From positions 2,717 through 66,716 of the forward strand of contig JBAXIL010000004.1 of assembly GCA_037138355.1 (NCBI GenBank): a stretch of 64,000 nt of DNA, given 5' to 3'. Origin of the DNA: a bacterium (GTDB lineage: Bacteria; Oederibacteriota; PGYV01; Palsa-1178). The notes below the pieces were generated by a model. The model ran no database searches, was not told the origin of the DNA, and saw only the letters and a list, made by a program, of their open reading frames with translations. Below, piece by piece: positions 1 through 64,000 of this stretch. Each line of letters starts with the position of its first letter. Within the stretch, counting starts at the first letter, position 1. Both the position numbers and the translations under genes were made by a program.

Positions 1-253
1 GCAATACTGCTTCATCAGCACCCATTCCTATAGCGATTCTAAGCATTTCTTTTGCCATTGGTGGCCCCATAGTAACTACTGTAACTGTTGAGCCAGCAAA
101 TTTTTCTTTAATTCTCAAACCCTCTTCTATGGCATACATATCAAAAGGATTCATTACTGTGCCAGCTGTTTCCCTTTTGAGCGTTCCTGTTTCTGGATCA
201 ACTTTGATATTAGTTGTATCCGGTACTTGCTTAATAAATACTACGATTTTCAT
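1..253 (-). CDS. etfB: Electron transfer flavoprotein beta subunit. Partial: the N-terminal 84 aa are present and the gene runs off the window start.
   Basis: Reverse-complement translation from the ATG at 253 gives MKIVVFIKQVPDTTNIKVDPETGTLKRETAGTVMNPFDMYAIEEGLRIKEKFAGSTVTVVTMGPP with no stop before the window edge. An AGGAGG SD lies 5 nt upstream. Confidence 0.85.
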   Translation of the reverse strand, partial: MKIVVFIKQVPDTTNIKVDPETGTLKRETAGTVMNPFDMYAIEEGLRIKEKFAGSTVTVVTMGPPMAKEMLRIAIGMGADEAVL

Positions 254-310
254 GTCTTCCTCCTAAAATTAGATATTAAGTTTAAAGTTTAAAGATAAAA
301 GCCAAAATCA

Positions 311-374
311 AAAAAAAATTCTAAAAAAAAATTTAGAGTTTCAAGTGTTAGTATTTGAAACTTGAAACTCTAAA
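311..374 (-). terminator. Intrinsic terminator or attenuator-like hairpin plus U-run between the acyl-CoA dehydrogenase gene and etfB
   Basis: Perfect 15-bp inverted repeat tttagagtttcaagt (332-346) / acttgaaactctaaa (360-374) with a 13-nt loop. On the minus strand it is followed by the run TTTTTTTTTAGAATTTTTTTT (plus 311-331). Confidence 0.5.
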
Positions 375-391
375 CTTAAAACTGTCTATAT

Positions 392-1564
392 TTATTTCTT
401 TTTTGCTGCAGCTTCTTTTATCATTTTTGCAGCAATTTCATTTAGCTGTATTTGACTTGTGCCTTCATATATCTGTGTTATTTTTGCGTCTCTCATCATT
501 TTTTCTACTGGATATTCTTTCATATAGCCGTAGCCACCAAAAATCTGAACAGCATTAGTAGTTACTCTCATAGCAACTTCTGAAGCATAGTATTTTGCCA
601 TTGCTGATTCTTTAGCAAAATCTACCGCTCCTGCATCAACATTTCTTGCTACCGCATAAATCAAAGCTCTTGCAGCTTCTACTTCTACTGCCATATTTGC
701 AAGTATATGCTGAACTGCCTGAAAGGATGATATTTTGACTCCGAACTGTTCTCTCTGTCTTGAATAAGCTAAGGCCTCATCAAGTGCGCCTGCTGCAATA
801 CCTAATGCCTGTGCAGCAACTCCTGGACGCGAATGATTAAGTGTTCCAACAGCGTGTATAAAACCCATTCCTTCTTTTCCGCCGAGCAGATTTTCTTCTG
901 GAACTTCGCAATCCTGGAAAATAAGCTCAGTGGTTGATGATGCTCTGATACCCATTTTATTTTCTTTTTTACCAAAAGTAAATCCAGGGGTTCCTTTTTC
1001 TACGATAAAGCATGAACAACCTCTGGTACCTTTTGCTTTATTAGTCATAGCAAACACAGTGTAGGTCTCGGCTTCTCCGCCGTTTGTAATCCACTGTTTT
1101 GTGCCATTTAATACATATTTATTTCCTTTTTTTACAGCAGTCGTTCTCATAGAACCTGCATCAGAACCAGCATCAGCTTCTGTCAAACCAAAAGCTGCAA
1201 GTTTTTTTCCAGATGCTATGTCAGGTAAATATTTTTTCTTTTGTTCTTCTGTTGCTCCAATCAGTATTGGAAATGTACCGAGTGCAGTTGCTGCCATAGC
1301 AAGCGAAATGCCTCCGCAAACTTTCGAAAGTTCTTCCACTGATAAAACAAGTCCCATTATACCAGTGTTGCCAGTTGCCATTCCGCCGTAAGCTTCAGGA
1401 ATATACAATCCGCAAAGTCCTAAATCTCCCATTTCTTTTACGATATCCCACGGAAATATACCTTCCGCGTCATAATGTTCCCTTACTGGTTTAATCTTTT
1501 TCTGTGCCAATTCGCGGCAAGTATCTACTATCATTTGTTCTTCGTCTGATAAAAAATAATTCAT
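392..1564 (-). CDS. Short-chain acyl-CoA (butyryl-CoA-type) dehydrogenase
   Basis: 390 aa. Matches the acyl-CoA dehydrogenase family over its full length, with the catalytic Glu in the C-terminal ...IYEGTSQIQ motif. An AGGAGGA SD is present. The start ATG overlaps the rnc stop (ATGA). Confidence 0.9.
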   Translation of the reverse strand: MNYFLSDEEQMIVDTCRELAQKKIKPVREHYDAEGIFPWDIVKEMGDLGLCGLYIPEAYGGMATGNTGIMGLVLSVEELSKVCGGISLAMAATALGTFPILIGATEEQKKKYLPDIASGKKLAAFGLTEADAGSDAGSMRTTAVKKGNKYVLNGTKQWITNGGEAETYTVFAMTNKAKGTRGCSCFIVEKGTPGFTFGKKENKMGIRASSTTELIFQDCEVPEENLLGGKEGMGFIHAVGTLNHSRPGVAAQALGIAAGALDEALAYSRQREQFGVKISSFQAVQHILANMAVEVEAARALIYAVARNVDAGAVDFAKESAMAKYYASEVAMRVTTNAVQIFGGYGYMKEYPVEKMMRDAKITQIYEGTSQIQLNEIAAKMIKEAAAKKK

Positions 1565-2226
1565 TTCTTTTCCTCCTTGAGTATTTTCTCAATTGCTTGC
1601 TGGGCCGCCATTTGTTCTGCCTCTTTAATAGTTTTTCCATGACCTGAACCGGCTAAGCTCGCTTGTAAAATCACATTCACATAAAACATTTTATTGTGTT
1701 CTTTTCCTTCAGTTCTTACAACTCTATACTCTGGTAATAATCCTGTCTCACCAAGTACTCTTATCTGTAGTTCGGATTTGTAGTCACCAAAATCTTTTCG
1801 GGACTTCACATCTTCAAAATCCAGCTTGAATATATCAAGAACAAATTTCCTTGCTTCAGCAAATCCTTTCAACAAATACACCGCACCAATTATCGATTCC
1901 ACCACATCGGATATTATCTTTTTGTTGTTCTCAACATCCTTTAGTTTCAGAGCCGAACCCAAATGCATGCGTGCTGCAATTCCGTTCAAAGATCCTATCT
2001 TAAATAAAACTTCTTTGCTTACTAAGTAACCCTTTAGCTTGGCTATGTCGCCGACATTAGTTCCCTTAACCTCACGGTATAGAAACTCACTGACCACTGC
2101 ACCCAGAATAGAATCACCTAAAAATTCTAAACGCTCATAATGGTCATGACTGACCGATTTGTGCGTGAAAGCATGCTTTATCTCTTTTGAGTTCAGTATC
2201 CTTTTTTTCTTAAGGTAAGAGAGTAT
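1561..2226 (-). CDS. rnc: Ribonuclease III. The true start is upstream of the GTG at 2097 used by the ORF track; a non-canonical AUA start at 2224-2226 is proposed.
   Basis: The RNase III catalytic signature HDHYERLEFLGDSILGAVVSEF is encoded in frame immediately upstream of the ORF-track start. The frame stays open up to the fabF stop at 2241-2243. It contains no ATG, GTG or TTG before the signature. AAGAGGG lies 4 nt before the ATA codon. A dsRBD is present at the C-terminus. Confidence 0.8.
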   Translation of the reverse strand: MLSYLKKKRILNSKEIKHAFTHKSVSHDHYERLEFLGDSILGAVVSEFLYREVKGTNVGDIAKLKGYLVSKEVLFKIGSLNGIAARMHLGSALKLKDVENNKKIISDVVESIIGAVYLLKGFAEARKFVLDIFKLDFEDVKSRKDFGDYKSELQIRVLGETGLLPEYRVVRTEGKEHNKMFYVNVILQASLAGSGHGKTIKEAEQMAAQQAIEKILKEEKK

Positions 2227-2240
2227 AAAACCCTCTTTGA

Positions 2241-3482
2241 CTACCTGAACTTCTTTATTATTATCGAGCCGTTGTGCCCGCCGAATCCGAAAGAGTTTGA
2301 TAATGCGTAGTTTACCTCAACTGCTCTTTTTGAATTAGGAACATAATCAAGATCACAGCCTTCGCCGCCCTCTTTGAAGTTCCTAGTTTGATGCACTACA
2401 TTATTAATACACGACATAGCGCAGACTATAGCTTCCACTGCCCCTGTGCCGCCTAACATGTGACCTGTCATAGATTTGGTTGAAGAAATTGGAATCTTAT
2501 ACGCTTGTTGTCCAAATAAAGTTCTTACAGCAAGCGATTCTGTTTTGTCATTAAGCTCAGTTGAAGTTCCATGAGCATTAATGTAATTAATATCATTTAA
2601 ACCCAAGCCTGCATCGGCAATCGCATTTTTCATAGAAAGGATTGCTCCTCCTCCATCTTCTGAAGGTGCTACCATGTGGAAAGCGTCGTCGGACGCGCCA
2701 TATCCAGCGTACTCGGCGATGATTTTCGCACCTCTTGCTTGAGCATATTCAAGTGATTCCAAAACCATTACACCAGCTCCATCTGCCATAACAAATCCAT
2801 CTCTGTCCTTGTCAAAAGGTCTTGACGCATGCGATGGATCGTCATTTCTCGTGGACAAACTTCTCGCTGCCTGAAAACCAGCAAGTCCTAAAGGAGTAAT
2901 CGCGCCTTCTGTTCCACCGCAAATGCAAACATCTGCATCTCCGCGTTGAATCATTTTTGCGCCTTCTCCTATAGAGTGGGTACCTGTTGCACAAGCAGTT
3001 ACTATACACATATTTGGTCCTCTGAATTTATACTTCATTGAAACAAAAGCAGAAGCCATATTTGGTATAAGCATAGCAATAAGGAAAGGAGAAATTTTGC
3101 TTGGGCCTTTGGCCTGCAATACTCTCAACTGTTCCTCTGTTACAGAAATACCGCCGATACCTGAACCTACCAGCACCGACACTCTATCTTTATTAAGTCC
3201 AGCAAAATCTAATATGCCAGACTGTTCGATAGCTTCTTTTGCCGCTTTCAAACCAAACTGAATGTAAAGTGGAGTGCGTCTAATTTCTTTTTTATCCATT
3301 ACTTCAGTTGGATCAAAATTTCTAATTTCTCCAGCTATGCGTGTTGTAAACTCTGTTGTATCAAAATAGGTAATTGGCCCTATGCCATTTTTACCTTCGA
3401 GCAATGCCTCCCAAGTGTCTTTTACATTATTTCCCACTGGAGTAATAGCACCCATACCTGTAATTACTATTCTTGGCTTCAT
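2241..3482 (-). CDS. fabF: 3-oxoacyl-ACP synthase II
   Basis: 413 aa. KAS II family with active-site Cys (ACATG) and the HGTST and GHxxGAAG-like motifs. Confidence 0.93.
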   Translation of the reverse strand: MKPRIVITGMGAITPVGNNVKDTWEALLEGKNGIGPITYFDTTEFTTRIAGEIRNFDPTEVMDKKEIRRTPLYIQFGLKAAKEAIEQSGILDFAGLNKDRVSVLVGSGIGGISVTEEQLRVLQAKGPSKISPFLIAMLIPNMASAFVSMKYKFRGPNMCIVTACATGTHSIGEGAKMIQRGDADVCICGGTEGAITPLGLAGFQAARSLSTRNDDPSHASRPFDKDRDGFVMADGAGVMVLESLEYAQARGAKIIAEYAGYGASDDAFHMVAPSEDGGGAILSMKNAIADAGLGLNDINYINAHGTSTELNDKTESLAVRTLFGQQAYKIPISSTKSMTGHMLGGTGAVEAIVCAMSCINNVVHQTRNFKEGGEGCDLDYVPNSKRAVEVNYALSNSFGFGGHNGSIIIKKFR

Positions 3483-3515
3483 GCTAAACCTCTGATTTGT
3501 AATTTTGTCAAAGCG

Positions 3516-3758
3516 CTATTTGATTTTCGACTTACAAAATTCTATAGTGTCTCCAACAGTTTTAATCTTTTCTGCATCTTCATCAGCAATCTCAAGGCCG
3601 AATTCTTCTTCAAGAGCCATTACGAGCTCAACTGTGTCTAATGAATCCGCACCAAGATCATCTATGAATGAAGCTTCTGGTTTTACTTCTGAAGGATCTA
3701 CTCCCAATTGTGCTACTACTACATCTTTTACTCTTTCTTCTACTGTCTTGTCTGCCAT
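3516..3758 (-). CDS. acpP: Acyl carrier protein
   Basis: 80 aa. Carries the DSL phosphopantetheine attachment motif ([18 protein letters not shown]). Confidence 0.95.
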
Positions 3759-3940
3759 GTTAAAAACCTCCTGGTTTTTGGTCTTGCTTTTTTTTGTTTC
3801 ATTTTTTATTTCTCAGCGTAAGACGCTGTTTGTTTAGAACTAAAGACAATCTCATTAATCTCATAAGTCTCAGAAATCTCAATAGCCAAAAAAGCGCGCT
3901 TTGCGCTTGTCTTAGCTACGATCTTGCGATACCACTCGTC

Positions 3941-4684
3941 CTACATAGCCATGCCGCCGTCGACTCTGATAGTTTCGCCAGTTACATAGTTTGACATATC
4001 AGATGCCAAGAACAATGCTATATTTGCCACATCCTGCGGTGTTCCCATGGTTCCAGTCGGGATAAACGCAAGCATTTTTGCCTTAACTTCTTCCGTTAAT
4101 TTATCAGTCATTGCTGACTGTATATAACCTGGACAAATAGCATTAACGCGTACATTTCTACGCGCAAGCTCTTTGGCTACGCTCTTAGTTATACCAATTA
4201 CACCAGCTTTCGTAGCTGCATAATTGGTCTGCCCAGCATTGCCCATAAGTCCTATTACAGAAGATATGTTTATGATAGAACCTATCCTCTGTTTCATCAT
4301 TACTTTACCTACTTTTTGCGTAAAGTTAAAAGTTCCCTTTAAATTAATAGCAATAACCAAATCCCATTCCTGCTCTGTCATTCTAACTAACAGGTTATCT
4401 CTGGTTACGCCCGCGTTGTTGACAAGTATATCAATTTTCTTGAACCTGTCAACTATTTTGTCCACCACGGCTTCTACTTCTGCGGTATTTGAGACATCCG
4501 CTTTATAGGCCTCAGCATCGACTCCAAGTTTCTTTATATTTTCAACTGTTGCCTGTGCTTTTTCAAGGTTAACATCAATAACTGCGATACTTGAACCTTC
4601 TTTTGCCAGCGTCATAGATATAGCCTCACCAATTCCCTGTGCTCCACCTGTAACTACTGCCACTCTATTAGTCAATAATGCCAT
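3941..4684 (-). CDS. fabG: 3-oxoacyl-ACP reductase
   Basis: 247 aa SDR. TGGAQGIG Rossmann motif and YxxxK catalytic motif. Confidence 0.9.
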   Translation of the reverse strand: MALLTNRVAVVTGGAQGIGEAISMTLAKEGSSIAVIDVNLEKAQATVENIKKLGVDAEAYKADVSNTAEVEAVVDKIVDRFKKIDILVNNAGVTRDNLLVRMTEQEWDLVIAINLKGTFNFTQKVGKVMMKQRIGSIINISSVIGLMGNAGQTNYAATKAGVIGITKSVAKELARRNVRVNAICPGYIQSAMTDKLTEEVKAKMLAFIPTGTMGTPQDVANIALFLASDMSNYVTGETIRVDGGMAM

Positions 4685-4717
4685 TTAAAACCTCCTAATG
4701 CTTATTTTTAATTTAAA

Positions 4718-5653
4718 CTAAATTGCCAGTTTTTCAATATCTGAAACTTTATCAATGTTAAATACTTTAAAATTTTTATCAACCTTTTTTATAAGTCCTG
4801 ATAAAACCGAACCTGGTCCAATTTCCACAAAAGTATCAACACCTTTTGACTTCATATATTCAATACTTTCAACCCAACGCACCGAACCAGTAATCTGATT
4901 TATTAAAGCATTTTTAATATCAGTTGCTGTTTTTACTTCTGTTGCAAGGAAATTTGAAACCACTGGTATCTTTGCATCCATTATTCCAAATGTATCTATG
5001 TCTGCCTTTAAACCCTCTGCAGCTGAGAGCATATGTCTTGAATGAAAAGCACCGGCTACGGAAAGCTTTATATATCTTTTCGCGCCAAGTTCTTTAGCAA
5101 TTGCTTCTCCTGCATCTATTGCCGAAGCGTCTCCTGAAACCACAACCTGTCCTAATGAATTAAAATTTGCTGGAGCAATATATCCAACCACTGCAGCTTT
5201 AGCACAGAGCTCTTTTATTTTTGTATCATCTAAGCCAAGCACAGCAGCCATAGAACCTTTATTATTAAGTGAAGCTTCCTGCATAAGAGCGCCTCTGCGA
5301 CTAACAAGCTTAATACCATTCTCAAAAGAAAATGCTCCCGCAGCATATAAGGCACTGTATTCGCCAAGACTATGACCAGCCGTAAAAGCCACTCTTCCTG
5401 CAAATCTATCTTTTAACATTTCATATATAGCACAACTCATAGTAAAAATAGCTGGCTGCGTATAATCAGTTTTTTTTAATTCTTCTTCTGGTCCTAAAAA
5501 CATAACATCTTTTAATTTTAAAGGAAGCTTACTTCTAAGAGCTGCTTCTGCCATAGCAAAAATAGCATTTGCTCTTTCATTTCCTTCACAGAAATCAAAG
5601 CCCATTCCTACATACTGTGCGCCCTGACCTGGAAATACTAACGCTAAAGACAT
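4718..5653 (-). CDS. fabD: Malonyl CoA-ACP transacylase
   Basis: FPGQGAQ and GHSLGE motifs. Start chosen at MSLALVFPGQG, which has a GGAGGA SD 5 nt upstream. The upstream in-frame ATG at 5674 lacks an SD. Confidence 0.9.
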   Translation of the reverse strand: MSLALVFPGQGAQYVGMGFDFCEGNERANAIFAMAEAALRSKLPLKLKDVMFLGPEEELKKTDYTQPAIFTMSCAIYEMLKDRFAGRVAFTAGHSLGEYSALYAAGAFSFENGIKLVSRRGALMQEASLNNKGSMAAVLGLDDTKIKELCAKAAVVGYIAPANFNSLGQVVVSGDASAIDAGEAIAKELGAKRYIKLSVAGAFHSRHMLSAAEGLKADIDTFGIMDAKIPVVSNFLATEVKTATDIKNALINQITGSVRWVESIEYMKSKGVDTFVEIGPGSVLSGLIKKVDKNFKVFNIDKVSDIEKLAI

Positions 5654-5759
5654 TTCTTCCTCCAAAAGTTTCAAGTTTTAAATTTAAAGTTTAAAGTTAC
5701 AAACTTCAAGTTTTAAGTTGTTACTTAAAACTTAAAACTCCAAACTGCCTTCATCTGCC
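5654..5759 (-). repeat. Intercistronic AT-rich hairpin element between fabH and fabD, related to the element at 254-391
   Basis: Nested inverted repeats (gttttaagt tgtt acttaaaac; agtttcaagttttaa ... ttaaaacttaaaact). Shares the tttaaagtttaaag, agtttcaagt and aaacttaaaact motifs with the acd-etfB intercistronic region. Confidence 0.5.
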
Positions 5760-6740
5760 CTATACCTTTACTACCGCTCCGCCCCAAGTTAAACCGCCAC
5801 CAAATGCTGAGAAAGCCACAATGTGACCTTTTTTTATTTTACCTGCTTCGTATGCTTCCGCAAATGCAATAGGGATAGTTGCAGCAGAGGTATTACCAAA
5901 GCGCTGAATATTTACTATATTTTTTTCTTCAGGAATATTGAATTTCTTTGCTATATACTGAATTATTCTTATATTTGCCTGATGAAATATTGTGAAGTCC
6001 ACCTGTTCCGGTGTAACGCCTGCTATCTGCATGGCCTTATCAAGCGCAAGCGGCATTTTTTCAACAGCATTAACATATATTTCTTTACCATTCATATGCA
6101 TAAAATTAAGTTTTTTATCAAGAACTTCTTGCGAGAGTGGATGAACTGAACCGCCACCTGGCTGATATAAATATTCAGGATTGGATCCGTCAGCGCTTAT
6201 GTAGGTTGACATTATCTCACTCGTTTCGCTGGCACCTATAATCATAGCTCCAGCACCATCTCCCATAAGTACACATGTGTTTCTATCTGTCCAATCAAGA
6301 TATGTAGAAAACTTTTCTGCTGCAATCAATAAAACTTTTTTGTAAAGACCTGACTCAACCATGCTGCGTGCAACTGTCAAGGCATATATAAATCCAGAGC
6401 AAGCTGCAGACACATCAAAAGCAGGAATATCTTTTAATCCCAACTTACTTGCTGCCATGCATGCAGTAGCAGGCCAAGCAAAATCAGGACAAATAGTTGC
6501 CAACACCACAAGTTCTATTTCTTCTTTTTTAATTCCAGCACTTATAATTGCTCTCTCTGCTGCTTTCACAGCCATATCAGAAGTACATTCACCTTCAGCA
6601 GCGATTCTTCTTTCCTCTATACCTGTTCTTGTTCTTATCCACTCATCTGAAGTGTCAACAATTTTTTCTATGTCTGCATTAGTCATTATTTTTTCTGGCA
6701 AATAATATCCGCAGCCCAATATACCGGCTTTAATTTTCAA
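5760..6740 (-). CDS. fabH: 3-oxoacyl-ACP synthase III
   Basis: 326 aa. KAS III family with a Cys-His-Asn triad context. Confidence 0.92.
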   Translation of the reverse strand: MKIKAGILGCGYYLPEKIMTNADIEKIVDTSDEWIRTRTGIEERRIAAEGECTSDMAVKAAERAIISAGIKKEEIELVVLATICPDFAWPATACMAASKLGLKDIPAFDVSAACSGFIYALTVARSMVESGLYKKVLLIAAEKFSTYLDWTDRNTCVLMGDGAGAMIIGASETSEIMSTYISADGSNPEYLYQPGGGSVHPLSQEVLDKKLNFMHMNGKEIYVNAVEKMPLALDKAMQIAGVTPEQVDFTIFHQANIRIIQYIAKKFNIPEEKNIVNIQRFGNTSAATIPIAFAEAYEAGKIKKGHIVAFSAFGGGLTWGGAVVKV

Positions 6741-7749
6741 TGTTACCTCCGAGCTTTTTTATATTCTCTTCAATCTCTTCATTAATATGATCCTTAATAA
6801 ACTCTGCTGCCACGCGAACTGCATTTTTTATCGCTTTCACATTCGCTCTACCATGAGTTATGATAACTGGTTTTTTAATACCTACTAATGGCGCTCCACC
6901 GTACTCATCATAACTGAACTTTTTCTTCATTTCTCTAAACACTGGTTTTAATAACAGGCCTCCTATTTTAGCAAGGAACCCACCATTATTAATTCCATTT
7001 CTAATACCGTTAAATAGATACTCTGAAAGACCTTCTCCAAATTTCAATATTACATTTCCTACAAATCCATCACACACCACAACATCAGTTACTGCTTTTA
7101 CTAAATCCTTACCTTCTACATGTCCTTTATAATTTAGACCTGAAAGTTTAAAAAGTTCATTAGCTCCTATTGTAAGTTCATTTCCTTTTTCTTCTTCTTC
7201 TCCAACTGAAACCATACCTACAGAAGGATTCTCTATTTTTAAAATATGCTTTGCATACAAAACACCCATAACGGCAAATTGTACCAAATGAAGTGGTTTA
7301 CAATCAACATTGCCACCTGCATCAAGCATGGCTCCGAAACCTTTTGAGTTTGGCATAGGGATTAATATGGCTGGTCTGGCAATTCCTGGGATTCTTCCTA
7401 TTATAAGAAGTGCGTGCACAACTACAGCGCCAGTATTACCAGCGGAAACAAGTGCATCCGCCTTACCTTCTTTTACTAACATAGCAGACACATATAAAGA
7501 AGAGTTCTTTTTTTGTTTAAAAGCTTCTGCAGGATGATCAGACATAGATACAACTTCGTCAGCGTTTACTACTTCTATGCGCTTGCGAAGTTCTTCGCTG
7601 GCTTTGTTCTTTAGTATGCCATCAATAACATCTTTTTTACCGACAAGAACAACTGTTATGTCTTTAAATTCTTTTACAGCCTCTATGGCTCCGTCAATTT
7701 CCACACCTGGGGCATTATCTCCGCCCATAGCGTCAATAACGATTCTCAT
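6730..7749 (-). CDS. plsX: Phosphate acyltransferase PlsX
   Basis: 339 aa. PlsX family N-terminus MRIVIDAMGGDNAP. Confidence 0.92.
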   Translation of the reverse strand: MRIVIDAMGGDNAPGVEIDGAIEAVKEFKDITVVLVGKKDVIDGILKNKASEELRKRIEVVNADEVVSMSDHPAEAFKQKKNSSLYVSAMLVKEGKADALVSAGNTGAVVVHALLIIGRIPGIARPAILIPMPNSKGFGAMLDAGGNVDCKPLHLVQFAVMGVLYAKHILKIENPSVGMVSVGEEEEKGNELTIGANELFKLSGLNYKGHVEGKDLVKAVTDVVVCDGFVGNVILKFGEGLSEYLFNGIRNGINNGGFLAKIGGLLLKPVFREMKKKFSYDEYGGAPLVGIKKPVIITHGRANVKAIKNAVRVAAEFIKDHINEEIEENIKKLGGNIEN

Positions 7750-7785
7750 AAAGACCTCCTATTAACAAAAATCAAAGTCCTTACC

Positions 7786-7974
7786 TTAGTCCTTAGAAAG
7801 ATTAAGAACATCTTTACCAGCATAATGTCCGCAATTACCACAAACTTTGTGTGGCAATTTTTTCATGTGACAATTTGGACACTCTATCAAGTTTAAGCTC
7901 TGTTTAATTCTCTGGTTTGCTGCCCTTCTACTTCTCGATTTTGCTTTTGACGGTTTTCTTGTTACATTTGCCAC
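7786..7974 (-). CDS. rpmF: 50S ribosomal protein L32
   Basis: 62 aa, with KSRSRR and CxxC...CxxC zinc ribbon. Sits in the conserved yceD-rpmF-plsX context. Confidence 0.93.
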   Translation of the reverse strand: MANVTRKPSKAKSRSRRAANQRIKQSLNLIECPNCHMKKLPHKVCGNCGHYAGKDVLNLSKD

Positions 7975-7991
7975 TGTATTACCTCCCTAAT

Positions 7992-8495
7992 TTATAAGTC
8001 AAGACCTGAAAAAGGCTTGAATGTTTCTTCTTTTTTAATGGTTTTATCACAACTACACTTTTCAATGTTTTGATTCTTACCACAGACTGGACACATTCCT
8101 AAGCATGTCTCTTTACACAGCGGCTTTAAGGGGAGTTCCAGAAGCAATGTCTCTTTCAAACATTCATATAAATCAATACTATACCTGTCATAGGATAAAA
8201 CATCATTTTCTTCATCATCTGGTGTCATTGAATCTTTTTCCTTAAAAATAGTGACGAACTGTGTGTCAACAACCTTACTAAATGTCTCAAGACATCTTCC
8301 ACAGTTCATGGTAATAGTTCCGCTGATATGACCTTCCACAACAACCGAATTATCATCATCTTTTGTCAGGGTTAAGTTGATAGACATCCCGTCTTCAAAT
8401 ACCAGCCCTTCAAATGTAACATCACTCTTTTTGAGTTCATAAGAGAACTCTTCCATGTCCTCAAATGACCCTAAATTAATTTTAAACATTTTCAA
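7992..8495 (-). CDS. yceD: DUF177 / YceD-family protein (large ribosomal subunit accumulation)
   Basis: 167 aa with C-terminal Cys cluster CxxC...CxxC. Conserved position upstream of rpmF. Confidence 0.8.
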   Translation of the reverse strand: MKMFKINLGSFEDMEEFSYELKKSDVTFEGLVFEDGMSINLTLTKDDDNSVVVEGHISGTITMNCGRCLETFSKVVDTQFVTIFKEKDSMTPDDEENDVLSYDRYSIDLYECLKETLLLELPLKPLCKETCLGMCPVCGKNQNIEKCSCDKTIKKEETFKPFSGLDL

Positions 8496-8826
8496 ATAAC
8501 CTCTGCTCTTTAATAAAATAGGTTTAAATTATACAAAAGCTCTCCCACCATGTCAACCCTAATCGTCATAGTAATATCATACAATTTCACATTGTAAAAC
8601 TCCATATTATTGGCAAGAATACCCAAAATACTTTCACATGGTGGAACAAATTGATAATGATACAATTCTAAATTATTACAGCATTGCCATCTTAAAAAAC
8701 TTTACAAATATGCCTACTTGGGAAAAACCTTTATACAAGTCACCAAATTAAAAATAATGAAAATTCAAGAAACTACATTTAGGCTTGTTATTAAGGCACT
8801 ATAGTATTACAATATCAAAAATCATT

Positions 8827-10236
8827 ATGGAGGCAAAAAGTTTGAAGAACCTGACAGAAGGAAATATTTTTAAGACCTTAATTACATATTCAGCACCCAT
8901 TATTTTGGGTGATATGCTACAGGCCTCATATAGTATTATTGATGCCCTTTGGGTTGGAAGACTTATAGGTCCAAATGCGCTTGCTGCAATATCTTCAAGC
9001 GGACCTATTATGTTTTTGATAGTCTCTCTTGTCATTGGTATTGCTATCGCAACAGTTATAATGGTAGGTCAGGCCTATGGTATGGGCGACATGAAGTTTT
9101 TGGAAAAAATATTAGTCAACTCATATATGACTGTTGCCCTTATGTGTATCGTCATTACTATATTGAGCATTGGTTTTTCTGGATCTATACTAAAACTTAT
9201 TAATACCCCAGAGATAATTAGGGCAGATGCTCAAAAGTTCATAGTAGTAATTTTATCAGGAATGATATTTATGTTTTCTTTTAATTGGTTTTCGGGAGTA
9301 TTGCGTGGGCTTGGAGATTCCAAAACACCTTTTTTATTATTAATTGTATCAATCATATTAAACATCATTCTAGCACCTATTTTAATTACAGGCGCTGGCA
9401 TTTTTCCAAGATTGGGCATTGCTGGTTCGGCACTTGCCACTGTTATTTCACAACTTATAACAACAGTTTTTGCTTTTCTATATCTTGCAAAAAAAAATGT
9501 GCTATTAAATGTTTTCAAATGGAAATATCAATTTGATTTTACAATAATAAAAAAAATGTTTCAAATCGGTGTTCCCGTTTCCCTTCAGTTAGTAATTAAT
9601 GCTTTGAGTGCTGTTATTATAGTATCTTTTGTCAATAAATTTGGACCGAACATTATTGCTGCTTACGGTATAGGTATGCGAGTGGACCAATTTTCTTTTC
9701 TACCTGCTATGTCGCTTGGGTCTTCAGTTTCCGCAATGGTCGCCCAACACATAGGCGCTGAAAAGATTGATAAGATACCAAAAATAATGTTGAACGCCAT
9801 GATGATATCTCTCGGGTTTGCACTGATTTTTTACATTCCCGTTAATCTATTTCCAACTCAAATAGCAGCTTTATTTACTGACCATGTACCCGTTGGAGAA
9901 GCTGTTAAAACATATTTTAGAATTGACTCTCTTACATACTTCGCCTTTGCCATAATGTTCGCAATTCAGGGTGTTATTCGTGGTTCTGGCGACACCATAC
10001 CACTAACAGTATTTGCTTTCATATCCCTAATAATCTTTAGAGCTGGTATTGCCTGGACCTTGCTTCACACTACCAATCTTAAAGAAGCCGGTATATGGAC
10101 TGGAATGGTTATCAGTGTTTATATAGGAATGATAATAAGTTTTTGGTATTATAAAACAGGAAAATGGAAAGAAAAAGCATTATTAAAAATGAAAAAGATT
10201 CCAATGTCCCCTGCCCAAGAAGCACATAATGATTAA
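8827..10236 (+). CDS. MATE family multidrug/oligosaccharidyl-lipid efflux transporter
   Basis: About 469 aa with 12 predicted TM segments and MATE-type repeats. Start chosen at MEAKSLKNL. Confidence 0.85.
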   Translation: MEAKSLKNLTEGNIFKTLITYSAPIILGDMLQASYSIIDALWVGRLIGPNALAAISSSGPIMFLIVSLVIGIAIATVIMVGQAYGMGDMKFLEKILVNSYMTVALMCIVITILSIGFSGSILKLINTPEIIRADAQKFIVVILSGMIFMFSFNWFSGVLRGLGDSKTPFLLLIVSIILNIILAPILITGAGIFPRLGIAGSALATVISQLITTVFAFLYLAKKNVLLNVFKWKYQFDFTIIKKMFQIGVPVSLQLVINALSAVIIVSFVNKFGPNIIAAYGIGMRVDQFSFLPAMSLGSSVSAMVAQHIGAEKIDKIPKIMLNAMMISLGFALIFYIPVNLFPTQIAALFTDHVPVGEAVKTYFRIDSLTYFAFAIMFAIQGVIRGSGDTIPLTVFAFISLIIFRAGIAWTLLHTTNLKEAGIWTGMVISVYIGMIISFWYYKTGKWKEKALLKMKKIPMSPAQEAHND

Positions 10237-10888
10237 TGGCAGAAATATTGATGCAGCAATAAAAATAGTAAAGCAAAGTGTTAGTAATTATCAAGTTCCT
10301 GTCCTCGAAAGATTTAACGATACAATAAAAGATCCCTATTGGGTGCTTATACCTTGCATATTATCACTACGCGCCAAGGATGAAGTTACAGCAATAGTTT
10401 CAGAGAACCTGTATAGGATAGCACCGACACCTGAGCAAGTCATAAAAATATCTTTAAAAGAAATGGAAAAAATTGTATATAAAACCGGTTTTTATCATGT
10501 TAAGGCAAAAAATGTTTTAAGCATAACAAAGATTATTTTAAACAAGTACAAAGGTATAGTGCCGGACAGCATAGAAGAATTGCTGACAATACCTGGGGTG
10601 GGAAGAAAAACAGCAAACCTTGTTGTAACTGTGGCATTTAAAAAATTAGGAATTTGCATTGATACCCATGTCCACAAAATCTCAAATAGATGGGGTTATG
10701 TAAAAACAAAAGATGCCGATCACACAGAAATAGCTTTAAGAGAAATACTCCCTAAAAAATACTGGTTAAAAATCAATCTATATCTTGTCTTATTTGGTCA
10801 GAACACATGTCTATCTGTCTCACCTTTTTGTTCAAAGTGTCCTCTTACCAAAATGTGTCCAAAAATCGGGATTACAACATCACGATAA
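10229..10888 (+). CDS. nth: Endonuclease III (HhH-GPD DNA glycosylase with a 4Fe-4S cluster)
   Basis: HhH motif LPGVGRKTANLV. C-terminal C-x6-C-x2-C-x5-C iron-sulfur cluster motif. Confidence 0.88.
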   Translation: MINGRNIDAAIKIVKQSVSNYQVPVLERFNDTIKDPYWVLIPCILSLRAKDEVTAIVSENLYRIAPTPEQVIKISLKEMEKIVYKTGFYHVKAKNVLSITKIILNKYKGIVPDSIEELLTIPGVGRKTANLVVTVAFKKLGICIDTHVHKISNRWGYVKTKDADHTEIALREILPKKYWLKINLYLVLFGQNTCLSVSPFCSKCPLTKMCPKIGITTSR

Positions 10889-10895
10889 AATATTT

Positions 10896-11261
10896 TTATT
10901 CTTGATTAACCCCTGCTTTTGAATCATTCACTACTCTGTATTTCAACAGCTGTCTTGTACCGTCTTGATGATTGTATTTTATAGAACTATAATACACTTC
11001 ATTATTCATTTCCTTTCTATCCATAGCTTGTCTGTCGATATCAAAAACTTCAAAATCACCTGTCTGCGTGTTTACAACAAGTACGCTTCGTCCATTACCA
11101 TCATTTACAAGTGAACCAGCAAAAAATCCATTCGCCACAACAACTGTTGGTGGCTTTTGTTCTATTACCTCTTTTGTTTCCTTCCCTTTATTTGATGCCG
11201 CCAGCAAACTTCCCACAAGTAACACAAGCACAGCCAAAATCATTATTAATACTTTTTTCAT
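10896..11261 (-). CDS. Hypothetical secreted protein. Translationally coupled to recJ (ATGA overlap).
   Basis: 121 aa with an N-terminal signal peptide MKKVLIMILAVLVLLVGSLLAAS. No recognisable family. Confidence 0.6.
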   Translation of the reverse strand: MKKVLIMILAVLVLLVGSLLAASNKGKETKEVIEQKPPTVVVANGFFAGSLVNDGNGRSVLVVNTQTGDFEVFDIDRQAMDRKEMNNEVYYSSIKYNHQDGTRQLLKYRVVNDSKAGVNQE

Positions 11262-12991
11262 ACCACACCTCCATTTATTTTATAATCAGCCACTTCAAGT
11301 ACCAGTGACTCAGTATCTTTCCATGTATTAATCGTTGGAGTAAAAGCCACATCGATAATAGCACCTAACTTAACGATTGCTGTATCTTCATCACTGTGAC
11401 CAAACATTAAAAAGTTATAAAATCTTTCTTTGTGCTTTGCATAAAACTTCATGGTATTACTTTTCATTAGCTTTACTTCCCTTACTTCAACACCTTCTAA
11501 TGTAAACACGGGCTTCCTATTTCCAGATCCCCAAGGCTGAAGCAAATCATATATCTTAATGTCTTTAATATTAATCGCCTCGTTTACTTCTGCATCGATA
11601 TGTAATGACGGCTCAAAATCTTCTTTTTTCATATTAGTTTTTAGATAATCATTAATTGATTTAATAAAAGTGCCAAGCTGCTCTTCCTTTAAAGTAATGC
11701 CAGCCGCCAACTTGTGACCGCCATATCTTTCAAGACAGCCACTAACTGCCTTAATCGCATCAAAAATATCTACCGAAGACACACTTCTGGCACTGCCATG
11801 AATTAATCCATCATCACTTTTTGTCAAGATAAAAACAGGTCTATTGTATTCTCTAAGAACTTTTGATGCCACCAAACCAGCGATACCTGCGTTCCATTCA
11901 GGATTATATAATACTAACACAAAGTCATTATCTTCATTGAATTGATCTTTTAGCATAGCTAAAGCTTTTTCATATGTTTTATTCATAATACTTTTACGCT
12001 CTTCATTTGTGTTATTTAATTCTTCAGCAATACTTGTTACTTTTGCTCTGTCATTTGAAATGAATAATTCAACCGCTTTTTTCGCATGATCAAGCCTACC
12101 AGCCGCATTAATCCTCGGTCCAAGAATAAAACCCACATGATATGTAGTAATTACTGTGTCAGGTTTCATGCCGGCCACATCTTTTAGAGCTTTTAAACCA
12201 ATATTTGAGGTTTTAGCAATCTGCCTGAAACCACGCCGTGCAATTATTCTATTTTCATATGTTAGAGGTACTATATCAGCGATTGTGCCCATCGCAGCAA
12301 AGTCAATCAATTCATTTTGAATATTTATTTTAAGTCTGTCAGCCAAAGCGCATATAAGCTTATATGCAACTCCGGCACCTGACAATTCTTTTTCTGGATA
12401 AGTTTTTGAATATTTCGGATTTATAATGGCAAAAGCTTTTGTTGGGATATTTTCTTCTTCTGGTATATGATGATCAGTAATTATAATATCTATATTTTGT
12501 TCTGCACAATAAGCCACTTCTTTTTCAGCAGAAATTCCACAATCTACAGATATAATTAGATTAGCTCCATCTTTAATCAGGCCTTTAAGTGCCTCAATAT
12601 TTAAACCATAACCTTCATCTTGTCTGTGAGGAATATAGAAATCAACATTGTCATACTTAGCAAAATTTTTGATAAAGTTAATTAGTTCTGTAATTGAAGT
12701 CACGCCATCTACATCATAATCGCCATATATAACTATCTTTTGATTTGTATTAATTGCCTTAACAATTCGTACTACGGCTTTTTCCATATCTTCAAATAAA
12801 AATGGGTCGTTTAGCTCTGCCTTATCAATATCAAATACTTGTTTTGCCTTTTCTAAAGTATCAATATCCCTATTTACAAAAGACTTAATTATATATTCAG
12901 GAAGGTTTAGCTTTTCCTTTAATTCTTTTTTTAAATTATCAGATATTACACTTTTCTCATTAATAATCCAACGCATAAAGCTCCTTGTCAA
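11258..12991 (-). CDS. recJ: Single-stranded-DNA-specific exonuclease RecJ
   Basis: 577 aa. DHH and DHHA1 motifs (DYDVDGVTS, DHH). Confidence 0.92.
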   Translation of the reverse strand: MTRSFMRWIINEKSVISDNLKKELKEKLNLPEYIIKSFVNRDIDTLEKAKQVFDIDKAELNDPFLFEDMEKAVVRIVKAINTNQKIVIYGDYDVDGVTSITELINFIKNFAKYDNVDFYIPHRQDEGYGLNIEALKGLIKDGANLIISVDCGISAEKEVAYCAEQNIDIIITDHHIPEEENIPTKAFAIINPKYSKTYPEKELSGAGVAYKLICALADRLKINIQNELIDFAAMGTIADIVPLTYENRIIARRGFRQIAKTSNIGLKALKDVAGMKPDTVITTYHVGFILGPRINAAGRLDHAKKAVELFISNDRAKVTSIAEELNNTNEERKSIMNKTYEKALAMLKDQFNEDNDFVLVLYNPEWNAGIAGLVASKVLREYNRPVFILTKSDDGLIHGSARSVSSVDIFDAIKAVSGCLERYGGHKLAAGITLKEEQLGTFIKSINDYLKTNMKKEDFEPSLHIDAEVNEAINIKDIKIYDLLQPWGSGNRKPVFTLEGVEVREVKLMKSNTMKFYAKHKERFYNFLMFGHSDEDTAIVKLGAIIDVAFTPTINTWKDTESLVLEVADYKINGGVV

Positions 12992-13009
12992 AAATAAATA
13001 ATATATATA

Positions 13010-13876
13010 CTACTGAAACAATCCTTCAACAAACTCATCTGCATTAAACTCAGCTATCGCCTCTACATTCTCGCCAAAGGTCATGTATTTAATTGGTAAT
13101 TTAAGTTCATGCTTTATCCTAATAATGCTTCCACCTTTGGCAGAAGAATCAAACTTAGTTAATATTACTCCAGTGAGCTTTAAAGTTTCATTAAATTCCT
13201 TTGCTTGTTCAAAAGAGTTTTTGCCAGTGTTTGTATCTATTATTATAAGAGTATCTATGTCGTCTTCACTAAACTCTTTTAAAACGACTTTTTTTATTTT
13301 CAGTAATTCCTGCATGAGATTTACTTTAGTATGAAGTCTACCAGCCGTATCTATAATTACTATGTCATGACCTTCTTTTTTGGCCTTTTTTATCCCATCA
13401 AATACAATAGCTGCTGGATCTCCTCCATCCAAACCCTTAACAATATCAGTTCCGGTTTTTTTTGCCCATATATCAAGCTGTTCTATAGCGGCTGCGCGAA
13501 AGGTGTCAGCAGCTACAAACATAACTTTTTTGCCACGAGCTTGATAAAAATGCGCAAGCTTTGATGCAGTGGTTGTTTTTCCAGCTCCGTTAATACCTGT
13601 CAAAATGATTATTTTCCTATGTCTTAAAAGTTTGGAATTGTCTTCCTTAAGTTTTATTACAAACTGGTCTTTTAAAAAGTTTTTTGCGGCTTCATATGAT
13701 GATATTTTTTCTTTTTTTAGCGCCTCAGTCAATTCATTAACTATGTTCATATCTATATCAGCTTCTATGAGGGCTTCTTCGAGATCTTCTATGTGTTCTT
13801 TTGCAGGACCACTGGAGAATATTGATTTTAACCTGTCTAAAAATGAGCGCGGCTTTAGAAAACTATTTTTCTCCAT
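13010..13876 (-). CDS. ftsY: Signal recognition particle receptor FtsY (short form, NG domain only)
   Basis: 288 aa. GINGAGKTTT P-loop and SRP GTPase motifs. Confidence 0.92.
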   Translation of the reverse strand: MEKNSFLKPRSFLDRLKSIFSSGPAKEHIEDLEEALIEADIDMNIVNELTEALKKEKISSYEAAKNFLKDQFVIKLKEDNSKLLRHRKIIILTGINGAGKTTTASKLAHFYQARGKKVMFVAADTFRAAAIEQLDIWAKKTGTDIVKGLDGGDPAAIVFDGIKKAKKEGHDIVIIDTAGRLHTKVNLMQELLKIKKVVLKEFSEDDIDTLIIIDTNTGKNSFEQAKEFNETLKLTGVILTKFDSSAKGGSIIRIKHELKLPIKYMTFGENVEAIAEFNADEFVEGLFQ

Positions 13877-16800
13877 CTCCCGCGTCCTCTTTTCCGTCTG
13901 GCTTAGTTACTCCATCTACTACTTTGTCTGCCTCAGCTATTTCTTTTGCTTCCTCAGCTCTTTTTTCGGATTCTTTAAGTGCTGCAGACTTTCCATCTTT
14001 TGAAAGTATCTGTTTTATTCTGTCTTTATCTTGATCCATTTTTACAGAGATGATTTGTGAGACTCCAGCTTTTTCCATAGTAACACCATAAAGCACATCT
14101 CCTACTTCCATAGTGAGCTTATTATGCGAGATAATAATAAACTGCGTGGCTTTAAATGATTTTAACAAATTGGTAAATCTGGTTACATTGACATCATCCA
14201 AAGGTGCATCTATCTCATCCATAACACAAAAAGGACTGGCTTTTGTAAGAAATAACGCGAACAAAAGAGAAACCGCAGTTATGGCCTTCTCTCCGCCCGA
14301 TAAAAGTGATATTGTTTGAGATTTTTTCCCTGGAGGCCTTGCTATAATATCTATTCCAGATTCGAGAACATCGGCACCCTCTGATAAGAACAGGTCCGCC
14401 TCTCCTCCATTAAACATTTTCTTAAACACATCGGCGAATTTAATCCTAATAGCTTCAAATGCTATAACGAACAATTCTTTGGATTCTTCATTTGCTTTTT
14501 TAATAATTTTATTGAGATTTCCTCTTGCCAATGTCAAATCATCATACTGCGCCTGAAGATGTTCGTGTCTACTTTTTAACTCATTATATTCTTCTATTGC
14601 CACGAGATTAATTACTCCCAACTTGTCTATCTTTTCCCTAAACTCTGTTACCTTAAGATTTAGTTCTTTATATTCTTCTTCCGCTATTTCAAAACTCAAA
14701 ACTTCATTTTCATCTGGGGTAATTTTAAACTCAATATTTAGTTTTTCAAAAAAATTAGCTATCTGTACTACCATATCATTTATCAATATTTTGATATCAT
14801 ATTGCTCGTCTTTAAGATGATCTCTCGTCTTGCTCATATGTTTTATTTTGTCTTCTGTTTGCAGCATGACAACTTTAAATTCCTCATGGGTTTTCTTTGA
14901 CTGTTCTAACCCATCTTCACTTGCTTTCATTGAGCTCTTTATGACTTCAATATTTACTGCATTTTGACGACTTTCATCTTCTGCCTGCAGTACTTTAAGA
15001 TTCAAGCCCTCAATTTCCAATACTGTATTGGCATAACCAGCCTCAACTTCTTTTAAACGAGTCCAAAGCAGAGTCCTGTTATTGATACCAAACTCATAAT
15101 CATTTTTTAGGGTTACTATTTCAAGCTTTTTATCATCAATTATTGATTTCTCGTTGTTTAGGCCTTCTTCTTTTCTGGTAATTAATAGTCTGGCATCATC
15201 AACAAGTTTTTTACAATTATCTATTATATCAGTTATGCGTTTGCCCTCTATAAGCAGGGCCTCTCTACCAGTTATAAATATATTCATATCCACAGCGAAC
15301 TGAGCGTTTTCTTGATCAATATGCTTAATAGTCGTCGCATGCCTCTCAAGGTCTTCGTTCTTTTGTTTCATTCTCTCATCATCTTTGATAACTTCCACAT
15401 ATTGAGTATGGTAAGAAACTGACAAATTTTCAATCTCGCGTTCCATTTGTGCAATATTATCTGATTGTACTTTTCGTTCTTCTTCTATAGAAGAGTATTT
15501 TCCTTTGGCTGTCTGAATTTCCGAATTTATTTCGTCAATTTCCCTATCCCTTGATAGGAAGCCATCTCCGGCTGATCCTTCTACTTTTGTATATATATTA
15601 TAATTAGATAATAACTCGCCATTTAATGTTAATAAGAAAAACTGCTCATTTTTTTTAACTTTATCAAGAACTTCTTTTGCTTTTTCCATATTTTCAACCA
15701 CAAATATATTTGCAAACAATAGCTTTATTGATTCATTCCCTGCTTCCATTTCTGTTTTTTCTGGAAGATAAGCAATTATATTCTCATGAACAACAGACTC
15801 TTTCCAACTTGCCAGCACAGCATTAGTACTGACATGCATATTATTAGAGTTAATAAATGAAATTTCACCTTTTTCCATCTCATATAAAGTAAATATCTCA
15901 TCAATAAGTTTTTCATTTCTTATAAGCACAGTTTGAAGCAAGCTCGCAAGAGTTTTTTCAACTACTTTTTCATAAGGTTTATCAACATCTATTAAGTTGG
16001 CAACTACATCTACGAGGTCGCCTTTAGACTCATCTTCGAGCTGAAACTTATATTCAGTTAAAACCTTTCTTACTATATCTCCATACCCTTCCATTTTTTC
16101 CTGCATTTGTTTTAACAGATTTTGCCTGGACTCAAGTCTGGAAATTACTAATCCAAGCTCTTTTAATGTTTCTTCTACGATTACAAGTGAAGCCTTTCTA
16201 CGAATTTTTTCCATCAACAAGGACTCTTCTTTATCCTTTATTGACTTTATCTCATCTTCTTTAAGTATTTTATTTTCTATAATAGATTGCATTTCCACTT
16301 CAGTTCTGTGAAGTCTATCATTTGCTTCTTTTTTCTGTGCCTCAAGCTTAACCAACTGATCCTCAATATTTTTCATATTAAGCTCAAGCGCAACTATTCT
16401 ACCTTTTAAACCATTAAATTCTTCATTATGTATATCTACATCCGTCGCCTTAGTGTCCCTATCTTTTTTAGCCAATTCAAACTCAGAAATAGACGCTTCA
16501 TATCTTTTATTTAAATTTTCAAGCTGTGCTTCACGATCTTTAATGATACCTTCTTTTACTACGAGTTCGCTATTTATGTCTTCTATTTCTAATTTAACAC
16601 CTTGTATTTTTCCAACATTTTCTATATTTTCATTTTTCGAAATTTCAATACGAGATAATAATTCAGTGTGTTTTTCAGCAAGATACTTAAGCGAGTCTTC
16701 AAGTCTCTTTATTTCTTCCTGTTTTATTACCCATTTTTCTCTTTTCTCAGCAAGATCTCTTTCCATTTCGAGATTTTTATATCTCATGCCTTCAAATTCT

Positions 16801-17600
16801 AATTCAAACTTCGCAAGTCCCGCTTCTTCTGCTTCCATTCTTCCGTCAATATCAGCTTTTTTAATGTGATAATCTCTATTTTTTAAGGTACGCTCTTTAA
16901 TTTCTTTTTTAAGCATTTTTATTTCCATATCACTACATTCTTGCTTTAGAACTTTATATTGCTCCGCTTTCTTCGCCTGTCTTTCCAAAACCGAGGTCTG
17001 TCTTCTCACTTCAACAAGTATGTCATTAATGCGAAGCATGTTTTGTTCAGTTGCCTCAAGCTTACGCGTACCTTCGTCGCGTTTCTTTATGTATTTTGTA
17101 ATTCCAGCAGCTTCCTCAAATATTTCTCTTCGTTCACTTGGCTTTGCATTGATTATTTTATCTACTTCACCCTGAGATATAATCGAATAAGAATCCAATC
17201 CTACGCCTGTATCCATAAATGTTTCTACAATGTCTTTTAACCGAACTTGCTGGTCATTTATATAATATTCACTCTCGCCCGAACGATATAAACGCCTTGT
17301 GACTTTAACTTCATTATAATTTAAGTTAATTGATTTATCTGTGTTGTCCATAACTATTGAAACTTCTGCCATACCAAGAGTCTTTCTGGAATCCGAACCT
17401 ATAAATATAACATCTTCCATTTTTCCGCCACGCAGTGATTTTGCACTCTGTTCTCCCAAAACCCAACGAATAGCGTCAAATATATTTGATTTACCTGAAC
17501 CATTTGGGCCTACAACTATAGTTATATCCTGTCCAAATTGTAAGCTTGTTTTATCAGCAAAAGATTTAAATCCAAATATATGCAGCTCTTTGAGTTTCAC
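13863..17600 (-). CDS. smc: Chromosome partition protein SMC
   Basis: 1245 aa. N-terminal Walker A GPNGSGKSN, long coiled coils, a hinge, and the C-terminal signature LSGGEKA with Walker B. Has a K/E/D-rich C-terminal tail. Confidence 0.95.
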   Translation of the reverse strand: MKLKELHIFGFKSFADKTSLQFGQDITIVVGPNGSGKSNIFDAIRWVLGEQSAKSLRGGKMEDVIFIGSDSRKTLGMAEVSIVMDNTDKSINLNYNEVKVTRRLYRSGESEYYINDQQVRLKDIVETFMDTGVGLDSYSIISQGEVDKIINAKPSERREIFEEAAGITKYIKKRDEGTRKLEATEQNMLRINDILVEVRRQTSVLERQAKKAEQYKVLKQECSDMEIKMLKKEIKERTLKNRDYHIKKADIDGRMEAEEAGLAKFELEFEGMRYKNLEMERDLAEKREKWVIKQEEIKRLEDSLKYLAEKHTELLSRIEISKNENIENVGKIQGVKLEIEDINSELVVKEGIIKDREAQLENLNKRYEASISEFELAKKDRDTKATDVDIHNEEFNGLKGRIVALELNMKNIEDQLVKLEAQKKEANDRLHRTEVEMQSIIENKILKEDEIKSIKDKEESLLMEKIRRKASLVIVEETLKELGLVISRLESRQNLLKQMQEKMEGYGDIVRKVLTEYKFQLEDESKGDLVDVVANLIDVDKPYEKVVEKTLASLLQTVLIRNEKLIDEIFTLYEMEKGEISFINSNNMHVSTNAVLASWKESVVHENIIAYLPEKTEMEAGNESIKLLFANIFVVENMEKAKEVLDKVKKNEQFFLLTLNGELLSNYNIYTKVEGSAGDGFLSRDREIDEINSEIQTAKGKYSSIEEERKVQSDNIAQMEREIENLSVSYHTQYVEVIKDDERMKQKNEDLERHATTIKHIDQENAQFAVDMNIFITGREALLIEGKRITDIIDNCKKLVDDARLLITRKEEGLNNEKSIIDDKKLEIVTLKNDYEFGINNRTLLWTRLKEVEAGYANTVLEIEGLNLKVLQAEDESRQNAVNIEVIKSSMKASEDGLEQSKKTHEEFKVVMLQTEDKIKHMSKTRDHLKDEQYDIKILINDMVVQIANFFEKLNIEFKITPDENEVLSFEIAEEEYKELNLKVTEFREKIDKLGVINLVAIEEYNELKSRHEHLQAQYDDLTLARGNLNKIIKKANEESKELFVIAFEAIRIKFADVFKKMFNGGEADLFLSEGADVLESGIDIIARPPGKKSQTISLLSGGEKAITAVSLLFALFLTKASPFCVMDEIDAPLDDVNVTRFTNLLKSFKATQFIIISHNKLTMEVGDVLYGVTMEKAGVSQIISVKMDQDKDRIKQILSKDGKSAALKESEKRAEEAKEIAEADKVVDGVTKPDGKEDAGDGEK

Positions 17601-18707
17601 TTATATTCTCCCATTTATTTTTTCAAAAGCTGTTTTAATTGTAGTTTTTTCTGTCTCAGTAAGACCTGGATGAACTGGCAAACTAATTACTTCCATTGCT
17701 GCCTTTTCTGAAACAGGTAATGATGGCACCTTTTTAAGTATTTCTTTGTAATATGGCTGATTATGAAGTGGAATAGGATAGAAAACTTTAGCTCCCACTC
17801 CTTCTTCTGTCAGCATTTTTATTACCTCATCTCTTTTACCATTCTTTACCCTTATAGTAAATTGGTGAAAAATGTGGAAGTTATCCTTGCCTTCTATAGG
17901 TGACACTATCCACGGAAATTTTTGCAAATGTGCTATTAATTCAAAAGAGTTTTTCCTTCTTTTTTCATTAAACATATCTAATTTTTTCAATTGAACTATA
18001 CCTATAGCAGCTTCTATATCGGTCATTCTATAGTTATAACCTAATCTTGTATGATAATATATTTTTTCCGAACCATGATTGATAAATGAACGAGCTATTT
18101 CCGCTGCCTTGTCATTGTCCGTAGTAACCATGCCACCTTCTGCAGTAGTGATATTCTTTGTCGCGTAAAGAGAAAAAGAACCGCCATCCGCAAAGGTTCC
18201 AGCTTGTTGTCCTTTATATTTTGCCCCTACTGCTTGTGCTGCATCTTCAATTACTTTTACATTATATTTTTTTGCGATTGAAAGAATACGATCCATCTCA
18301 CAAACCTGACCATATATATGCACAACCATAATTGCTTTTATTTTTCTCATCCAATCTTTTTTTAGTTCCGCTTCTATTTTATCAGGATCTATGTTAAAAG
18401 AATCTTCTTTAATATCTACAAACACCGGCTCTGCACCTGCGTGAATTATTGAATTACCTGAAGCAATAAATGTAAACGGTGAAGTTATTACACGATCCCC
18501 TTTACCTATGCCATTCATTACCAAACAGGTATGCAAAGAGCATGTGCCATTAGATACTGCTATGGCATGCTTGACTTTAGTATATTTAGAAAAATCTGCT
18601 TCAAACTCTTTCACTTTTGGACCAGCTGCTATGATACCCGAATTCAGTACTGCCGCTACTGCTTCCTTTTCCTTTTCATCTAAATTAGGTTTCGATATCG
18701 GTATCAC
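17601..18707 (-). CDS. DegT/DnrJ/EryC1/StrS-family PLP-dependent sugar aminotransferase
   Basis: 368 aa. Has the PLP lysine context SFSLYATKNITTAEGG. The stop is immediately adjacent to the smc start, and the start overlaps the lpxI stop. Confidence 0.85.
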   Translation of the reverse strand: MIPISKPNLDEKEKEAVAAVLNSGIIAAGPKVKEFEADFSKYTKVKHAIAVSNGTCSLHTCLVMNGIGKGDRVITSPFTFIASGNSIIHAGAEPVFVDIKEDSFNIDPDKIEAELKKDWMRKIKAIMVVHIYGQVCEMDRILSIAKKYNVKVIEDAAQAVGAKYKGQQAGTFADGGSFSLYATKNITTAEGGMVTTDNDKAAEIARSFINHGSEKIYYHTRLGYNYRMTDIEAAIGIVQLKKLDMFNEKRRKNSFELIAHLQKFPWIVSPIEGKDNFHIFHQFTIRVKNGKRDEVIKMLTEEGVGAKVFYPIPLHNQPYYKEILKKVPSLPVSEKAAMEVISLPVHPGLTETEKTTIKTAFEKINGRI

Positions 18708-19522
18708 TATTTATTCCTCCATCCATATATAAAAAGTTTATTTTTATCTGCATATTTTATAAGTTCATCTTTATTAAGAACAAATGTCTTCCCTGCCTCA
18801 ACTACTATGCCAGAACCACCAAGACTTTTAATAAGCTTTAAAGTTTTAAGTCCTATTGCAGGAACATCATATCTTAAGTCCTGCTTAGGTCTTGCCATTT
18901 TTACAACAATAAAGCCTTTCTTTGCCATTTTACCACCGCGTTTAATACAGTTGTCCGTGCCTTCCATAGCTTCAACTGCCCAAATCATTCCAGCACCAGT
19001 TACAAGTGTCTGCCCAACATCAAGTGCAGCTATACTTCTTGCTATTGAAACAGAGCACTTAAGTGCTTCTAATACACTCTTCTGAGGTTTTATATTATTT
19101 ACAAATCCTTCTGATGCCAACACTTTATACATAAGGTAAGTTGTTGGGACAGTAGTAATACCAGCTTTTTTAAACTGATTTATAGCTGATTCCATAAGAG
19201 CTTTAGGTCTTTTATCTTTTAAAGCAATAAATGCCTTTCTGGTTATTTCATCAAATATAATATCTTTAAGCAACTGAATAGGTCTGATATATCCAAGAAA
19301 AATTACATGCTTAATACCTCTGGACGAAGTTTCCTTTATCATAGCTGACAACATAGCCAGCTTTACTTTAATTCTTTCAAACTTGAAATTTCTTAAACCT
19401 TTATTTTCATCGCCTTCCACTTCTATAATAAAGACATCCAACTTGTTTATTACTGCCTGTCTTAGAAAGGTCAGAGGCAATTCGCCTGCGCCTGCCACTA
19501 AAGCAATTTTATTTATTTTCAC
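18707..19522 (-). CDS. lpxI: UDP-2,3-diacylglucosamine hydrolase LpxI (DUF1009 family)
   Basis: 271 aa. N-terminus MKINKIALVAGAGELP is typical of LpxI. Located directly after lpxA. Confidence 0.75.
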   Translation of the reverse strand: MKINKIALVAGAGELPLTFLRQAVINKLDVFIIEVEGDENKGLRNFKFERIKVKLAMLSAMIKETSSRGIKHVIFLGYIRPIQLLKDIIFDEITRKAFIALKDKRPKALMESAINQFKKAGITTVPTTYLMYKVLASEGFVNNIKPQKSVLEALKCSVSIARSIAALDVGQTLVTGAGMIWAVEAMEGTDNCIKRGGKMAKKGFIVVKMARPKQDLRYDVPAIGLKTLKLIKSLGGSGIVVEAGKTFVLNKDELIKYADKNKLFIYGWRNK

Positions 19523-20286
19523 CTTTCAATTCCTCTTTTAGACGCTTTTACAAACTCAACAAAATATTTTACTTCTTCTGTCTGCGGAATAGTTTTTTCT
19601 ATTTTATTTATTGCTTCTGCAAAAAGTAATGTCTTGTCTCTAAAAAATATAGCATACATATCCTCTATGGCTTTGATACTCTCTGGCTTGAAACCATTTC
19701 TTTTAAGTCCAAGCTTATTCAAACCATTAATTGTTGCATTGTTTCCATCCACCATACAAAAAGGTGCAATGTCTTTAATTATTTTAGTTCCACCGCCAGC
19801 CATTACGAACTTGCCTACTCTACAATTCTGGTGCACAAGTGTATAAGCAGACAAAACTGCATTATCATGTATGGTCACATGTCCCGCTAAAGCCACTCCA
19901 TTTATCAAAATAATATTATTTCCAAGAACACAATCATGCGCTACATGTGAAAGTGTCATTAAAAAATTATTATCACCCAAAATCGTTGCTTCTCCTTCAT
20001 GTGAGGCCCTGTGTATTGAAGCATATTCTCTGATAACATTGTTATTTCCTATTTTTACAAAAGTTTTTTCATTCTTATATTTTAAATCCTGTGGAGCTGC
20101 CCCTATTATAGCGCCATCTCCTATATAGTTTCCATTGCCTATAGTCGCAGCTTCTATATGGGCATGAGGACCTATAAAGCAATTATCTCCTATGACAACA
20201 TTTTCATCTATAATAGCGTAAGGACCAACCTTAACTTGAGCCCCAAGCTTTGCACTTTTTGCAATTATTGCAGTAGCATGAATCAT
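19519..20286 (-). CDS. lpxA: Acyl-ACP--UDP-GlcNAc O-acyltransferase
   Basis: 255 aa of hexapeptide repeats. MIHATAIIAKSAKLG N-terminus. Confidence 0.92.
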   Translation of the reverse strand: MIHATAIIAKSAKLGAQVKVGPYAIIDENVVIGDNCFIGPHAHIEAATIGNGNYIGDGAIIGAAPQDLKYKNEKTFVKIGNNNVIREYASIHRASHEGEATILGDNNFLMTLSHVAHDCVLGNNIILINGVALAGHVTIHDNAVLSAYTLVHQNCRVGKFVMAGGGTKIIKDIAPFCMVDGNNATINGLNKLGLKRNGFKPESIKAIEDMYAIFFRDKTLLFAEAINKIEKTIPQTEEVKYFVEFVKASKRGIER

Positions 20287-20327
20287 AAATCCTCCGATAT
20301 ATACTTCTCGTAAATGATTATCTATAG

Positions 20328-20771
20328 TTATTTAGCGTCAGCTATCATAGCCATCATGTCGGCTTCAGCAACTTTTTCTTCTCCCACAAATGCCTCACCA
20401 TGCATAGTACCTATGGCGCCTTTCATTTTAGTAATAGTAATATTAAATTTCAAGGTATCTCCTGGAGTTACTGGCTTACGGAACTTCACATTATTTATTG
20501 TCATAAAATACACAACTTTTGGCGCTGCCTCGCCTTGCATTTTTTTCATCATAAGGACTCCACCTGTCTGAGCCATGGCTTCCACAATTAATACGCCTGG
20601 CATAACTGGTGCTCCTGGAAAATGTCCCTGAAAAAACCATTCATTCATGGTAACATTTTTCATGCCTGTAATTTCATTTTCCTTTAAGTCAATTATTCTG
20701 TCCACCAAAAGAAAAGGAAATCTATGTGGTATTAACTTCTGTATTTCTGTGACATTTAATTCTGTCCCCAT
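20328..20771 (-). CDS. fabZ: 3-hydroxyacyl-ACP dehydratase FabZ
   Basis: 147 aa. LPHRFPFLLVDRI hot-dog motif. Confidence 0.93.
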   Translation of the reverse strand: MGTELNVTEIQKLIPHRFPFLLVDRIIDLKENEITGMKNVTMNEWFFQGHFPGAPVMPGVLIVEAMAQTGGVLMMKKMQGEAAPKVVYFMTINNVKFRKPVTPGDTLKFNITITKMKGAIGTMHGEAFVGEEKVAEADMMAMIADAK

Positions 20772-20804
20772 ATCGTACCTCCTGATTAATTTATTTTATA
20801 TAAT

Positions 20805-21623
20805 TTAGAACTTAAAACTATCTTCAATCTTTCTTGCCATTTCCACATTATGTTTATGCCCTGTCTTAAAAGCTATAATATGCATGTTTAAGTTAGCTCC
20901 AAGCATTCCAAAATCACCTACTATATCTAAAACTTTATGCCTGGTTAATTCATCTGGGTATCTTAAGCTTCCTTTTACTGGTAAACCTTTGTCTATCAAT
21001 ATTGCATTTTCTAAACTGGCACCTTTTATTAAACCTGCTTTTATCAACCAGCCAATTTCAGACTTAAAACCAAAGGTTCTTGCTTTTGATACCATTTTCT
21101 CATAAGCTTTAGGAGTTATTTGTTCAGTTACTTCAGCCGGTTTAATTCCATACCCTGAAAAATCAGAAAAATAACTTACTTTCAAACCTCTATAAGGTAA
21201 TACTGCTAAATATCTCTCACCATCTTGCACAAGCATGGGAGTTTTTATATCAATAAACTTTTTATCTTTTTTGAGTTGCTTTAAACCTGCTTTTTGTAAT
21301 GCCACTACATACGGATAAGAGCTACCATCTGCAGCTGGTGGTTCATCACCCTCCACAGTAATCACAGCATTATCAATACCAAGTCCTCGTAAAGCAGACA
21401 CCATATGTTCAATTGTATGCAAAACGCTTTTTTTATATTTTAAAGTTGTTCCCCGTTTTGTATCAGCAACAAGGCTTGGAGTTATTACATATTCACAACC
21501 TGCATTTATTATCTTAAGACCAGTATCCGCTTCTGATGCAGATATAAAAATTTTATTTATTTTCCCTTTATGAAGACCAGGACCTACAATCACTGCTGTT
21601 TTTTTTAAAGTAAGCTGTTTCAT
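20805..21623 (-). CDS. lpxC: UDP-3-O-acyl-GlcNAc deacetylase
   Basis: Start chosen at MKQLTLKKTAVIVGPGLHKG, 1 nt after the lpxD stop. LpxC family. Confidence 0.9.
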   Translation of the reverse strand: MKQLTLKKTAVIVGPGLHKGKINKIFISASEADTGLKIINAGCEYVITPSLVADTKRGTTLKYKKSVLHTIEHMVSALRGLGIDNAVITVEGDEPPAADGSSYPYVVALQKAGLKQLKKDKKFIDIKTPMLVQDGERYLAVLPYRGLKVSYFSDFSGYGIKPAEVTEQITPKAYEKMVSKARTFGFKSEIGWLIKAGLIKGASLENAILIDKGLPVKGSLRYPDELTRHKVLDIVGDFGMLGANLNMHIIAFKTGHKHNVEMARKIEDSFKF

Positions 21624-21624
21624 T

Positions 21625-22635
21625 TCAGGATTTCTTGTCCGCTTCCAACGCTTTAACTCTCTTAAATAGTTCTTCAAGCTTCATCATATATGCTTCAGCT
21701 TTACGCAATTTCATAATTGGCCTTGCTGGAGTACCAGTTACCATAGCGCCAGCCTCTACATCAGAAGCAATTCCTGCCTGCGAACCAATTTTAGCTCCAT
21801 CACCAATGTTTATATGATCCACTATGCCTACTTGTCCACCTATTATTACATTTTTCCCAATAATTGTAGAACCTGATATACCTGACTGAGCCACAATAAT
21901 AGTTCCTTCACCAACTTCCACATTGTGAGCCAAGTGTACAAGATTGTCCACTTTCACATTATCGCTTATATGCGTGGTTCCAAAAGCTGCTCTATCCACG
22001 CAACAATTAGCTCCTATCTCCACATTGTTTCCTATGATTACAATTCCTATCTGCGGTACTTTTAATAGCTTTCCTTCATCTTCCACAAAGCCAAAACCAT
22101 CAGCCCCAATTACAGTTCCAGAATGAATAATACAAGAAGAACCTATTTGAGTACCCTTATACAAAACTACACGAGGATAAATTTGAGTAAAAGAACCTAT
22201 GCTGCAATTTTCATTAATAATCACGCCAGCTCCAATAAAAACGCCGTCAGCAATTACCGCACCGTCTTTGATAACTGCAAAATCATCAATAAAAACATTC
22301 TTTCCTATTTTGGCATTAATAGACACGGAAGCTTTTGAAGAAATAAAATGAATTGCAGGACTTGCAGGATAAAAGATATTGATAACTTTCGCATAAGCAG
22401 CTTTAGCATTTTTCACTTTAATAATGGTCTTTCCTTCTACCACATCAAGTGAATCAGAAATAATAACTTTTGCTAAACACTCTTGTGCATTTTTTATAAA
22501 CTTTGCAGAAAGTAAAAAGCTTATATCAGTTTCTTTAGCGGCCTTAAGGTCGGAAATGCCAGACACAGTTAGTCCGGCATTTCCCCTTATTTCTCCACCT
22601 ATGATAGCTGCTATTTCTTGCAGAGTTTTAATCAT
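21625..22635 (-). CDS. lpxD: UDP-3-O-(3-hydroxyacyl)glucosamine N-acyltransferase
   Basis: 336 aa. N-terminal LpxD domain plus left-handed beta-helix hexapeptide repeats. Confidence 0.92.
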   Translation of the reverse strand: MIKTLQEIAAIIGGEIRGNAGLTVSGISDLKAAKETDISFLLSAKFIKNAQECLAKVIISDSLDVVEGKTIIKVKNAKAAYAKVINIFYPASPAIHFISSKASVSINAKIGKNVFIDDFAVIKDGAVIADGVFIGAGVIINENCSIGSFTQIYPRVVLYKGTQIGSSCIIHSGTVIGADGFGFVEDEGKLLKVPQIGIVIIGNNVEIGANCCVDRAAFGTTHISDNVKVDNLVHLAHNVEVGEGTIIVAQSGISGSTIIGKNVIIGGQVGIVDHINIGDGAKIGSQAGIASDVEAGAMVTGTPARPIMKLRKAEAYMMKLEELFKRVKALEADKKS

Positions 22636-22653
22636 TTACTATTCGTCTCTAAT

Positions 22654-23145
22654 TTATTCGTTCATCTTTTTAATTACAAGATAAGTTACATCCTCGCCGC
22701 CGTATAACACTGTGTTTTTCTCAAAAATATAATCATAACTTTTCTCTTTAGCAATTTTCTGAACTATAGCCCTTATCTCTTCTACTATGTTAGCTGTAAG
22801 CTCTTTTTCCTGCGAAAGCAACTTTTGCTGAATCTCCATGGCTTTTGACTGAAGCTTTTCTGCTTTTTCTTGAAGAGCTTTTTCCTCTTCTGCTACCTTT
22901 GACTTGTCCAAGATAGATTTTTTCTTGTCCAGTTCTGCTTTTGCCTTTAAAATATCATCTTTATCTTTCTCAACATTTTTCTGTTCCTTTTCTACTTCTT
23001 TCTGAAGCTTGTTTTTCGCATCAGCAGTTCCCTTATACTGCGAAAATACTTTTTCAATGTCCACATAACCTACTGTCAAAGCAAAAGAACTTGCAGTAAA
23101 AACAAACAACAAAATCCCAGCGAGTAAGAATACAATCTTTTTCAT
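22654..23145 (-). CDS. skp: Periplasmic chaperone Skp/OmpH
   Basis: 163 aa with signal peptide and K/E-rich coiled coil. Conserved position between bamA and lpxD. Confidence 0.85.
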   Translation of the reverse strand: MKKIVFLLAGILLFVFTASSFALTVGYVDIEKVFSQYKGTADAKNKLQKEVEKEQKNVEKDKDDILKAKAELDKKKSILDKSKVAEEEKALQEKAEKLQSKAMEIQQKLLSQEKELTANIVEEIRAIVQKIAKEKSYDYIFEKNTVLYGGEDVTYLVIKKMNE

Positions 23146-23185
23146 TTTAAACCCTCCTCTTTGATATGTGATTTGAATACTTTTT

Positions 23186-25543
23186 TTAGAAAATATTACC
23201 TATATTAAAGTGAACTTTTCCACCTGGTGTCATTTTATCTTTATCAAGTCCGTAACCCCAATCAAGTCTAATTAACATAACTGTACCAGGAACTGTTAGA
23301 CGCACGCCGCCGCCAACACTCGAATAAAGTTTTGGATCACTCCAATTTACATCATTAAAATTATCCCAACAATTACCAGCATCATAAAAAGCAGCAAGTG
23401 TCAGAACTCTTTCAACAAGTTGTAATTTATATTCTATATTTGTTACCATTGTAAAGTTTCCACCAGCGAGTCCATTAAGCGGTCCTAATTTTCTTTCCTC
23501 ATAACCACGCACTGTATCTGTACCGCCACAGTAAAACTTTTCTGCAACTGGTAAATCAGATGATCCATATCTGGAGCTATAACCAGTTCCATTACCTACT
23601 TTGGCATGCAGAGCAAGAACGAATCTCCAGAAACTCGGAATAAAATATCTAACATCAAGAGTTTCTTTAATATAATTATAATCTCCTCCAAGCAATCCTC
23701 CACCTAACTGTACAGCAGCATTGATATAAAGACCCCTGCTTGAATCAAATACATCATTACGAGTATCATAAGTATACGATGGAGATATAGACGATATTTG
23801 GCTTTTGCCTGTTGGAATCAAAGCCACTAAAGATGGCTCTATATTGGCATATTTGTCTTCTTCATATCTATATGTAATAAATACTCTTTGATTCTCACCT
23901 AATAATCTGCCTGCCGTAATATCAAATCCATAAGTTTCTAAATCGTATCCTTGATTATTGTACGCACTTGTCTTATAAGTGTTCCACACATCAAGAGCCG
24001 CAGATGTAGGGGTATCAAAAAGCCATGGATCTTTATAAGAAAGCTGCCAGCTTTTTTTCTGATTACCATACTGCACATCTGCAGAAAACATTTTTCCTTC
24101 GCCAAACAAATTCGACTGTGAAAGCTGCACATAGCCAACTAATCCTTCTACAGTTGAATACCCTGCACCCAAACCGACATTTCCTGTTTTTCTTTCTTCA
24201 ACTTCAAATACAAGATTAAGTTTATCTATGTCAACCTGTTCAGTATCAATAACAACATTATCAAAGAATCCCAAATTGTAAACCGCTTCTTGAGATTTTT
24301 TAATTTTATTTGAATCAAAAGGTTCGCCCTCAGCTAATGTCAGCTCTCTTAAAATTACTTTGTCTTTCGTGACATAATTACCACGCACTTTAATTTTATT
24401 TATGTATGCCACAGGACCTTCTGTAACTGATAAGCTAATATTTACCGCTCCAGTTTCATCATCATAAACATAATCATCCTTCACTTGTGAAAAGATACGA
24501 CCTTTTTCTGCATACATAGCATGTACGCCTGCTACATCCTTTTCAAACTGTATCTTGTCATAGTATTTATCTGGGGTTGTTACTAATCTTTCCATAATCT
24601 CAGCAGTTGTAAATAATTCATTTCCTTTAATTGCAATAGACTTCACTTTATATTTCATACCTTCTTCTACAGGTATATTAATAGCAATAGTCTTTTTCAC
24701 TTTATCAATTATGACATCTTTTGATATTATATCGTTTTTATTGGCTTCTATTTCACCAAAAGCATAACCATTAATCTTTGCTTTTACATAACCTTCCTGA
24801 TAATATGTAGCTAAAACCATTTTTAAATCTTCAACTAATTGATTGTCATTGTATGTTCCTGCCTGAAACCAGCCTTCTTCCTTGGTTTTCATTACGCCTT
24901 TGATTTTGTCAGCAGAAAAAACATTAATCCCAGAAGCAGTTATGGAGTTTACTTTTAGTTTTCCACCTTCATCTACATTAAGCTCCACATTGATACTCTT
25001 ATTAGTTTTGCCGTTTTTTTCAGTTTCAGTTTCAATCAAATTATATGAAACCTTAGCATAATAATAATTGCGTTCCTTATACATTGCCTCTATATTAGCT
25101 ATGGCTTTTTTTAATTTATATTCATCCAGATACTCGCCTTCCTTGATTTTTATCGCAAGTTTATCTTCTTCCTCAAGTTTGGCCTTTATATCGCCTTCGC
25201 CTACTTCTTTATTTCCTTTAATTATGACTTTACCTATCTGAAGTTTCTCCTTGACTTCCACTACCAAGACATTCTTATCACCTGATTTTTCCATGTACAT
25301 TTTAACATCGTCAAATTTGCCAGTCTTATAAAGATTGCTTATATCCTCGCGTGTCTTATACCTTGAAAATACCATTCCTGGCCCATAGGTTAACTGGTCA
25401 TTTATTTCCTTATCAACAACACTTGAGTTTCCAACAATTTTAATCTCATCTATTAGTTGATCTGGAGCTGCTACTGCTACCGCAAAAAGTCCAAATGCTG
25501 ATAAAGCCATTAATATAACCGTAAATAATAATATTTTTCTCAT
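23186..25543 (-). CDS. bamA: Outer membrane protein assembly factor BamA
   Basis: About 785 aa. Signal peptide, POTRA repeats, and a C-terminal Omp85 beta-barrel ending ...NIGNIF. Start chosen at MRKILLF downstream of a GGAGG. Confidence 0.92.
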   Translation of the reverse strand: MRKILLFTVILMALSAFGLFAVAVAAPDQLIDEIKIVGNSSVVDKEINDQLTYGPGMVFSRYKTREDISNLYKTGKFDDVKMYMEKSGDKNVLVVEVKEKLQIGKVIIKGNKEVGEGDIKAKLEEEDKLAIKIKEGEYLDEYKLKKAIANIEAMYKERNYYYAKVSYNLIETETEKNGKTNKSINVELNVDEGGKLKVNSITASGINVFSADKIKGVMKTKEEGWFQAGTYNDNQLVEDLKMVLATYYQEGYVKAKINGYAFGEIEANKNDIISKDVIIDKVKKTIAINIPVEEGMKYKVKSIAIKGNELFTTAEIMERLVTTPDKYYDKIQFEKDVAGVHAMYAEKGRIFSQVKDDYVYDDETGAVNISLSVTEGPVAYINKIKVRGNYVTKDKVILRELTLAEGEPFDSNKIKKSQEAVYNLGFFDNVVIDTEQVDIDKLNLVFEVEERKTGNVGLGAGYSTVEGLVGYVQLSQSNLFGEGKMFSADVQYGNQKKSWQLSYKDPWLFDTPTSAALDVWNTYKTSAYNNQGYDLETYGFDITAGRLLGENQRVFITYRYEEDKYANIEPSLVALIPTGKSQISSISPSYTYDTRNDVFDSSRGLYINAAVQLGGGLLGGDYNYIKETLDVRYFIPSFWRFVLALHAKVGNGTGYSSRYGSSDLPVAEKFYCGGTDTVRGYEERKLGPLNGLAGGNFTMVTNIEYKLQLVERVLTLAAFYDAGNCWDNFNDVNWSDPKLYSSVGGGVRLTVPGTVMLIRLDWGYGLDKDKMTPGGKVHFNIGNIF

Positions 25544-25897
25544 AAATGTACACTTACCTCCTGGAATTTTATAAAAAAACAATTTATTATATCATAACAC
25601 CTAAAATAAGCAAACTGTAAAAGAGATTATTTTCAATTATTAGACGATTAATCATAGCAAAAAGTTCAATAATTATTGAGGTTTTTTTGTATTTTCACTT
25701 ATTCATTTGACCGTAATCTTGCAACAAACTCACTTTCAGTTAATTCCTATATATAGCAATTCTACCTGTTACTATTGATTTAATCCTTTATTCACCAATT
25801 TTATCCTGAAATAGCTGACTTTTATAATGTTGTTTTCCCTTGATTTATTTCTGATTTTTATATAAAATAAGTCAATTCTTCCTTAAGGAGAAATGCT

Positions 25898-26479
25898 ATG
25901 GATTCAGACAAAAGCGTCCTACTTCTGAACACTACATTTGAGCCTTTGACTGTTGTTCCCGCCAGGCGAGCATTAAAATTACTGTTTTCTAAAAAAGCTC
26001 ATTCAGTAGAAGATGGAAATACATATATAAGAACAGTTAGAGCTCAGGTAAAAATTCCTTCCGTTATTCAAATAGTCTATTATGTAAGAAAACCCTATAT
26101 AGCTCCCAAGTTTTCAAAAAGAGCTGTTTTTATGCGAGATAATTACAACTGCCAATATTGCGGAAAGCATGTCCCTAAGCCAACAATTGACCATATAATT
26201 CCAAGTTCCAAGTTTGGCAAAACGAACTGGTATAATGTCGTGACCGCTTGTCATACCTGCAATAATAAAAAGGGTGACCGAACTCTAAAAGAAACTAATA
26301 TGAGATTGATTAAAGAACCGCACGAGCCAAAATTCCTTGTATATTCCGCAGTCATCTCTCCTGCCAGAGTAAAAAAATGGGAAAAATACTTCTATCCAGA
26401 ATTAAGAGATAGCGAGCGTGAAATAGTTTCTACTGCAATAAATTCATCCATGATATTAGGCGAGGAAGTTGCAGGGTAA
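25898..26479 (+). CDS. HNH endonuclease family protein
   Basis: 193 aa. HNH motif with Cys pairs (CQYCGK...DHIIP...CHTCNNKK). Divergent from bamA. Confidence 0.8.
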   Translation: MDSDKSVLLLNTTFEPLTVVPARRALKLLFSKKAHSVEDGNTYIRTVRAQVKIPSVIQIVYYVRKPYIAPKFSKRAVFMRDNYNCQYCGKHVPKPTIDHIIPSSKFGKTNWYNVVTACHTCNNKKGDRTLKETNMRLIKEPHEPKFLVYSAVISPARVKKWEKYFYPELRDSEREIVSTAINSSMILGEEVAG

Positions 26480-26523
26480 ATAAATAGCTTGTTTGTAAAT
26501 AATATCAACAACTATCAATTCGG

Positions 26524-27378
26524 CTAAAATTCTTTTAAAAAATCCTTTGGATTAACTGGTATTTTATATACATTTATCTGCCAATGAAGATGTGGTCCCG
26601 TGGCAATCCCTGTATCTCCCACGGTTCCTAATATGTCGCCTTTAACAACATGCAAGTCCTTATTAACAAATATTTTCTGCATATGATAGTACATAGAATA
26701 AACACCTGCTCCGTGGTCAAGAACTACAATATTTCCACAACTGACCGTCGAACCGGCCGCAACCACATTCCCACTATTTGAAGCGTGAATTGGGGTTCCT
26801 TTTTTTGCAGCAATATCCCAGCCCTTATGTCGCCACTGCGCTTCACCACTATCATAATCTCTTTCATCACCAAAACTTCCAGTGGTAATTCCTTCAACAG
26901 GTTTTATAAAAGGAAAATCATATTTAATTGCTGTAATTTGATCCTGAATGTCTTTTACTTTTTTGCTTTCCTTCGCCATTATGTCAGTAAACTCATCATT
27001 TATTTTACCTGTATTTATTTCAGTAGTTGCGCTTTTCATAAGCCTAACTCTTATTTTTTCTTCTTTCATACCTTCCGTTCCATCTTTAAGCATATATTTG
27101 ATTTGCATTTTCTTTAAGCCTTTTGTACCCAGTGGTACAGGAATAATAGCGGTACAAACATATTCAGTATCATGCAAATTAAATTGTTTGTAAAAGGCCT
27201 GATATGTTTTGTTCATAAAAATTATATCAGCTGCTTTTAAGGGTTCATTGCTGCGCAAGCTGACTTTTATTATTCCACCTTCTTTGACTATATTAGTATC
27301 AAGCATAACATAGGTTTCACAGAATAGTATTGCGGGAATCAAGGAGATAAAAAGCAAAGTTAAAATTGCTCTTTTCAT
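26524..27378 (-). CDS. M23 family peptidoglycan metalloendopeptidase
   Basis: 284 aa with signal peptide. HxxxD and HLHWQ zinc-binding motifs of LytM/M23. Confidence 0.88.
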   Translation of the reverse strand: MKRAILTLLFISLIPAILFCETYVMLDTNIVKEGGIIKVSLRSNEPLKAADIIFMNKTYQAFYKQFNLHDTEYVCTAIIPVPLGTKGLKKMQIKYMLKDGTEGMKEEKIRVRLMKSATTEINTGKINDEFTDIMAKESKKVKDIQDQITAIKYDFPFIKPVEGITTGSFGDERDYDSGEAQWRHKGWDIAAKKGTPIHASNSGNVVAAGSTVSCGNIVVLDHGAGVYSMYYHMQKIFVNKDLHVVKGDILGTVGDTGIATGPHLHWQINVYKIPVNPKDFLKEF

Positions 27379-27379
27379 G

Positions 27380-28303
27380 TCAGCAGTTCAAACATCCAGT
27401 TATTTGTTTTATATCTTTTATTCCATTTTTCCTCATGTAAGATGCAATTCCTTCAGCTACTTTTTGTGATGCGTCAGGTTCGCGAAAATTGGCTGTACCT
27501 ATCTGTACTGCAGTAGCACCAGCCATAATAAACTCTACAGCATCGCGCCAATTCATTATTCCCCCAATTCCTATAAGAGGAATTTTAACCACTTTAGATA
27601 CTTTATGGACAAATGCCAGAGCTACTGGTTTAATAGCTGGACCAGATAGCCCTCCGTAGATATTTGACAAACGAGGTTTTCGACCAGCAATATCTACAGA
27701 CATACCCACGATGGTGTTAATTAGCGATAAAGAATCTGCCCCATTGTCTTCGCAAAGTTTTGCTATTGTTTCAAGTGGTCCAACATTGGGGGATAATTTT
27801 ATAATGACTGGCTTAGTGTAAACTTTTTTTATTCCTTTAAGCATCGCCTTTATGGCTTGTTTATCTGCCGCAAATGCAAGTCCACCTTTTTTAACATTTG
27901 GACATGATATATTTACTTCAATCGCAGCTACTTCTGTATCTTCAAGTCTTTCTGCTACGCTTATGTATTTTTCTACTGAAGTTCCGTAGACATTGACAAT
28001 CACTGGCGTATTATATTTTTTTAGTTTTGGTAGTTTGTCACTTAAAAAGGCCTCAACACCTATATTCTGAAGTCCAATAGCATTAATAATACCTGCCGTT
28101 GTCTCGACTAACCGTGGAGTTTTATTTCCTTTTACTGGGTCCATAGAAAGTCCTTTAACAATTATAGCCCCTATAGAATTCAAATCCATATATTCATCAA
28201 ATTCAAGGCCATAACCAAAAGTTCCTGAAGCAGTCATAACAGGATTCTTCAGTTTCAAGTTTCCTATAGACACTTTAGTGTTCAATAAATTATTTGCTGT
28301 CAT
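27380..28303 (-). CDS. pyrD: Dihydroorotate dehydrogenase 1B catalytic subunit
   Basis: 307 aa. Class 1 DHODH motifs (NPVMTASGTFG, GGI). Paired with pyrK. Confidence 0.9.
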   Translation of the reverse strand: MTANNLLNTKVSIGNLKLKNPVMTASGTFGYGLEFDEYMDLNSIGAIIVKGLSMDPVKGNKTPRLVETTAGIINAIGLQNIGVEAFLSDKLPKLKKYNTPVIVNVYGTSVEKYISVAERLEDTEVAAIEVNISCPNVKKGGLAFAADKQAIKAMLKGIKKVYTKPVIIKLSPNVGPLETIAKLCEDNGADSLSLINTIVGMSVDIAGRKPRLSNIYGGLSGPAIKPVALAFVHKVSKVVKIPLIGIGGIMNWRDAVEFIMAGATAVQIGTANFREPDASQKVAEGIASYMRKNGIKDIKQITGCLNC

Positions 28304-28367
28304 GGTTAATATAATAACATAATTTTGGACATAATATAAGTAATTTTATTTCACCAAGTTTATCATT

Positions 28368-28395
28368 TTGAATTAGCATACCTGTATGATATACT
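28368..28395 (+). promoter_or_regulatory. Sigma70-like promoter for the plus-strand lipoprotein gene
   Basis: TTGAAT (28368-28373), a 16-nt spacer with an extended -10 TG, and TATACT (28390-28395). A GAGG SD sits before the ATG at 28429. Confidence 0.45.
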
Positions 28396-28428
28396 AATAA
28401 TATCAAAAACATATTAAATTGAGGTCCA

Positions 28429-29091
28429 ATGAAAACAATACATTTCATATTTGCAATGTTATTTACTCTACTACTTTTCACATTCTATAGTTGCTCTACA
28501 AGAATAGGTCCTACTACCCCTGTCGCATCTGGTATTAAAATGTCAGTTTCAATACAAACAATAAATAATAGCAATGCTGTTTATATGACTCAGTATGGAG
28601 CAGTAATTACTGACGCTTCTGGCAATTCGATTTCAGGAGCAACGATAACGGTTACAAGTGCTAACGGAACTTTTATTCTTACTGAACCAACACCAGGACT
28701 ATACATATACCAAAATGGAGGAGCCTCCGCTTATATAGAGGCACAAGATTACGAAATAAATATAGCTATAGCCTCCACAACATATACAGCTTTATCAAAA
28801 GCACCTGGCGGTATTACTCTTGCCGCAGATGGCTCAAATGCTTCATGGCTAAGCGAAGGTAATCTTGACATGCTGACAATATTATATCCAGCTTCTTCTG
28901 GGCAGCAGATTTTGGGACCCGATTTGGTTTCGCCATTAAACATAAGTGCTACAGGCGCATACAATCATGGTAGTGGGACATACTCATTGGGGTTTATTTT
29001 TACAAAAACTATTACTAATGCCTTTACAAACGCGTCTACCCAAAGCACCTTAACTTTCCAGGACGAATATGCTGTGCAGATAATTAAATAA
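28429..29091 (+). CDS. Hypothetical lipoprotein or secreted protein, inserted on the opposite strand between pyrK and pyrD
   Basis: 220 aa. Signal peptide with a Cys after the hydrophobic core (LLLFTFYSC). S/T/G/A-rich beta-like composition. No overlapping gene on the other strand. Confidence 0.6.
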   Translation: MKTIHFIFAMLFTLLLFTFYSCSTRIGPTTPVASGIKMSVSIQTINNSNAVYMTQYGAVITDASGNSISGATITVTSANGTFILTEPTPGLYIYQNGGASAYIEAQDYEINIAIASTTYTALSKAPGGITLAADGSNASWLSEGNLDMLTILYPASSGQQILGPDLVSPLNISATGAYNHGSGTYSLGFIFTKTITNAFTNASTQSTLTFQDEYAVQIIK

Positions 29092-29104
29092 ACCGTCTTT
29101 TAAA

Positions 29105-29869
29105 CTATAAAACCACATTATTTAAATCAAATATAGTGCCATCTTTACATACCCTTTGATATTCATTTGCATTACCCTTTCTTATCTCCACAACACAAGA
29201 AACGCAAGCCCCTATTCCACACCCCATATATTCTTCAAACGAAGCAAATACTTTAACCATATTTTTTTTGTCAGCAATTATTTTTATTGCCTTAAACATA
29301 GGTTTTGGACCACAAGTAAATATAATTGTATCCTCTTTCAGAATATCATTTAAAAGATTACTCACAAAACCTTTCTTACCCATAGAGCCATCATCTGTAG
29401 CAAACAAACCGTTGATTTTTTTAAATTCAATAGGAGCCAGCATTTGACTTTTATTTTTAGCCCCTTGTATTATAGTAAACTTAATTTTATTTGCTTTAAG
29501 ATATTGTGCCAAAAAATATACTGAAGCAGCCCCAGTTCCACCACCTATTAGTATTAAATTAGCATTAGGCTTTATTTGTTCTATATACGAATTGCCTAAA
29601 GGACCAATAAAATCCACGACATCATTTTTCTTTTTTTCTGTAAGTAATCGAGTCCCCTCGCCAATCACTTTATACACTATCTCCACATACTCATCGTAAG
29701 CATTAAATATCGAAAACGGTCTGCGTAATAGTGGTTGATATGTCTTTGTTATGAGAATGTTAATGAATTGGCCTGGTTTGGCCTTAATGTTCTTTCCCGT
29801 ATTAAGTTTTAATCGCCATAAATCAGATCCAATCTTTGTATTTGATACAACCTTTGATTTAATTCTCAT
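29105..29869 (-). CDS. pyrK: Dihydroorotate dehydrogenase electron transfer subunit
   Basis: FAD/NAD-binding domain plus the C-terminal 2Fe-2S Cys cluster CGIGACVSC. Start chosen at MRIKSKVV, with GGAGCGG 6 nt upstream. The ORF-track start is a TTG. Confidence 0.85.
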   Translation of the reverse strand: MRIKSKVVSNTKIGSDLWRLKLNTGKNIKAKPGQFINILITKTYQPLLRRPFSIFNAYDEYVEIVYKVIGEGTRLLTEKKKNDVVDFIGPLGNSYIEQIKPNANLILIGGGTGAASVYFLAQYLKANKIKFTIIQGAKNKSQMLAPIEFKKINGLFATDDGSMGKKGFVSNLLNDILKEDTIIFTCGPKPMFKAIKIIADKKNMVKVFASFEEYMGCGIGACVSCVVEIRKGNANEYQRVCKDGTIFDLNNVVL

Positions 29870-29895
29870 ATTTACCGCTCCAATCAATATATATT

Positions 29896-32800
29896 TTACT
29901 GTTTTTTATAATATTCTTGCAAAGATTTTACGCTTAAACCTTTTTTAATAACTGCTTCTATAGCAGCAACGACTGCCTGTGCCCCTGACATAGTTGTGGT
30001 ATAAGGCACGCCAGCAGAAATCGCCAAAGTCCTTATTTTATAGTCATCACTTTTAGGGCCTTTACCTACAGGAGTATTTATTATCAGATTCACTTTTCCG
30101 TTTTTAATAAGATCAAGTATTGTTGGAGCTTTTTCAAGAACCTTATTAACCTTATTAACCTTTATACCATAACGCCTTAAGGCATTTGCCGTACCTTCCG
30201 TGGCAACTATACCAAAACCCATATCTTCAAGTTTTTTTACTACAAAAACTATATCTCGTTTATCCTTATTTTTTACACTCACAAAAACATTTCCAGAAAG
30301 CGGAAGCTTTTGACCTGCTGCAATCTGTGCCTTATAATACGCCCTACCAAAATCCTCATCTATTCCCATAACTTCACCTGTGGACTTCATTTCAGGACCG
30401 AGCACAGTGTCCGCTCCAAGAAACTTGTTAAAAGGAAATACAGATTCTTTAACAGCAATATGTGGCAAATTAAGATTTTCTTTTATCTTGAGCATTTTGA
30501 TAGTTTTACCTGTCATTATTTTAGTGGCAATTTTCGCCCATGGTATTCCAGTCGCTTTAGAAACAAAAGGAATAGTCCTTGATGCGCGTGGATTTACTTC
30601 GAGGACATAAACCTGTTCATTACGAACAGCATATTGTACATTCATAAGTCCTTTCACTTTCAATTCTATAGCCATTTGGTAAGTGTATTGCCTTATTTTA
30701 TTTGTAGTATCTTGTCTTAAAGTAATTGCTGGAAGCACACAAGCAGAATCGCCAGAGTGTATCCCAGCTTCTTCTATATGCTCCATAATTCCGCATATCA
30801 CAGCTTCCTTTCCATCGCATACGCAATCCACATCAACTTCAATAGCATCTTCTAAGAACTTATCAATCAACACAGGATGCTTTTCCGATACAATAAAAGC
30901 TTCCTTAGCATACTTGACAAAAGTTTCATCATCATAAACTATTTCCATTGCCCTTCCGCCTAAAACATATGAAGGCCTAACCAGTGCTGGATAACCAATT
31001 CTGCGAATTATAACCCAGGCCTCTTTGAGAGAATATGCAGTTCCATTTTCAGGCCTATTTATATTTAATTTTGTGAGAATCTTATCAAATTTTTTCCGGT
31101 CTTCTGCTATATCTATAGACACAGGAGAAGTTCCAAGTATTTTTACTTTCTTTTCAAAAAGTGGCATAGCCAGTTTTAATGGGGTCTGTCCTCCAAACTG
31201 TGCTATAAACCCCGCCTCTTTACCTTCCTCCGCCGCAATGGACATAACATCTTCCATAGTCAATGGTTCAAAATATAACTTGTCAGAGGTATCATAATCC
31301 GTAGATACTGTCTCTGGATTACAATTAACCATAGAAACTTCGTACCCTTCTTCTCGCAGTGCATAAACACTATGTACACAGCAATAATCAAACTCTATGC
31401 CTTGTCCTATCCTGTTTGGTCCACCACCTAAAATAATTGCTTTTTTCTTTTTAGATACTGGATTTTCATTTTCCTGATCATAGGTTGAATACATATATGG
31501 AGTATATGTTTTAAACTCACTTGCGCAAGTATCTACCATTTTATAAACGGGCTTAATGTTGAGAGACAAACGCAGATTTCTGAACTGATCTTCAGTCATA
31601 TTAAATATTTTTCCAAGCTGAACATCAGAAAATCCGTACTGTTTTGATTTGTAAATTAGCGCCTTATAAGAAATAGCATTTGCCTTAGTTAACTTTTTCT
31701 TTTTTGAAGCAGTCTTTTTAAGTTCATTCTCGAAATCGAGTATCTCTCGTAAATTGTGCAAGAACCACGGATCTATTTTAGTCAAATCGAATAACTTTTT
31801 ATCTGTCATTCCTTTTTGCATAGCATATTTAATAAAATAAATACGCTGTGAATTTGGAACAGTCAGTTTATTTTCAAGCTGTTCTTTTGTAATGCTTTTT
31901 AAATCAGGATCTTTACCATCAGCTCCCCAGCCAGCCCTTCCCATTTCCATAGAACGCAGTGCTTTTTGCATTGCTTCCTTAAAAGTTCTGCCTATAGCCA
32001 TGACTTCACCAACAGATTTCATTTGAACTCCGAGTTCATCTTTGGCTTCTTTAAACTTTTCAAAAGTAAAGCGTGGCACTTTAACTACGACATAATCAAG
32101 CGTAGGTTCAAAAGATGCAGGAGTATATTTAGTAATGTCATTTGGTATTTCATCTAAAGTATAACCGACCGCAAGCTTCGCTGCTATTTTCGCTATAGGA
32201 AATCCTGTAGCCTTTGATGCGAGTGCCGAAGAACGAGAAACACGAGGATTCATTTCTATAACAATCATACGGCCATTTTTTGGATTTATAGCAAACTGCA
32301 CATTTGAACCACCTGTATCAACGCCTATTTCCCTCATTATAGCAATAGCAGCATCCCTCATAATCTGATATTCCCTATCTGTAAGAGTCTGAGCAGGGGC
32401 TACGGTTATCGAATCTCCCGTATGAACACCCATAGGATCAAAGTTTTCTATGGAACATATAATTACAACATTGTCTTTTAAATCGCGCATGACCTCAAGC
32501 TCATACTCTTTCCAACCGAGTACTGATTCTTCAAGCAACACTTTTGATATAGGAGAATCTTTTAAGCCCCTTGAAACTTTCTCCACATACTCTGATTTAT
32601 TATAAGCAATACCGCCACCTGTTCCACCTAAAGTAAATGCTGGCCTAATAATAATTGGGAACTTAATTCTTTTTGCTGTAGCCATAGCCTGCTTCATATT
32701 ACAGACATACTCACTCTTAGGTACATCCAAACCAATTTTTTCCATTGCTTTTTTAAACTCTTGCCTGTCTTCCGCCTTTTGTATTGACTTAAAATTAGCA

Positions 32801-33150
32801 CCTATTAATTCCACTTTGTATTTTTTATCAAGTCCTGCTTTTACAAAATCCATAGCGAGATTTAAAGCTGTCTGCCCACCTACTGTTGGAAGAATGGCAT
32901 CCGGACGCTCTTTTGCCACTATTTTTTCCAGCATTTCTACAGTTAAAGGTTCAATATATGTAGCATCTGCAAACTCTGGATCAGTCATAATGGTAGCAGG
33001 ATTTGAATTGATAAGTACCACCCTGTAACCTTCTTCTTTTAAAGCCTTACAAGCCTGAGTTCCAGAATAATCAAACTCGCAAGCCTGTCCTATAACTATT
33101 GGGCCCGACCCTATAAGTAGAATCGTTTTTATGTCTGTACGCTTTGGCAT
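29896..33150 (-). CDS. carB: Carbamoyl-phosphate synthase large subunit
   Basis: About 1084 aa. Two ATP-grasp halves plus the MGS-like domain. Start chosen at [18 protein letters not shown]. Confidence 0.95.
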
Positions 33151-33239
33151 CTTAAATCTCCTTTTCATATTTCTATTTGTTAGTCATTTTGAAAAACCCA
33201 ATGAAACATTTAAAAACAATCTATAAATATAATTTATTA

Positions 33240-34379
33240 CTACTTCATATTTTTAATAAATTTATTAAATATATATCTGGCATCATGCGGTCCGGCTGAA
33301 GCTTCTGGATGATGTTGTATTGAAAAAGCCTTAATTTTTTTAACTTCAAGCCCTTCTACTGTCTGGTCGTTTAAGTTTATGTGTGTAATATCCACTTTAT
33401 GCTTTGATTTTTTAAATGATTTTTGGTCAACTGCATAACCATGATTTTGAACAGTTATATCTATTTTTCTTGTATTCATTTCCATAACTGGGTGATTGGC
33501 GCCCCTGTGTCCGAATTTTAATTTGTATGTTTTGCCACCAAGAGCTTGACCTAATAGCTGATGTCCAAAACAAATTCCAAATATAGGTTTTTTACCCAGT
33601 AACTTTTTAATTTCTGCAACTATGTAAGGCACCGCGGAAGGATCGCCTGGACCATTTGAAATAAATATACCATCAGGTTTCAATTGTAAAATTTCTTCAG
33701 CAGTTGCGGTTATTGGAACCACTGTGACATTACAATTTAAATCTGCGAGTATTCTTAATATATTATGTTTGATGCCACAGTCAATGGCCACAACTTTGTA
33801 TTTTTTTGTATTTTTTCCAACACATACATATTTTCGCTCATATTTAAGCATGCCAACTTCTTTTAATTTTTCCGTCCACTTATATGGCTTAGTTGTAGAA
33901 ACCTCTTTTGCTAAATCAATACCGTTAATTGACTGAGATGCCTTAACTTTTTTTAACAAGGACTTCAAGTTATAATCTTCCGTGGAAAGCACTGATTTCA
34001 TTGCTCCAAAGTCCCTAATGTGACGCGTCAAAGCCCTTGTATCTATTCCTTCTATAGCCACAATTTTATTATGTTTAAGGTAATTTACTAAACTCATATC
34101 AGAACGCCAGTTAGAATTAATCTTACTGATTTCTTTCATTACAAAACCTTCCACCTGCACTTCTTTAGATTCAATATCATTCACATTAATTCCATAATTT
34201 CCAATTTCTGTATATGTCATAGTGACTATCTGTCCTTTATATGATGGGTCAGTGAGAATTTCTTGATATCCTGTCATAGATGTATTGAAAACTATTTCCC
34301 CAAAGGTTTCACCGTCATAACCAGCTGATAGGCCTTCATAATATGTTCCGTCTTCCAGCATTAGTATTGCTTTTTTCAT
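33240..34379 (-). CDS. carA: Carbamoyl-phosphate synthase small subunit (glutamine amidotransferase)
   Basis: 379 aa. Class I GATase with the Cys-His-Glu triad region (GICFGHQ). Confidence 0.93.
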   Translation of the reverse strand: MKKAILMLEDGTYYEGLSAGYDGETFGEIVFNTSMTGYQEILTDPSYKGQIVTMTYTEIGNYGINVNDIESKEVQVEGFVMKEISKINSNWRSDMSLVNYLKHNKIVAIEGIDTRALTRHIRDFGAMKSVLSTEDYNLKSLLKKVKASQSINGIDLAKEVSTTKPYKWTEKLKEVGMLKYERKYVCVGKNTKKYKVVAIDCGIKHNILRILADLNCNVTVVPITATAEEILQLKPDGIFISNGPGDPSAVPYIVAEIKKLLGKKPIFGICFGHQLLGQALGGKTYKLKFGHRGANHPVMEMNTRKIDITVQNHGYAVDQKSFKKSKHKVDITHINLNDQTVEGLEVKKIKAFSIQHHPEASAGPHDARYIFNKFIKNMK

Positions 34380-34418
34380 TTAAACACTCCTTTTAGAATA
34401 ATTCTGTCAGCGAATCTG

Positions 34419-35696
34419 TTACTTATTTTCGTAAACTATCTTTCCTGATTTTAAAACAATTTCTATACTTCCTTTTAATTTGCTTCCTATAAAAGGCGAG
34501 TTAGAAGAACGAGAACCAAAAAACTCTTCAGTTATCACAACTTCTTTTTTTATGTCTGCTATTACTATATCTGCCTCAGCGCCTACGCTAAGAGTTCCTT
34601 TTTCTAAGTTTAATATTTTTGCTGGATTTATAGTTATTTTTTTAACCGCTTCAGACAAAGTCAGAAAACCTTTGTTAACAAGCTCAGTTATGATAAGAGG
34701 AAACGCAGTCTCTAATCCGATAATACCTGAAGCCGCCTGAATCCACTCCACATCTTTATCAAGTTCAGCATGCGGAGCGTGGTCCGTAGCGATGACATCT
34801 ATGGTTCCGTCTTTTAAACCTTTCTTCATAGCCAAAACATCTGCCTTCGAGCGTAAAGGCGGATTCATTTTATAATTTGTATCATAGTTAACAAGGGCAG
34901 AATCATCAAGAGTAAAATGATGCGGAGTAACTTCTGCTGTTACATTGATTCCCTGTTTTTTTGCCCATCTTAGGAGTTCAATAGCACCTGCTGTTGACAA
35001 GTGCGCTAAGTGAAGTCTTCCACCTGTATCTTTTGCAATCATAATATCACGCGCAACTATTGATTCTTCGGCTGATGCTGGTATGCCCTTTAAGCCGAGC
35101 ATAGTTCCAAAATAACCTTCGTTTACAGTATTATCACCTGCTAAGTTCACATCTTCACAATGTTCGATAAGAGGCATTCCAAACATTTTACAATATTGCA
35201 AAGCTCGCCTAACGATTTCTGCATTCATAACTGTACCGCCATCGTCAGATATTGCGACTGCTCCTGCTTTAAAAAGTTCACCGATTGGAGCAAGCTCCAG
35301 TCCCGCCCTGCCTTTTGTTATTGTACCTATTGCTTTTACATCAATTAATCCAACCTGCTTTGATTTCATATTTATGAATTCCACCATAGCCTGATTGTCA
35401 ATCGGAGGATCAGTATTTGGCATACATGCTACTGTAGTAAAACCGCCTTTTGCAGCAGCACGCGAACCAGACTCTATGGTTTCTTTATATTCAAAGCCAG
35501 GTTCGCGAAAATGCACATGCATATCTATAAATCCAGGAAGAACAAAAAGCCCTGACGCATCTATCACTTTAGCATCTTTGCTGTTTATGGACTTTGATAC
35601 CTGCTCTATCTTGCCATTATTAATTAGAATATCTGCCTTTTCTTCTTTTTTATTTGCCGGATCAACAACCGTACCATTTTTAATTAATAATTTCAT
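34419..35696 (-). CDS. pyrC: Dihydroorotase
   Basis: 425 aa amidohydrolase. HxH, and a DxHVHxR-like motif (DMHVHFREPG). Confidence 0.92.
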   Translation of the reverse strand: MKLLIKNGTVVDPANKKEEKADILINNGKIEQVSKSINSKDAKVIDASGLFVLPGFIDMHVHFREPGFEYKETIESGSRAAAKGGFTTVACMPNTDPPIDNQAMVEFINMKSKQVGLIDVKAIGTITKGRAGLELAPIGELFKAGAVAISDDGGTVMNAEIVRRALQYCKMFGMPLIEHCEDVNLAGDNTVNEGYFGTMLGLKGIPASAEESIVARDIMIAKDTGGRLHLAHLSTAGAIELLRWAKKQGINVTAEVTPHHFTLDDSALVNYDTNYKMNPPLRSKADVLAMKKGLKDGTIDVIATDHAPHAELDKDVEWIQAASGIIGLETAFPLIITELVNKGFLTLSEAVKKITINPAKILNLEKGTLSVGAEADIVIADIKKEVVITEEFFGSRSSNSPFIGSKLKGSIEIVLKSGKIVYENK

Positions 35697-36612
35697 TTGC
35701 TTTGCCTCCTCCCATAAGATACAAGACCGCCATTCTTACAGCCACACCGTTTGTTACCTGTTCTTCTATAACCGACTGAGCACCATCAGCCACATTTGGA
35801 GATATTTCAATACCACGATTCATTGGACCAGGATGCATAACCAAACAATCGCTTTTAGCAGCTTTTAATTTTGTAGTATTGACACCAAACAACATTGCAT
35901 ATTCTCTAATCGTCGGAAAAAGATGTTTCTTCATTCTTTCAAGCTGTATTCTCAATATGTTAATAACATCTGCACCTTTAATACCTTTCTCAAGATCATT
36001 ATAAACTTCAACACCCATTTTTTCTATGTCACGAGGAATAAGTGTCGTAGGTCCAACCACGCGAACTTTCGCGCCCATTTTAATCAATCCCCAAATATTT
36101 GAGCGAGCCACACGAGAGTGAGCTATATCACCTATAAGAGCGACTGTTAAACCTTCCAATCTTTTTTTCTTATCAAGTATCGTAAACATATCAAGAAGTC
36201 CTTGAGTTGGATGTTCGTGCATTCCATCTCCCGCATTTATAACATTGGATGATATATTTTTTGTAAGCATATGTGGAACTCCAGAGACGCCATGCCTTAT
36301 AACTACCATATCTATTTTCATTGCCTCTATGGTTCTTATTGTATCTATCAGTGTTTCTCCTTTAGTAACAGAAGAAGTAGATATCGCAAGATTTAATACA
36401 TCCGCAGATAATCTTTTGGCAGCAATTTCAAAAGAAGTTTTTGTTCTTGTGGAGTTTTCGAAAAAGAAATTTGCAACTGTCTTTCCTTTTAAGATTGGAA
36501 CCTTTTTTATATTTCTTTGATTAACTTCTTTAAAAGTTTTGGCAAGTGTTAATATTTCCGTGATTTGTTCGGCAGAAATATCCTGGAGTGCAATCAAATG
36601 CTTCAATGTCAT
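35680..36612 (-). CDS. pyrB: Aspartate carbamoyltransferase catalytic subunit
   Basis: STRTR and HPxQ motifs. Start chosen at MTLKHLIALQDIS, immediately after the pyrR stop. Confidence 0.92.
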   Translation of the reverse strand: MTLKHLIALQDISAEQITEILTLAKTFKEVNQRNIKKVPILKGKTVANFFFENSTRTKTSFEIAAKRLSADVLNLAISTSSVTKGETLIDTIRTIEAMKIDMVVIRHGVSGVPHMLTKNISSNVINAGDGMHEHPTQGLLDMFTILDKKKRLEGLTVALIGDIAHSRVARSNIWGLIKMGAKVRVVGPTTLIPRDIEKMGVEVYNDLEKGIKGADVINILRIQLERMKKHLFPTIREYAMLFGVNTTKLKAAKSDCLVMHPGPMNRGIEISPNVADGAQSVIEEQVTNGVAVRMAVLYLMGGGKANEIIN

Positions 36613-36613
36613 A

Positions 36614-37168
36614 TTACGCCTCCTTTTCGGCAAGAAGAACTTTTTCTTCACCATCTAATTCTTGAAGTTTTAATACTATCATTTCTTCCTTACTGGTAGG
36701 AACATTTTTACCAACATAATTTGCCTGTATAGGTAGCTCTCTGTGACCACGATCAATAAGTACCGCAAGTTGAATAGTTTTTGGCCTACCAAACTCTATA
36801 ATTACATCCATAGCAGCTCTTGTAGAACGACCAGTATATAAAACATCGTCCACAAGCACTATATCTTTACCATCTATAGACATAGGAAGTTCAGTTGACT
36901 TTACTTCCGCTTTTGTCACACGATCATAGTCATCACGATAGAAAGTTATGTCCACGGCACCTACAGGCACCTTAACATTTTCAATTTCGTTTATTTTGTC
37001 AGCAATTCGCAGAGCCAAAATATCTCCACGCGAGCGTATGCCAACAATTATTAGCTTATCCGCTCCTTTATTTTTTTCGATAATCTCATGGGCAATGCGT
37101 GTAATAGCACGGGAAATAGAAGGTTTATCTAAGATTTCACTCTTTATTCTAATATTTTTTTCCAATTC
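36614..37168 (-). CDS. pyrR: Bifunctional pyr operon attenuation regulator / uracil phosphoribosyltransferase PyrR
   Basis: PRTase fold. [17 protein letters not shown]-binding region and a [16 protein letters not shown] motif. Start proposed at TTG (37166-37168), preceded by GGAGG at a 6-nt spacing. The ATG at 37201 lacks an SD. Confidence 0.85.
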
Positions 37169-37201
37169 TTTCCTCCGGTTTTGGCAGGCGCGACATTGCA
37201 T

Positions 37202-37412
37202 ATTACAGGAAGAGTGTTCTATCCGCCTTAATTACTACCTCTGCGGATATTATTTATAGCAGGGCTATAAATAACAAAACCTTCTTCCTGCGGACATGCA
37301 GTAAGAAGGCATAATATTACATGCTCCTTACCAGCCTCGCAGGGCCAGTTTAAAGGATCAAGTGCTTTTCTGTTGCTTTAATAAGATACAACTTTTATTT
37401 ATAAAAGTCAAT
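37202..37412 (-). promoter_or_regulatory. pyr operon leader: promoter, PyrR-binding-loop-like motifs, antiterminator and terminator hairpins (transcription attenuator)
   Basis: On the minus strand: TTGACT (plus 37407-37412), 18-nt spacer, TATCTT (plus 37383-37388). Leader contains CCCUGCGAGGCUGGUAAGG (plus 37331-37344), which resembles the PyrR binding-loop consensus UCCNGNGAGGYU. Terminator hairpin CCUUCUUACUGCAUGUCCGCAGGAAGAAGG (plus 37280-37309) followed by UUUUGUUAUUU. A second hairpin AUCCGCAGAGGUAGUAAUUAAGGCGGAU lies at plus 37221-37248. Confidence 0.6.
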
Positions 37413-37425
37413 ATATTTTACCAGA

Positions 37426-37455
37426 AATAAAAAAGGGCGGCTTTTAAGCCGCCCC
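37426..37455 (-). terminator. Rho-independent terminator ending the GT-C/GT2/UPF0104/PPIase operon
   Basis: GC stem GGGCGGC/GCCGCCC (37435-37441 and 37448-37454) with a 6-nt loop. On the minus strand it is followed by TTTTTTATT. It lies 19 nt after the PPIase stop. Confidence 0.7.
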
Positions 37456-37473
37456 AATAAACAATAAAACTAT

Positions 37474-38040
37474 TTATTTATATTCTATGTATACCTTTTT
37501 CATTTTATCGCCTATCTTAATTTTATGCACTACATCCAGTCCTTCTATTACTTGTCCAAAAACAGTATATTTTCCATCCAAAAATGGTACTGCTGCTAAA
37601 CAAATATAAAACTGACTTCCAGCAGAATCTGGATCATTAGAACGCGCCATAGCCACAGTACCATCTAAGTGTGGATTCTTATTAAATTCAGCTTTAATAT
37701 TGTATCCTGGTCCGCCAGTGCCATTACCTGATGGATCTCCACCCTGAATTACGAAATTCGGTTCAACCCTGTGAAAAGTCAGACCATCATAAAATTTCGC
37801 AACTGCAAGCTTAATAAAGTTTTCACATGTGCCTGGAGCATCTGCTGTAAAAAATCTAAACTTGATTACTCCCTTGTTTGTTTCTAAAACTGCTATAGGT
37901 TCTGTTACAGGTTTTACTGTTTTACTATCTTTTTTTGCTGCAGCCACATCTGTCACCTCTCCATTTTTACTTTCACAATTTACTCCCATTGCCACGAATA
38001 AAATAAGCACTAAAAAAACAGCAGTTAAAAGCTTCTTCAT
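37474..38040 (-). CDS. Secreted cyclophilin-type peptidyl-prolyl cis-trans isomerase
   Basis: 188 aa. Signal peptide, then a cyclophilin domain ([31 protein letters not shown]). Confidence 0.88.
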
Positions 38041-39089
38041 TTTGCGCTTTCCTCCTTTTCTTTTTCATTCAATATTTTTTTAAAGGACAATCCTTCAGTA
38101 AACATAAAAATCAGGCCTAATACTATTATAGGAAACAATATCATAGCATGGACAATAAATACATAAGCTGCTGCTTCTTCCTTTGGATAAGCAAACAAGA
38201 GCATGATAGCCACTCCAAAAAATTCAAAAGGTCCTATTCCCCCAGAGGTTGAAGGAACCATAATAGCGAAATTCGCCACAGCCATAATAAGACAAATCAA
38301 TAAGAAGTTAATCTGGATGCCCATGGCATAACCGAGCAACCAGTAAGTAAAAGCCTCAACTGTCCAGGCAAACAAAGAAAGTCCAAAAACATTCAAAACA
38401 TCCTTCAAACTACCAAGTACTCCAAGTCCATTAATAAATGTATCTATAAACCCAACAGTTTTCTCACGAAGCTTTGCTGGAAAAACTTTTAGTATGGTGT
38501 GAATAAACTTAACCGTATTTTCTCTTTTATAAAGTAGTAAAAGCATAAAAATAAAAATGCCAATAAATACAAGACTACCTAAAACAGCAAATACCAAAAC
38601 TGCATCTTTTACGCCAAAAGTTTTTCCAAAAATACTTATCGGATCCCCTGCGGCTTGCTTTGTTATATAATGAAAAGCCATATATCCAATAATAAAATAA
38701 AAAATCATTACAAGACCGTCAAAAACCCTTTCTATTACAACTGTTGCAAATGTAGATGATTTGGAGACACCTTTTTTATTTCCAGTCATATATGCCCTGA
38801 TAAACTCTCCAGCGCGAGCAGGCAACACATTATTGAACATAAAACCCATTACGAGATAAGGGAAAAGTTCCGCAGCAGTAAACGGTTTAATGTGTTTAAG
38901 CAAATGCCGCCAGCGTTCTGCCCTTATGTAATATCCCCCTATATATAATATTATCGTTCCAGATAATATCCAGATATTAATATGACTAACAATACTGAAC
39001 AATTCATTATATTTAATTCCATTTAGAACGAAGATGAGACAAACTATGGTGACAACAATCCCAAACCAAAAAATAAGTTTTTTAAGCAC
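38037..39089 (-). CDS. UPF0104 / LPG-synthase-TM-like (flippase-like) integral membrane protein
   Basis: 350 aa with about 8 TM helices. Shows the PF03706-type flippase-like topology. Overlaps the PPIase start by 4 nt. Confidence 0.65.
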
Positions 39090-39902
39090 TTATTTACCAC
39101 CTTTATTTATTTCTTTAATATAGAAAGGACTTATTACATCAAAGAGTTTTTTAGAAAACTTACTGTATTTTCTAATTCCCCACTTATGAAGCAAAAACTG
39201 AAACATAACTTTAAGAGTAGCCAAACCATATTGAGCCGACCTAAAAAAGTTTATTGAGGAGGCTTCTTTGAAATATCTTGTTGGCACCGGTACTTCGCTT
39301 GACTTAAATCCGTTCATTTCCACTTGAGCGATTACTTCAGTATCAAAAACAAAATCATCAGAGTTCAAAGTAAAAGGAATTGTAAGCAAAAGTTTTCTGC
39401 TGTAAGCCCTAAAACCAGTATGTAATTCAGAATAATGTTTTCCAAAACATTCGTTTTCAACAAAAGTCAAAAACTTATTTGACATATATTTATACAAAGG
39501 CATGCCACCACGCAAGGCACCCTCTCCTAACATTCTTGAGCCAAGCACAAAATCTGCGTGCCCATTTAAAATAGGAGAAATCATTTCAGGTATAAGACTG
39601 GAATCATATTGATTGTCTGGATGAAGCATGACAATTATATCAGCTCCTTCCTTCAAGGCCTCTATATAACAAGTTTTCTGGTTTCCACCATAACCCTTAT
39701 TTTGTATATGTACTATAGTTTTAATCCCGAGCTGTTTTGCTACTAAGACAGTCTCATCTTTAGATACATCATCTACTAAAATAATCTTATCTACAACACC
39801 TCGGGGAATATCCCTATATGTTTTCTCTAAAGTTTTAGCCGCATTATATGCGGGCATGACCACTATTACTTTTGCTTTTTTACTGCGGGGTAAGGACTTC
39901 AC
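39090..39902 (-). CDS. GT2 polyprenyl-phosphate sugar synthase (Dpm1/GtrB/ArnC-like glycosyltransferase)
   Basis: VMPAYNAAKTL, DDVSKDET and GSRMLGEGALRGG motifs of the Dpm1-like GT2 family. Start proposed at GTG (39900-39902), 9 nt after GAGGAGG. Confidence 0.8.
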   Translation of the reverse strand: MKSLPRSKKAKVIVVMPAYNAAKTLEKTYRDIPRGVVDKIILVDDVSKDETVLVAKQLGIKTIVHIQNKGYGGNQKTCYIEALKEGADIIVMLHPDNQYDSSLIPEMISPILNGHADFVLGSRMLGEGALRGGMPLYKYMSNKFLTFVENECFGKHYSELHTGFRAYSRKLLLTIPFTLNSDDFVFDTEVIAQVEMNGFKSSEVPVPTRYFKEASSINFFRSAQYGLATLKVMFQFLLHKWGIRKYSKFSKKLFDVISPFYIKEINKGGK

Positions 39903-42141
39903 TTGGGACAACCTCCTCTTCGCCTGTCTTTGGATTATTCCAATAGAACTGCATTTCAGAATGATTGATTGATTCATAATATCTAAGAGTTATAGAATGC
40001 TTCCCAGCAGCTAAATATACGCTGCCTTTGCCTATGGCATCCTTAACAATTTCTGCTCCTGGATTTTTTAATACTTGTTTACCATCTATAGTCAAATCAG
40101 AATAATCGTTAGATTTTGTTATAAAAGTATATTGCCCTGATTTCTCAGCCTTAAACTTTCCTGTCCATTTTACCGAAAATGGAGCGGTTACAGGATTCTC
40201 AGTCCAGTTAAAGAAAATAAAAGGATCAAGTCTTTTTATTAATAACTCGCCATTCCATTCAATACCATGATAATAATAACCTGTCAGGCCGCTATTTTTA
40301 CCTTTTTCCTGATAGGCCTTTATTGACTCGTATGGAACTTCATAAGTAAAATACAGAATTTGATGTTTAACAAATTTGTGACGGAATTCACTATACTTGC
40401 CTTCAGGATACATTTTCTTAAGTATTGGAAGAAGTGGCAAAAATGATTCATCCAAAACATAGGCATAGTTTGACTTAAGTTCACTTTTAATTGGAACATG
40501 TTCAGAAAGAGAGAAATGAGTGTAATTATTGTGCGGATATACAGCAAACTTATATGTGTAGCTATTCAGCCAAGCAGGTCTTACCAAAGCCATAGTATCA
40601 GGTCCAAGGTCGTGTACATAGCGACCTAATGAATACTCATCAGTAGAAAATTCAGCCCAAGAACCAGCATGATTTTTAAACATAACAAAGTATCTGTCAT
40701 AATTTGCATAAGCCACATAACCTAAAATAATCATACCTGCTATCATAACTGTTTTTGTAAAATCTTTGCCATGCTGTTCTTTAGAAAATTCAAGGACTTT
40801 CCAAATAGTAATTACAGCAAATAACAATACCATAGGTATTTCAGCTATCGTCCTGTACGCCTGCGGCGATTCAATAGAAAATAGTCCCGCTTGCATGAAA
40901 GAAAAATACATGGCAAGCAAAAGAAAGTATCGGGGTTTGTATATATTTACAAGGGCATAACCAAGTCCCAACAACATAAAAATGCCAGTTACAAAATCAA
41001 GCATTGGTTCGTTTGCCACATTATGCCTGACATTCGCATCTCCAAGGTAATTAAACATAAGCATAGTATTAGCAAAACTTTCCAGATAAAGTTTTTCCCA
41101 ACTTTTATTTTTCATATTTCCAGTACTCTTGTCTTTTTCCATATACCTACCACCAATAACGGTAAGCATATCTTGGTTAAAGATAGAGACAGTGGCAGTT
41201 CTACTCATAAACTTCTGCGGATTTCTTATGACATAATTTAGCATGGGAGATATAACTATAAGAAAAGCAGCAAGTCCTAATATGATATTTTTATAATTTT
41301 TTACATAGAACTTCATTTCCACAATAAAGATATAGCCGCAAAAGATTACTAATGCTACAGGTATAAGACGACCGGCTATGTATGTGTATAAGGCGAGGGC
41401 AGTTAAAATACCGAGCATAATAAAATCAAAAGGTCTTCTTTTGACATAAGTTTTCCACGCAAAATAAAAACATAAGATTGCAAAGAAAACAGTGGCTATA
41501 CCTAAAAATCCAATTCTGCTAAAGTTTACATGCCAGCTTGTAACTGCGATTAAGAAACCGCCAACAATAGCCATTTTTGGACCCATAAGATAGCGAACAA
41601 GGAAATAAAAGGCTGGAACGCACAATAAACCAATCACTATAGAAACTGCTCTTATTTGCATTACCCCAATACCAAAAAACTTAAAGAATGCCGCTATATA
41701 ATACATATACATGGCCGCATTTTCTGTATCTCTTGCTATATACACTGGAAGCTTAGTACCTTCCAATTGTACGCCATTCATAATATTAATAGCTTCATTA
41801 CCATTTTGGCCTTCATCTCGGAAACAACCTGACGGCAATTGATCTATAAGAAACAATCTAAAAAATATCGCCACCAACATTATTCCCAAAAATGCTAAAG
41901 CTTCAATCCTGACATCAAGTATATCTTCTTGAACTTCATTTCTGGAGGACTTATCAGCAAGGATAAATACAACCAAAGCCAGAGCAAACATAACTAAGCC
42001 TGGTGCCAACCATTTATTTACGAAAAGCATATACTGTCCAATTAAAGCCAGCAACAACGATACTGCCGCTAAATTAAACGGTCCAAAAGCATACGCTGTC
42101 TTAATTAAGCTTTGGCTATTTTTTTTATTACGTTTTTTCAT
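39880..42141 (-). CDS. PMT/ArnT-like GT-C fold glycosyltransferase (GT39/GT83-like) with a C-terminal PA14 domain
   Basis: About 753 aa. N-terminal polytopic membrane domain with a DE loop motif (FRDEGQNG) as in PMT_2/ArnT. Soluble C-terminal region contains a clear PA14 domain (GLTGYYYHGIEWNGE...FSVKWTGKFKAEKSGQYTFITKSNDYSDLTIDGKQVL...GKHSITLRYYESINHSEMQFYWNNP). Start chosen at MKKRNKKNS. Confidence 0.75.
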   Translation of the reverse strand: MKKRNKKNSQSLIKTAYAFGPFNLAAVSLLLALIGQYMLFVNKWLAPGLVMFALALVVFILADKSSRNEVQEDILDVRIEALAFLGIMLVAIFFRLFLIDQLPSGCFRDEGQNGNEAINIMNGVQLEGTKLPVYIARDTENAAMYMYYIAAFFKFFGIGVMQIRAVSIVIGLLCVPAFYFLVRYLMGPKMAIVGGFLIAVTSWHVNFSRIGFLGIATVFFAILCFYFAWKTYVKRRPFDFIMLGILTALALYTYIAGRLIPVALVIFCGYIFIVEMKFYVKNYKNIILGLAAFLIVISPMLNYVIRNPQKFMSRTATVSIFNQDMLTVIGGRYMEKDKSTGNMKNKSWEKLYLESFANTMLMFNYLGDANVRHNVANEPMLDFVTGIFMLLGLGYALVNIYKPRYFLLLAMYFSFMQAGLFSIESPQAYRTIAEIPMVLLFAVITIWKVLEFSKEQHGKDFTKTVMIAGMIILGYVAYANYDRYFVMFKNHAGSWAEFSTDEYSLGRYVHDLGPDTMALVRPAWLNSYTYKFAVYPHNNYTHFSLSEHVPIKSELKSNYAYVLDESFLPLLPILKKMYPEGKYSEFRHKFVKHQILYFTYEVPYESIKAYQEKGKNSGLTGYYYHGIEWNGELLIKRLDPFIFFNWTENPVTAPFSVKWTGKFKAEKSGQYTFITKSNDYSDLTIDGKQVLKNPGAEIVKDAIGKGSVYLAAGKHSITLRYYESINHSEMQFYWNNPKTGEEEVVPSEVLTPQ

Positions 42142-42346
42142 CAAAAAGCACCTGCCTTGTTTTGATGTTATCGAAGAATTAGAATATTTCCAAAGTCTTC
42201 GATATCTATCTCCAAGCAAACCAGTCTTTGACATTTACAAAATCGCAGTGAAAATTTATATTTAAACAAACTCTCATTATTAAAACCGCGAGATACTTAA
42301 TCGCCTAAATAATAATAGGACAATATATCACTTCTTGTTTGTCAAT

Positions 42347-42715
42347 TTACTTTGGAGTAACAAGCACATTTTCTTTTGCGATGTCAATAAGCTTTAAAAA
42401 TGCCGGAGCATCTGTAACTGCCATTTCAGCAAGCTGTTTTCTGTTAAGAGTTATGCCGGCTTTGATCATTCCATTAATAAACTTGGAATATGATAATCCG
42501 TTTTCTCTGCAAGCCGAGTTTATTCTGGCAATCCACAATGTTCTGAACTGTCTTTTGCGTAGCTTTCTTCCTTTAAAAGAAGCCTGCCAACCCTTCTGAA
42601 CCTGTTCCGTGGCTCTTGTCCACAGATTTTTCTTTCTACCGTAAAAACCTTCGGCAAGTTTAAGTATCTTTTTATGTCTGCGTTTTGACGTTACGCCTCT
42701 TTTGACTCTTGGCAT
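42347..42715 (-). CDS. rplT: 50S ribosomal protein L20
   Basis: 122 aa. [30 protein letters not shown]. Confidence 0.95.
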
Positions 42716-42768
42716 GTTACTACCTCCACATTATTTTAATTTCAATTTTATTACTACTAAATATAAAT

Positions 42769-42966
42769 CTATCCGTAAGGTAACAGTTTCCTGACATTTT
42801 TTGCATTTGCGTGATCCACATAGCCAGCATTTCTTTTCGGTCTTTTCAAGTTACTACTTTCCTGATGCAAAAGATGGCGTAAGCCTGGTTTTTTATACTT
42901 TAGCTTGCCGCTTGCTGTCAATTTCAGCCTTTTTTTAGCACAGGAATTGGTCTTAAGTTTTGGCAT
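42769..42966 (-). CDS. rpmI: 50S ribosomal protein L35
   Basis: 65 aa. MPKLKTNSCAKKRLKLTASGKLK. Confidence 0.93.
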   Translation of the reverse strand: MPKLKTNSCAKKRLKLTASGKLKYKKPGLRHLLHQESSNLKRPKRNAGYVDHANAKNVRKLLPYG

Positions 42967-42981
42967 TTCGTTCTCCTTTTT

Positions 42982-43509
42982 TTAAATTATATTTTTCTTT
43001 ATTGGCATCATAGTAAATATGATTAGCTTATCTTCTTTAAATGGATCGCCTTCTATTTGGCCTTTATTAGCAAGGTGCTTAAATACTTGGTCAAGCATTT
43101 CGCTTCCACGCTGTTCCTTATATTCCATTTCCCTGCCTCTAAATCTTATTACAAACTTAACTTTAAATCCTTTATCCAAAAATTCGATTGCGTGATTTAG
43201 CTTTATTCCCAAATCATGCTTATCGATATTTGGTCTAATCTGTACTTCTTTAACCACAACTACATGCTGATTTTTTCTTGCTTCTTTATCTTTTTTCAGC
43301 TGCTCGTATCTGAACTTACCGTAATTCAACAATTTACAAACTGGCGGCTTTGCACTGGGACTAATTTCTACTAAATCCAAGTTGCGTTCTTCTGCCATTC
43401 TTATGGCGTCATTGACTGAAACCACACCGAGCGAGTTGCCTGCTTCATCGATTACCCTTATTTCAGGAATCCTGATCTGGCTGTTAACCCTTAACTCTGT
43501 GAATGAAAT
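42982..43509 (-). CDS. infC: Translation initiation factor IF-3, with an AUU initiation codon
   Basis: The frame is open upstream of the first ATG and encodes the IF-3 N-domain (ISFTELRVNSQIRIPEIRVIDEAGNSLGVVSVNDAIRMAEE). An in-frame ATT (plus 43507-43509) lies 9 nt after GGAGGTGGAG. An AUU start is the known autoregulatory feature of infC. Confidence 0.8.
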   Translation of the reverse strand: MSFTELRVNSQIRIPEIRVIDEAGNSLGVVSVNDAIRMAEERNLDLVEISPSAKPPVCKLLNYGKFRYEQLKKDKEARKNQHVVVVKEVQIRPNIDKHDLGIKLNHAIEFLDKGFKVKFVIRFRGREMEYKEQRGSEMLDQVFKHLANKGQIEGDPFKEDKLIIFTMMPIKKNII

Positions 43510-43683
43510 AAATCTCCACCTCCTAAAAAAAATAAAGACGGCATAAGCCGTCTTCTCCTATATATCAATAAATCTATTAAATATATATTCATTTTGTATG
43601 AACCCGGACAACTTTGTTATCCAGGGTGAGAAGCACTTGGCTTCCACTTTCTTGTTGGTATAATATACAAAAACCAAAGCAAA
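43510..43683 (-). promoter_or_regulatory. infC-rpmI-rplT promoter and leader, with a leader terminator immediately upstream of the SD (probable L20-dependent attenuator)
   Basis: On the minus strand: TTGACA (plus 43678-43683), 17-nt spacer, TATATT. Leader of about 130 nt with hairpins (GAAGCCAAGUGCUUC; CCCUGGAUAACAAAGUUGUCCGGG). Terminator hairpin AAGACGGCUUAUGCCGUCUU (plus 43535-43554) followed by UAUUUUUUUU, directly before the GGAGG SD. Confidence 0.55.
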
Positions 43684-43744
43684 TTGTCAACCATAAACTA
43701 TCTAATTAAGTGTTTTTATATGCTAAAAATGACCTTTTTTATGA

Positions 43745-45376
43745 CTATTTGAGCTTTCTGTATCTCTTTATCAGCGTATTTGTCGAACTATCATGCCTTA
43801 AAGTAGGTTCTTCTTTTACTTCAAGCTCTGGCACTATCTTCTCTGCAAGCACTTTTCCGAGCTGAACTCCCCACTGGTCAAAAGCGTTTATATTCCATAT
43901 CGCCGCCTGAGTGAAAACGCAATGCTCATATATCGCTATCAACTTACCCAAAACATTAGGAGTTAGCTTATCCATTAATATCATAGTTGAGGGTTTATTG
44001 CCTTCGAAGGTCTTGTGTGACACAAGAAAATCTGGAGTGTTATCCGCCTTCACTTCCTGAGAAGTTTTACCAAAAGCCAATGCTTCTGCCTGAGCAAATA
44101 CATTTGCCATAAGTATATCATGATGTCTGCCAATAGGATTTAACGATTTTGCAAATGCAATGAAATCACAAGGTATCAGCTTTGTCCCCTGATGTATGAG
44201 CTGATAAAAAGAATGCTGTCCGTTTGTTCCTGGCTCTCCCCAATATATAGAACCTGTCTGATAATTAATTTTTGCACCTTCTATAGTTACTTGCTTACCA
44301 TTACTTTCCATAGTCATTTGCTGAAGATAAGCAGGAAAGCGTTTTAAGTATTGTTCATAAGGAAGAACTGCGGTTGTGTCTGCATCAAAAAAGTTTATAT
44401 ACCAAATACCAAGAAGTCCCATTAAGACAGGAATATTTTTTTCAAATGGTGCTGTTCTGAAGTGTTCATCCATTTTATGAAAACCATCGAGCATGTCTCG
44501 AAAATTAGCTGGTCCAAAGGCAATCATATTAGACAAGCCTATCGCCGAGGTCATGGAATATCTGCCACCGACCCAGTCCCAAAACTCAAACATATTTTCC
44601 GTATCTATTCCAAATTTTGAAACCTCTACAGCATTTGTAGATACTGCCACAAAATGTTTAGCGACCGCTGCCTGATCTTTAAGTGTTTTTAAAGCCCAAG
44701 CGCGTGCAGTAAGAGCATTAGTCATAGTTTCAAGAGTTGTAAATGTTTTAGACGATACAATAAAAAGCGTTTCTTCCGCGTTTAAATCTTTTGTTGCTTC
44801 AGCAAAATCCGTGTCATCTACATTTGAAACAAACCTAAAAACTAAACCGCGCTGAGTATATGCCTTCAAAGCTTCATACGCCATAACTGGTCCTAAATCA
44901 GAACCGCCTATACCTATATTAACAATATTTTTAATTACTTTGCCTGTATAACCTTTCCATTCACCTTTTCTTATTTTGTCAGCAAAACCAGCCATTTTAT
45001 CAATCACCGCGTGTATTTGCGGGACTATATTTACTCCGTCAACAATGATTGTTTTGTCCTTTGGTGTACGAAGCGCTATGTGCAAAACACTTCTTTTTTC
45101 AGTTGAGTTAATTTTATCACCTCTAAACATAGCCTCTATCTTTTCTTTTAAACCTGACTCTGTCGCAAGTTGAATAAATAGTTGTAAAGTTTCATCATTG
45201 ATTCTATGTTTTGAATAATCAAAATAAACACCTTCAGCCTCAATTGCCATGCGACCACCTCTGTTTGAATCAGAAGCGAAGAGTTCTCTTAAATGCACCC
45301 CTTTTATCTTTTCAAAATTATTTTTTAATTGTTTCCACGAAGCAAGTTCAGTTAATACTATTTTTCCATCAGTCAT
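43745..45376 (-). CDS. pgi: Glucose-6-phosphate isomerase
   Basis: 543 aa. PGI family signatures ([16 protein letters not shown]-terminus, SIS domains). Confidence 0.92.
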
Positions 45377-45397
45377 TTTTTCTCTCCTATTATTGGT

Positions 45398-46990
45398 TTA
45401 TATTTTTTCTTTTCTTTTCATTTTTTCTTTTATCATATTTATTAAAGTTTTCGCTTCATTCACTTTAAACAAAGGCAATAATGCCGCATATATTCCTGTA
45501 CCAGCCAGCATACATATAAATACAATAAGAGCATTTATTTTTCGTGAATAAATCACATTCCATTTGCCTGCCAAGTACGAATTAAGATAATAAACGCAAA
45601 CTCCCATAACAACCGATATAAAAGTAATCTTTAGCAAATACAGTAAAAGCTCTTTTGTCTTTAAATCCCCCAAGAGTTTTCCTGCATAATGATACAGCAA
45701 CCAATATTGAACTATGCCGCCTATGGCAGTTGCCGCCGCTAAACCAAGGAAATTAAATGGAAACATAAGTAATACACATAAAATTATATTTAGAGCCATA
45801 ACAAAAGAACTGATTTTAACAGCAACTGCCGCTTTATCTATGGCATAGAAAACCTGAGTAAGTATTTTAATTCCAGTAAAAGCAAAGACAGCCACACAAT
45901 AAACGCTACTAACCTTAGCAGTATTTATAGCATCTTCAAAAGTAAAGCGTCCATAATTTAACAATAAAGAGTTTATAGGTAAGCTCAAAAATATAAGTCC
46001 AGCTGAGGCTGGGATAGTTATGAAAAAGGCCTGTTTTAAGGATGAATGAATTGTATTTCTAAGTGATTCAAAATCATTACGAGCAGCATACTGAGAAATA
46101 TACGGAAAAGATACCGTGGCTATCGCAACACCAAAAACGCCAAAAGGCAGTTGCATTAATCTATTTCCATAATATAAATAAGTGACTGCGCCACCAGTCA
46201 AATAAGATGCCAAAATAGTATTTACCAGTAGATTTATCTGAGTGACTGACTGCGCCACTGTCGCCGGTAACATAAGCTTCCCTATTTTTCTCAAACCTGG
46301 TTCTTTCAAATCAATAAAAAACTTATACCTAAAACCTTCATTTCTGGCAGGTATCCACTGAATTATTATCTGCAAAACAGCACCAACTAAAGCGCCAATA
46401 ACCCAGCCATAAACCTGTTTTTCTGGATCTTTTCCAAAAAGTGGACAAACCCATAAACCAGCGGCTATCATAGCTACATTTAATACCACTGGTGCAAATG
46501 CAGGCATAGAAAATTTTTTAAGTGAGTTCAATACCCCAAGAAAAAGTGCAGCAATTGAAATAAAATATATAAAAGGAAAAAGATATCTGGTGAGTTCAAC
46601 TGTAAGTGCAAACTTTGTAGGATCCTTAATGAAGCCAGGTGCCATGATTCTAACTATAGGATCGGCAAAGGTGATTCCAATAGCAGTCAAAACAATAAGC
46701 ACAATATTTAAAACAGTTAATAGATTAGAGGTCAGTAACCAAACATCTTCTTTTTTCTTTTTTTCAAGATATTCAGTGAAGACAGGTATAAAAGCAGACG
46801 ACAAAGCACCTTCAGCCAGAAGATTACGCAACATATTTGGTATACGAAAAGCTACAAAGAAAGCATCAGAAACCATGCCCACACCAAGCAGGGCTGCATT
46901 TAAAGCATCACGCATATAGCCCAATATTCTGGACAACATGGTTATCACGCTTACTATGACCGCTGATTTAGCTATATTTTTTGTTGACAT
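45398..46990 (-). CDS. murJ: Lipid II flippase MurJ
   Basis: 530 aa with 14 TM segments. MviN/MurJ N-terminus (SRILGYMRDALNAALLGVGMVSDAFFVAFRIPNMLR). Confidence 0.9.
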   Translation of the reverse strand: MSTKNIAKSAVIVSVITMLSRILGYMRDALNAALLGVGMVSDAFFVAFRIPNMLRNLLAEGALSSAFIPVFTEYLEKKKKEDVWLLTSNLLTVLNIVLIVLTAIGITFADPIVRIMAPGFIKDPTKFALTVELTRYLFPFIYFISIAALFLGVLNSLKKFSMPAFAPVVLNVAMIAAGLWVCPLFGKDPEKQVYGWVIGALVGAVLQIIIQWIPARNEGFRYKFFIDLKEPGLRKIGKLMLPATVAQSVTQINLLVNTILASYLTGGAVTYLYYGNRLMQLPFGVFGVAIATVSFPYISQYAARNDFESLRNTIHSSLKQAFFITIPASAGLIFLSLPINSLLLNYGRFTFEDAINTAKVSSVYCVAVFAFTGIKILTQVFYAIDKAAVAVKISSFVMALNIILCVLLMFPFNFLGLAAATAIGGIVQYWLLYHYAGKLLGDLKTKELLLYLLKITFISVVMGVCVYYLNSYLAGKWNVIYSRKINALIVFICMLAGTGIYAALLPLFKVNEAKTLINMIKEKMKRKEKI

Positions 46991-47004
46991 AATTTGATAT
47001 TTAT

Positions 47005-47604
47005 CTAAAACGCGGCGCTATATAGCGGGAACTTAACCTCTATGCCAGCATTCCAGTCCCTAATATTTACAGGATCTTTAGCAATTGAGTAATTCATAAA
47101 ATTTGTTACAGAAATAAAACTTCCCTGAAGGGCCATAGCAATACCAATTCCTCTCATATCAATATCTTTTCCTCCGACATTCACATTTTTACCTAAAACT
47201 ATTAGCGCCACACCTGTAACAAAATGTCCAACACCTGTCCATGCGCGCCAACCGCTATCTTCTATCATTACCGTTCTCGCTTTTTCTTGATCAGATGTTT
47301 TTTCTGTCCAATTTATATTAATTATAGCTAATGTAGTTTCAACAGCACCATATATAAGATTAGCTACGCCAATACCGCTACCTACAGGATCTTTACTCGT
47401 CGAAGCAATAATACCACTTCCTAAAGACAAACCAGCCCAAGTCATAAATATATTTGAAGCAGTTTGAGTATGTTTAATCGGGTCATAAACAATTATTGTT
47501 TTTTCTTTTGATGTTGAAGTATTTCCTTCTGCAATTACTAAATCATCAGCAATAAGCAAGCCAGCGGTCATAATAAAAATGAAAATTAATATCATTTTTT
47601 TCAT
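47005..47604 (-). CDS. Hypothetical small outer-membrane (beta-barrel-like) protein
   Basis: 199 aa. Signal peptide, Gly-rich amphipathic composition, and a C-terminal aromatic residue (..YSAAF) typical of OMP beta-barrels. Confidence 0.5.
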   Translation of the reverse strand: MKKMILIFIFIMTAGLLIADDLVIAEGNTSTSKEKTIIVYDPIKHTQTASNIFMTWAGLSLGSGIIASTSKDPVGSGIGVANLIYGAVETTLAIININWTEKTSDQEKARTVMIEDSGWRAWTGVGHFVTGVALIVLGKNVNVGGKDIDMRGIGIAMALQGSFISVTNFMNYSIAKDPVNIRDWNAGIEVKFPLYSAAF

Positions 47605-47719
47605 TTGTGCCTCCTTAATAATTTTAGTTATTATACAACAGAAAAACAGGTATTACAAACAAAATAAGAATTCGAGGTATCTCAATGAAATACTCAGAAT
47701 TACCAAAATGCCAGGATTT

Positions 47720-49288
47720 TTATTTTAGTAATGCGCATTCTCTGCGTGCAATAATAACTTTAACACCTTTTTTTCCAAGATATTCCGTTATAAGTGATTT
47801 GAGTTTATTTGTTTCAAACGGATCAATGACAGCCACCTGCGTCACACCAAGTCCTTCAAGTAACTTTTCAAGAATTATATTAGGTGCTATATGCCCCATG
47901 AGAGTTTTTCCAGCAGCAGCATGAGGTTGCCTACCAGTCATAGCCGTAGTCTTATTATCTAAAATTATGGTGAGAGTATTTCCCCCATTGTAAACCATAT
48001 TAGCAATTCCGGTAATCCCAGAATGCATAAAAGTAGAGTCGCCTATCACTGCCACGACTTTATCAGCAGGTTCTCCTGCTTTTTCAATACCATAAGCATG
48101 ATTAATCGCAGACCCCATATCTATGCAAGTATGCAGTGCAGAGAATGGCGGTAGCGCCCCCAAAGTATAACAACCTATATCTCCAGCAACTACTAAGCCC
48201 ATTTCGCCTAAGACTTTAAAAACGCCTCTGTGCCCACAATCAAAACATAATGACGGTGGTCTTGACGGTACAATAGGTTTTTTAATTTCAGCAATTACAT
48301 TAGCTGTATTTAGAGAATTAAATTTATTATATGAGTCCCTGATAATATCTGGAGTAAGCTCATCTATCAACGGAAAAACCTTTTTGCCTTCTACCACTAT
48401 CCCCTCTGCCTTTAAAATATCTTCAATATATGGTTCAAGCTCTTCAACTACATAAAGTTTTTTTACCGTTTCAGCAAATTTCTTTATTTTTTGAATGGGA
48501 AGAGGATTTAACAAACCCAACTTCAATACCGACTTGTCAGGAAATACTTCTTTTACATATTGATAAACAGCCCCAGAAGTTATGAAACCTACATCAGAAG
48601 ATAATAGCTCTTCAGTATTTAATTTAGTGGTCTCAGCAAAAGCTTTTAATTTTTTATACTTATCAACCAACACCACTCTCTTTTTTTTAGCATTCAAAGG
48701 CATCATTACATATTTTTCCCAAGGTACATCCATTTTTTTCTTTGGAAACTCTGGTTTTAAATCTGGATTAATTTCCACCACAGTTTTTGAATGTGCAATT
48801 CTTGTGGTTATCCTAAATAACACCGGTAAGTCAAAGTGTTCACTTATTTCTACTGCATCTTTCATAAAATCTTTTGCTTCCTGCGAATCAGCAGGTTCTA
48901 ATATTGGAGTATAAGAAAACTTCCCTATGTATCTATTGTCCTGTTCATTTTGTGAAGAATGCATACCAGGGTCATCGGCACAGACAACTACAAGGCCTCC
49001 ATTAATTCCAGTATAAGCAAGAGTCATATAGGCATCTAAAGCCACATTCAGACCTACATGTTTCATAGTACACATAGTCCTAACTCCGCCCAAAGAGGCC
49101 CCTGTTGCAGCCTCAAGTGCTACCTTTTCATTGATAGACCATTCTGCATATATGCCTTTATATAGGGCGAAATTCTCAAGTATTTCAGTTGAAGGCGTGC
49201 CAGGATAACCAAAGCCTGCATATATACCAGCCTCAAAAGCGCCTCTCGCTATAGCCTCGTCTCCAGACATTAAAATTCTCTGATTCAA
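47720..49288 (-). CDS. iorA: Indolepyruvate:ferredoxin oxidoreductase alpha subunit (TPP enzyme). No ferredoxin-type Cys motifs were detected.
   Basis: 522 aa. Matches IorA over its length. TPP-binding GDSTFMHSGITGI...NKTTAMTGRQ. Only a CFDCGH Cys pair; no CxxCxxCxxxCP motif. Confidence 0.8.
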   Translation of the reverse strand: MNQRILMSGDEAIARGAFEAGIYAGFGYPGTPSTEILENFALYKGIYAEWSINEKVALEAATGASLGGVRTMCTMKHVGLNVALDAYMTLAYTGINGGLVVVCADDPGMHSSQNEQDNRYIGKFSYTPILEPADSQEAKDFMKDAVEISEHFDLPVLFRITTRIAHSKTVVEINPDLKPEFPKKKMDVPWEKYVMMPLNAKKKRVVLVDKYKKLKAFAETTKLNTEELLSSDVGFITSGAVYQYVKEVFPDKSVLKLGLLNPLPIQKIKKFAETVKKLYVVEELEPYIEDILKAEGIVVEGKKVFPLIDELTPDIIRDSYNKFNSLNTANVIAEIKKPIVPSRPPSLCFDCGHRGVFKVLGEMGLVVAGDIGCYTLGALPPFSALHTCIDMGSAINHAYGIEKAGEPADKVVAVIGDSTFMHSGITGIANMVYNGGNTLTIILDNKTTAMTGRQPHAAAGKTLMGHIAPNIILEKLLEGLGVTQVAVIDPFETNKLKSLITEYLGKKGVKVIIARRECALLK

Positions 49289-49307
49289 GTACTTGCTCCT
49301 TCAATAA

Positions 49308-49733
49308 TTAAAGTTTGTAAACATCTTCCGCTTTTAATATTTTAACACCAATAATCTTTTTAATAGCTTCTTCGGGTTTTTCTACTCTAAAAACCATAAC
49401 AGCATTACTATTATTTTTTTCTACAAAAGCATACATGTATTCTATATTAATTTTAGCATTTTTAAAAACATTCAAGACCTTAGCCAAACCACCTGGCTGG
49501 TCCTCAACTTCCACTGCGATAATATCTGTAGTCTTGACTACCACATCTTTTGATTTTAAAAAAGTGATTGCCTTATCAGGCGTGTCAACTATCATTCTAA
49601 GTACACCAAAATCAGCTGTGTCTGCCAAAGACAATGCCCTTATATTAATTTTTGCTTCTGCCAGTATAGCCATAATATCAGCAAGTCGACCTTCTCTATT
49701 TTCAACAAAGATTGAGAGTTGAACTATTTTCAT
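49308..49733 (-). CDS. ACT domain protein (PaaK-associated regulatory subunit)
   Basis: 141 aa with two ACT repeats. Conserved partner of phenylacetate-CoA ligase genes. Confidence 0.75.
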   Translation of the reverse strand: MKIVQLSIFVENREGRLADIMAILAEAKINIRALSLADTADFGVLRMIVDTPDKAITFLKSKDVVVKTTDIIAVEVEDQPGGLAKVLNVFKNAKINIEYMYAFVEKNNSNAVMVFRVEKPEEAIKKIIGVKILKAEDVYKL

Positions 49734-49758
49734 AAAACCCTCCTAATATAATATTTTT

Positions 49759-51057
49759 CTACAACTTTCTATTATCTATTATTCGTTTTGCTTTCCCTTC
49801 ACTTCTTGCTATAGATTTTGGCTCTACGAGTTTGACACTAACACCAATTCCCAATACTGATTCAATTTTTTTCTGTATTGTTTTCTCAAGATTTTCAAGA
49901 ACTTTAATCTCATCTGAAAATAATTTTTCATTAACTTCTACTTGCACCTGCATGGTATCCAAACCATGTGACAACCTATCTACTACTATCTGATAATGTG
50001 GCTCTACTCCATCCACACTCATAATTACCATTTCTATTTCAGATGGGAAGACATTCACGCCTCGTATTATGAGCATATCATCCGTTCTTCCTGACAAGCG
50101 CTCCATTCGGGCAAATGTTCTTCCGCATTTGCACTGATCAGGAATCATTCTTGTAATATCTCGTGTCCGATAACGAATCAGAGGTATTCCTTCTTTAGTA
50201 ATCGTCGTAAACACCAGTTCCCCTTTTTGACCCATTGGTACTTGCTGGCAAGTTTCTGGATTTATTATTTCAGGTATGAAATGATCCTCAAAAATATGCA
50301 GACCACTTTTTTCAAGACATTCGCAGGCAACTCCAGGTCCCATAATTTCGGACAAGCCATAAATGTCTAAAGCATCTATTCCCCACAATTTTTCTATATC
50401 ACGCCTCATATTTTCAGACCATGGTTCAGCACCAAAAATACCGGCTTTGAGCTTAATGTCTTTTAATTCAACTCCCATTTCTTTTCTGGTCTCTGCCAAA
50501 TTCAAGGCATAAGAAGGAGTACAAGTCAGTATTGTAGAACCAAAATCCTGCATAATTTTAATTTGTCTTTGGGAATTTCCACCAGAAACAGGTATTACAG
50601 TGGCACCTAACTTCTCTGCCCCATAATGAACCCCCAAACCGCCTGTAAATAATCCATACCCATAAGCATTATGTATTATATCCGTATTAGTTGCTCCAGC
50701 CATGCTCAGACACCGCGCAATAAGGTCTGACCATATATCAATATCGCTTTGCGTGTAGCCTACAACTGTCATTTTTCCAGTTGTCCCTGAAGAAGCATGT
50801 ATGCGAACTAAGTTCTTCATAGGCACAGCAAAAAGCCCATATGGATAATTATCTCTCATGTCATTTTTTGTTGTAAAAGGTAATTTTGATAGGTCATCCA
50901 AGCTTTTTATATCTGTTGGTTTAATGCCTGCTTCATTTAATTTTTTTGTATAAAAAGGCACATTATCATAAGCATGCTTTACAGTCTTAACAAGTCTTTC
51001 TAACTGAAGCTTATGCAATTCTTGTTTAGAAAATGCTTCTTCTTTATGATAAAACAT
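49759..51057 (-). CDS. paaK: Phenylacetate--CoA ligase family adenylate-forming enzyme
   Basis: 432 aa. PaaK family with an AMP-binding SSGTTGK motif. Confidence 0.88.
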
Positions 51058-51637
51058 ATTGCTTCACCATTTCTATTCCCTTATTGAATGCTAACATATT
51101 TTCTTCAGTATATTTTTTAACTCTTTTTAAAAGGGCATGATTAAAATCATCAGCAGTAAAATTATTAAATGCACAAAAGGCCCCTATCATAAAACTGTTT
51201 ACAACCTTTTCATTACCGATTTTTTTTGCTTCTCCAGTTCCATCAAGATAATAAACATTGGAACCATTAAGTGTGGATTTAACATCTGGATATTTCTGTT
51301 TATTAATACTTAAGTTTGCGGGTTTAATTTTAAGAGTATTTATTATTATTTTTGTTTCTTCTTTTATGTGATCCGACCAACGCAGAGCTTCCATTTCTTC
51401 AAAAGAAATTATGAAATCAATATCATTTTTAAATGGTAAAGGTGAAGCCACAGTAGTTCCAAAACGCACAAAGCTTGAAACCACTCCGCCTCGCTGTGAC
51501 ATACCATGAATTTCGGACTTTTTTACATCAAGTCCCCTGGCAAGTGCCATATCTGAAATAATATCAGATGCTGCCACTACACCCTGTCCACCTACGCCAA
51601 CCACTAAAATATTGACTGTTTTCAAATTCACTCCCAT
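51044..51637 (-). CDS. iorB: Indolepyruvate oxidoreductase beta subunit
   Basis: 197 aa. Pyruvate/ketoisovalerate oxidoreductase gamma-like domain with VGVGGQGV. Confidence 0.85.
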
Positions 51638-51678
51638 ATAATTTTAGCAGTAAATAATATCACTCACATAATCAAAAG

Positions 51679-52905
51679 TTATCTATATATATGACCTGAT
51701 TCAGCAACTACTATTTTAGTTTTCAGAGCTATCATAAGTTCTTCATTTGTCGGGACAACAAGCACCTTAACTCTTGAAACAACTGAGGATATAACTTTTT
51801 CTTTTTCTTTTGACTTATTTTTTATTTCATCTAATCTAATTCCAAGAAACTTTAGAGGTGCCAATACTTTTGCTCTCACATCTGAAGCATTTTCGCCTAT
51901 CCCACCTGTAAAAACAATGGCATTAAGGCCACCCATAGCAGCTGCATAAGAACCAATATATTTTGTAATTCTGTAACAAAAAATATCTATAGCAAACTGT
52001 GCTCGACTATTACCATTTGCTGCAGCATCTTTTATCTCACGCAAATCATTAGATATTCCCGATATTCCTTTCAAGCCACTTTTCTTATTTAAAAGACTGT
52101 CCATTTCATCTGCGGTCAAATGCTCTTTTTTCATAAGAAAAGTTACTACCGCAGGATCCATATCACCAGTTCTGGTTCCCATAACAAGCCCTTCAAGTGG
52201 TGTTAAACCCATAGAAGTATCAACCGACAGACCATTTTTAACAGCAGTTATGCTGGCTCCATTACCCAAATGACAAGTAATTATCTTCATCTTTTTTATG
52301 TCTTTTTTCAAAAAATCAGCTGCTCTTTGTGACACAAACTCATGTGAAGTGCCATGAAAACCATATTTTCTTATATGATATCTTTCATATAATTCATAAG
52401 GCAGTCCATATATGTATGCTTCTTTTTTCATTGTCTGATGAAAAGCAGTATCAAATACCGCTACCTGTGGCACTCCAGGAAATATGGCTTCACATGCTTC
52501 AATTCCTGAATAATTTGGGGGATTATGAAGTGGAGCGATTTCAAAACAATCCTTAATAACCTCTTTCACACCTTTTGTTATCAATGCTGATTTTGAAAAC
52601 TTTTCTCCTCCATGAACTACCCTATGTCCAACCGCATCAACTTCTATTTTATCTTTAAAAACACCAATTTTGGAATCAAGCAAAATTTTTGTGACCTGAC
52701 CAACTGCTTGCGTATGATCTTTTGCTTCCACTTCTCTGATTACTTCTTCGTCTTTTTTCATATTCTTGCTTTTATATTTACACTTTGATTTATCTTTTCC
52801 TATTTCTTCTATAACACCCTCTGCTATCACGGAGTTTGTCTTCTCCATTTCATATAACTTAAACTTCAAAGAAGAACTTCCACAATTGACTACCATAACC
52901 TTCAT
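51679..52905 (-). CDS. ackA: Acetate kinase
   Basis: 408 aa. VNCGSSSLKFKLY N-terminus. ASKHA superfamily. Confidence 0.9.
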   Translation of the reverse strand: MKVMVVNCGSSSLKFKLYEMEKTNSVIAEGVIEEIGKDKSKCKYKSKNMKKDEEVIREVEAKDHTQAVGQVTKILLDSKIGVFKDKIEVDAVGHRVVHGGEKFSKSALITKGVKEVIKDCFEIAPLHNPPNYSGIEACEAIFPGVPQVAVFDTAFHQTMKKEAYIYGLPYELYERYHIRKYGFHGTSHEFVSQRAADFLKKDIKKMKIITCHLGNGASITAVKNGLSVDTSMGLTPLEGLVMGTRTGDMDPAVVTFLMKKEHLTADEMDSLLNKKSGLKGISGISNDLREIKDAAANGNSRAQFAIDIFCYRITKYIGSYAAAMGGLNAIVFTGGIGENASDVRAKVLAPLKFLGIRLDEIKNKSKEKEKVISSVVSRVKVLVVPTNEELMIALKTKIVVAESGHIYR

Positions 52906-52963
52906 ACAATGCCTCCATTTAATAACTTAATTAATTTTAAAACTTTTTCATAAAAAAGTTATT

Positions 52964-53968
52964 TTATTTTATATTCTGAAATCTAACTACATTTATTGCG
53001 GCCACATTAAGAATATCAATTACCTTACATCCTCGAGATAAATCACTACACGGGTTAAGTGTTCCTTGATATATAGGTCCGTATGCTTCCGCCTTAGCAA
53101 GTCTTTCAGAAAGCTTGTAAGCAATATTGCCAGAATCCAAATCAGGAAATATCAAGACATTGGCCTTGCCTGCGACTTTTGAACCGGGCGCTTTTCTAAC
53201 AGCCACCATAGGAATAAGTGCAGCGTCAGCCTGTAGCTCTCCATCTATATTCATTGAAGGATCTTTTACCTTCGCCAGTGCCAGCGCTCTTATGACTTTA
53301 TCTATACGCTCATGTTTCGCACTGCCTTTAGTAGAAAATGATAGCAAAGCAACATTTGGTTCTTCTCCCATAAGTTCCCTGTATGAATGTCCCGTAGTTA
53401 CAGCAATATCAGCAAGCTGTTCATCTGTCGGATCAATAACAAATCCACAATCAGAATAGAAAAGAACCCCATCTTTTCCGAAAGATTTATCTGGCATAAT
53501 CATTACAAAAAAACTTGAAAGAGTTTTAATATTTGGTTTCATACCGATGAGAAAAATCGCTGCTCGCGAAACATCAGAAGTCGTATTTACCGCCCCAGCC
53601 ACAAACAAATCTGCTACTCCTTTTCTTACCATCATGGCACCATAATATACATCTTTTTTCATAGTCACAAGCGCATCTGCTATCGTTGCCACTTTGCCTT
53701 TTCTTAAATCAAAAAACTCTTTGGCATAAGCATCGATATTTGGCAAATTATCTAAATCAATTATGTCTATACCAGTAAGCATAAATCCTTTATTTGTCGC
53801 TATTTCATTGATTTTTGTAGGATTACCTATTAAAATTGCTTTTGCAACACCTAAAGCTGTAGCATTAACGGCTGCTTCAACTGTTCTTTCGTCATTTCCT
53901 TCTGGAAATACGACTCTTTTTGGGGATTTTTTGGCCTTTTCATAAACCATTTCCATAAATGTGGACAT
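52964..53968 (-). CDS. pta: Phosphate acetyltransferase
   Basis: 334 aa Pta/Ptb family. Located upstream of ackA. Confidence 0.85.
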   Translation of the reverse strand: MSTFMEMVYEKAKKSPKRVVFPEGNDERTVEAAVNATALGVAKAILIGNPTKINEIATNKGFMLTGIDIIDLDNLPNIDAYAKEFFDLRKGKVATIADALVTMKKDVYYGAMMVRKGVADLFVAGAVNTTSDVSRAAIFLIGMKPNIKTLSSFFVMIMPDKSFGKDGVLFYSDCGFVIDPTDEQLADIAVTTGHSYRELMGEEPNVALLSFSTKGSAKHERIDKVIRALALAKVKDPSMNIDGELQADAALIPMVAVRKAPGSKVAGKANVLIFPDLDSGNIAYKLSERLAKAEAYGPIYQGTLNPCSDLSRGCKVIDILNVAAINVVRFQNIK

Positions 53969-54016
53969 TGATAAAACTCCAATCTATAATAGGGTTTTTA
54001 AGAACATAACTTTTTA

Positions 54017-54044
54017 ATTATATGCCTTAAAAGAGGTTTTGTAA
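54017..54044 (-). promoter_or_regulatory. Putative sigma70 promoter of the pta-ackA operon
   Basis: On the minus strand: TTACAA (plus 54039-54044), 16-nt spacer, TATAAT (plus 54017-54022). A perfect 14-bp palindrome GCAATAATTATTGC lies at 54082-54095, just upstream. Confidence 0.4.
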
Positions 54045-54129
54045 AGAAAAATCATAATTACAACTATTTTGGTGTGTTTGAGCAATAATTATTGCCAAAT
54101 GAATGTATTACATTAACAAGAATTAAAAC

Positions 54130-55110
54130 TTACCCCTGTCCAAGATATTTTTCACCTTGTAAAAGATAGTTTTTTACATAATCATCCACGCCTTCTTCCA
54201 GCGTATATAATTTTTTCTTATAAGTGGTAAACATTTTATTCATTTTTGCCTCAGTAAAATACTGATATTTATCTCGTATAGTTACAGGCATATCTATATA
54301 TTCAATTTTTGGTTTTAAATCCAAGGCCTTAAAAACTGCAGTAGCAAGACTGTTCCATGATCTGGCCTTACCAGTTCCACAATTATATATACCCTTCAAT
54401 CCTGTTTCAAAAGCATGAAGTGTTATGTTCACCGCATCTTTCACATATATAAAATCTCTTTGTTGTTCCCCATTTGCATACGCTTTATTATATGATTTAA
54501 AAAGTTTGAGCTTGCCTGTTGCTTTTATTTGTCCAAAAGCTTTATGAACCACGCTGCGCATATCATCCTTGTGATATTCATTTGGGCCATAAACATTAGT
54601 AAATTTTAAACCAGCCATATTTTCAAGCATTCCTTTTTTATATGCCCATATATCAAATAAATGCTTTGAATAACCATAGGCATTTAGTGGCTGTAGAGTA
54701 GCCAGTGTTTCATGGGAATCATTAAAACCTTTTGTGCCATCACCATAAGTAGCTGCAGACGACGCGTAAACAAATTTCTTTGAATTTCTAACGCACCACT
54801 TAGCAAGTAATTGTGTATATTTATAGTTATTATCAATTAAAAACGATGCATCTTTTTCAGTTGTAGAGCTACAAGCTCCCATATGTATTATGCCTTCAAC
54901 TGATGTTTTAAGCAAAACATCATCAAAAAGTATTCTTTTTAAAAGAACTTCTTTTTCTTCATAGTCATCAAATTTTAAATTTACAAGATTTTTCCACTTT
55001 TCATCTGTTTTAAGCGAATCCACACAAAGAATATCAGTTATTCCTCTGCTATTTAACTCGCTGACTATAGCGCTGCCAATAAAACCTGAAGCTCCAGTGA
55101 CTATTATCAT
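54130..55110 (-). CDS. hldD: ADP-L-glycero-D-manno-heptose 6-epimerase
   Basis: 326 aa. NAD-binding MIIVTGASGFIGS and an HldD/RfaD-like HMGACSSTTE motif. Confidence 0.85.
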   Translation of the reverse strand: MIIVTGASGFIGSAIVSELNSRGITDILCVDSLKTDEKWKNLVNLKFDDYEEKEVLLKRILFDDVLLKTSVEGIIHMGACSSTTEKDASFLIDNNYKYTQLLAKWCVRNSKKFVYASSAATYGDGTKGFNDSHETLATLQPLNAYGYSKHLFDIWAYKKGMLENMAGLKFTNVYGPNEYHKDDMRSVVHKAFGQIKATGKLKLFKSYNKAYANGEQQRDFIYVKDAVNITLHAFETGLKGIYNCGTGKARSWNSLATAVFKALDLKPKIEYIDMPVTIRDKYQYFTEAKMNKMFTTYKKKLYTLEEGVDDYVKNYLLQGEKYLGQG

Positions 55111-56600
55111 ACTTCCTCCCTTACATCTATTTTTTTATATTCTCCAATTTTAATTGTAATCTTTTTTCCATATTTCTGCTCATATTCTCTAAGCTTATCT
55201 TTATATTCTTTCTCAATTAATTTCTTTACATGTTCTGGCATAATAACCAAAACATTTCTATGTTGTAACTTTCTACATTCATATTTTATCTTTTTTAAAT
55301 GGTTCAAGCAAACACTTTCTTCATTTAAAACTCTTCCCCTTCCCAAACATTTTGGGCACTCCATAAAACTCATATCATCTATTCTTTTAGCATCTCTTTT
55401 TCTGGAAATCTCCATAAGACCATATTCGCTTATCTGTAATGTCTTAAAATAGACCTTAGATTTTGCAAGCTCTTCATCCATTACTGTCTTTACCTTATCT
55501 CTGTTGTCGGAGGAAATCATGTCTATAAAATCAACAACAATTAGTCCACCTATATTTCTTATAATTATCTGTCTGGCAACCTCTTTGGCAGCATTTATAT
55601 TGAGATTAAGTAGGCTATTTTCCACATCGTCAGTTCCTTTAAACTTGCCTGAGTTTATATCAATAACCGTTAATGCCTCAGTTACATCTATTTTAATATA
55701 ACCACCTTTTTTAAATGAAACAATGTTATTGTATATACCTTCTGTTTGGCTTGCAATTTTATAATACTCAAAGATATTTTCAGCCCCACTATATAATTTA
55801 ACCTGCGCTGCTTTTTTGCTTGTTTCTTCCATATAGATTTTCACTGCGTCATGCACTTTGGGATCATCTGCAATAATTTCAGCAACATTTATATCTACAT
55901 GTTCTCTTAAAACCTTTATAGCAATATCTTGTTCCTTATACAACAATCTTGGACTTTTGAACTTTTTATATTCTTCCCTAATACGTTTCCATTCTGCGTA
56001 ATAATATCTAATTTCTTTTTCAAGCTCTTCTGTCGGAACGCCTTCGGCATTAGTCCTCACTATTATTCCAAAATCTTCATCAAAAGAATCCTTCACCGAA
56101 CGGATAATTTTTTTCAGACGGTCGCGTTCGTGTTCGTCTTGAATGCGTTTGGAAATACCTGTATGTTTCATAAATGGAGCAAATACAATATGCTGACCAG
56201 GAAGCGTAATATCCGTAGTTAATCTCGCCCCTTTTGTATTATAAGGCTCTTTAATAACCTGAACCATGATTTCCTGACCTTTTTTATATAGACCGCTGAT
56301 TGTATCGTTTTGTTTCCCTTTTTTATCTTTTTCACTTATTTCCGAAACACTAACTGAACGAGTTACATCTTCTCCTAAAAAATCAAAATATTCTTTTTCA
56401 GACAAAAAGGCTGGTTTAGAATCGCCAATTTCAACAAAAACAAAATTCATATTAGCCACTATTTTTGAAATCTTTCCTTTATAAACATTTCCATTTTGAG
56501 CATAAAGGTTTTTTTCTGTAAAATAATTACAGAGCTTACCTTCTTCTGCTATTGCAACATTTGTGTCAAAATCTTCCGTATTAATGTATATACTTTTCAT
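55107..56600 (-). CDS. rng: Ribonuclease G (RNase E/G family)
   Basis: 497 aa. S1 domain plus the RNase E/G catalytic core. Located after rodA, as in mre-rng clusters. Confidence 0.85.
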   Translation of the reverse strand: MKSIYINTEDFDTNVAIAEEGKLCNYFTEKNLYAQNGNVYKGKISKIVANMNFVFVEIGDSKPAFLSEKEYFDFLGEDVTRSVSVSEISEKDKKGKQNDTISGLYKKGQEIMVQVIKEPYNTKGARLTTDITLPGQHIVFAPFMKHTGISKRIQDEHERDRLKKIIRSVKDSFDEDFGIIVRTNAEGVPTEELEKEIRYYYAEWKRIREEYKKFKSPRLLYKEQDIAIKVLREHVDINVAEIIADDPKVHDAVKIYMEETSKKAAQVKLYSGAENIFEYYKIASQTEGIYNNIVSFKKGGYIKIDVTEALTVIDINSGKFKGTDDVENSLLNLNINAAKEVARQIIIRNIGGLIVVDFIDMISSDNRDKVKTVMDEELAKSKVYFKTLQISEYGLMEISRKRDAKRIDDMSFMECPKCLGRGRVLNEESVCLNHLKKIKYECRKLQHRNVLVIMPEHVKKLIEKEYKDKLREYEQKYGKKITIKIGEYKKIDVREEV

Positions 56601-56601
56601 A

Positions 56602-57717
56602 TTACTCCTCTACTTTTATGTATTCTCTATGTATGTTTTGGAGTATTCCCAAAATCATCATTACAACTATAACAGACGAACCACCATAACTTAATAATGG
56701 CAAGGTTATTCCAGTTACTGGCATTATACCTATGTTCATACCTATATTAATAAATATCTGCAAAAAAAGTACCCCAGTTAAAGCACTTCCAAGCATTTTA
56801 CCTGCATTAAATCTGCATAATTTTACTATTTTTAGACCTTCCATAATAACAAAATAGTATATAAGCAATACCAGCAAGCTACCTACGAGTCCAAATTCTT
56901 CAGCAATAACTGCAAAAATAAAATCTGTGTACTTAATTGGAATGAAATTCAACTGACTTTGAGTACCTTGCGCCCAACCTTTACCAATCAATTTACCAGA
57001 ACCCACTGCTATCTGTGACTGTATTACATTATAACCAGAACCTAAAGCATCACTCTGCGGATTGATAAAAACCTGAATGCGCTGCTTTTGATAATCATGT
57101 AAAAACATATATCCCACAGGGGCAATCAATACAAGCGCCAAAATCATTATCAGCAACTTATTTCTTGGAATATTTCCCATAAAGAGAACAACGAAAATGA
57201 TTGGTAGCAATAATAATGATGTACCTAAGTCGGGTTGTTTAAATATAAAACCTATGGGCACTGCCACGAGAAAAATAAGTTTTAATATATTGGTCCAAGA
57301 GAAGCTATCTCTTGTTGAAATTAACAAAAATCTTATCATTACCAAAGGTACAACAATTTTCATAAATTCACTTGGTTGAAACTGAAAAGTTCCAAGTTTC
57401 AGCCATCGCGTTGCTCCAAGACTGGTATGACCAAAAAACAATACACAAAGCAAAAGGACCATAAAGAAAGCATAGAAATAATTTGAGAGATTAATCAAAC
57501 TATTATAATTTGTGTTTGCAAAAGTCAACATTACTATTATACCCACAACATACCACACTAATTGCTTTTCAAAAAACGGATTGCCTGAGGTTCCTGTCGC
57601 ACTATAAACAGCGGCAGCACCTACAATCATAAGTAACAAAGTACACACCAACAATACAGGATTCATATGCTTGTAATATTCTCTAATGGTATTAGCAAAA
57701 GGTATTTTTAGTCTCAT
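56602..57717 (-). CDS. rodA: Peptidoglycan glycosyltransferase RodA (SEDS family)
   Basis: 371 aa. FtsW/RodA/SpoVE family, adjacent to mrdA. Confidence 0.88.
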   Translation of the reverse strand: MRLKIPFANTIREYYKHMNPVLLVCTLLLMIVGAAAVYSATGTSGNPFFEKQLVWYVVGIIVMLTFANTNYNSLINLSNYFYAFFMVLLLCVLFFGHTSLGATRWLKLGTFQFQPSEFMKIVVPLVMIRFLLISTRDSFSWTNILKLIFLVAVPIGFIFKQPDLGTSLLLLPIIFVVLFMGNIPRNKLLIMILALVLIAPVGYMFLHDYQKQRIQVFINPQSDALGSGYNVIQSQIAVGSGKLIGKGWAQGTQSQLNFIPIKYTDFIFAVIAEEFGLVGSLLVLLIYYFVIMEGLKIVKLCRFNAGKMLGSALTGVLFLQIFINIGMNIGIMPVTGITLPLLSYGGSSVIVVMMILGILQNIHREYIKVEE

Positions 57718-59531
57718 TTTCCCCTCAATGTTTTAAAATAGTATTGAAAAACCTCTTTGGCTAAAGGCACGGCGACTTCTCCACCTCCGCCTCCAAATTC
57801 TACAAGTACATAAACAACAATCTCAGGATTCTCTACTGGGGCATACCCAGCAAACATAGCGTGATTGTCACCGTGAATATTTTGCACTGTGGAAGTCTTA
57901 CCTGCTATAGAAAGACCTGGAATTCTAACTTTTTGTGCGGTTCCATGTCCCGACATTACAGCAAGCTTTAAGGCAGTATGCATAGTATCTATAACCTCTG
58001 GTTTCACAGCTAATTCAAAAAGTTTTTTTGGCTTATATTCGCTATCTATTTCCCTACCCTGTAGAGTAATAGCTTTCATTAAGTGTGGAACCATTGTGTA
58101 GCCACTGTTAGCCATAACCGTCATTAAATTCATAATCTGAAGTGGCGTACCGATAATATAACCCTGTCCGATTGACATCATAACAGTATTTCCAGGAAAC
58201 CACTGGGAACGGTCAACTCTTTGTTTCCATTCCCTACTTGGAACTAAACCTGCCTTCTCTCCTGGGATATCTATTCCTGTCTTTTCACCAAAGCCGAACA
58301 TGGAAGCATATTTACTTAATAGTTCTACTTTCATTTTAAGACCTGTTTTATAAAAGAATATATCACACGATTCCGCAATAGCATGATAAAAATTAACGAT
58401 GCCGTGTCCAGCCCGCTTCCAGCATTTATAAGGCCAAGTTTTTATCCAGTATATACCCTCACAATAAACCGAGTCTTTTGTTGTAATAATTTTTTCATTT
58501 AAAGCTCCAGTGCCTACTGCTATTTTAAAGATAGAACCTGGAGAATATAAACCCTGAACCGCTCTATTGTTTAAAGGATTTGCTTTATTGCGTATTAGTT
58601 TTTTCCACTCGCGCACATCTATATTTCCTGAAAAATAATTCAAATTGTAATCAGGTTTTGAAGCCATAGCTAAAATTTCACCAGTCTTTGGAACCTGTAC
58701 TATTATTACTCCCTTATACTGATACTTATCTAACAAGTTTTCTGCAAAATTTTGAATTCGATAATCTATGGTCATTACCAAATTTTTACCCTGTTTAGGT
58801 GGATTTGTAGCAACTACTTTTTTCTGTCGACCGTGAGCATCTGTCAAAATAAGTAAAGCACCGTCTTCCCCTCGGAGTGTTTCATCATAATAGTTTTCAA
58901 TACCCGTTTGTCCTATCATGTCGCCCATAGACCTGATTTTATTATATTTAGTAAACTTTATCTGTTCATCAGTTACTTCTCCTACATAACCAATAATATG
59001 CGAAGCAGAATTATTTTGATTGTAGTAGCGAATTGGTTCTTGCGAAACATCTATCCCGCTTATAGTTATCTTTTTTTCTTGCAACATTGACAGTTCTCTT
59101 TCAGAAATATTCTTTTTTATTTTCACGGGACTCAAGAGATATTGTGCAGCGGTGCCACCTTTGGTTAATTTTGTATTTATTTCTTCAGGTGTCATATCTA
59201 TAATAGAAGCTATAGAATTTAATGCTTTTTGTCTGTCTGGATTTTGTCCAAAGTTTATCGGGATTAAGCTAAAAGTATTAGAAGTTTTATTAATTACAAG
59301 CGGGGTATAATTTCTGTCATATATATAGCCACGCGGAGCAGTAATTTTAATTACGCTGATACAGTTTTGATCAGACAATTCTTTATAATAAGAACCCTTA
59401 ATTACCTGCAAGTATACCACTTTTAGAAGAAGCAAAAACATGAGTATTGATACAATCCAAACAAGCATATTAACTCTGACTAAGCTCTTATATACTCCTT
59501 TTATCTTATCGGCGACATTGTTTTGAGCCAT
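57714..59531 (-). CDS. mrdA: Penicillin-binding protein 2 (elongasome transpeptidase)
   Basis: 605 aa. N-terminal TM, PBP dimerisation domain, and transpeptidase SxxK/SxN/KTG motifs. Confidence 0.9.
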   Translation of the reverse strand: MAQNNVADKIKGVYKSLVRVNMLVWIVSILMFLLLLKVVYLQVIKGSYYKELSDQNCISVIKITAPRGYIYDRNYTPLVINKTSNTFSLIPINFGQNPDRQKALNSIASIIDMTPEEINTKLTKGGTAAQYLLSPVKIKKNISERELSMLQEKKITISGIDVSQEPIRYYNQNNSASHIIGYVGEVTDEQIKFTKYNKIRSMGDMIGQTGIENYYDETLRGEDGALLILTDAHGRQKKVVATNPPKQGKNLVMTIDYRIQNFAENLLDKYQYKGVIIVQVPKTGEILAMASKPDYNLNYFSGNIDVREWKKLIRNKANPLNNRAVQGLYSPGSIFKIAVGTGALNEKIITTKDSVYCEGIYWIKTWPYKCWKRAGHGIVNFYHAIAESCDIFFYKTGLKMKVELLSKYASMFGFGEKTGIDIPGEKAGLVPSREWKQRVDRSQWFPGNTVMMSIGQGYIIGTPLQIMNLMTVMANSGYTMVPHLMKAITLQGREIDSEYKPKKLFELAVKPEVIDTMHTALKLAVMSGHGTAQKVRIPGLSIAGKTSTVQNIHGDNHAMFAGYAPVENPEIVVYVLVEFGGGGGEVAVPLAKEVFQYYFKTLRGK

Positions 59532-60022
59532 GAACCTATCCTTTTATAATCAAACTCCATTATTTTCATTATAATTGTTCCCATTACCACAGTCGTGATA
59601 ATTTTCCAAAGAATTATAAAAGACGGAAAGACAAACTTAGTCATAGAGGTATATATTGTAAAGACAAGCAAGGCATAAGTAATTTGTTTAATTACCTCAG
59701 CCACCGCCAAAATAATGATTTTTGTTGAAAAGCTATCACTATATAAACTCAAACACATTATTCTACAAGCAATTAAAGCAGACATTTTTGAAGTTAAGGA
59801 GAACCCTATAAATGGCAAAAGAAAAGCATCGTGAATTAAGGCAGCAATAACTGTAAATATAAACGAGGTATAGACCTTGCCGTTTATCATCAAAATAACA
59901 CCGGCTATCATTGCGAGATCTATATAATGGAAGTGCCTGTTAATGGCATATGCAGAGTTATCATAAAGAATAACTAAAACCAACATTAGCCAGGTAAATA
60001 AACTTTTTGCGATAAATACCAC
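59501..60022 (-). CDS. mreD: Rod shape-determining protein MreD
   Basis: 173 aa polytopic membrane protein. Positioned after mreC. Confidence 0.75.
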   Translation of the reverse strand: MVFIAKSLFTWLMLVLVILYDNSAYAINRHFHYIDLAMIAGVILMINGKVYTSFIFTVIAALIHDAFLLPFIGFSLTSKMSALIACRIMCLSLYSDSFSTKIIILAVAEVIKQITYALLVFTIYTSMTKFVFPSFIILWKIITTVVMGTIIMKIMEFDYKRIGSWLKTMSPIR

Positions 60023-60084
60023 CTCTTCGCTTAATTGACACGCATAATTTTCAGCGTTATATTTTAGCCATTATGGCTTAACAA

Positions 60085-60879
60085 TCATCTTTTTCTTACT
60101 ACAAGTACCTCTTCAACTTTCATCATATTTACCGATGGGATTACTTTTACTACCATGGAAAGACTGTCTACCTTTTTATTTACATCTGTTATAGTTCCTA
60201 TATTAACTCCCTCAGGAAAAGACCTGCCTAAACCTGAAGTCACTATAAGATCGCCTTCTGTCATATCTTCTTCTCTTGGAATAAAGTTAATAGAACATTT
60301 ATTGTAATTAACGCCAGACAATACTCCAGACACCCTGCTTCTCTCGTTTCTTACAGAAACAGCACTTTTAGCATCTGTTATCAGTTGAACCATAGCAGTC
60401 GTATCAGTCATATTGAACACTCTACCCACAGCGCCCTCATGAGTGATGACTCCATCGCCGTCAGAAATACCATCTTTTGAGCCGTGATCTATTATATAAT
60501 ATGCTATAAAACCATCATCATTTGCCCCTATTACTGAAGCATAACATATAACCGAACCTCTAAAATCGTGATAAGATCTTAGCGTAGCTGTTCTTTTTAA
60601 TTTTTCATTTTCAGCTTTAATAATTTTGATATCCGTTTCAAGCAGCATATTGTCATCAATTAATGTTTTAATTTCTTTTTTTTCCGACGGAGTGTATTTC
60701 AATGATTTTACTTTGTCACCTGCAGAAAAAGCAATAGCGGCCACATTTTTCTGGCCGCTTCTCACTGTTGTAGAAAGAGTATGTAGAGTACTTTTTTTTA
60801 ATAATAAAAATAATCCCACAAATAATAATATTACTGCTACAAGATATATTATGTTTTTAGATACTTTTGTTCTTTTCAT
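60085..60879 (-). CDS. mreC: Rod shape-determining protein MreC
   Basis: 264 aa. N-terminal TM, coiled coil, and a beta-rich MreC domain. Confidence 0.85.
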   Translation of the reverse strand: MKRTKVSKNIIYLVAVILLFVGLFLLLKKSTLHTLSTTVRSGQKNVAAIAFSAGDKVKSLKYTPSEKKEIKTLIDDNMLLETDIKIIKAENEKLKRTATLRSYHDFRGSVICYASVIGANDDGFIAYYIIDHGSKDGISDGDGVITHEGAVGRVFNMTDTTAMVQLITDAKSAVSVRNERSRVSGVLSGVNYNKCSINFIPREEDMTEGDLIVTSGLGRSFPEGVNIGTITDVNKKVDSLSMVVKVIPSVNMMKVEEVLVVRKR

Positions 60880-60883
60880 AAAA

Positions 60884-61927
60884 TTAGACTATACTGTCTT
60901 CACCCTCGAACGAGAGTCTTCTCAAGACATCCAGTTGTTCTTCAAGCATCTTGCCAGCCCCAGTAACAACACAATCCTGTGGATTATCCGCAAGATGTAC
61001 TGGCACGCCTGTTTCGTCACGCAGTTTTAAATCAAAAGCTTTTAACTGCGAGCCGCCACCGGTTAAGACAATACCTTTGTCTATTATATCAGCTGCAAGT
61101 TCTGGTTTGGTCTGTTCGAGAGTATATTTGATTCCATCAATTATTTTATTTACTGTCTCTTCAAGTGCTATCGCCATTTCGTCAGATGTAACTCTAATAG
61201 TTCTTGGTAATCCTGTTGTCAAATCAGAACCCTTAACATCTGTTTCAAGTGTTTCTTCAAGCTTTTGGGCACAACCAATTTCTATTTTTATACGCTCTGC
61301 TGTTCTATCACCTATTGTTAGGTTATATGCTTTTTTTAAATATGCTACAATTGCATCGTCAAACTTATCTCCCGCAGTTCTGATAGAATTAAATACCACG
61401 AGTCCACCCATGGAAATAACAGCCACTTCAGTAGTTCCTCCACCGATATCCACTATCATATGTCCCACAGGATCTTCTACTGGAAGACCAGCACCTATTG
61501 CCGCTGCCATTGGTTCATCTATTAAATAAACTTCTCTGGCTCCTGCTTGTATGGCTGATTCTTTTACGGCTCTTTTTTCTACTGGTGTTACACCTTTTGG
61601 AACTGATATTGCTATGCGTGGATTTACCATAGAATGTCTGTTATGAACTTTTACAATAAAATATCTCAACATTTTTTCAGTGACATTAAAATCAGCAATA
61701 ACTCCGTCTTTCATCGGGCGTATAGCGAAAACATCTCCAGGAGTTTTTCCTACCATTTGTTTTGCCGCTTCTCCTACTGCAATTACTTCTCTATTCTTAT
61801 ATAGAGCCACAATTGATGGCTCTTTTAATACTATGCCTTTATTTTTTAGATAAACAAGCGTTGTGGCTGTTCCCAAATCAATCGCCATATCATTTGAAAA
61901 CATACCAAGTAACCAATCAAATATCAT
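60884..61927 (-). CDS. mreB: Rod shape-determining actin homolog MreB
   Basis: 347 aa. Actin/Hsp70 ATPase fold with MreB signature motifs ([21 protein letters not shown]). Confidence 0.95.
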
Positions 61928-62157
61928 TTTCTGGCCCCTTTCTTTTTTGTGGGCTTAACTGTTTTTTTCTTTAATCCCTTAACCAAAGGTTTTGAGAATA
62001 CTCTTTTATCTTCTTTACCAGGTGCTTCATCTTTTGATTTTTTTCCACCAAATAACTTATCTGTATCAAATCCGCCCCACTCTATCATACCCTGTAAAAC
62101 CACAAGTCCGATAAGAAGCAAAAGCAAGATAACTCCTATTATTACTCCAAGTACCAT
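61924..62157 (-). CDS. Small single-pass membrane protein with a Lys-rich cytoplasmic tail. Translationally coupled to mreB.
   Basis: 77 aa: [25 protein letters not shown] helix followed by a K-rich tail ([39 protein letters not shown]). Strong AGGAGG SD. ATGA overlap with the mreB start. Confidence 0.6.
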
Positions 62158-62414
62158 CTTAAGACCTCCTAATTTTTTTTACCCATATATTTATGGTATT
62201 TATGAAAATACCAAGGGTTGTAAAATAACTTTCAAATTATAACAGAATATACAGCTTTATGCAATGTTTTTTCCATTTCTCTCTGTATTTTGCTGCTTAC
62301 TTTGGCTATTGTTTAGATAAATAACTCAATAAGCAAAATCAGTAAACTGCCTTAATTTAAAGAACGAATAAGGAAAAAGACGCCTAAACTAAAACTAATT
62401 AATGAAAATATTTA

Positions 62415-64000
62415 TCAAAACTTTTTAACAATCGTAAACTTCAATGTTTCTCTACTCGTTTCACCACTTACTTTATTTGCCTGCAACACTACTATATATA
62501 TGCCACTTGAAATATTCTTGCCTGACAATGTTTTTAAATCCCAATCCACAGAAGAAGACAATAAATCTGTCTCTATCTTTCTAATTAGCTCTCCTGCCAT
62601 ATTATATATGTAAACTTTCATTATTCCCTGTCCTGATGCTGTCCATTTTATTGTTGCCCTATTTACTGAAGCTCCTTCAAGCATAAAAGGATTTGGATAT
62701 ATTTTCACATCGCTTATACCACCTGTGGTTTTTGCGTTTATTATGGTGATATTCTTACTTGCCATAATCACCAAACCATTTGCCGTGGAGACTTCAACAT
62801 TCATTACATAAACTCCTGAATCAACCGTTCTACCTTGAGAATTATTTCCATCCCAAGAAATAAACTGACCCTGCGCATATTCAACCTGTATGTTCGTGTT
62901 TCCATTTCCCACAATCACAACATCCGACACTTTAAGTGCTGCTTGATTTATAGATGTTTTGTCAGCATTTATTACTCGCACCAATTCACCGGCGCTATTG
63001 TAAATTTTTAACTTCACATATTCCTGAAGAAATAATACTGTAATTTGTTTAATTATGGTATTTGTTAATCCATTCTTGTCGTGAACAGTAAACTCCATAA
63101 AATATGAACCCTGACTTACAATCTGTCCAGTTTCATTTGAACCATCCCAGTAAAAATTCGTGGCAATGGTCATTGGGTTATCACCACCTGTTTTTATCCC
63201 AGGTTGGATTTTGCTACTGTATGGATCAAAGGCATTTACATCTACCCCATTTACATATGTATAAACCGTATCTATATTTGCAACCGTGTGCATTTCACCA
63301 ATTGACTTAATTAGTTCTCCTGCAGAATTGTAAACATTTATATCCAGAACGAATAAATATGGGACCTCAGTTTCTGTAACGGTTGACGAGACTGTGAAAG
63401 TAGGGCTAATAGTAGCTGTACTTGTATATGTATAAGTTTGAGTCATAGTAATGGTTTTTGTATTAGTCGCTGTTAATGTTTTAGTGAAAGTTGCTGTAAT
63501 TGTATATGTATTTGTTTTTGTTGAAGTATTTGTAAATGTAGGCGAAATAGTAAATGTATTTGTCTCAGTATAAGTAAATGATATCGTACTCGTGTTAGTA
63601 AATGTTTTTGTAACTGTGGCTGTCACTGTATTAGTAACTGTATTGGTCGGAACATCTGTTTTTGTCGGCGAAGCAGTTTTAGTAGGCATATCAGTTCCCG
63701 TCATTGTACTTGTCATTGAAACTGTATTTGTAATTGTATTAGTCATAGTATTTGTCACAGTCTGAGTTATGGTACTTGTTAAAGTTTTTGTAAATGTATT
63801 TGTTGGCGAATTAGTTACAGTTGAAGTGTCAGTTGGTGTGTCAGTTTTAGTTGAAGTATCTGTTGGTGTATCAGTTGCAGTCGAAGTATCTGTTGGGGTA
63901 TCAGTTGAAGTTGAAGTGTCTGTTGGTGTATCAGTAGCTGTTGAAGTATCTGTTGGTGTATCAGTAGCAGTATCTGTAACTGTATATGTATCCGTCACTG
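62415..64000 (-). CDS. Secreted Thr-rich repeat protein with FlgD-Ig-like domains and a T9SS-type C-terminal sorting domain. Partial: the N-terminus lies beyond the window.
   Basis: At least 527 aa. Tandem TDTPTDTSTA decapeptide repeats, then an alternating T-x-T-x tract. Three NSAGELxxxI FlgD-Ig-like modules. C-terminal KIYPNPF...IYIVVL...LKFTIVKKF tail resembling the Por_Secre_tail CTD. Confidence 0.75.
   Translation of the reverse strand, partial: VTDTYTVTDTATDTPTDTSTATDTPTDTSTSTDTPTDTSTATDTPTDTSTKTDTPTDTSTVTNSPTNTFTKTLTSTITQTVTNTMTNTITNTVSMTSTMTGTDMPTKTASPTKTDVPTNTVTNTVTATVTKTFTNTSTISFTYTETNTFTISPTFTNTSTKTNTYTITATFTKTLTATNTKTITMTQTYTYTSTATISPTFTVSSTVTETEVPYLFVLDINVYNSAGELIKSIGEMHTVANIDTVYTYVNGVDVNAFDPYSSKIQPGIKTGGDNPMTIATNFYWDGSNETGQIVSQGSYFMEFTVHDKNGLTNTIIKQITVLFLQEYVKLKIYNSAGELVRVINADKTSINQAALKVSDVVIVGNGNTNIQVEYAQGQFISWDGNNSQGRTVDSGVYVMNVEVSTANGLVIMASKNITIINAKTTGGISDVKIYPNPFMLEGASVNRATIKWTASGQGIMKVYIYNMAGELIRKIETDLLSSSVDWDLKTLSGKNISSGIYIVVLQANKVSGETSRETLKFTIVKKF
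63820..63969. repeat. Five tandem copies of a 30-bp coding repeat (continues past the window edge)
   Basis: Units gttgaagtatctgttggtgtatcagtngcn at 63820, 63850, 63880, 63910 and 63940. They encode the TDTPTDTSTA repeats of the T9SS cargo protein. Confidence 0.85.

Follow-up and report, generated by a model that had tools for sequence, protein, structure and literature searches.

Introduction

In several bacterial glycosylation systems (GtrB/GtrA/GtrC, ArnC/ArnEF/ArnT, CsbB/GtcA/YfhO, PpgS/Rv3632/Rv3779 and the pentofuranose systems with a MATE flippase) genes for a cytoplasmic enzyme that makes a polyprenyl-phosphate sugar, for a flippase and for a GT-C transferase occur together; the flippases of such three-component systems come from several unrelated families. 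In archaea, a neighbourhood of UPF0104, GT2 and PMT/STT3-like genes (MJ_1079/MJ_1080) was predicted to be a glycosylation module (Makarova et al., 2015; PMC5898192). Like these neighbourhoods, the AglD/AglR/AglS system of Haloferax volcanii combines a DPMS-like GT2 with a UPF0104/MprF-type membrane domain, and one sugar is placed on polyprenol phosphate before a multi-span transferase acts outside the membrane. AglD, a GT2 fused to UPF0104, makes the Dol-P-Man that AglS uses outside the cell; for flipping, the Wzx-like AglR has been proposed, and any part played there by the UPF0104 domain is putative. GpgSDF from Pseudomonas aeruginosa and HexSDF from Clostridioides difficile also combine a glycosyltransferase with a UPF0104/YbhN-type protein, a predicted flippase whose substrate would be a lipid carrying a sugar. 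Where experiments give a context for UPF0104 proteins, it is one of glycolipid or aminoacyl-lipid headgroups and not of polyprenyl-phosphate sugars, and we know of flipping having been demonstrated for MprF only.

Four genes on one transcript

Within the window, that is the whole stretch of 64,000 nucleotides analysed, all four open reading frames that the earlier note had described as a minus-strand operon with a strong hairpin terminator were present on the minus strand at 37474-42141, neighbours abutting or overlapping. They encode a GT-C transferase (39880-42141; 753 amino acids), a GT2 glycosyltransferase (39090-39902; 270 amino acids), an MprF-type flippase-like membrane protein (38037-39089; 350 amino acids) and a cyclophilin-type prolyl isomerase (37474-38040; 188 amino acids). 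The GT-C and GT2 genes overlap by 23 nt, the GTG start of the flippase-like gene directly follows the GT2 stop codon, and the stop of the flippase-like gene and the cyclophilin start overlap as ATGA. A single intrinsic terminator closes the whole block at the operon 3' end (minus strand, 37424-37455); its 9-bp stem at 37434-37455 contains 7 G-C pairs, is followed by a T run and has a folding energy of -18.4 kcal/mol (z = -2.95 versus shuffles). Layout, overlaps and stem thus bear out the operon as first described. Upstream of the operon, from rplT (42347) to the start of the GT-C gene, no terminator-like site was found, and the four genes may therefore be co-transcribed with infC-rpmI-rplT. 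The operon neighbours within the window are housekeeping genes. The host, an uncultivated bacterium of the Goldbacteria/FCPU426 type, is diderm, with BamA encoded at 23186-25582.

A GT-C transferase with a PA14 tail

The GT-C start codon (ATG at 42141) matches the N-termini of homologues. The core of the transmembrane domain (minus strand, 41239-41715; residues 143-301, or 174-332 in the numbering of the 784-aa open reading frame) matches PMT_2 (PF13231) with 39.8 bits, compared to a curated Pfam cutoff of 26.1, which places the large protein among the PMT/ArnT-like GT-C transferases, as had been claimed, and not outside these families. Similarly, the claimed PA14 domain was found in the C-terminal region, which also comprises an alpha/beta domain, at 39904-40296 of the minus strand (residues 616-746), with 54.7 bits compared to a curated cutoff of 24. 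Its closest relatives are polysaccharide-sensing and sugar-binding PA14 domains, and it is predicted to be a periplasmic carbohydrate-binding module. In the RsgI3-type sensors of Clostridium thermocellum and C. clariflavum a pair of PA14 domains serves an anti-sigma factor as its extracellular sensor, whereas here a single PA14 domain is fused to a glycosyltransferase.

The motif FRDEGQNG (minus strand, 41800-41823) in the first extracytoplasmic loop contains Asp109-Glu110, a candidate catalytic acidic pair that is invariant in 17 homologues; in a set of 62 homologues that includes paralogues, its conservation is 90% or higher. In these 62 homologues lysine and arginine are concentrated in the predicted cytoplasmic loops, with a mean of 23.7 as compared to 3.2 for the short periplasmic loops, and the Asp-Glu loop and the PA14 domain are therefore predicted, by this positive-inside count, to lie outside. 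Residues 432-488 form one unbroken helix in the secondary-structure string of the GT-C model, which was read as two membrane spans.

Comparison with the GT39 PMTs (fungal Pmt1/2/4, actinobacterial Pmt with Ppm1, and Cbes_1864 from Caldicellulosiruptor bescii) revealed differences. The Pfam search reported neither a match to PMT (PF02366) at E values up to 0.01 nor a MIR domain, the window protein has two extra N-terminal helices, and its lectin-like domain is the C-terminal PA14 and not a domain within a loop. It is no more similar to PMTs than to ArnT or STT3. ArnT is among its top structural matches, and an NCBIfam search yielded no match to an ArnT or Gtr equivalog.

GT2 and flippase-like protein

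The most likely start of the GT2, judged from the sequence, is the GTG at 39902, which gives 270 amino acids; a GAGGAGG ribosome-binding site (minus strand, 39912-39918) lies 9 nt before it, within the 3' end of the GT-C gene, and a 97%-identical database protein likewise has 270 amino acids. A longer, mechanically listed reading frame with an ATG at 39977 is probably not used. The protein matches Glycos_transf_2 (PF00535) with 70.4 bits (cutoff 23.3). Its best NCBIfam matches are AglJ (top), a relative of the AglD-system enzymes, PpgS and a Dol-P-hexose transferase, all far below cutoff, and no cutoff of a polyprenyl-phosphate synthase family was reached in this search. The best sequence match in the PDB was the Dol-P-Man synthase of P. 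furiosus (5mlz; E = 4.5e-11); when the AF2 model (pLDDT 88.6) was compared using Foldseek, 5mlz was on par with GpgS, a soluble glucosyl-3-phosphoglycerate synthase, and with ArnC and GtrB. No transmembrane segment was detected, so that the C-terminal transmembrane helices of GtrB/ArnC are missing, and an invariant His-Pro-Asp replaces the Asp-Ala-Asp of DPMS. Of the earlier designation as Dpm1-like, the part that stands is that the best matches are polyprenyl-phosphate sugar synthases; NCBIfam scores below all cutoffs and a fold equally near to the soluble glucosyl-3-phosphoglycerate synthase weaken it, and the GT2 is best termed a candidate polyprenyl-phosphate sugar synthase.

The flippase-like protein has about 7 hydrophobic segments and matches LPG_synthase_TM (PF03706) with 176.1 bits (Pfam cutoff 33.4) and TIGR00374 with 90.1 bits, also above cutoff, confirming its proposed UPF0104/LPG-synthase-TM-like identity. 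We consider it improbable that the product of the GT2, moved by the flippase-like protein, is instead a membrane glycolipid of the GpgSDF/HexSDF kind, such as a glycosylated diacylglycerol or phospholipid; the GT-C would then be separate in function or use the glycolipid as acceptor. Experimentally placed UPF0104 proteins do accompany glycolipid-forming transferases (GpgSDF, HexSDF) or aminoacyl-phosphatidylglycerol synthases (MprF), the GT2 lies outside the polyprenyl-phosphate synthase families by cutoff, and two distant flippase-like homologues (L084, L086) are located beside amine-oxidase/desaturase-like genes and other GT2s, with no GT-C gene in the flank read. However, the GT2 is a GT-A, DPMS-like enzyme, unlike the GT4-type GpgS of GpgSDF, the deacetylase of GpgSDF/HexSDF is absent, and those systems end in membrane glycolipids and have no GT-C. 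In addition, all lineages that combine this GT2 subfamily with the flippase-like gene have a PA14 GT-C next to the pair, and such a pair would supply the lipid-phosphate donors on which GT-C enzymes characteristically depend.

Conservation of the operon and its cyclophilin

The order GT-C, GT2, flippase-like protein and cyclophilin was the same in 20 of 20 orthologous loci with a downstream flank, from Goldbacteria/FCPU426-type genomes, at GT-C identities of 42-71%. The arrangement is therefore not due to chance, and the operon, as the earlier note had supposed, is conserved as a unit. Close relatives likewise conserve the synteny of infC-rpmI-rplT and of the pyr genes, so part of the operon conservation may be simple ancestry. 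The triad of GT-C, GT2 and flippase-like protein is also kept in three distant lineages (L026, L055 and L082; GT-C identity 28-37%), where the cyclophilin is absent. At one Chloroflexi locus, a 67%-identical GT2 lies among four PMT_2-type genes.

The cyclophilin matches Pro_isomerase with 158.6 bits (Pfam cutoff 21.7). Its N-terminus shows a signal peptide, a conserved, lipobox-like Cys22 and then a linker of 25-30 amino acids, and among the operon-linked orthologues whose N-terminus is intact, 19 of 20 have a signal peptide that ends in Cys. The signal-peptide cyclophilin of the first description can thus be specified further as a predicted periplasmic lipoprotein. It is rather unlikely, in our estimate, that the cyclophilin, and perhaps the whole block, owes its position only to a conserved run of housekeeping genes (infC-rpmI-rplT ... 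pyrR-pyrB-pyrC) and that the cyclophilin is simply the general periplasmic prolyl isomerase of the cell, unconnected with glycosylation in particular. Such a reading is favoured by the conserved flanking synteny, by the distant triads that lack the cyclophilin, and by loci L011 and L012, in which a second, signal-less (cytoplasmic) cyclophilin directly follows the first and hints at a housekeeping character of that position. Against it, in many loci with GT-C identities as low as 42% the cyclophilin and flippase-like genes still overlap or nearly abut, although the flanks vary: X/Y and PorV-OmpA (described below) may be there or not, and rplT may be distant or missing. In addition, the lipoprotein tether puts the cyclophilin at the membrane surface.

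Related loci and the nature of the acceptor

Genomes of the clade contain 2-4 PA14-tailed GT-C paralogues each, but only one GT2/flippase-like/cyclophilin set was seen adjoining any of them, the other paralogues of the same genomes having no GT2 or flippase-like genes of their own. This suggests that one donor module serves several acceptor-specific transferases. In most relatives two further GT-C-like genes, X and Y, lie directly upstream of the operon; the hhalign match probability is 90% for Y and 42% for X, the latter having an invariant Asp-Asp near its N-terminus. In several relatives a PorV/PorQ-OmpA gene follows the operon (NF033709; 131 bits, cutoff 90). The window has neither X/Y nor a PorV/PorQ-OmpA gene. 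Genes for a candidate synthase, a flippase-like protein and a GT-C are present, as stated when the operon was termed a complete module, but because of these additional genes in relatives its completeness is doubtful.

The GT-C may extend or decorate a glycan of the periplasm or outer membrane, such as the core or O-chain of LPS or a different envelope polysaccharide, in a Gtr/ArnT-like manner, or may take part, with the two further GT-C-like proteins of relatives, in an assembly resembling that of mycobacterial arabinan or mannan; we regard this as possible, at clearly less than even odds. The polysaccharide-binding PA14 relatives, the diderm envelope and the presence of X and Y in the same operon of relatives point to it, as does the situation in Chloroflexi, where the conserved GT2 shares a cluster with epimerases, radical SAM enzymes and several PMT_2 genes, as is typical of glycan assembly. 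Evidence to the contrary is that ArnT/Gtr equivalogs are unmatched, that no sugar-nucleotide modification or polysaccharide export genes were found near the operon within the window, that the cyclophilin would be left unexplained, and that the GT-C family is abundant in Chloroflexota, a group in which LPS is generally considered to be missing from many members.

Somewhat more doubtful is protein O-glycosylation, an acceptor-specific form of our main model, in which the PA14 GT-C would add hexose to Ser/Thr of Thr- or Pro/Thr-rich regions of secreted, T9SS-type, CTD-sorted surface proteins, with the cyclophilin presenting unfolded regions. The lipoprotein cyclophilin is translationally coupled within the operon throughout the clade, and the Thr-rich T9SS cargo noted earlier in the window is real (62415-63998), with about 220 amino acids of alternating TxTxT. 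Besides the PorV/PorQ-family-OmpA gene after the operon in relatives, CTD-like cargo and/or PorV-like genes occur at 0.5-4 kb from paralogue loci L022, L029, L030 and L044/L080, and a PorV-like gene lies about 4 kb from the triad of L082. A precedent is the Caldicellulosiruptor GT39 enzyme, which has a predicted carbohydrate-binding-like domain (97% confidence, structure prediction) and is required for glycosylation of the Thr/Pro linkers of secreted cellulases (PMC6151902). However, the GT-C lacks the PMT and MIR matches mentioned above, and PA14 domains usually bind glycans rather than peptides. Enrichment of Thr-rich proteins was not seen, as their frequency, about one per 57-64 kb, is alike near these loci and window-wide, and half of the inspected paralogue loci (4/8) have neither CTD-like cargo nor PorV-like neighbours. 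In the window there is no PorV-like gene, and the Thr-rich gene is 20 kb distant and has no demonstrable link to the operon.

Discussion

Taken together, the operon probably encodes a three-component, lipid-carrier-dependent extracytoplasmic glycosylation system, a reading that we hold with moderate confidence. On the cytoplasmic side of the inner membrane, the GT2 would transfer one sugar from a nucleotide sugar to polyprenyl phosphate, and the MprF-type protein, which may also serve as membrane partner of the GT2 as in the archaeal AglD fusion, would carry the lipid-linked sugar to the periplasmic leaflet. There, the conserved Asp-Glu loop of the GT-C would transfer the sugar to an acceptor that its alpha/beta and PA14 module may hold or select; fold and motif were found, and the chemistry is presumed. 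The tethered cyclophilin would work on the same periplasmic face, most plausibly keeping proline-containing acceptor polypeptides or the large periplasmic domain of the GT-C competent. As acceptor, a protein that is secreted or located in the outer membrane, or the glycan on such a protein, seems to us more likely than lipid A; the clues for a protein are circumstantial, namely the cyclophilin and the PorV-family genes and Thr-rich T9SS-sorted cargo near related loci.

The earlier note had called the fused PA14 domain and the co-transcribed prolyl isomerase unusual; the module logic itself is less unusual than the note suggested, given the archaeal UPF0104, GT2 and PMT/STT3-like prediction (PMC5898192). 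Unlike the archaeal systems, however, this one occurs in a diderm bacterium with separate GT2 and UPF0104 genes, and unlike the bacterial three-component systems, none of whose equivalog thresholds was reached, it has an MprF-type flippase candidate and not GtrA, SMR or MATE, while its PA14 domain and its co-encoded lipoprotein cyclophilin have no counterpart there. The novelty thus lies in the PA14 tail, in an MprF-type flippase within a bacterial three-component system and in the tethered cyclophilin, and the operon most likely represents an uncharacterised form of a glycosylation scheme that is well known in bacteria.

Gene arrangement and transcription of the operon

All four ORFs of the operon region are encoded on the minus strand. 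The gene for the GT-C transferase (39880-42141, -) starts with an ATG at 42141, and the resulting N-terminus, MKKRNKK..., agrees with those of homologues. The GT2 gene most likely starts with the GTG at 39902 (-), which is preceded nine bases before by GAGGAGG; it codes for 270 amino acids and overlaps the GT-C gene by 23 nucleotides. A longer GT2 ORF beginning with an ATG at 39977 was rejected, since the GTG at 39902 is preceded by a ribosome-binding site and since a database protein with 97% identity likewise comprises 270 amino acids. The gene for the flippase-like protein (GTG start at 39089, -) begins directly after the GT2 stop codon, its own stop codon overlaps with the start of the cyclophilin gene (-) as ATGA, and the operon is closed by a terminator at 37424-37455, where a hairpin of 9 bp, 7 of them G-C pairs, is combined with a run of T (-18.4 kcal/mol; z = -2.95).

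Between rplT and the GT-C gene a terminator-like site was looked for and none was found, and therefore read-through from infC-rpmI-rplT into the operon is possible. A promoter scan gave the same counts as in shuffled sequence and was uninformative, and an Rfam scan of the window produced no match. Upstream of infC, a feature spanning 43534-43690 begins with a near-consensus promoter-like TTGACA-17-TATATT (43690-43662, -), which is followed, just before infC, by a strong hairpin and a run of T (43555-43534, -) that could be either the terminator of pgi or a structured leader of infC-rpmI-rplT. Around the operon the window has housekeeping genes (pyr operon, MurJ, infC-rpmI-rplT), and no polysaccharide locus is found there. 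The window also encodes BamA/Omp85 with five POTRA domains (23186-25582, -), and therefore the organism has an outer membrane.

The GT-C transferase and its PA14 tail

In a Pfam profile search the GT-C protein matched PMT_2 (PF13231) with 39.8 bits against a cutoff of 26.1, and it also scored above the cutoff for PA14 (PF07691), as had been expected in an earlier note written from the sequence; for the PA14 domain a beta-barrel fold match was obtained as well. The motif FRDEGQNG, which that note had taken as characteristic of PMT_2/ArnT-type transferases, is indeed present, and its Asp109-Glu110 pair does not vary among 17 homologues and is conserved to at least 90% in a set of 62 that includes paralogues. 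The structure predicted with AlphaFold2 from 62 homologues (pLDDT 93.8, pTM 0.90) has a multi-span architecture that superposes on solved members of the GT-C fold, and in this model we read 13 membrane spans, that is, two extra N-terminal helices and an 11-helix core. As a mean of the 62 homologues, Lys and Arg residues number 23.7 in the predicted cytoplasmic loops versus 3.2 in the short periplasmic loops and, due to this positive-inside count, the loop with the Asp-Glu pair and the last 260 residues are predicted to lie outside. Residues 432-488 (40678-40848, -) form one unbroken 57-residue helix in the secondary-structure string of the model, with two hydrophobic stretches and a Lys-rich polar dip between them (split taken at 447-460); this helix is probably a tight helical hairpin, which bears on the side at which PA14 lies.

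The search for the PMT family (PF02366) that had been proposed for this protein did not yield a match; PMT_2 and PA14 were the only domains found with E values of up to 0.01, and there was no match to a luminal MIR domain. Likewise, no family model for ArnT (GT83) reached the threshold, and NCBIfam gave only a weak match to a xylosidase PA14 domain. Structural similarity of the GT-C protein to ArnT is to be read at the level of the fold only. Modification of lipid A was ranked low because of the missing ArnT family match, the PA14 tail, the expansion of paralogues and the abundance of the family in Chloroflexota.

Where RsgI3, a clostridial PA14 sensor protein, has an Asp-Asp pair, the PA14 domain of the GT-C protein has Asn-Asp (in SNDYSD), a sequence that by itself is not decisive for carbohydrate binding. 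In lectin PA14 domains, two adjacent Asp residues in a comparable position bind calcium. SNDYSD is the majority sequence in an orthologue-dominated alignment and varies in paralogues. Our literature search found no paper on PA14-tailed GT-C proteins and no characterised member for the combination of a PA14 domain with PMT_2/GT39.

Candidate synthase and candidate flippase

The GT2 contains a GT-A catalytic domain (PF00535, 70.4 bits against a cutoff of 23.3), and the flippase-like protein matches PF03706 (176.1 against 33.4) and TIGR00374 (90.1 against 43.2) over its full length, so that both Pfam assignments of the earlier note are upheld. Its designation of the GT2 as Dpm1-like stood only in part. 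The best family matches in NCBIfam are to polyprenyl-phosphate-sugar synthases, namely AglJ (76 against a cutoff of 325), PpgS (64 against 370) and Dol-P-hexose transferase (54 against 375), all of them far under cutoff, and the GT2 stays below the cutoff of every characterised family. Its only sequence match in the PDB is the Dol-P-Man synthase of Pyrococcus (E 4.5e-11), and in a fold search with the GT2 model (pLDDT 88.6) the Pyrococcus furiosus structure 5mlz came out on top (E 6e-12), with soluble glucosyl-3-phosphoglycerate synthases (the GpgS fold), ArnC and GtrB practically level, within about two orders of magnitude. Whereas Dol-P-Man synthase has an Asp-Ala-Asp metal motif, the window GT2 carries an invariant His-Pro-Asp at this place (residues 94-96; 39615-39623, -). 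No transmembrane segment was detected in the GT2, and its C-terminal helix (residues 219-240) is conserved, with many aromatic and basic residues. A function as a soluble GpgS-like synthase of compatible solutes was ranked low because the GT2 gene always adjoins membrane partners and the C-terminal helix looks membrane-active.

The scheme of synthase, flippase and GT-C transferase is established, and the flippase families are varied. Three-component systems in the literature employ GtrA, the SMR proteins ArnE/F or MATE flippases, whereas the membrane protein of the window is of the MprF type and belongs to a different family. UPF0104 proteins were predicted to be flippases by Makarova et al., who described archaeal neighbourhoods in which UPF0104 occurs together with a GT2 resembling AglD and with a PMT/STT3-like protein (PMC5898192). 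AglD is itself a GT2 fused to UPF0104 and makes Dol-P-Man, which is used by AglS outside the cell. Judged from its family, the MprF-type protein of the operon would translocate lipid. A sequence search of the PDB revealed no solved relative, and a literature search combining PF03706 with glycosyltransferase found no paper.

Distant homologues of the flippase-like protein (31-36% identity), encoded in three loci of relatives (L082 4141-8496, L084 7001-10359, L086 7001-9318), repeatedly precede a flavoprotein of the amine-oxidase/desaturase-like kind, with a different GT2 also following in L082 and L084. These clusters may constitute a separate lipid-glycosylation module. That the operon studied here belongs to a glycolipid pathway of the GpgSDF/HexSDF kind finds support in such desaturase-like genes and other GT2s next to distant flippase-like homologues, with no GT-C in the flank read, and is nevertheless considered very unlikely.

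The operon is conserved as a unit

A pattern scan with one genome per species led to 510 confirmed GT-C relatives, mainly in Chloroflexota (including Anaerolineae) and Goldbacteria/FCPU426 and in some Acidobacteriota, and 78 loci were kept and compared with the window proteins by tblastn. Databases label the PA14-tailed GT-C relatives by domain only. In all 20 of the orthologous loci with a downstream flank, the order GT-C, GT2, flippase-like protein, cyclophilin is retained, at 42-71% identity for the GT-C protein, 58-84% for the flippase-like protein and 71-90%, the highest, for the GT2. These loci are labelled FCPU426, Goldbacteria/Goldiibacteriota, 'Spirochaetia' MAGs or unclassified; FCPU426 and Goldbacteria count as a single candidate phylum. 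The candidate synthase, the candidate flippase and the GT-C transferase are thus encoded together and conserved as a unit; the operon proves to be real, and the core of its earlier interpretation as a carrier-lipid glycosylation system is supported.

In three more distant loci (L026, L055, L082) the triad is kept without the cyclophilin. The conserved GT2 of one Chloroflexi genome is surrounded by four genes of the PMT_2 type and by epimerase and radical SAM genes. Genomes of the clade contain 2-4 PA14 GT-C paralogues (31-35% identity) and, because no GT2 or flippase-like gene is found near these, one donor module and several transferases per genome are suggested.

The cyclophilin (PF00160, 158.6 against 21.7) has a signal peptide that extends to Cys22 and is followed by a linker of 25-30 amino acids. 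As 19/20 operon-linked orthologues with an intact N-terminus share a signal peptide with a conserved Cys at its end, the operon cyclophilin is predicted to be a periplasmic lipoprotein; the lipobox in the window, AMGVNC, is atypical at position -1. The literature search gave no report of a cyclophilin encoded in an operon of this kind. That it is an incidental neighbour of the other three genes seems rather unlikely. In two relatives (L011 11718-12200, L012 9846-10286) a second, signal-less cyclophilin is encoded immediately after the lipoprotein cyclophilin of the operon.

Genes X and Y, which encode additional membrane proteins, sit between rplT and the GT-C gene in most orthologous loci (L001 3748-6989 = L079 6754-9995; also L002-L004, L006-L009, L011, L012, L014-L018, L020 and L021). 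in X (674 aa) the Asp-Asp at residues 37-38 is invariant, and its profile matches that of the GT-C protein weakly (hhalign probability 42%), with no match in Pfam and none by sequence in the PDB; Y (405 aa) is GT-C-like (hhalign probability 90%) with weak similarity to PMT_2. L005 carries a second PA14 GT-C in place of X/Y. Directly after the cyclophilin gene, where pyrR is located in the window, nine loci have a PorV/PorQ-family and OmpA gene (L001 11941-13911 = L079 14947-16920; also L002, L004, L006, L007, L014, L016, L017 and L020), the 657-aa product of which comprises an NF033709 barrel (131 bits against a cutoff of 90), an OmpA peptidoglycan-binding domain and a weak sub-cutoff match to FlgD_ig. 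Because X, Y and the PorV/PorQ-OmpA gene are absent from the whole 64-kb window and L013 has the same short form, the window operon may be a reduced or split version.

Possible acceptors

The earlier note had pointed to a Thr-rich T9SS cargo protein encoded in the window in connection with possible protein O-glycosylation. This ORF (62415-63998, -; N-terminus beyond the window end) contains about 220 residues in which every second one is Thr (TDTPTDTSTxT...). This stretch is followed by domains similar to FlgD_ig and by a sorting domain of T9SS type A (TIGR04183, 29.8 bits with the cutoff at 23). The protein is the only one with such a C-terminal domain (CTD) in the 64-kb window, 20 kb away from the operon, and no PorV-like sequence was found there. 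PorV or CTD genes adjoining PA14 GT-C genes occur in relatives only: in the paralogue loci L022, L029, L030 and L044/L080, genes for CTD-like cargo and/or stand-alone PorV-like proteins of the PorV/PorQ family lie within 0.5-4 kb of PA14 GT-C (neighbourhoods L080 2-8519 = L044, L022 22-11411, L029 180-9196 and L030 783-5137; also L082 8486-9448). L080 encodes two Thr-rich proteins with T9SS type A sorting domains above cutoff, and the C-termini of the Thr-rich proteins of L022 and L029 look similar to such domains. Four other paralogue loci inspected had no CTD or PorV-like neighbours, and Thr-rich proteins were not enriched near PA14 GT-C loci, where their density of about one per 57-64 kb equals that of the whole window. 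Thr-rich sorted surface proteins as acceptors are a lead and not evidence. A GT39 of Caldicellulosiruptor with a predicted carbohydrate-binding-like domain is required for the glycosylation of Thr/Pro linkers (PMC6151902). For the operon itself, a specific role in protein O-glycosylation is judged unlikely, and a glycan or LPS acceptor rather unlikely.

Proposed function and implications

The analysis establishes the domain families, fold, motif conservation, gene coupling and synteny, and donor chemistry, flipping, sidedness and acceptor are inferred. A three-component lipid-carrier system for extracytoplasmic glycosylation is the best-supported model and, in our judgement, probably though by no means certainly correct. 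The GT2 would charge polyprenyl phosphate with a sugar, and the MprF-type protein would flip the lipid-linked product and perhaps anchor the GT2. On the periplasmic side, the GT-C enzyme would pass the sugar from this polyprenyl-phosphate-linked donor to an acceptor bound by PA14, and the tethered cyclophilin might aid a protein substrate or the folding of the enzyme itself. Such a system would be a new variant of the established scheme, in an uncultivated phylum.

In a more specific version, diderms of the Goldbacteria/FCPU426 type would possess dedicated protein O-glycosylation, in which a DPMS-like GT2 and an MprF-type flippase feed the PA14 GT-C family, the tethered cyclophilin presents substrates, and the targets are Thr-rich stalks of surface proteins sorted by T9SS-type CTDs and PorV-like shuttles. 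This version is distinctly unlikely as it stands; if true, bacteria would have an equivalent of the PMT-type O-mannosylation of eukaryotes that is linked to a route for secretion and attachment.

PA14-tailed GT-C proteins form a large and wholly uncharacterised family, and the operon, as a compact and conserved form of the system, makes it accessible to tests. If the three-component model is true, it would give a role in the handling of polyprenyl-phosphate sugars to the widespread bacterial MprF-type 'flippase-like' family, a role so far predicted only from archaeal genomics, and would show how a lectin domain steers a GT-C enzyme to its acceptor. The operon would also allow a test of whether a prolyl isomerase takes a functional part in bacterial glycosylation machinery. 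Finally, a search for the GT2 family returned at least 8000 matches, and the family is unusually conserved. Since the window GT2 is about 64-69% identical to Chloroflexi members, and hence between phyla, its sequence suggests a single conserved lipid-linked sugar donor, as yet without a name, that may serve many envelope pathways.
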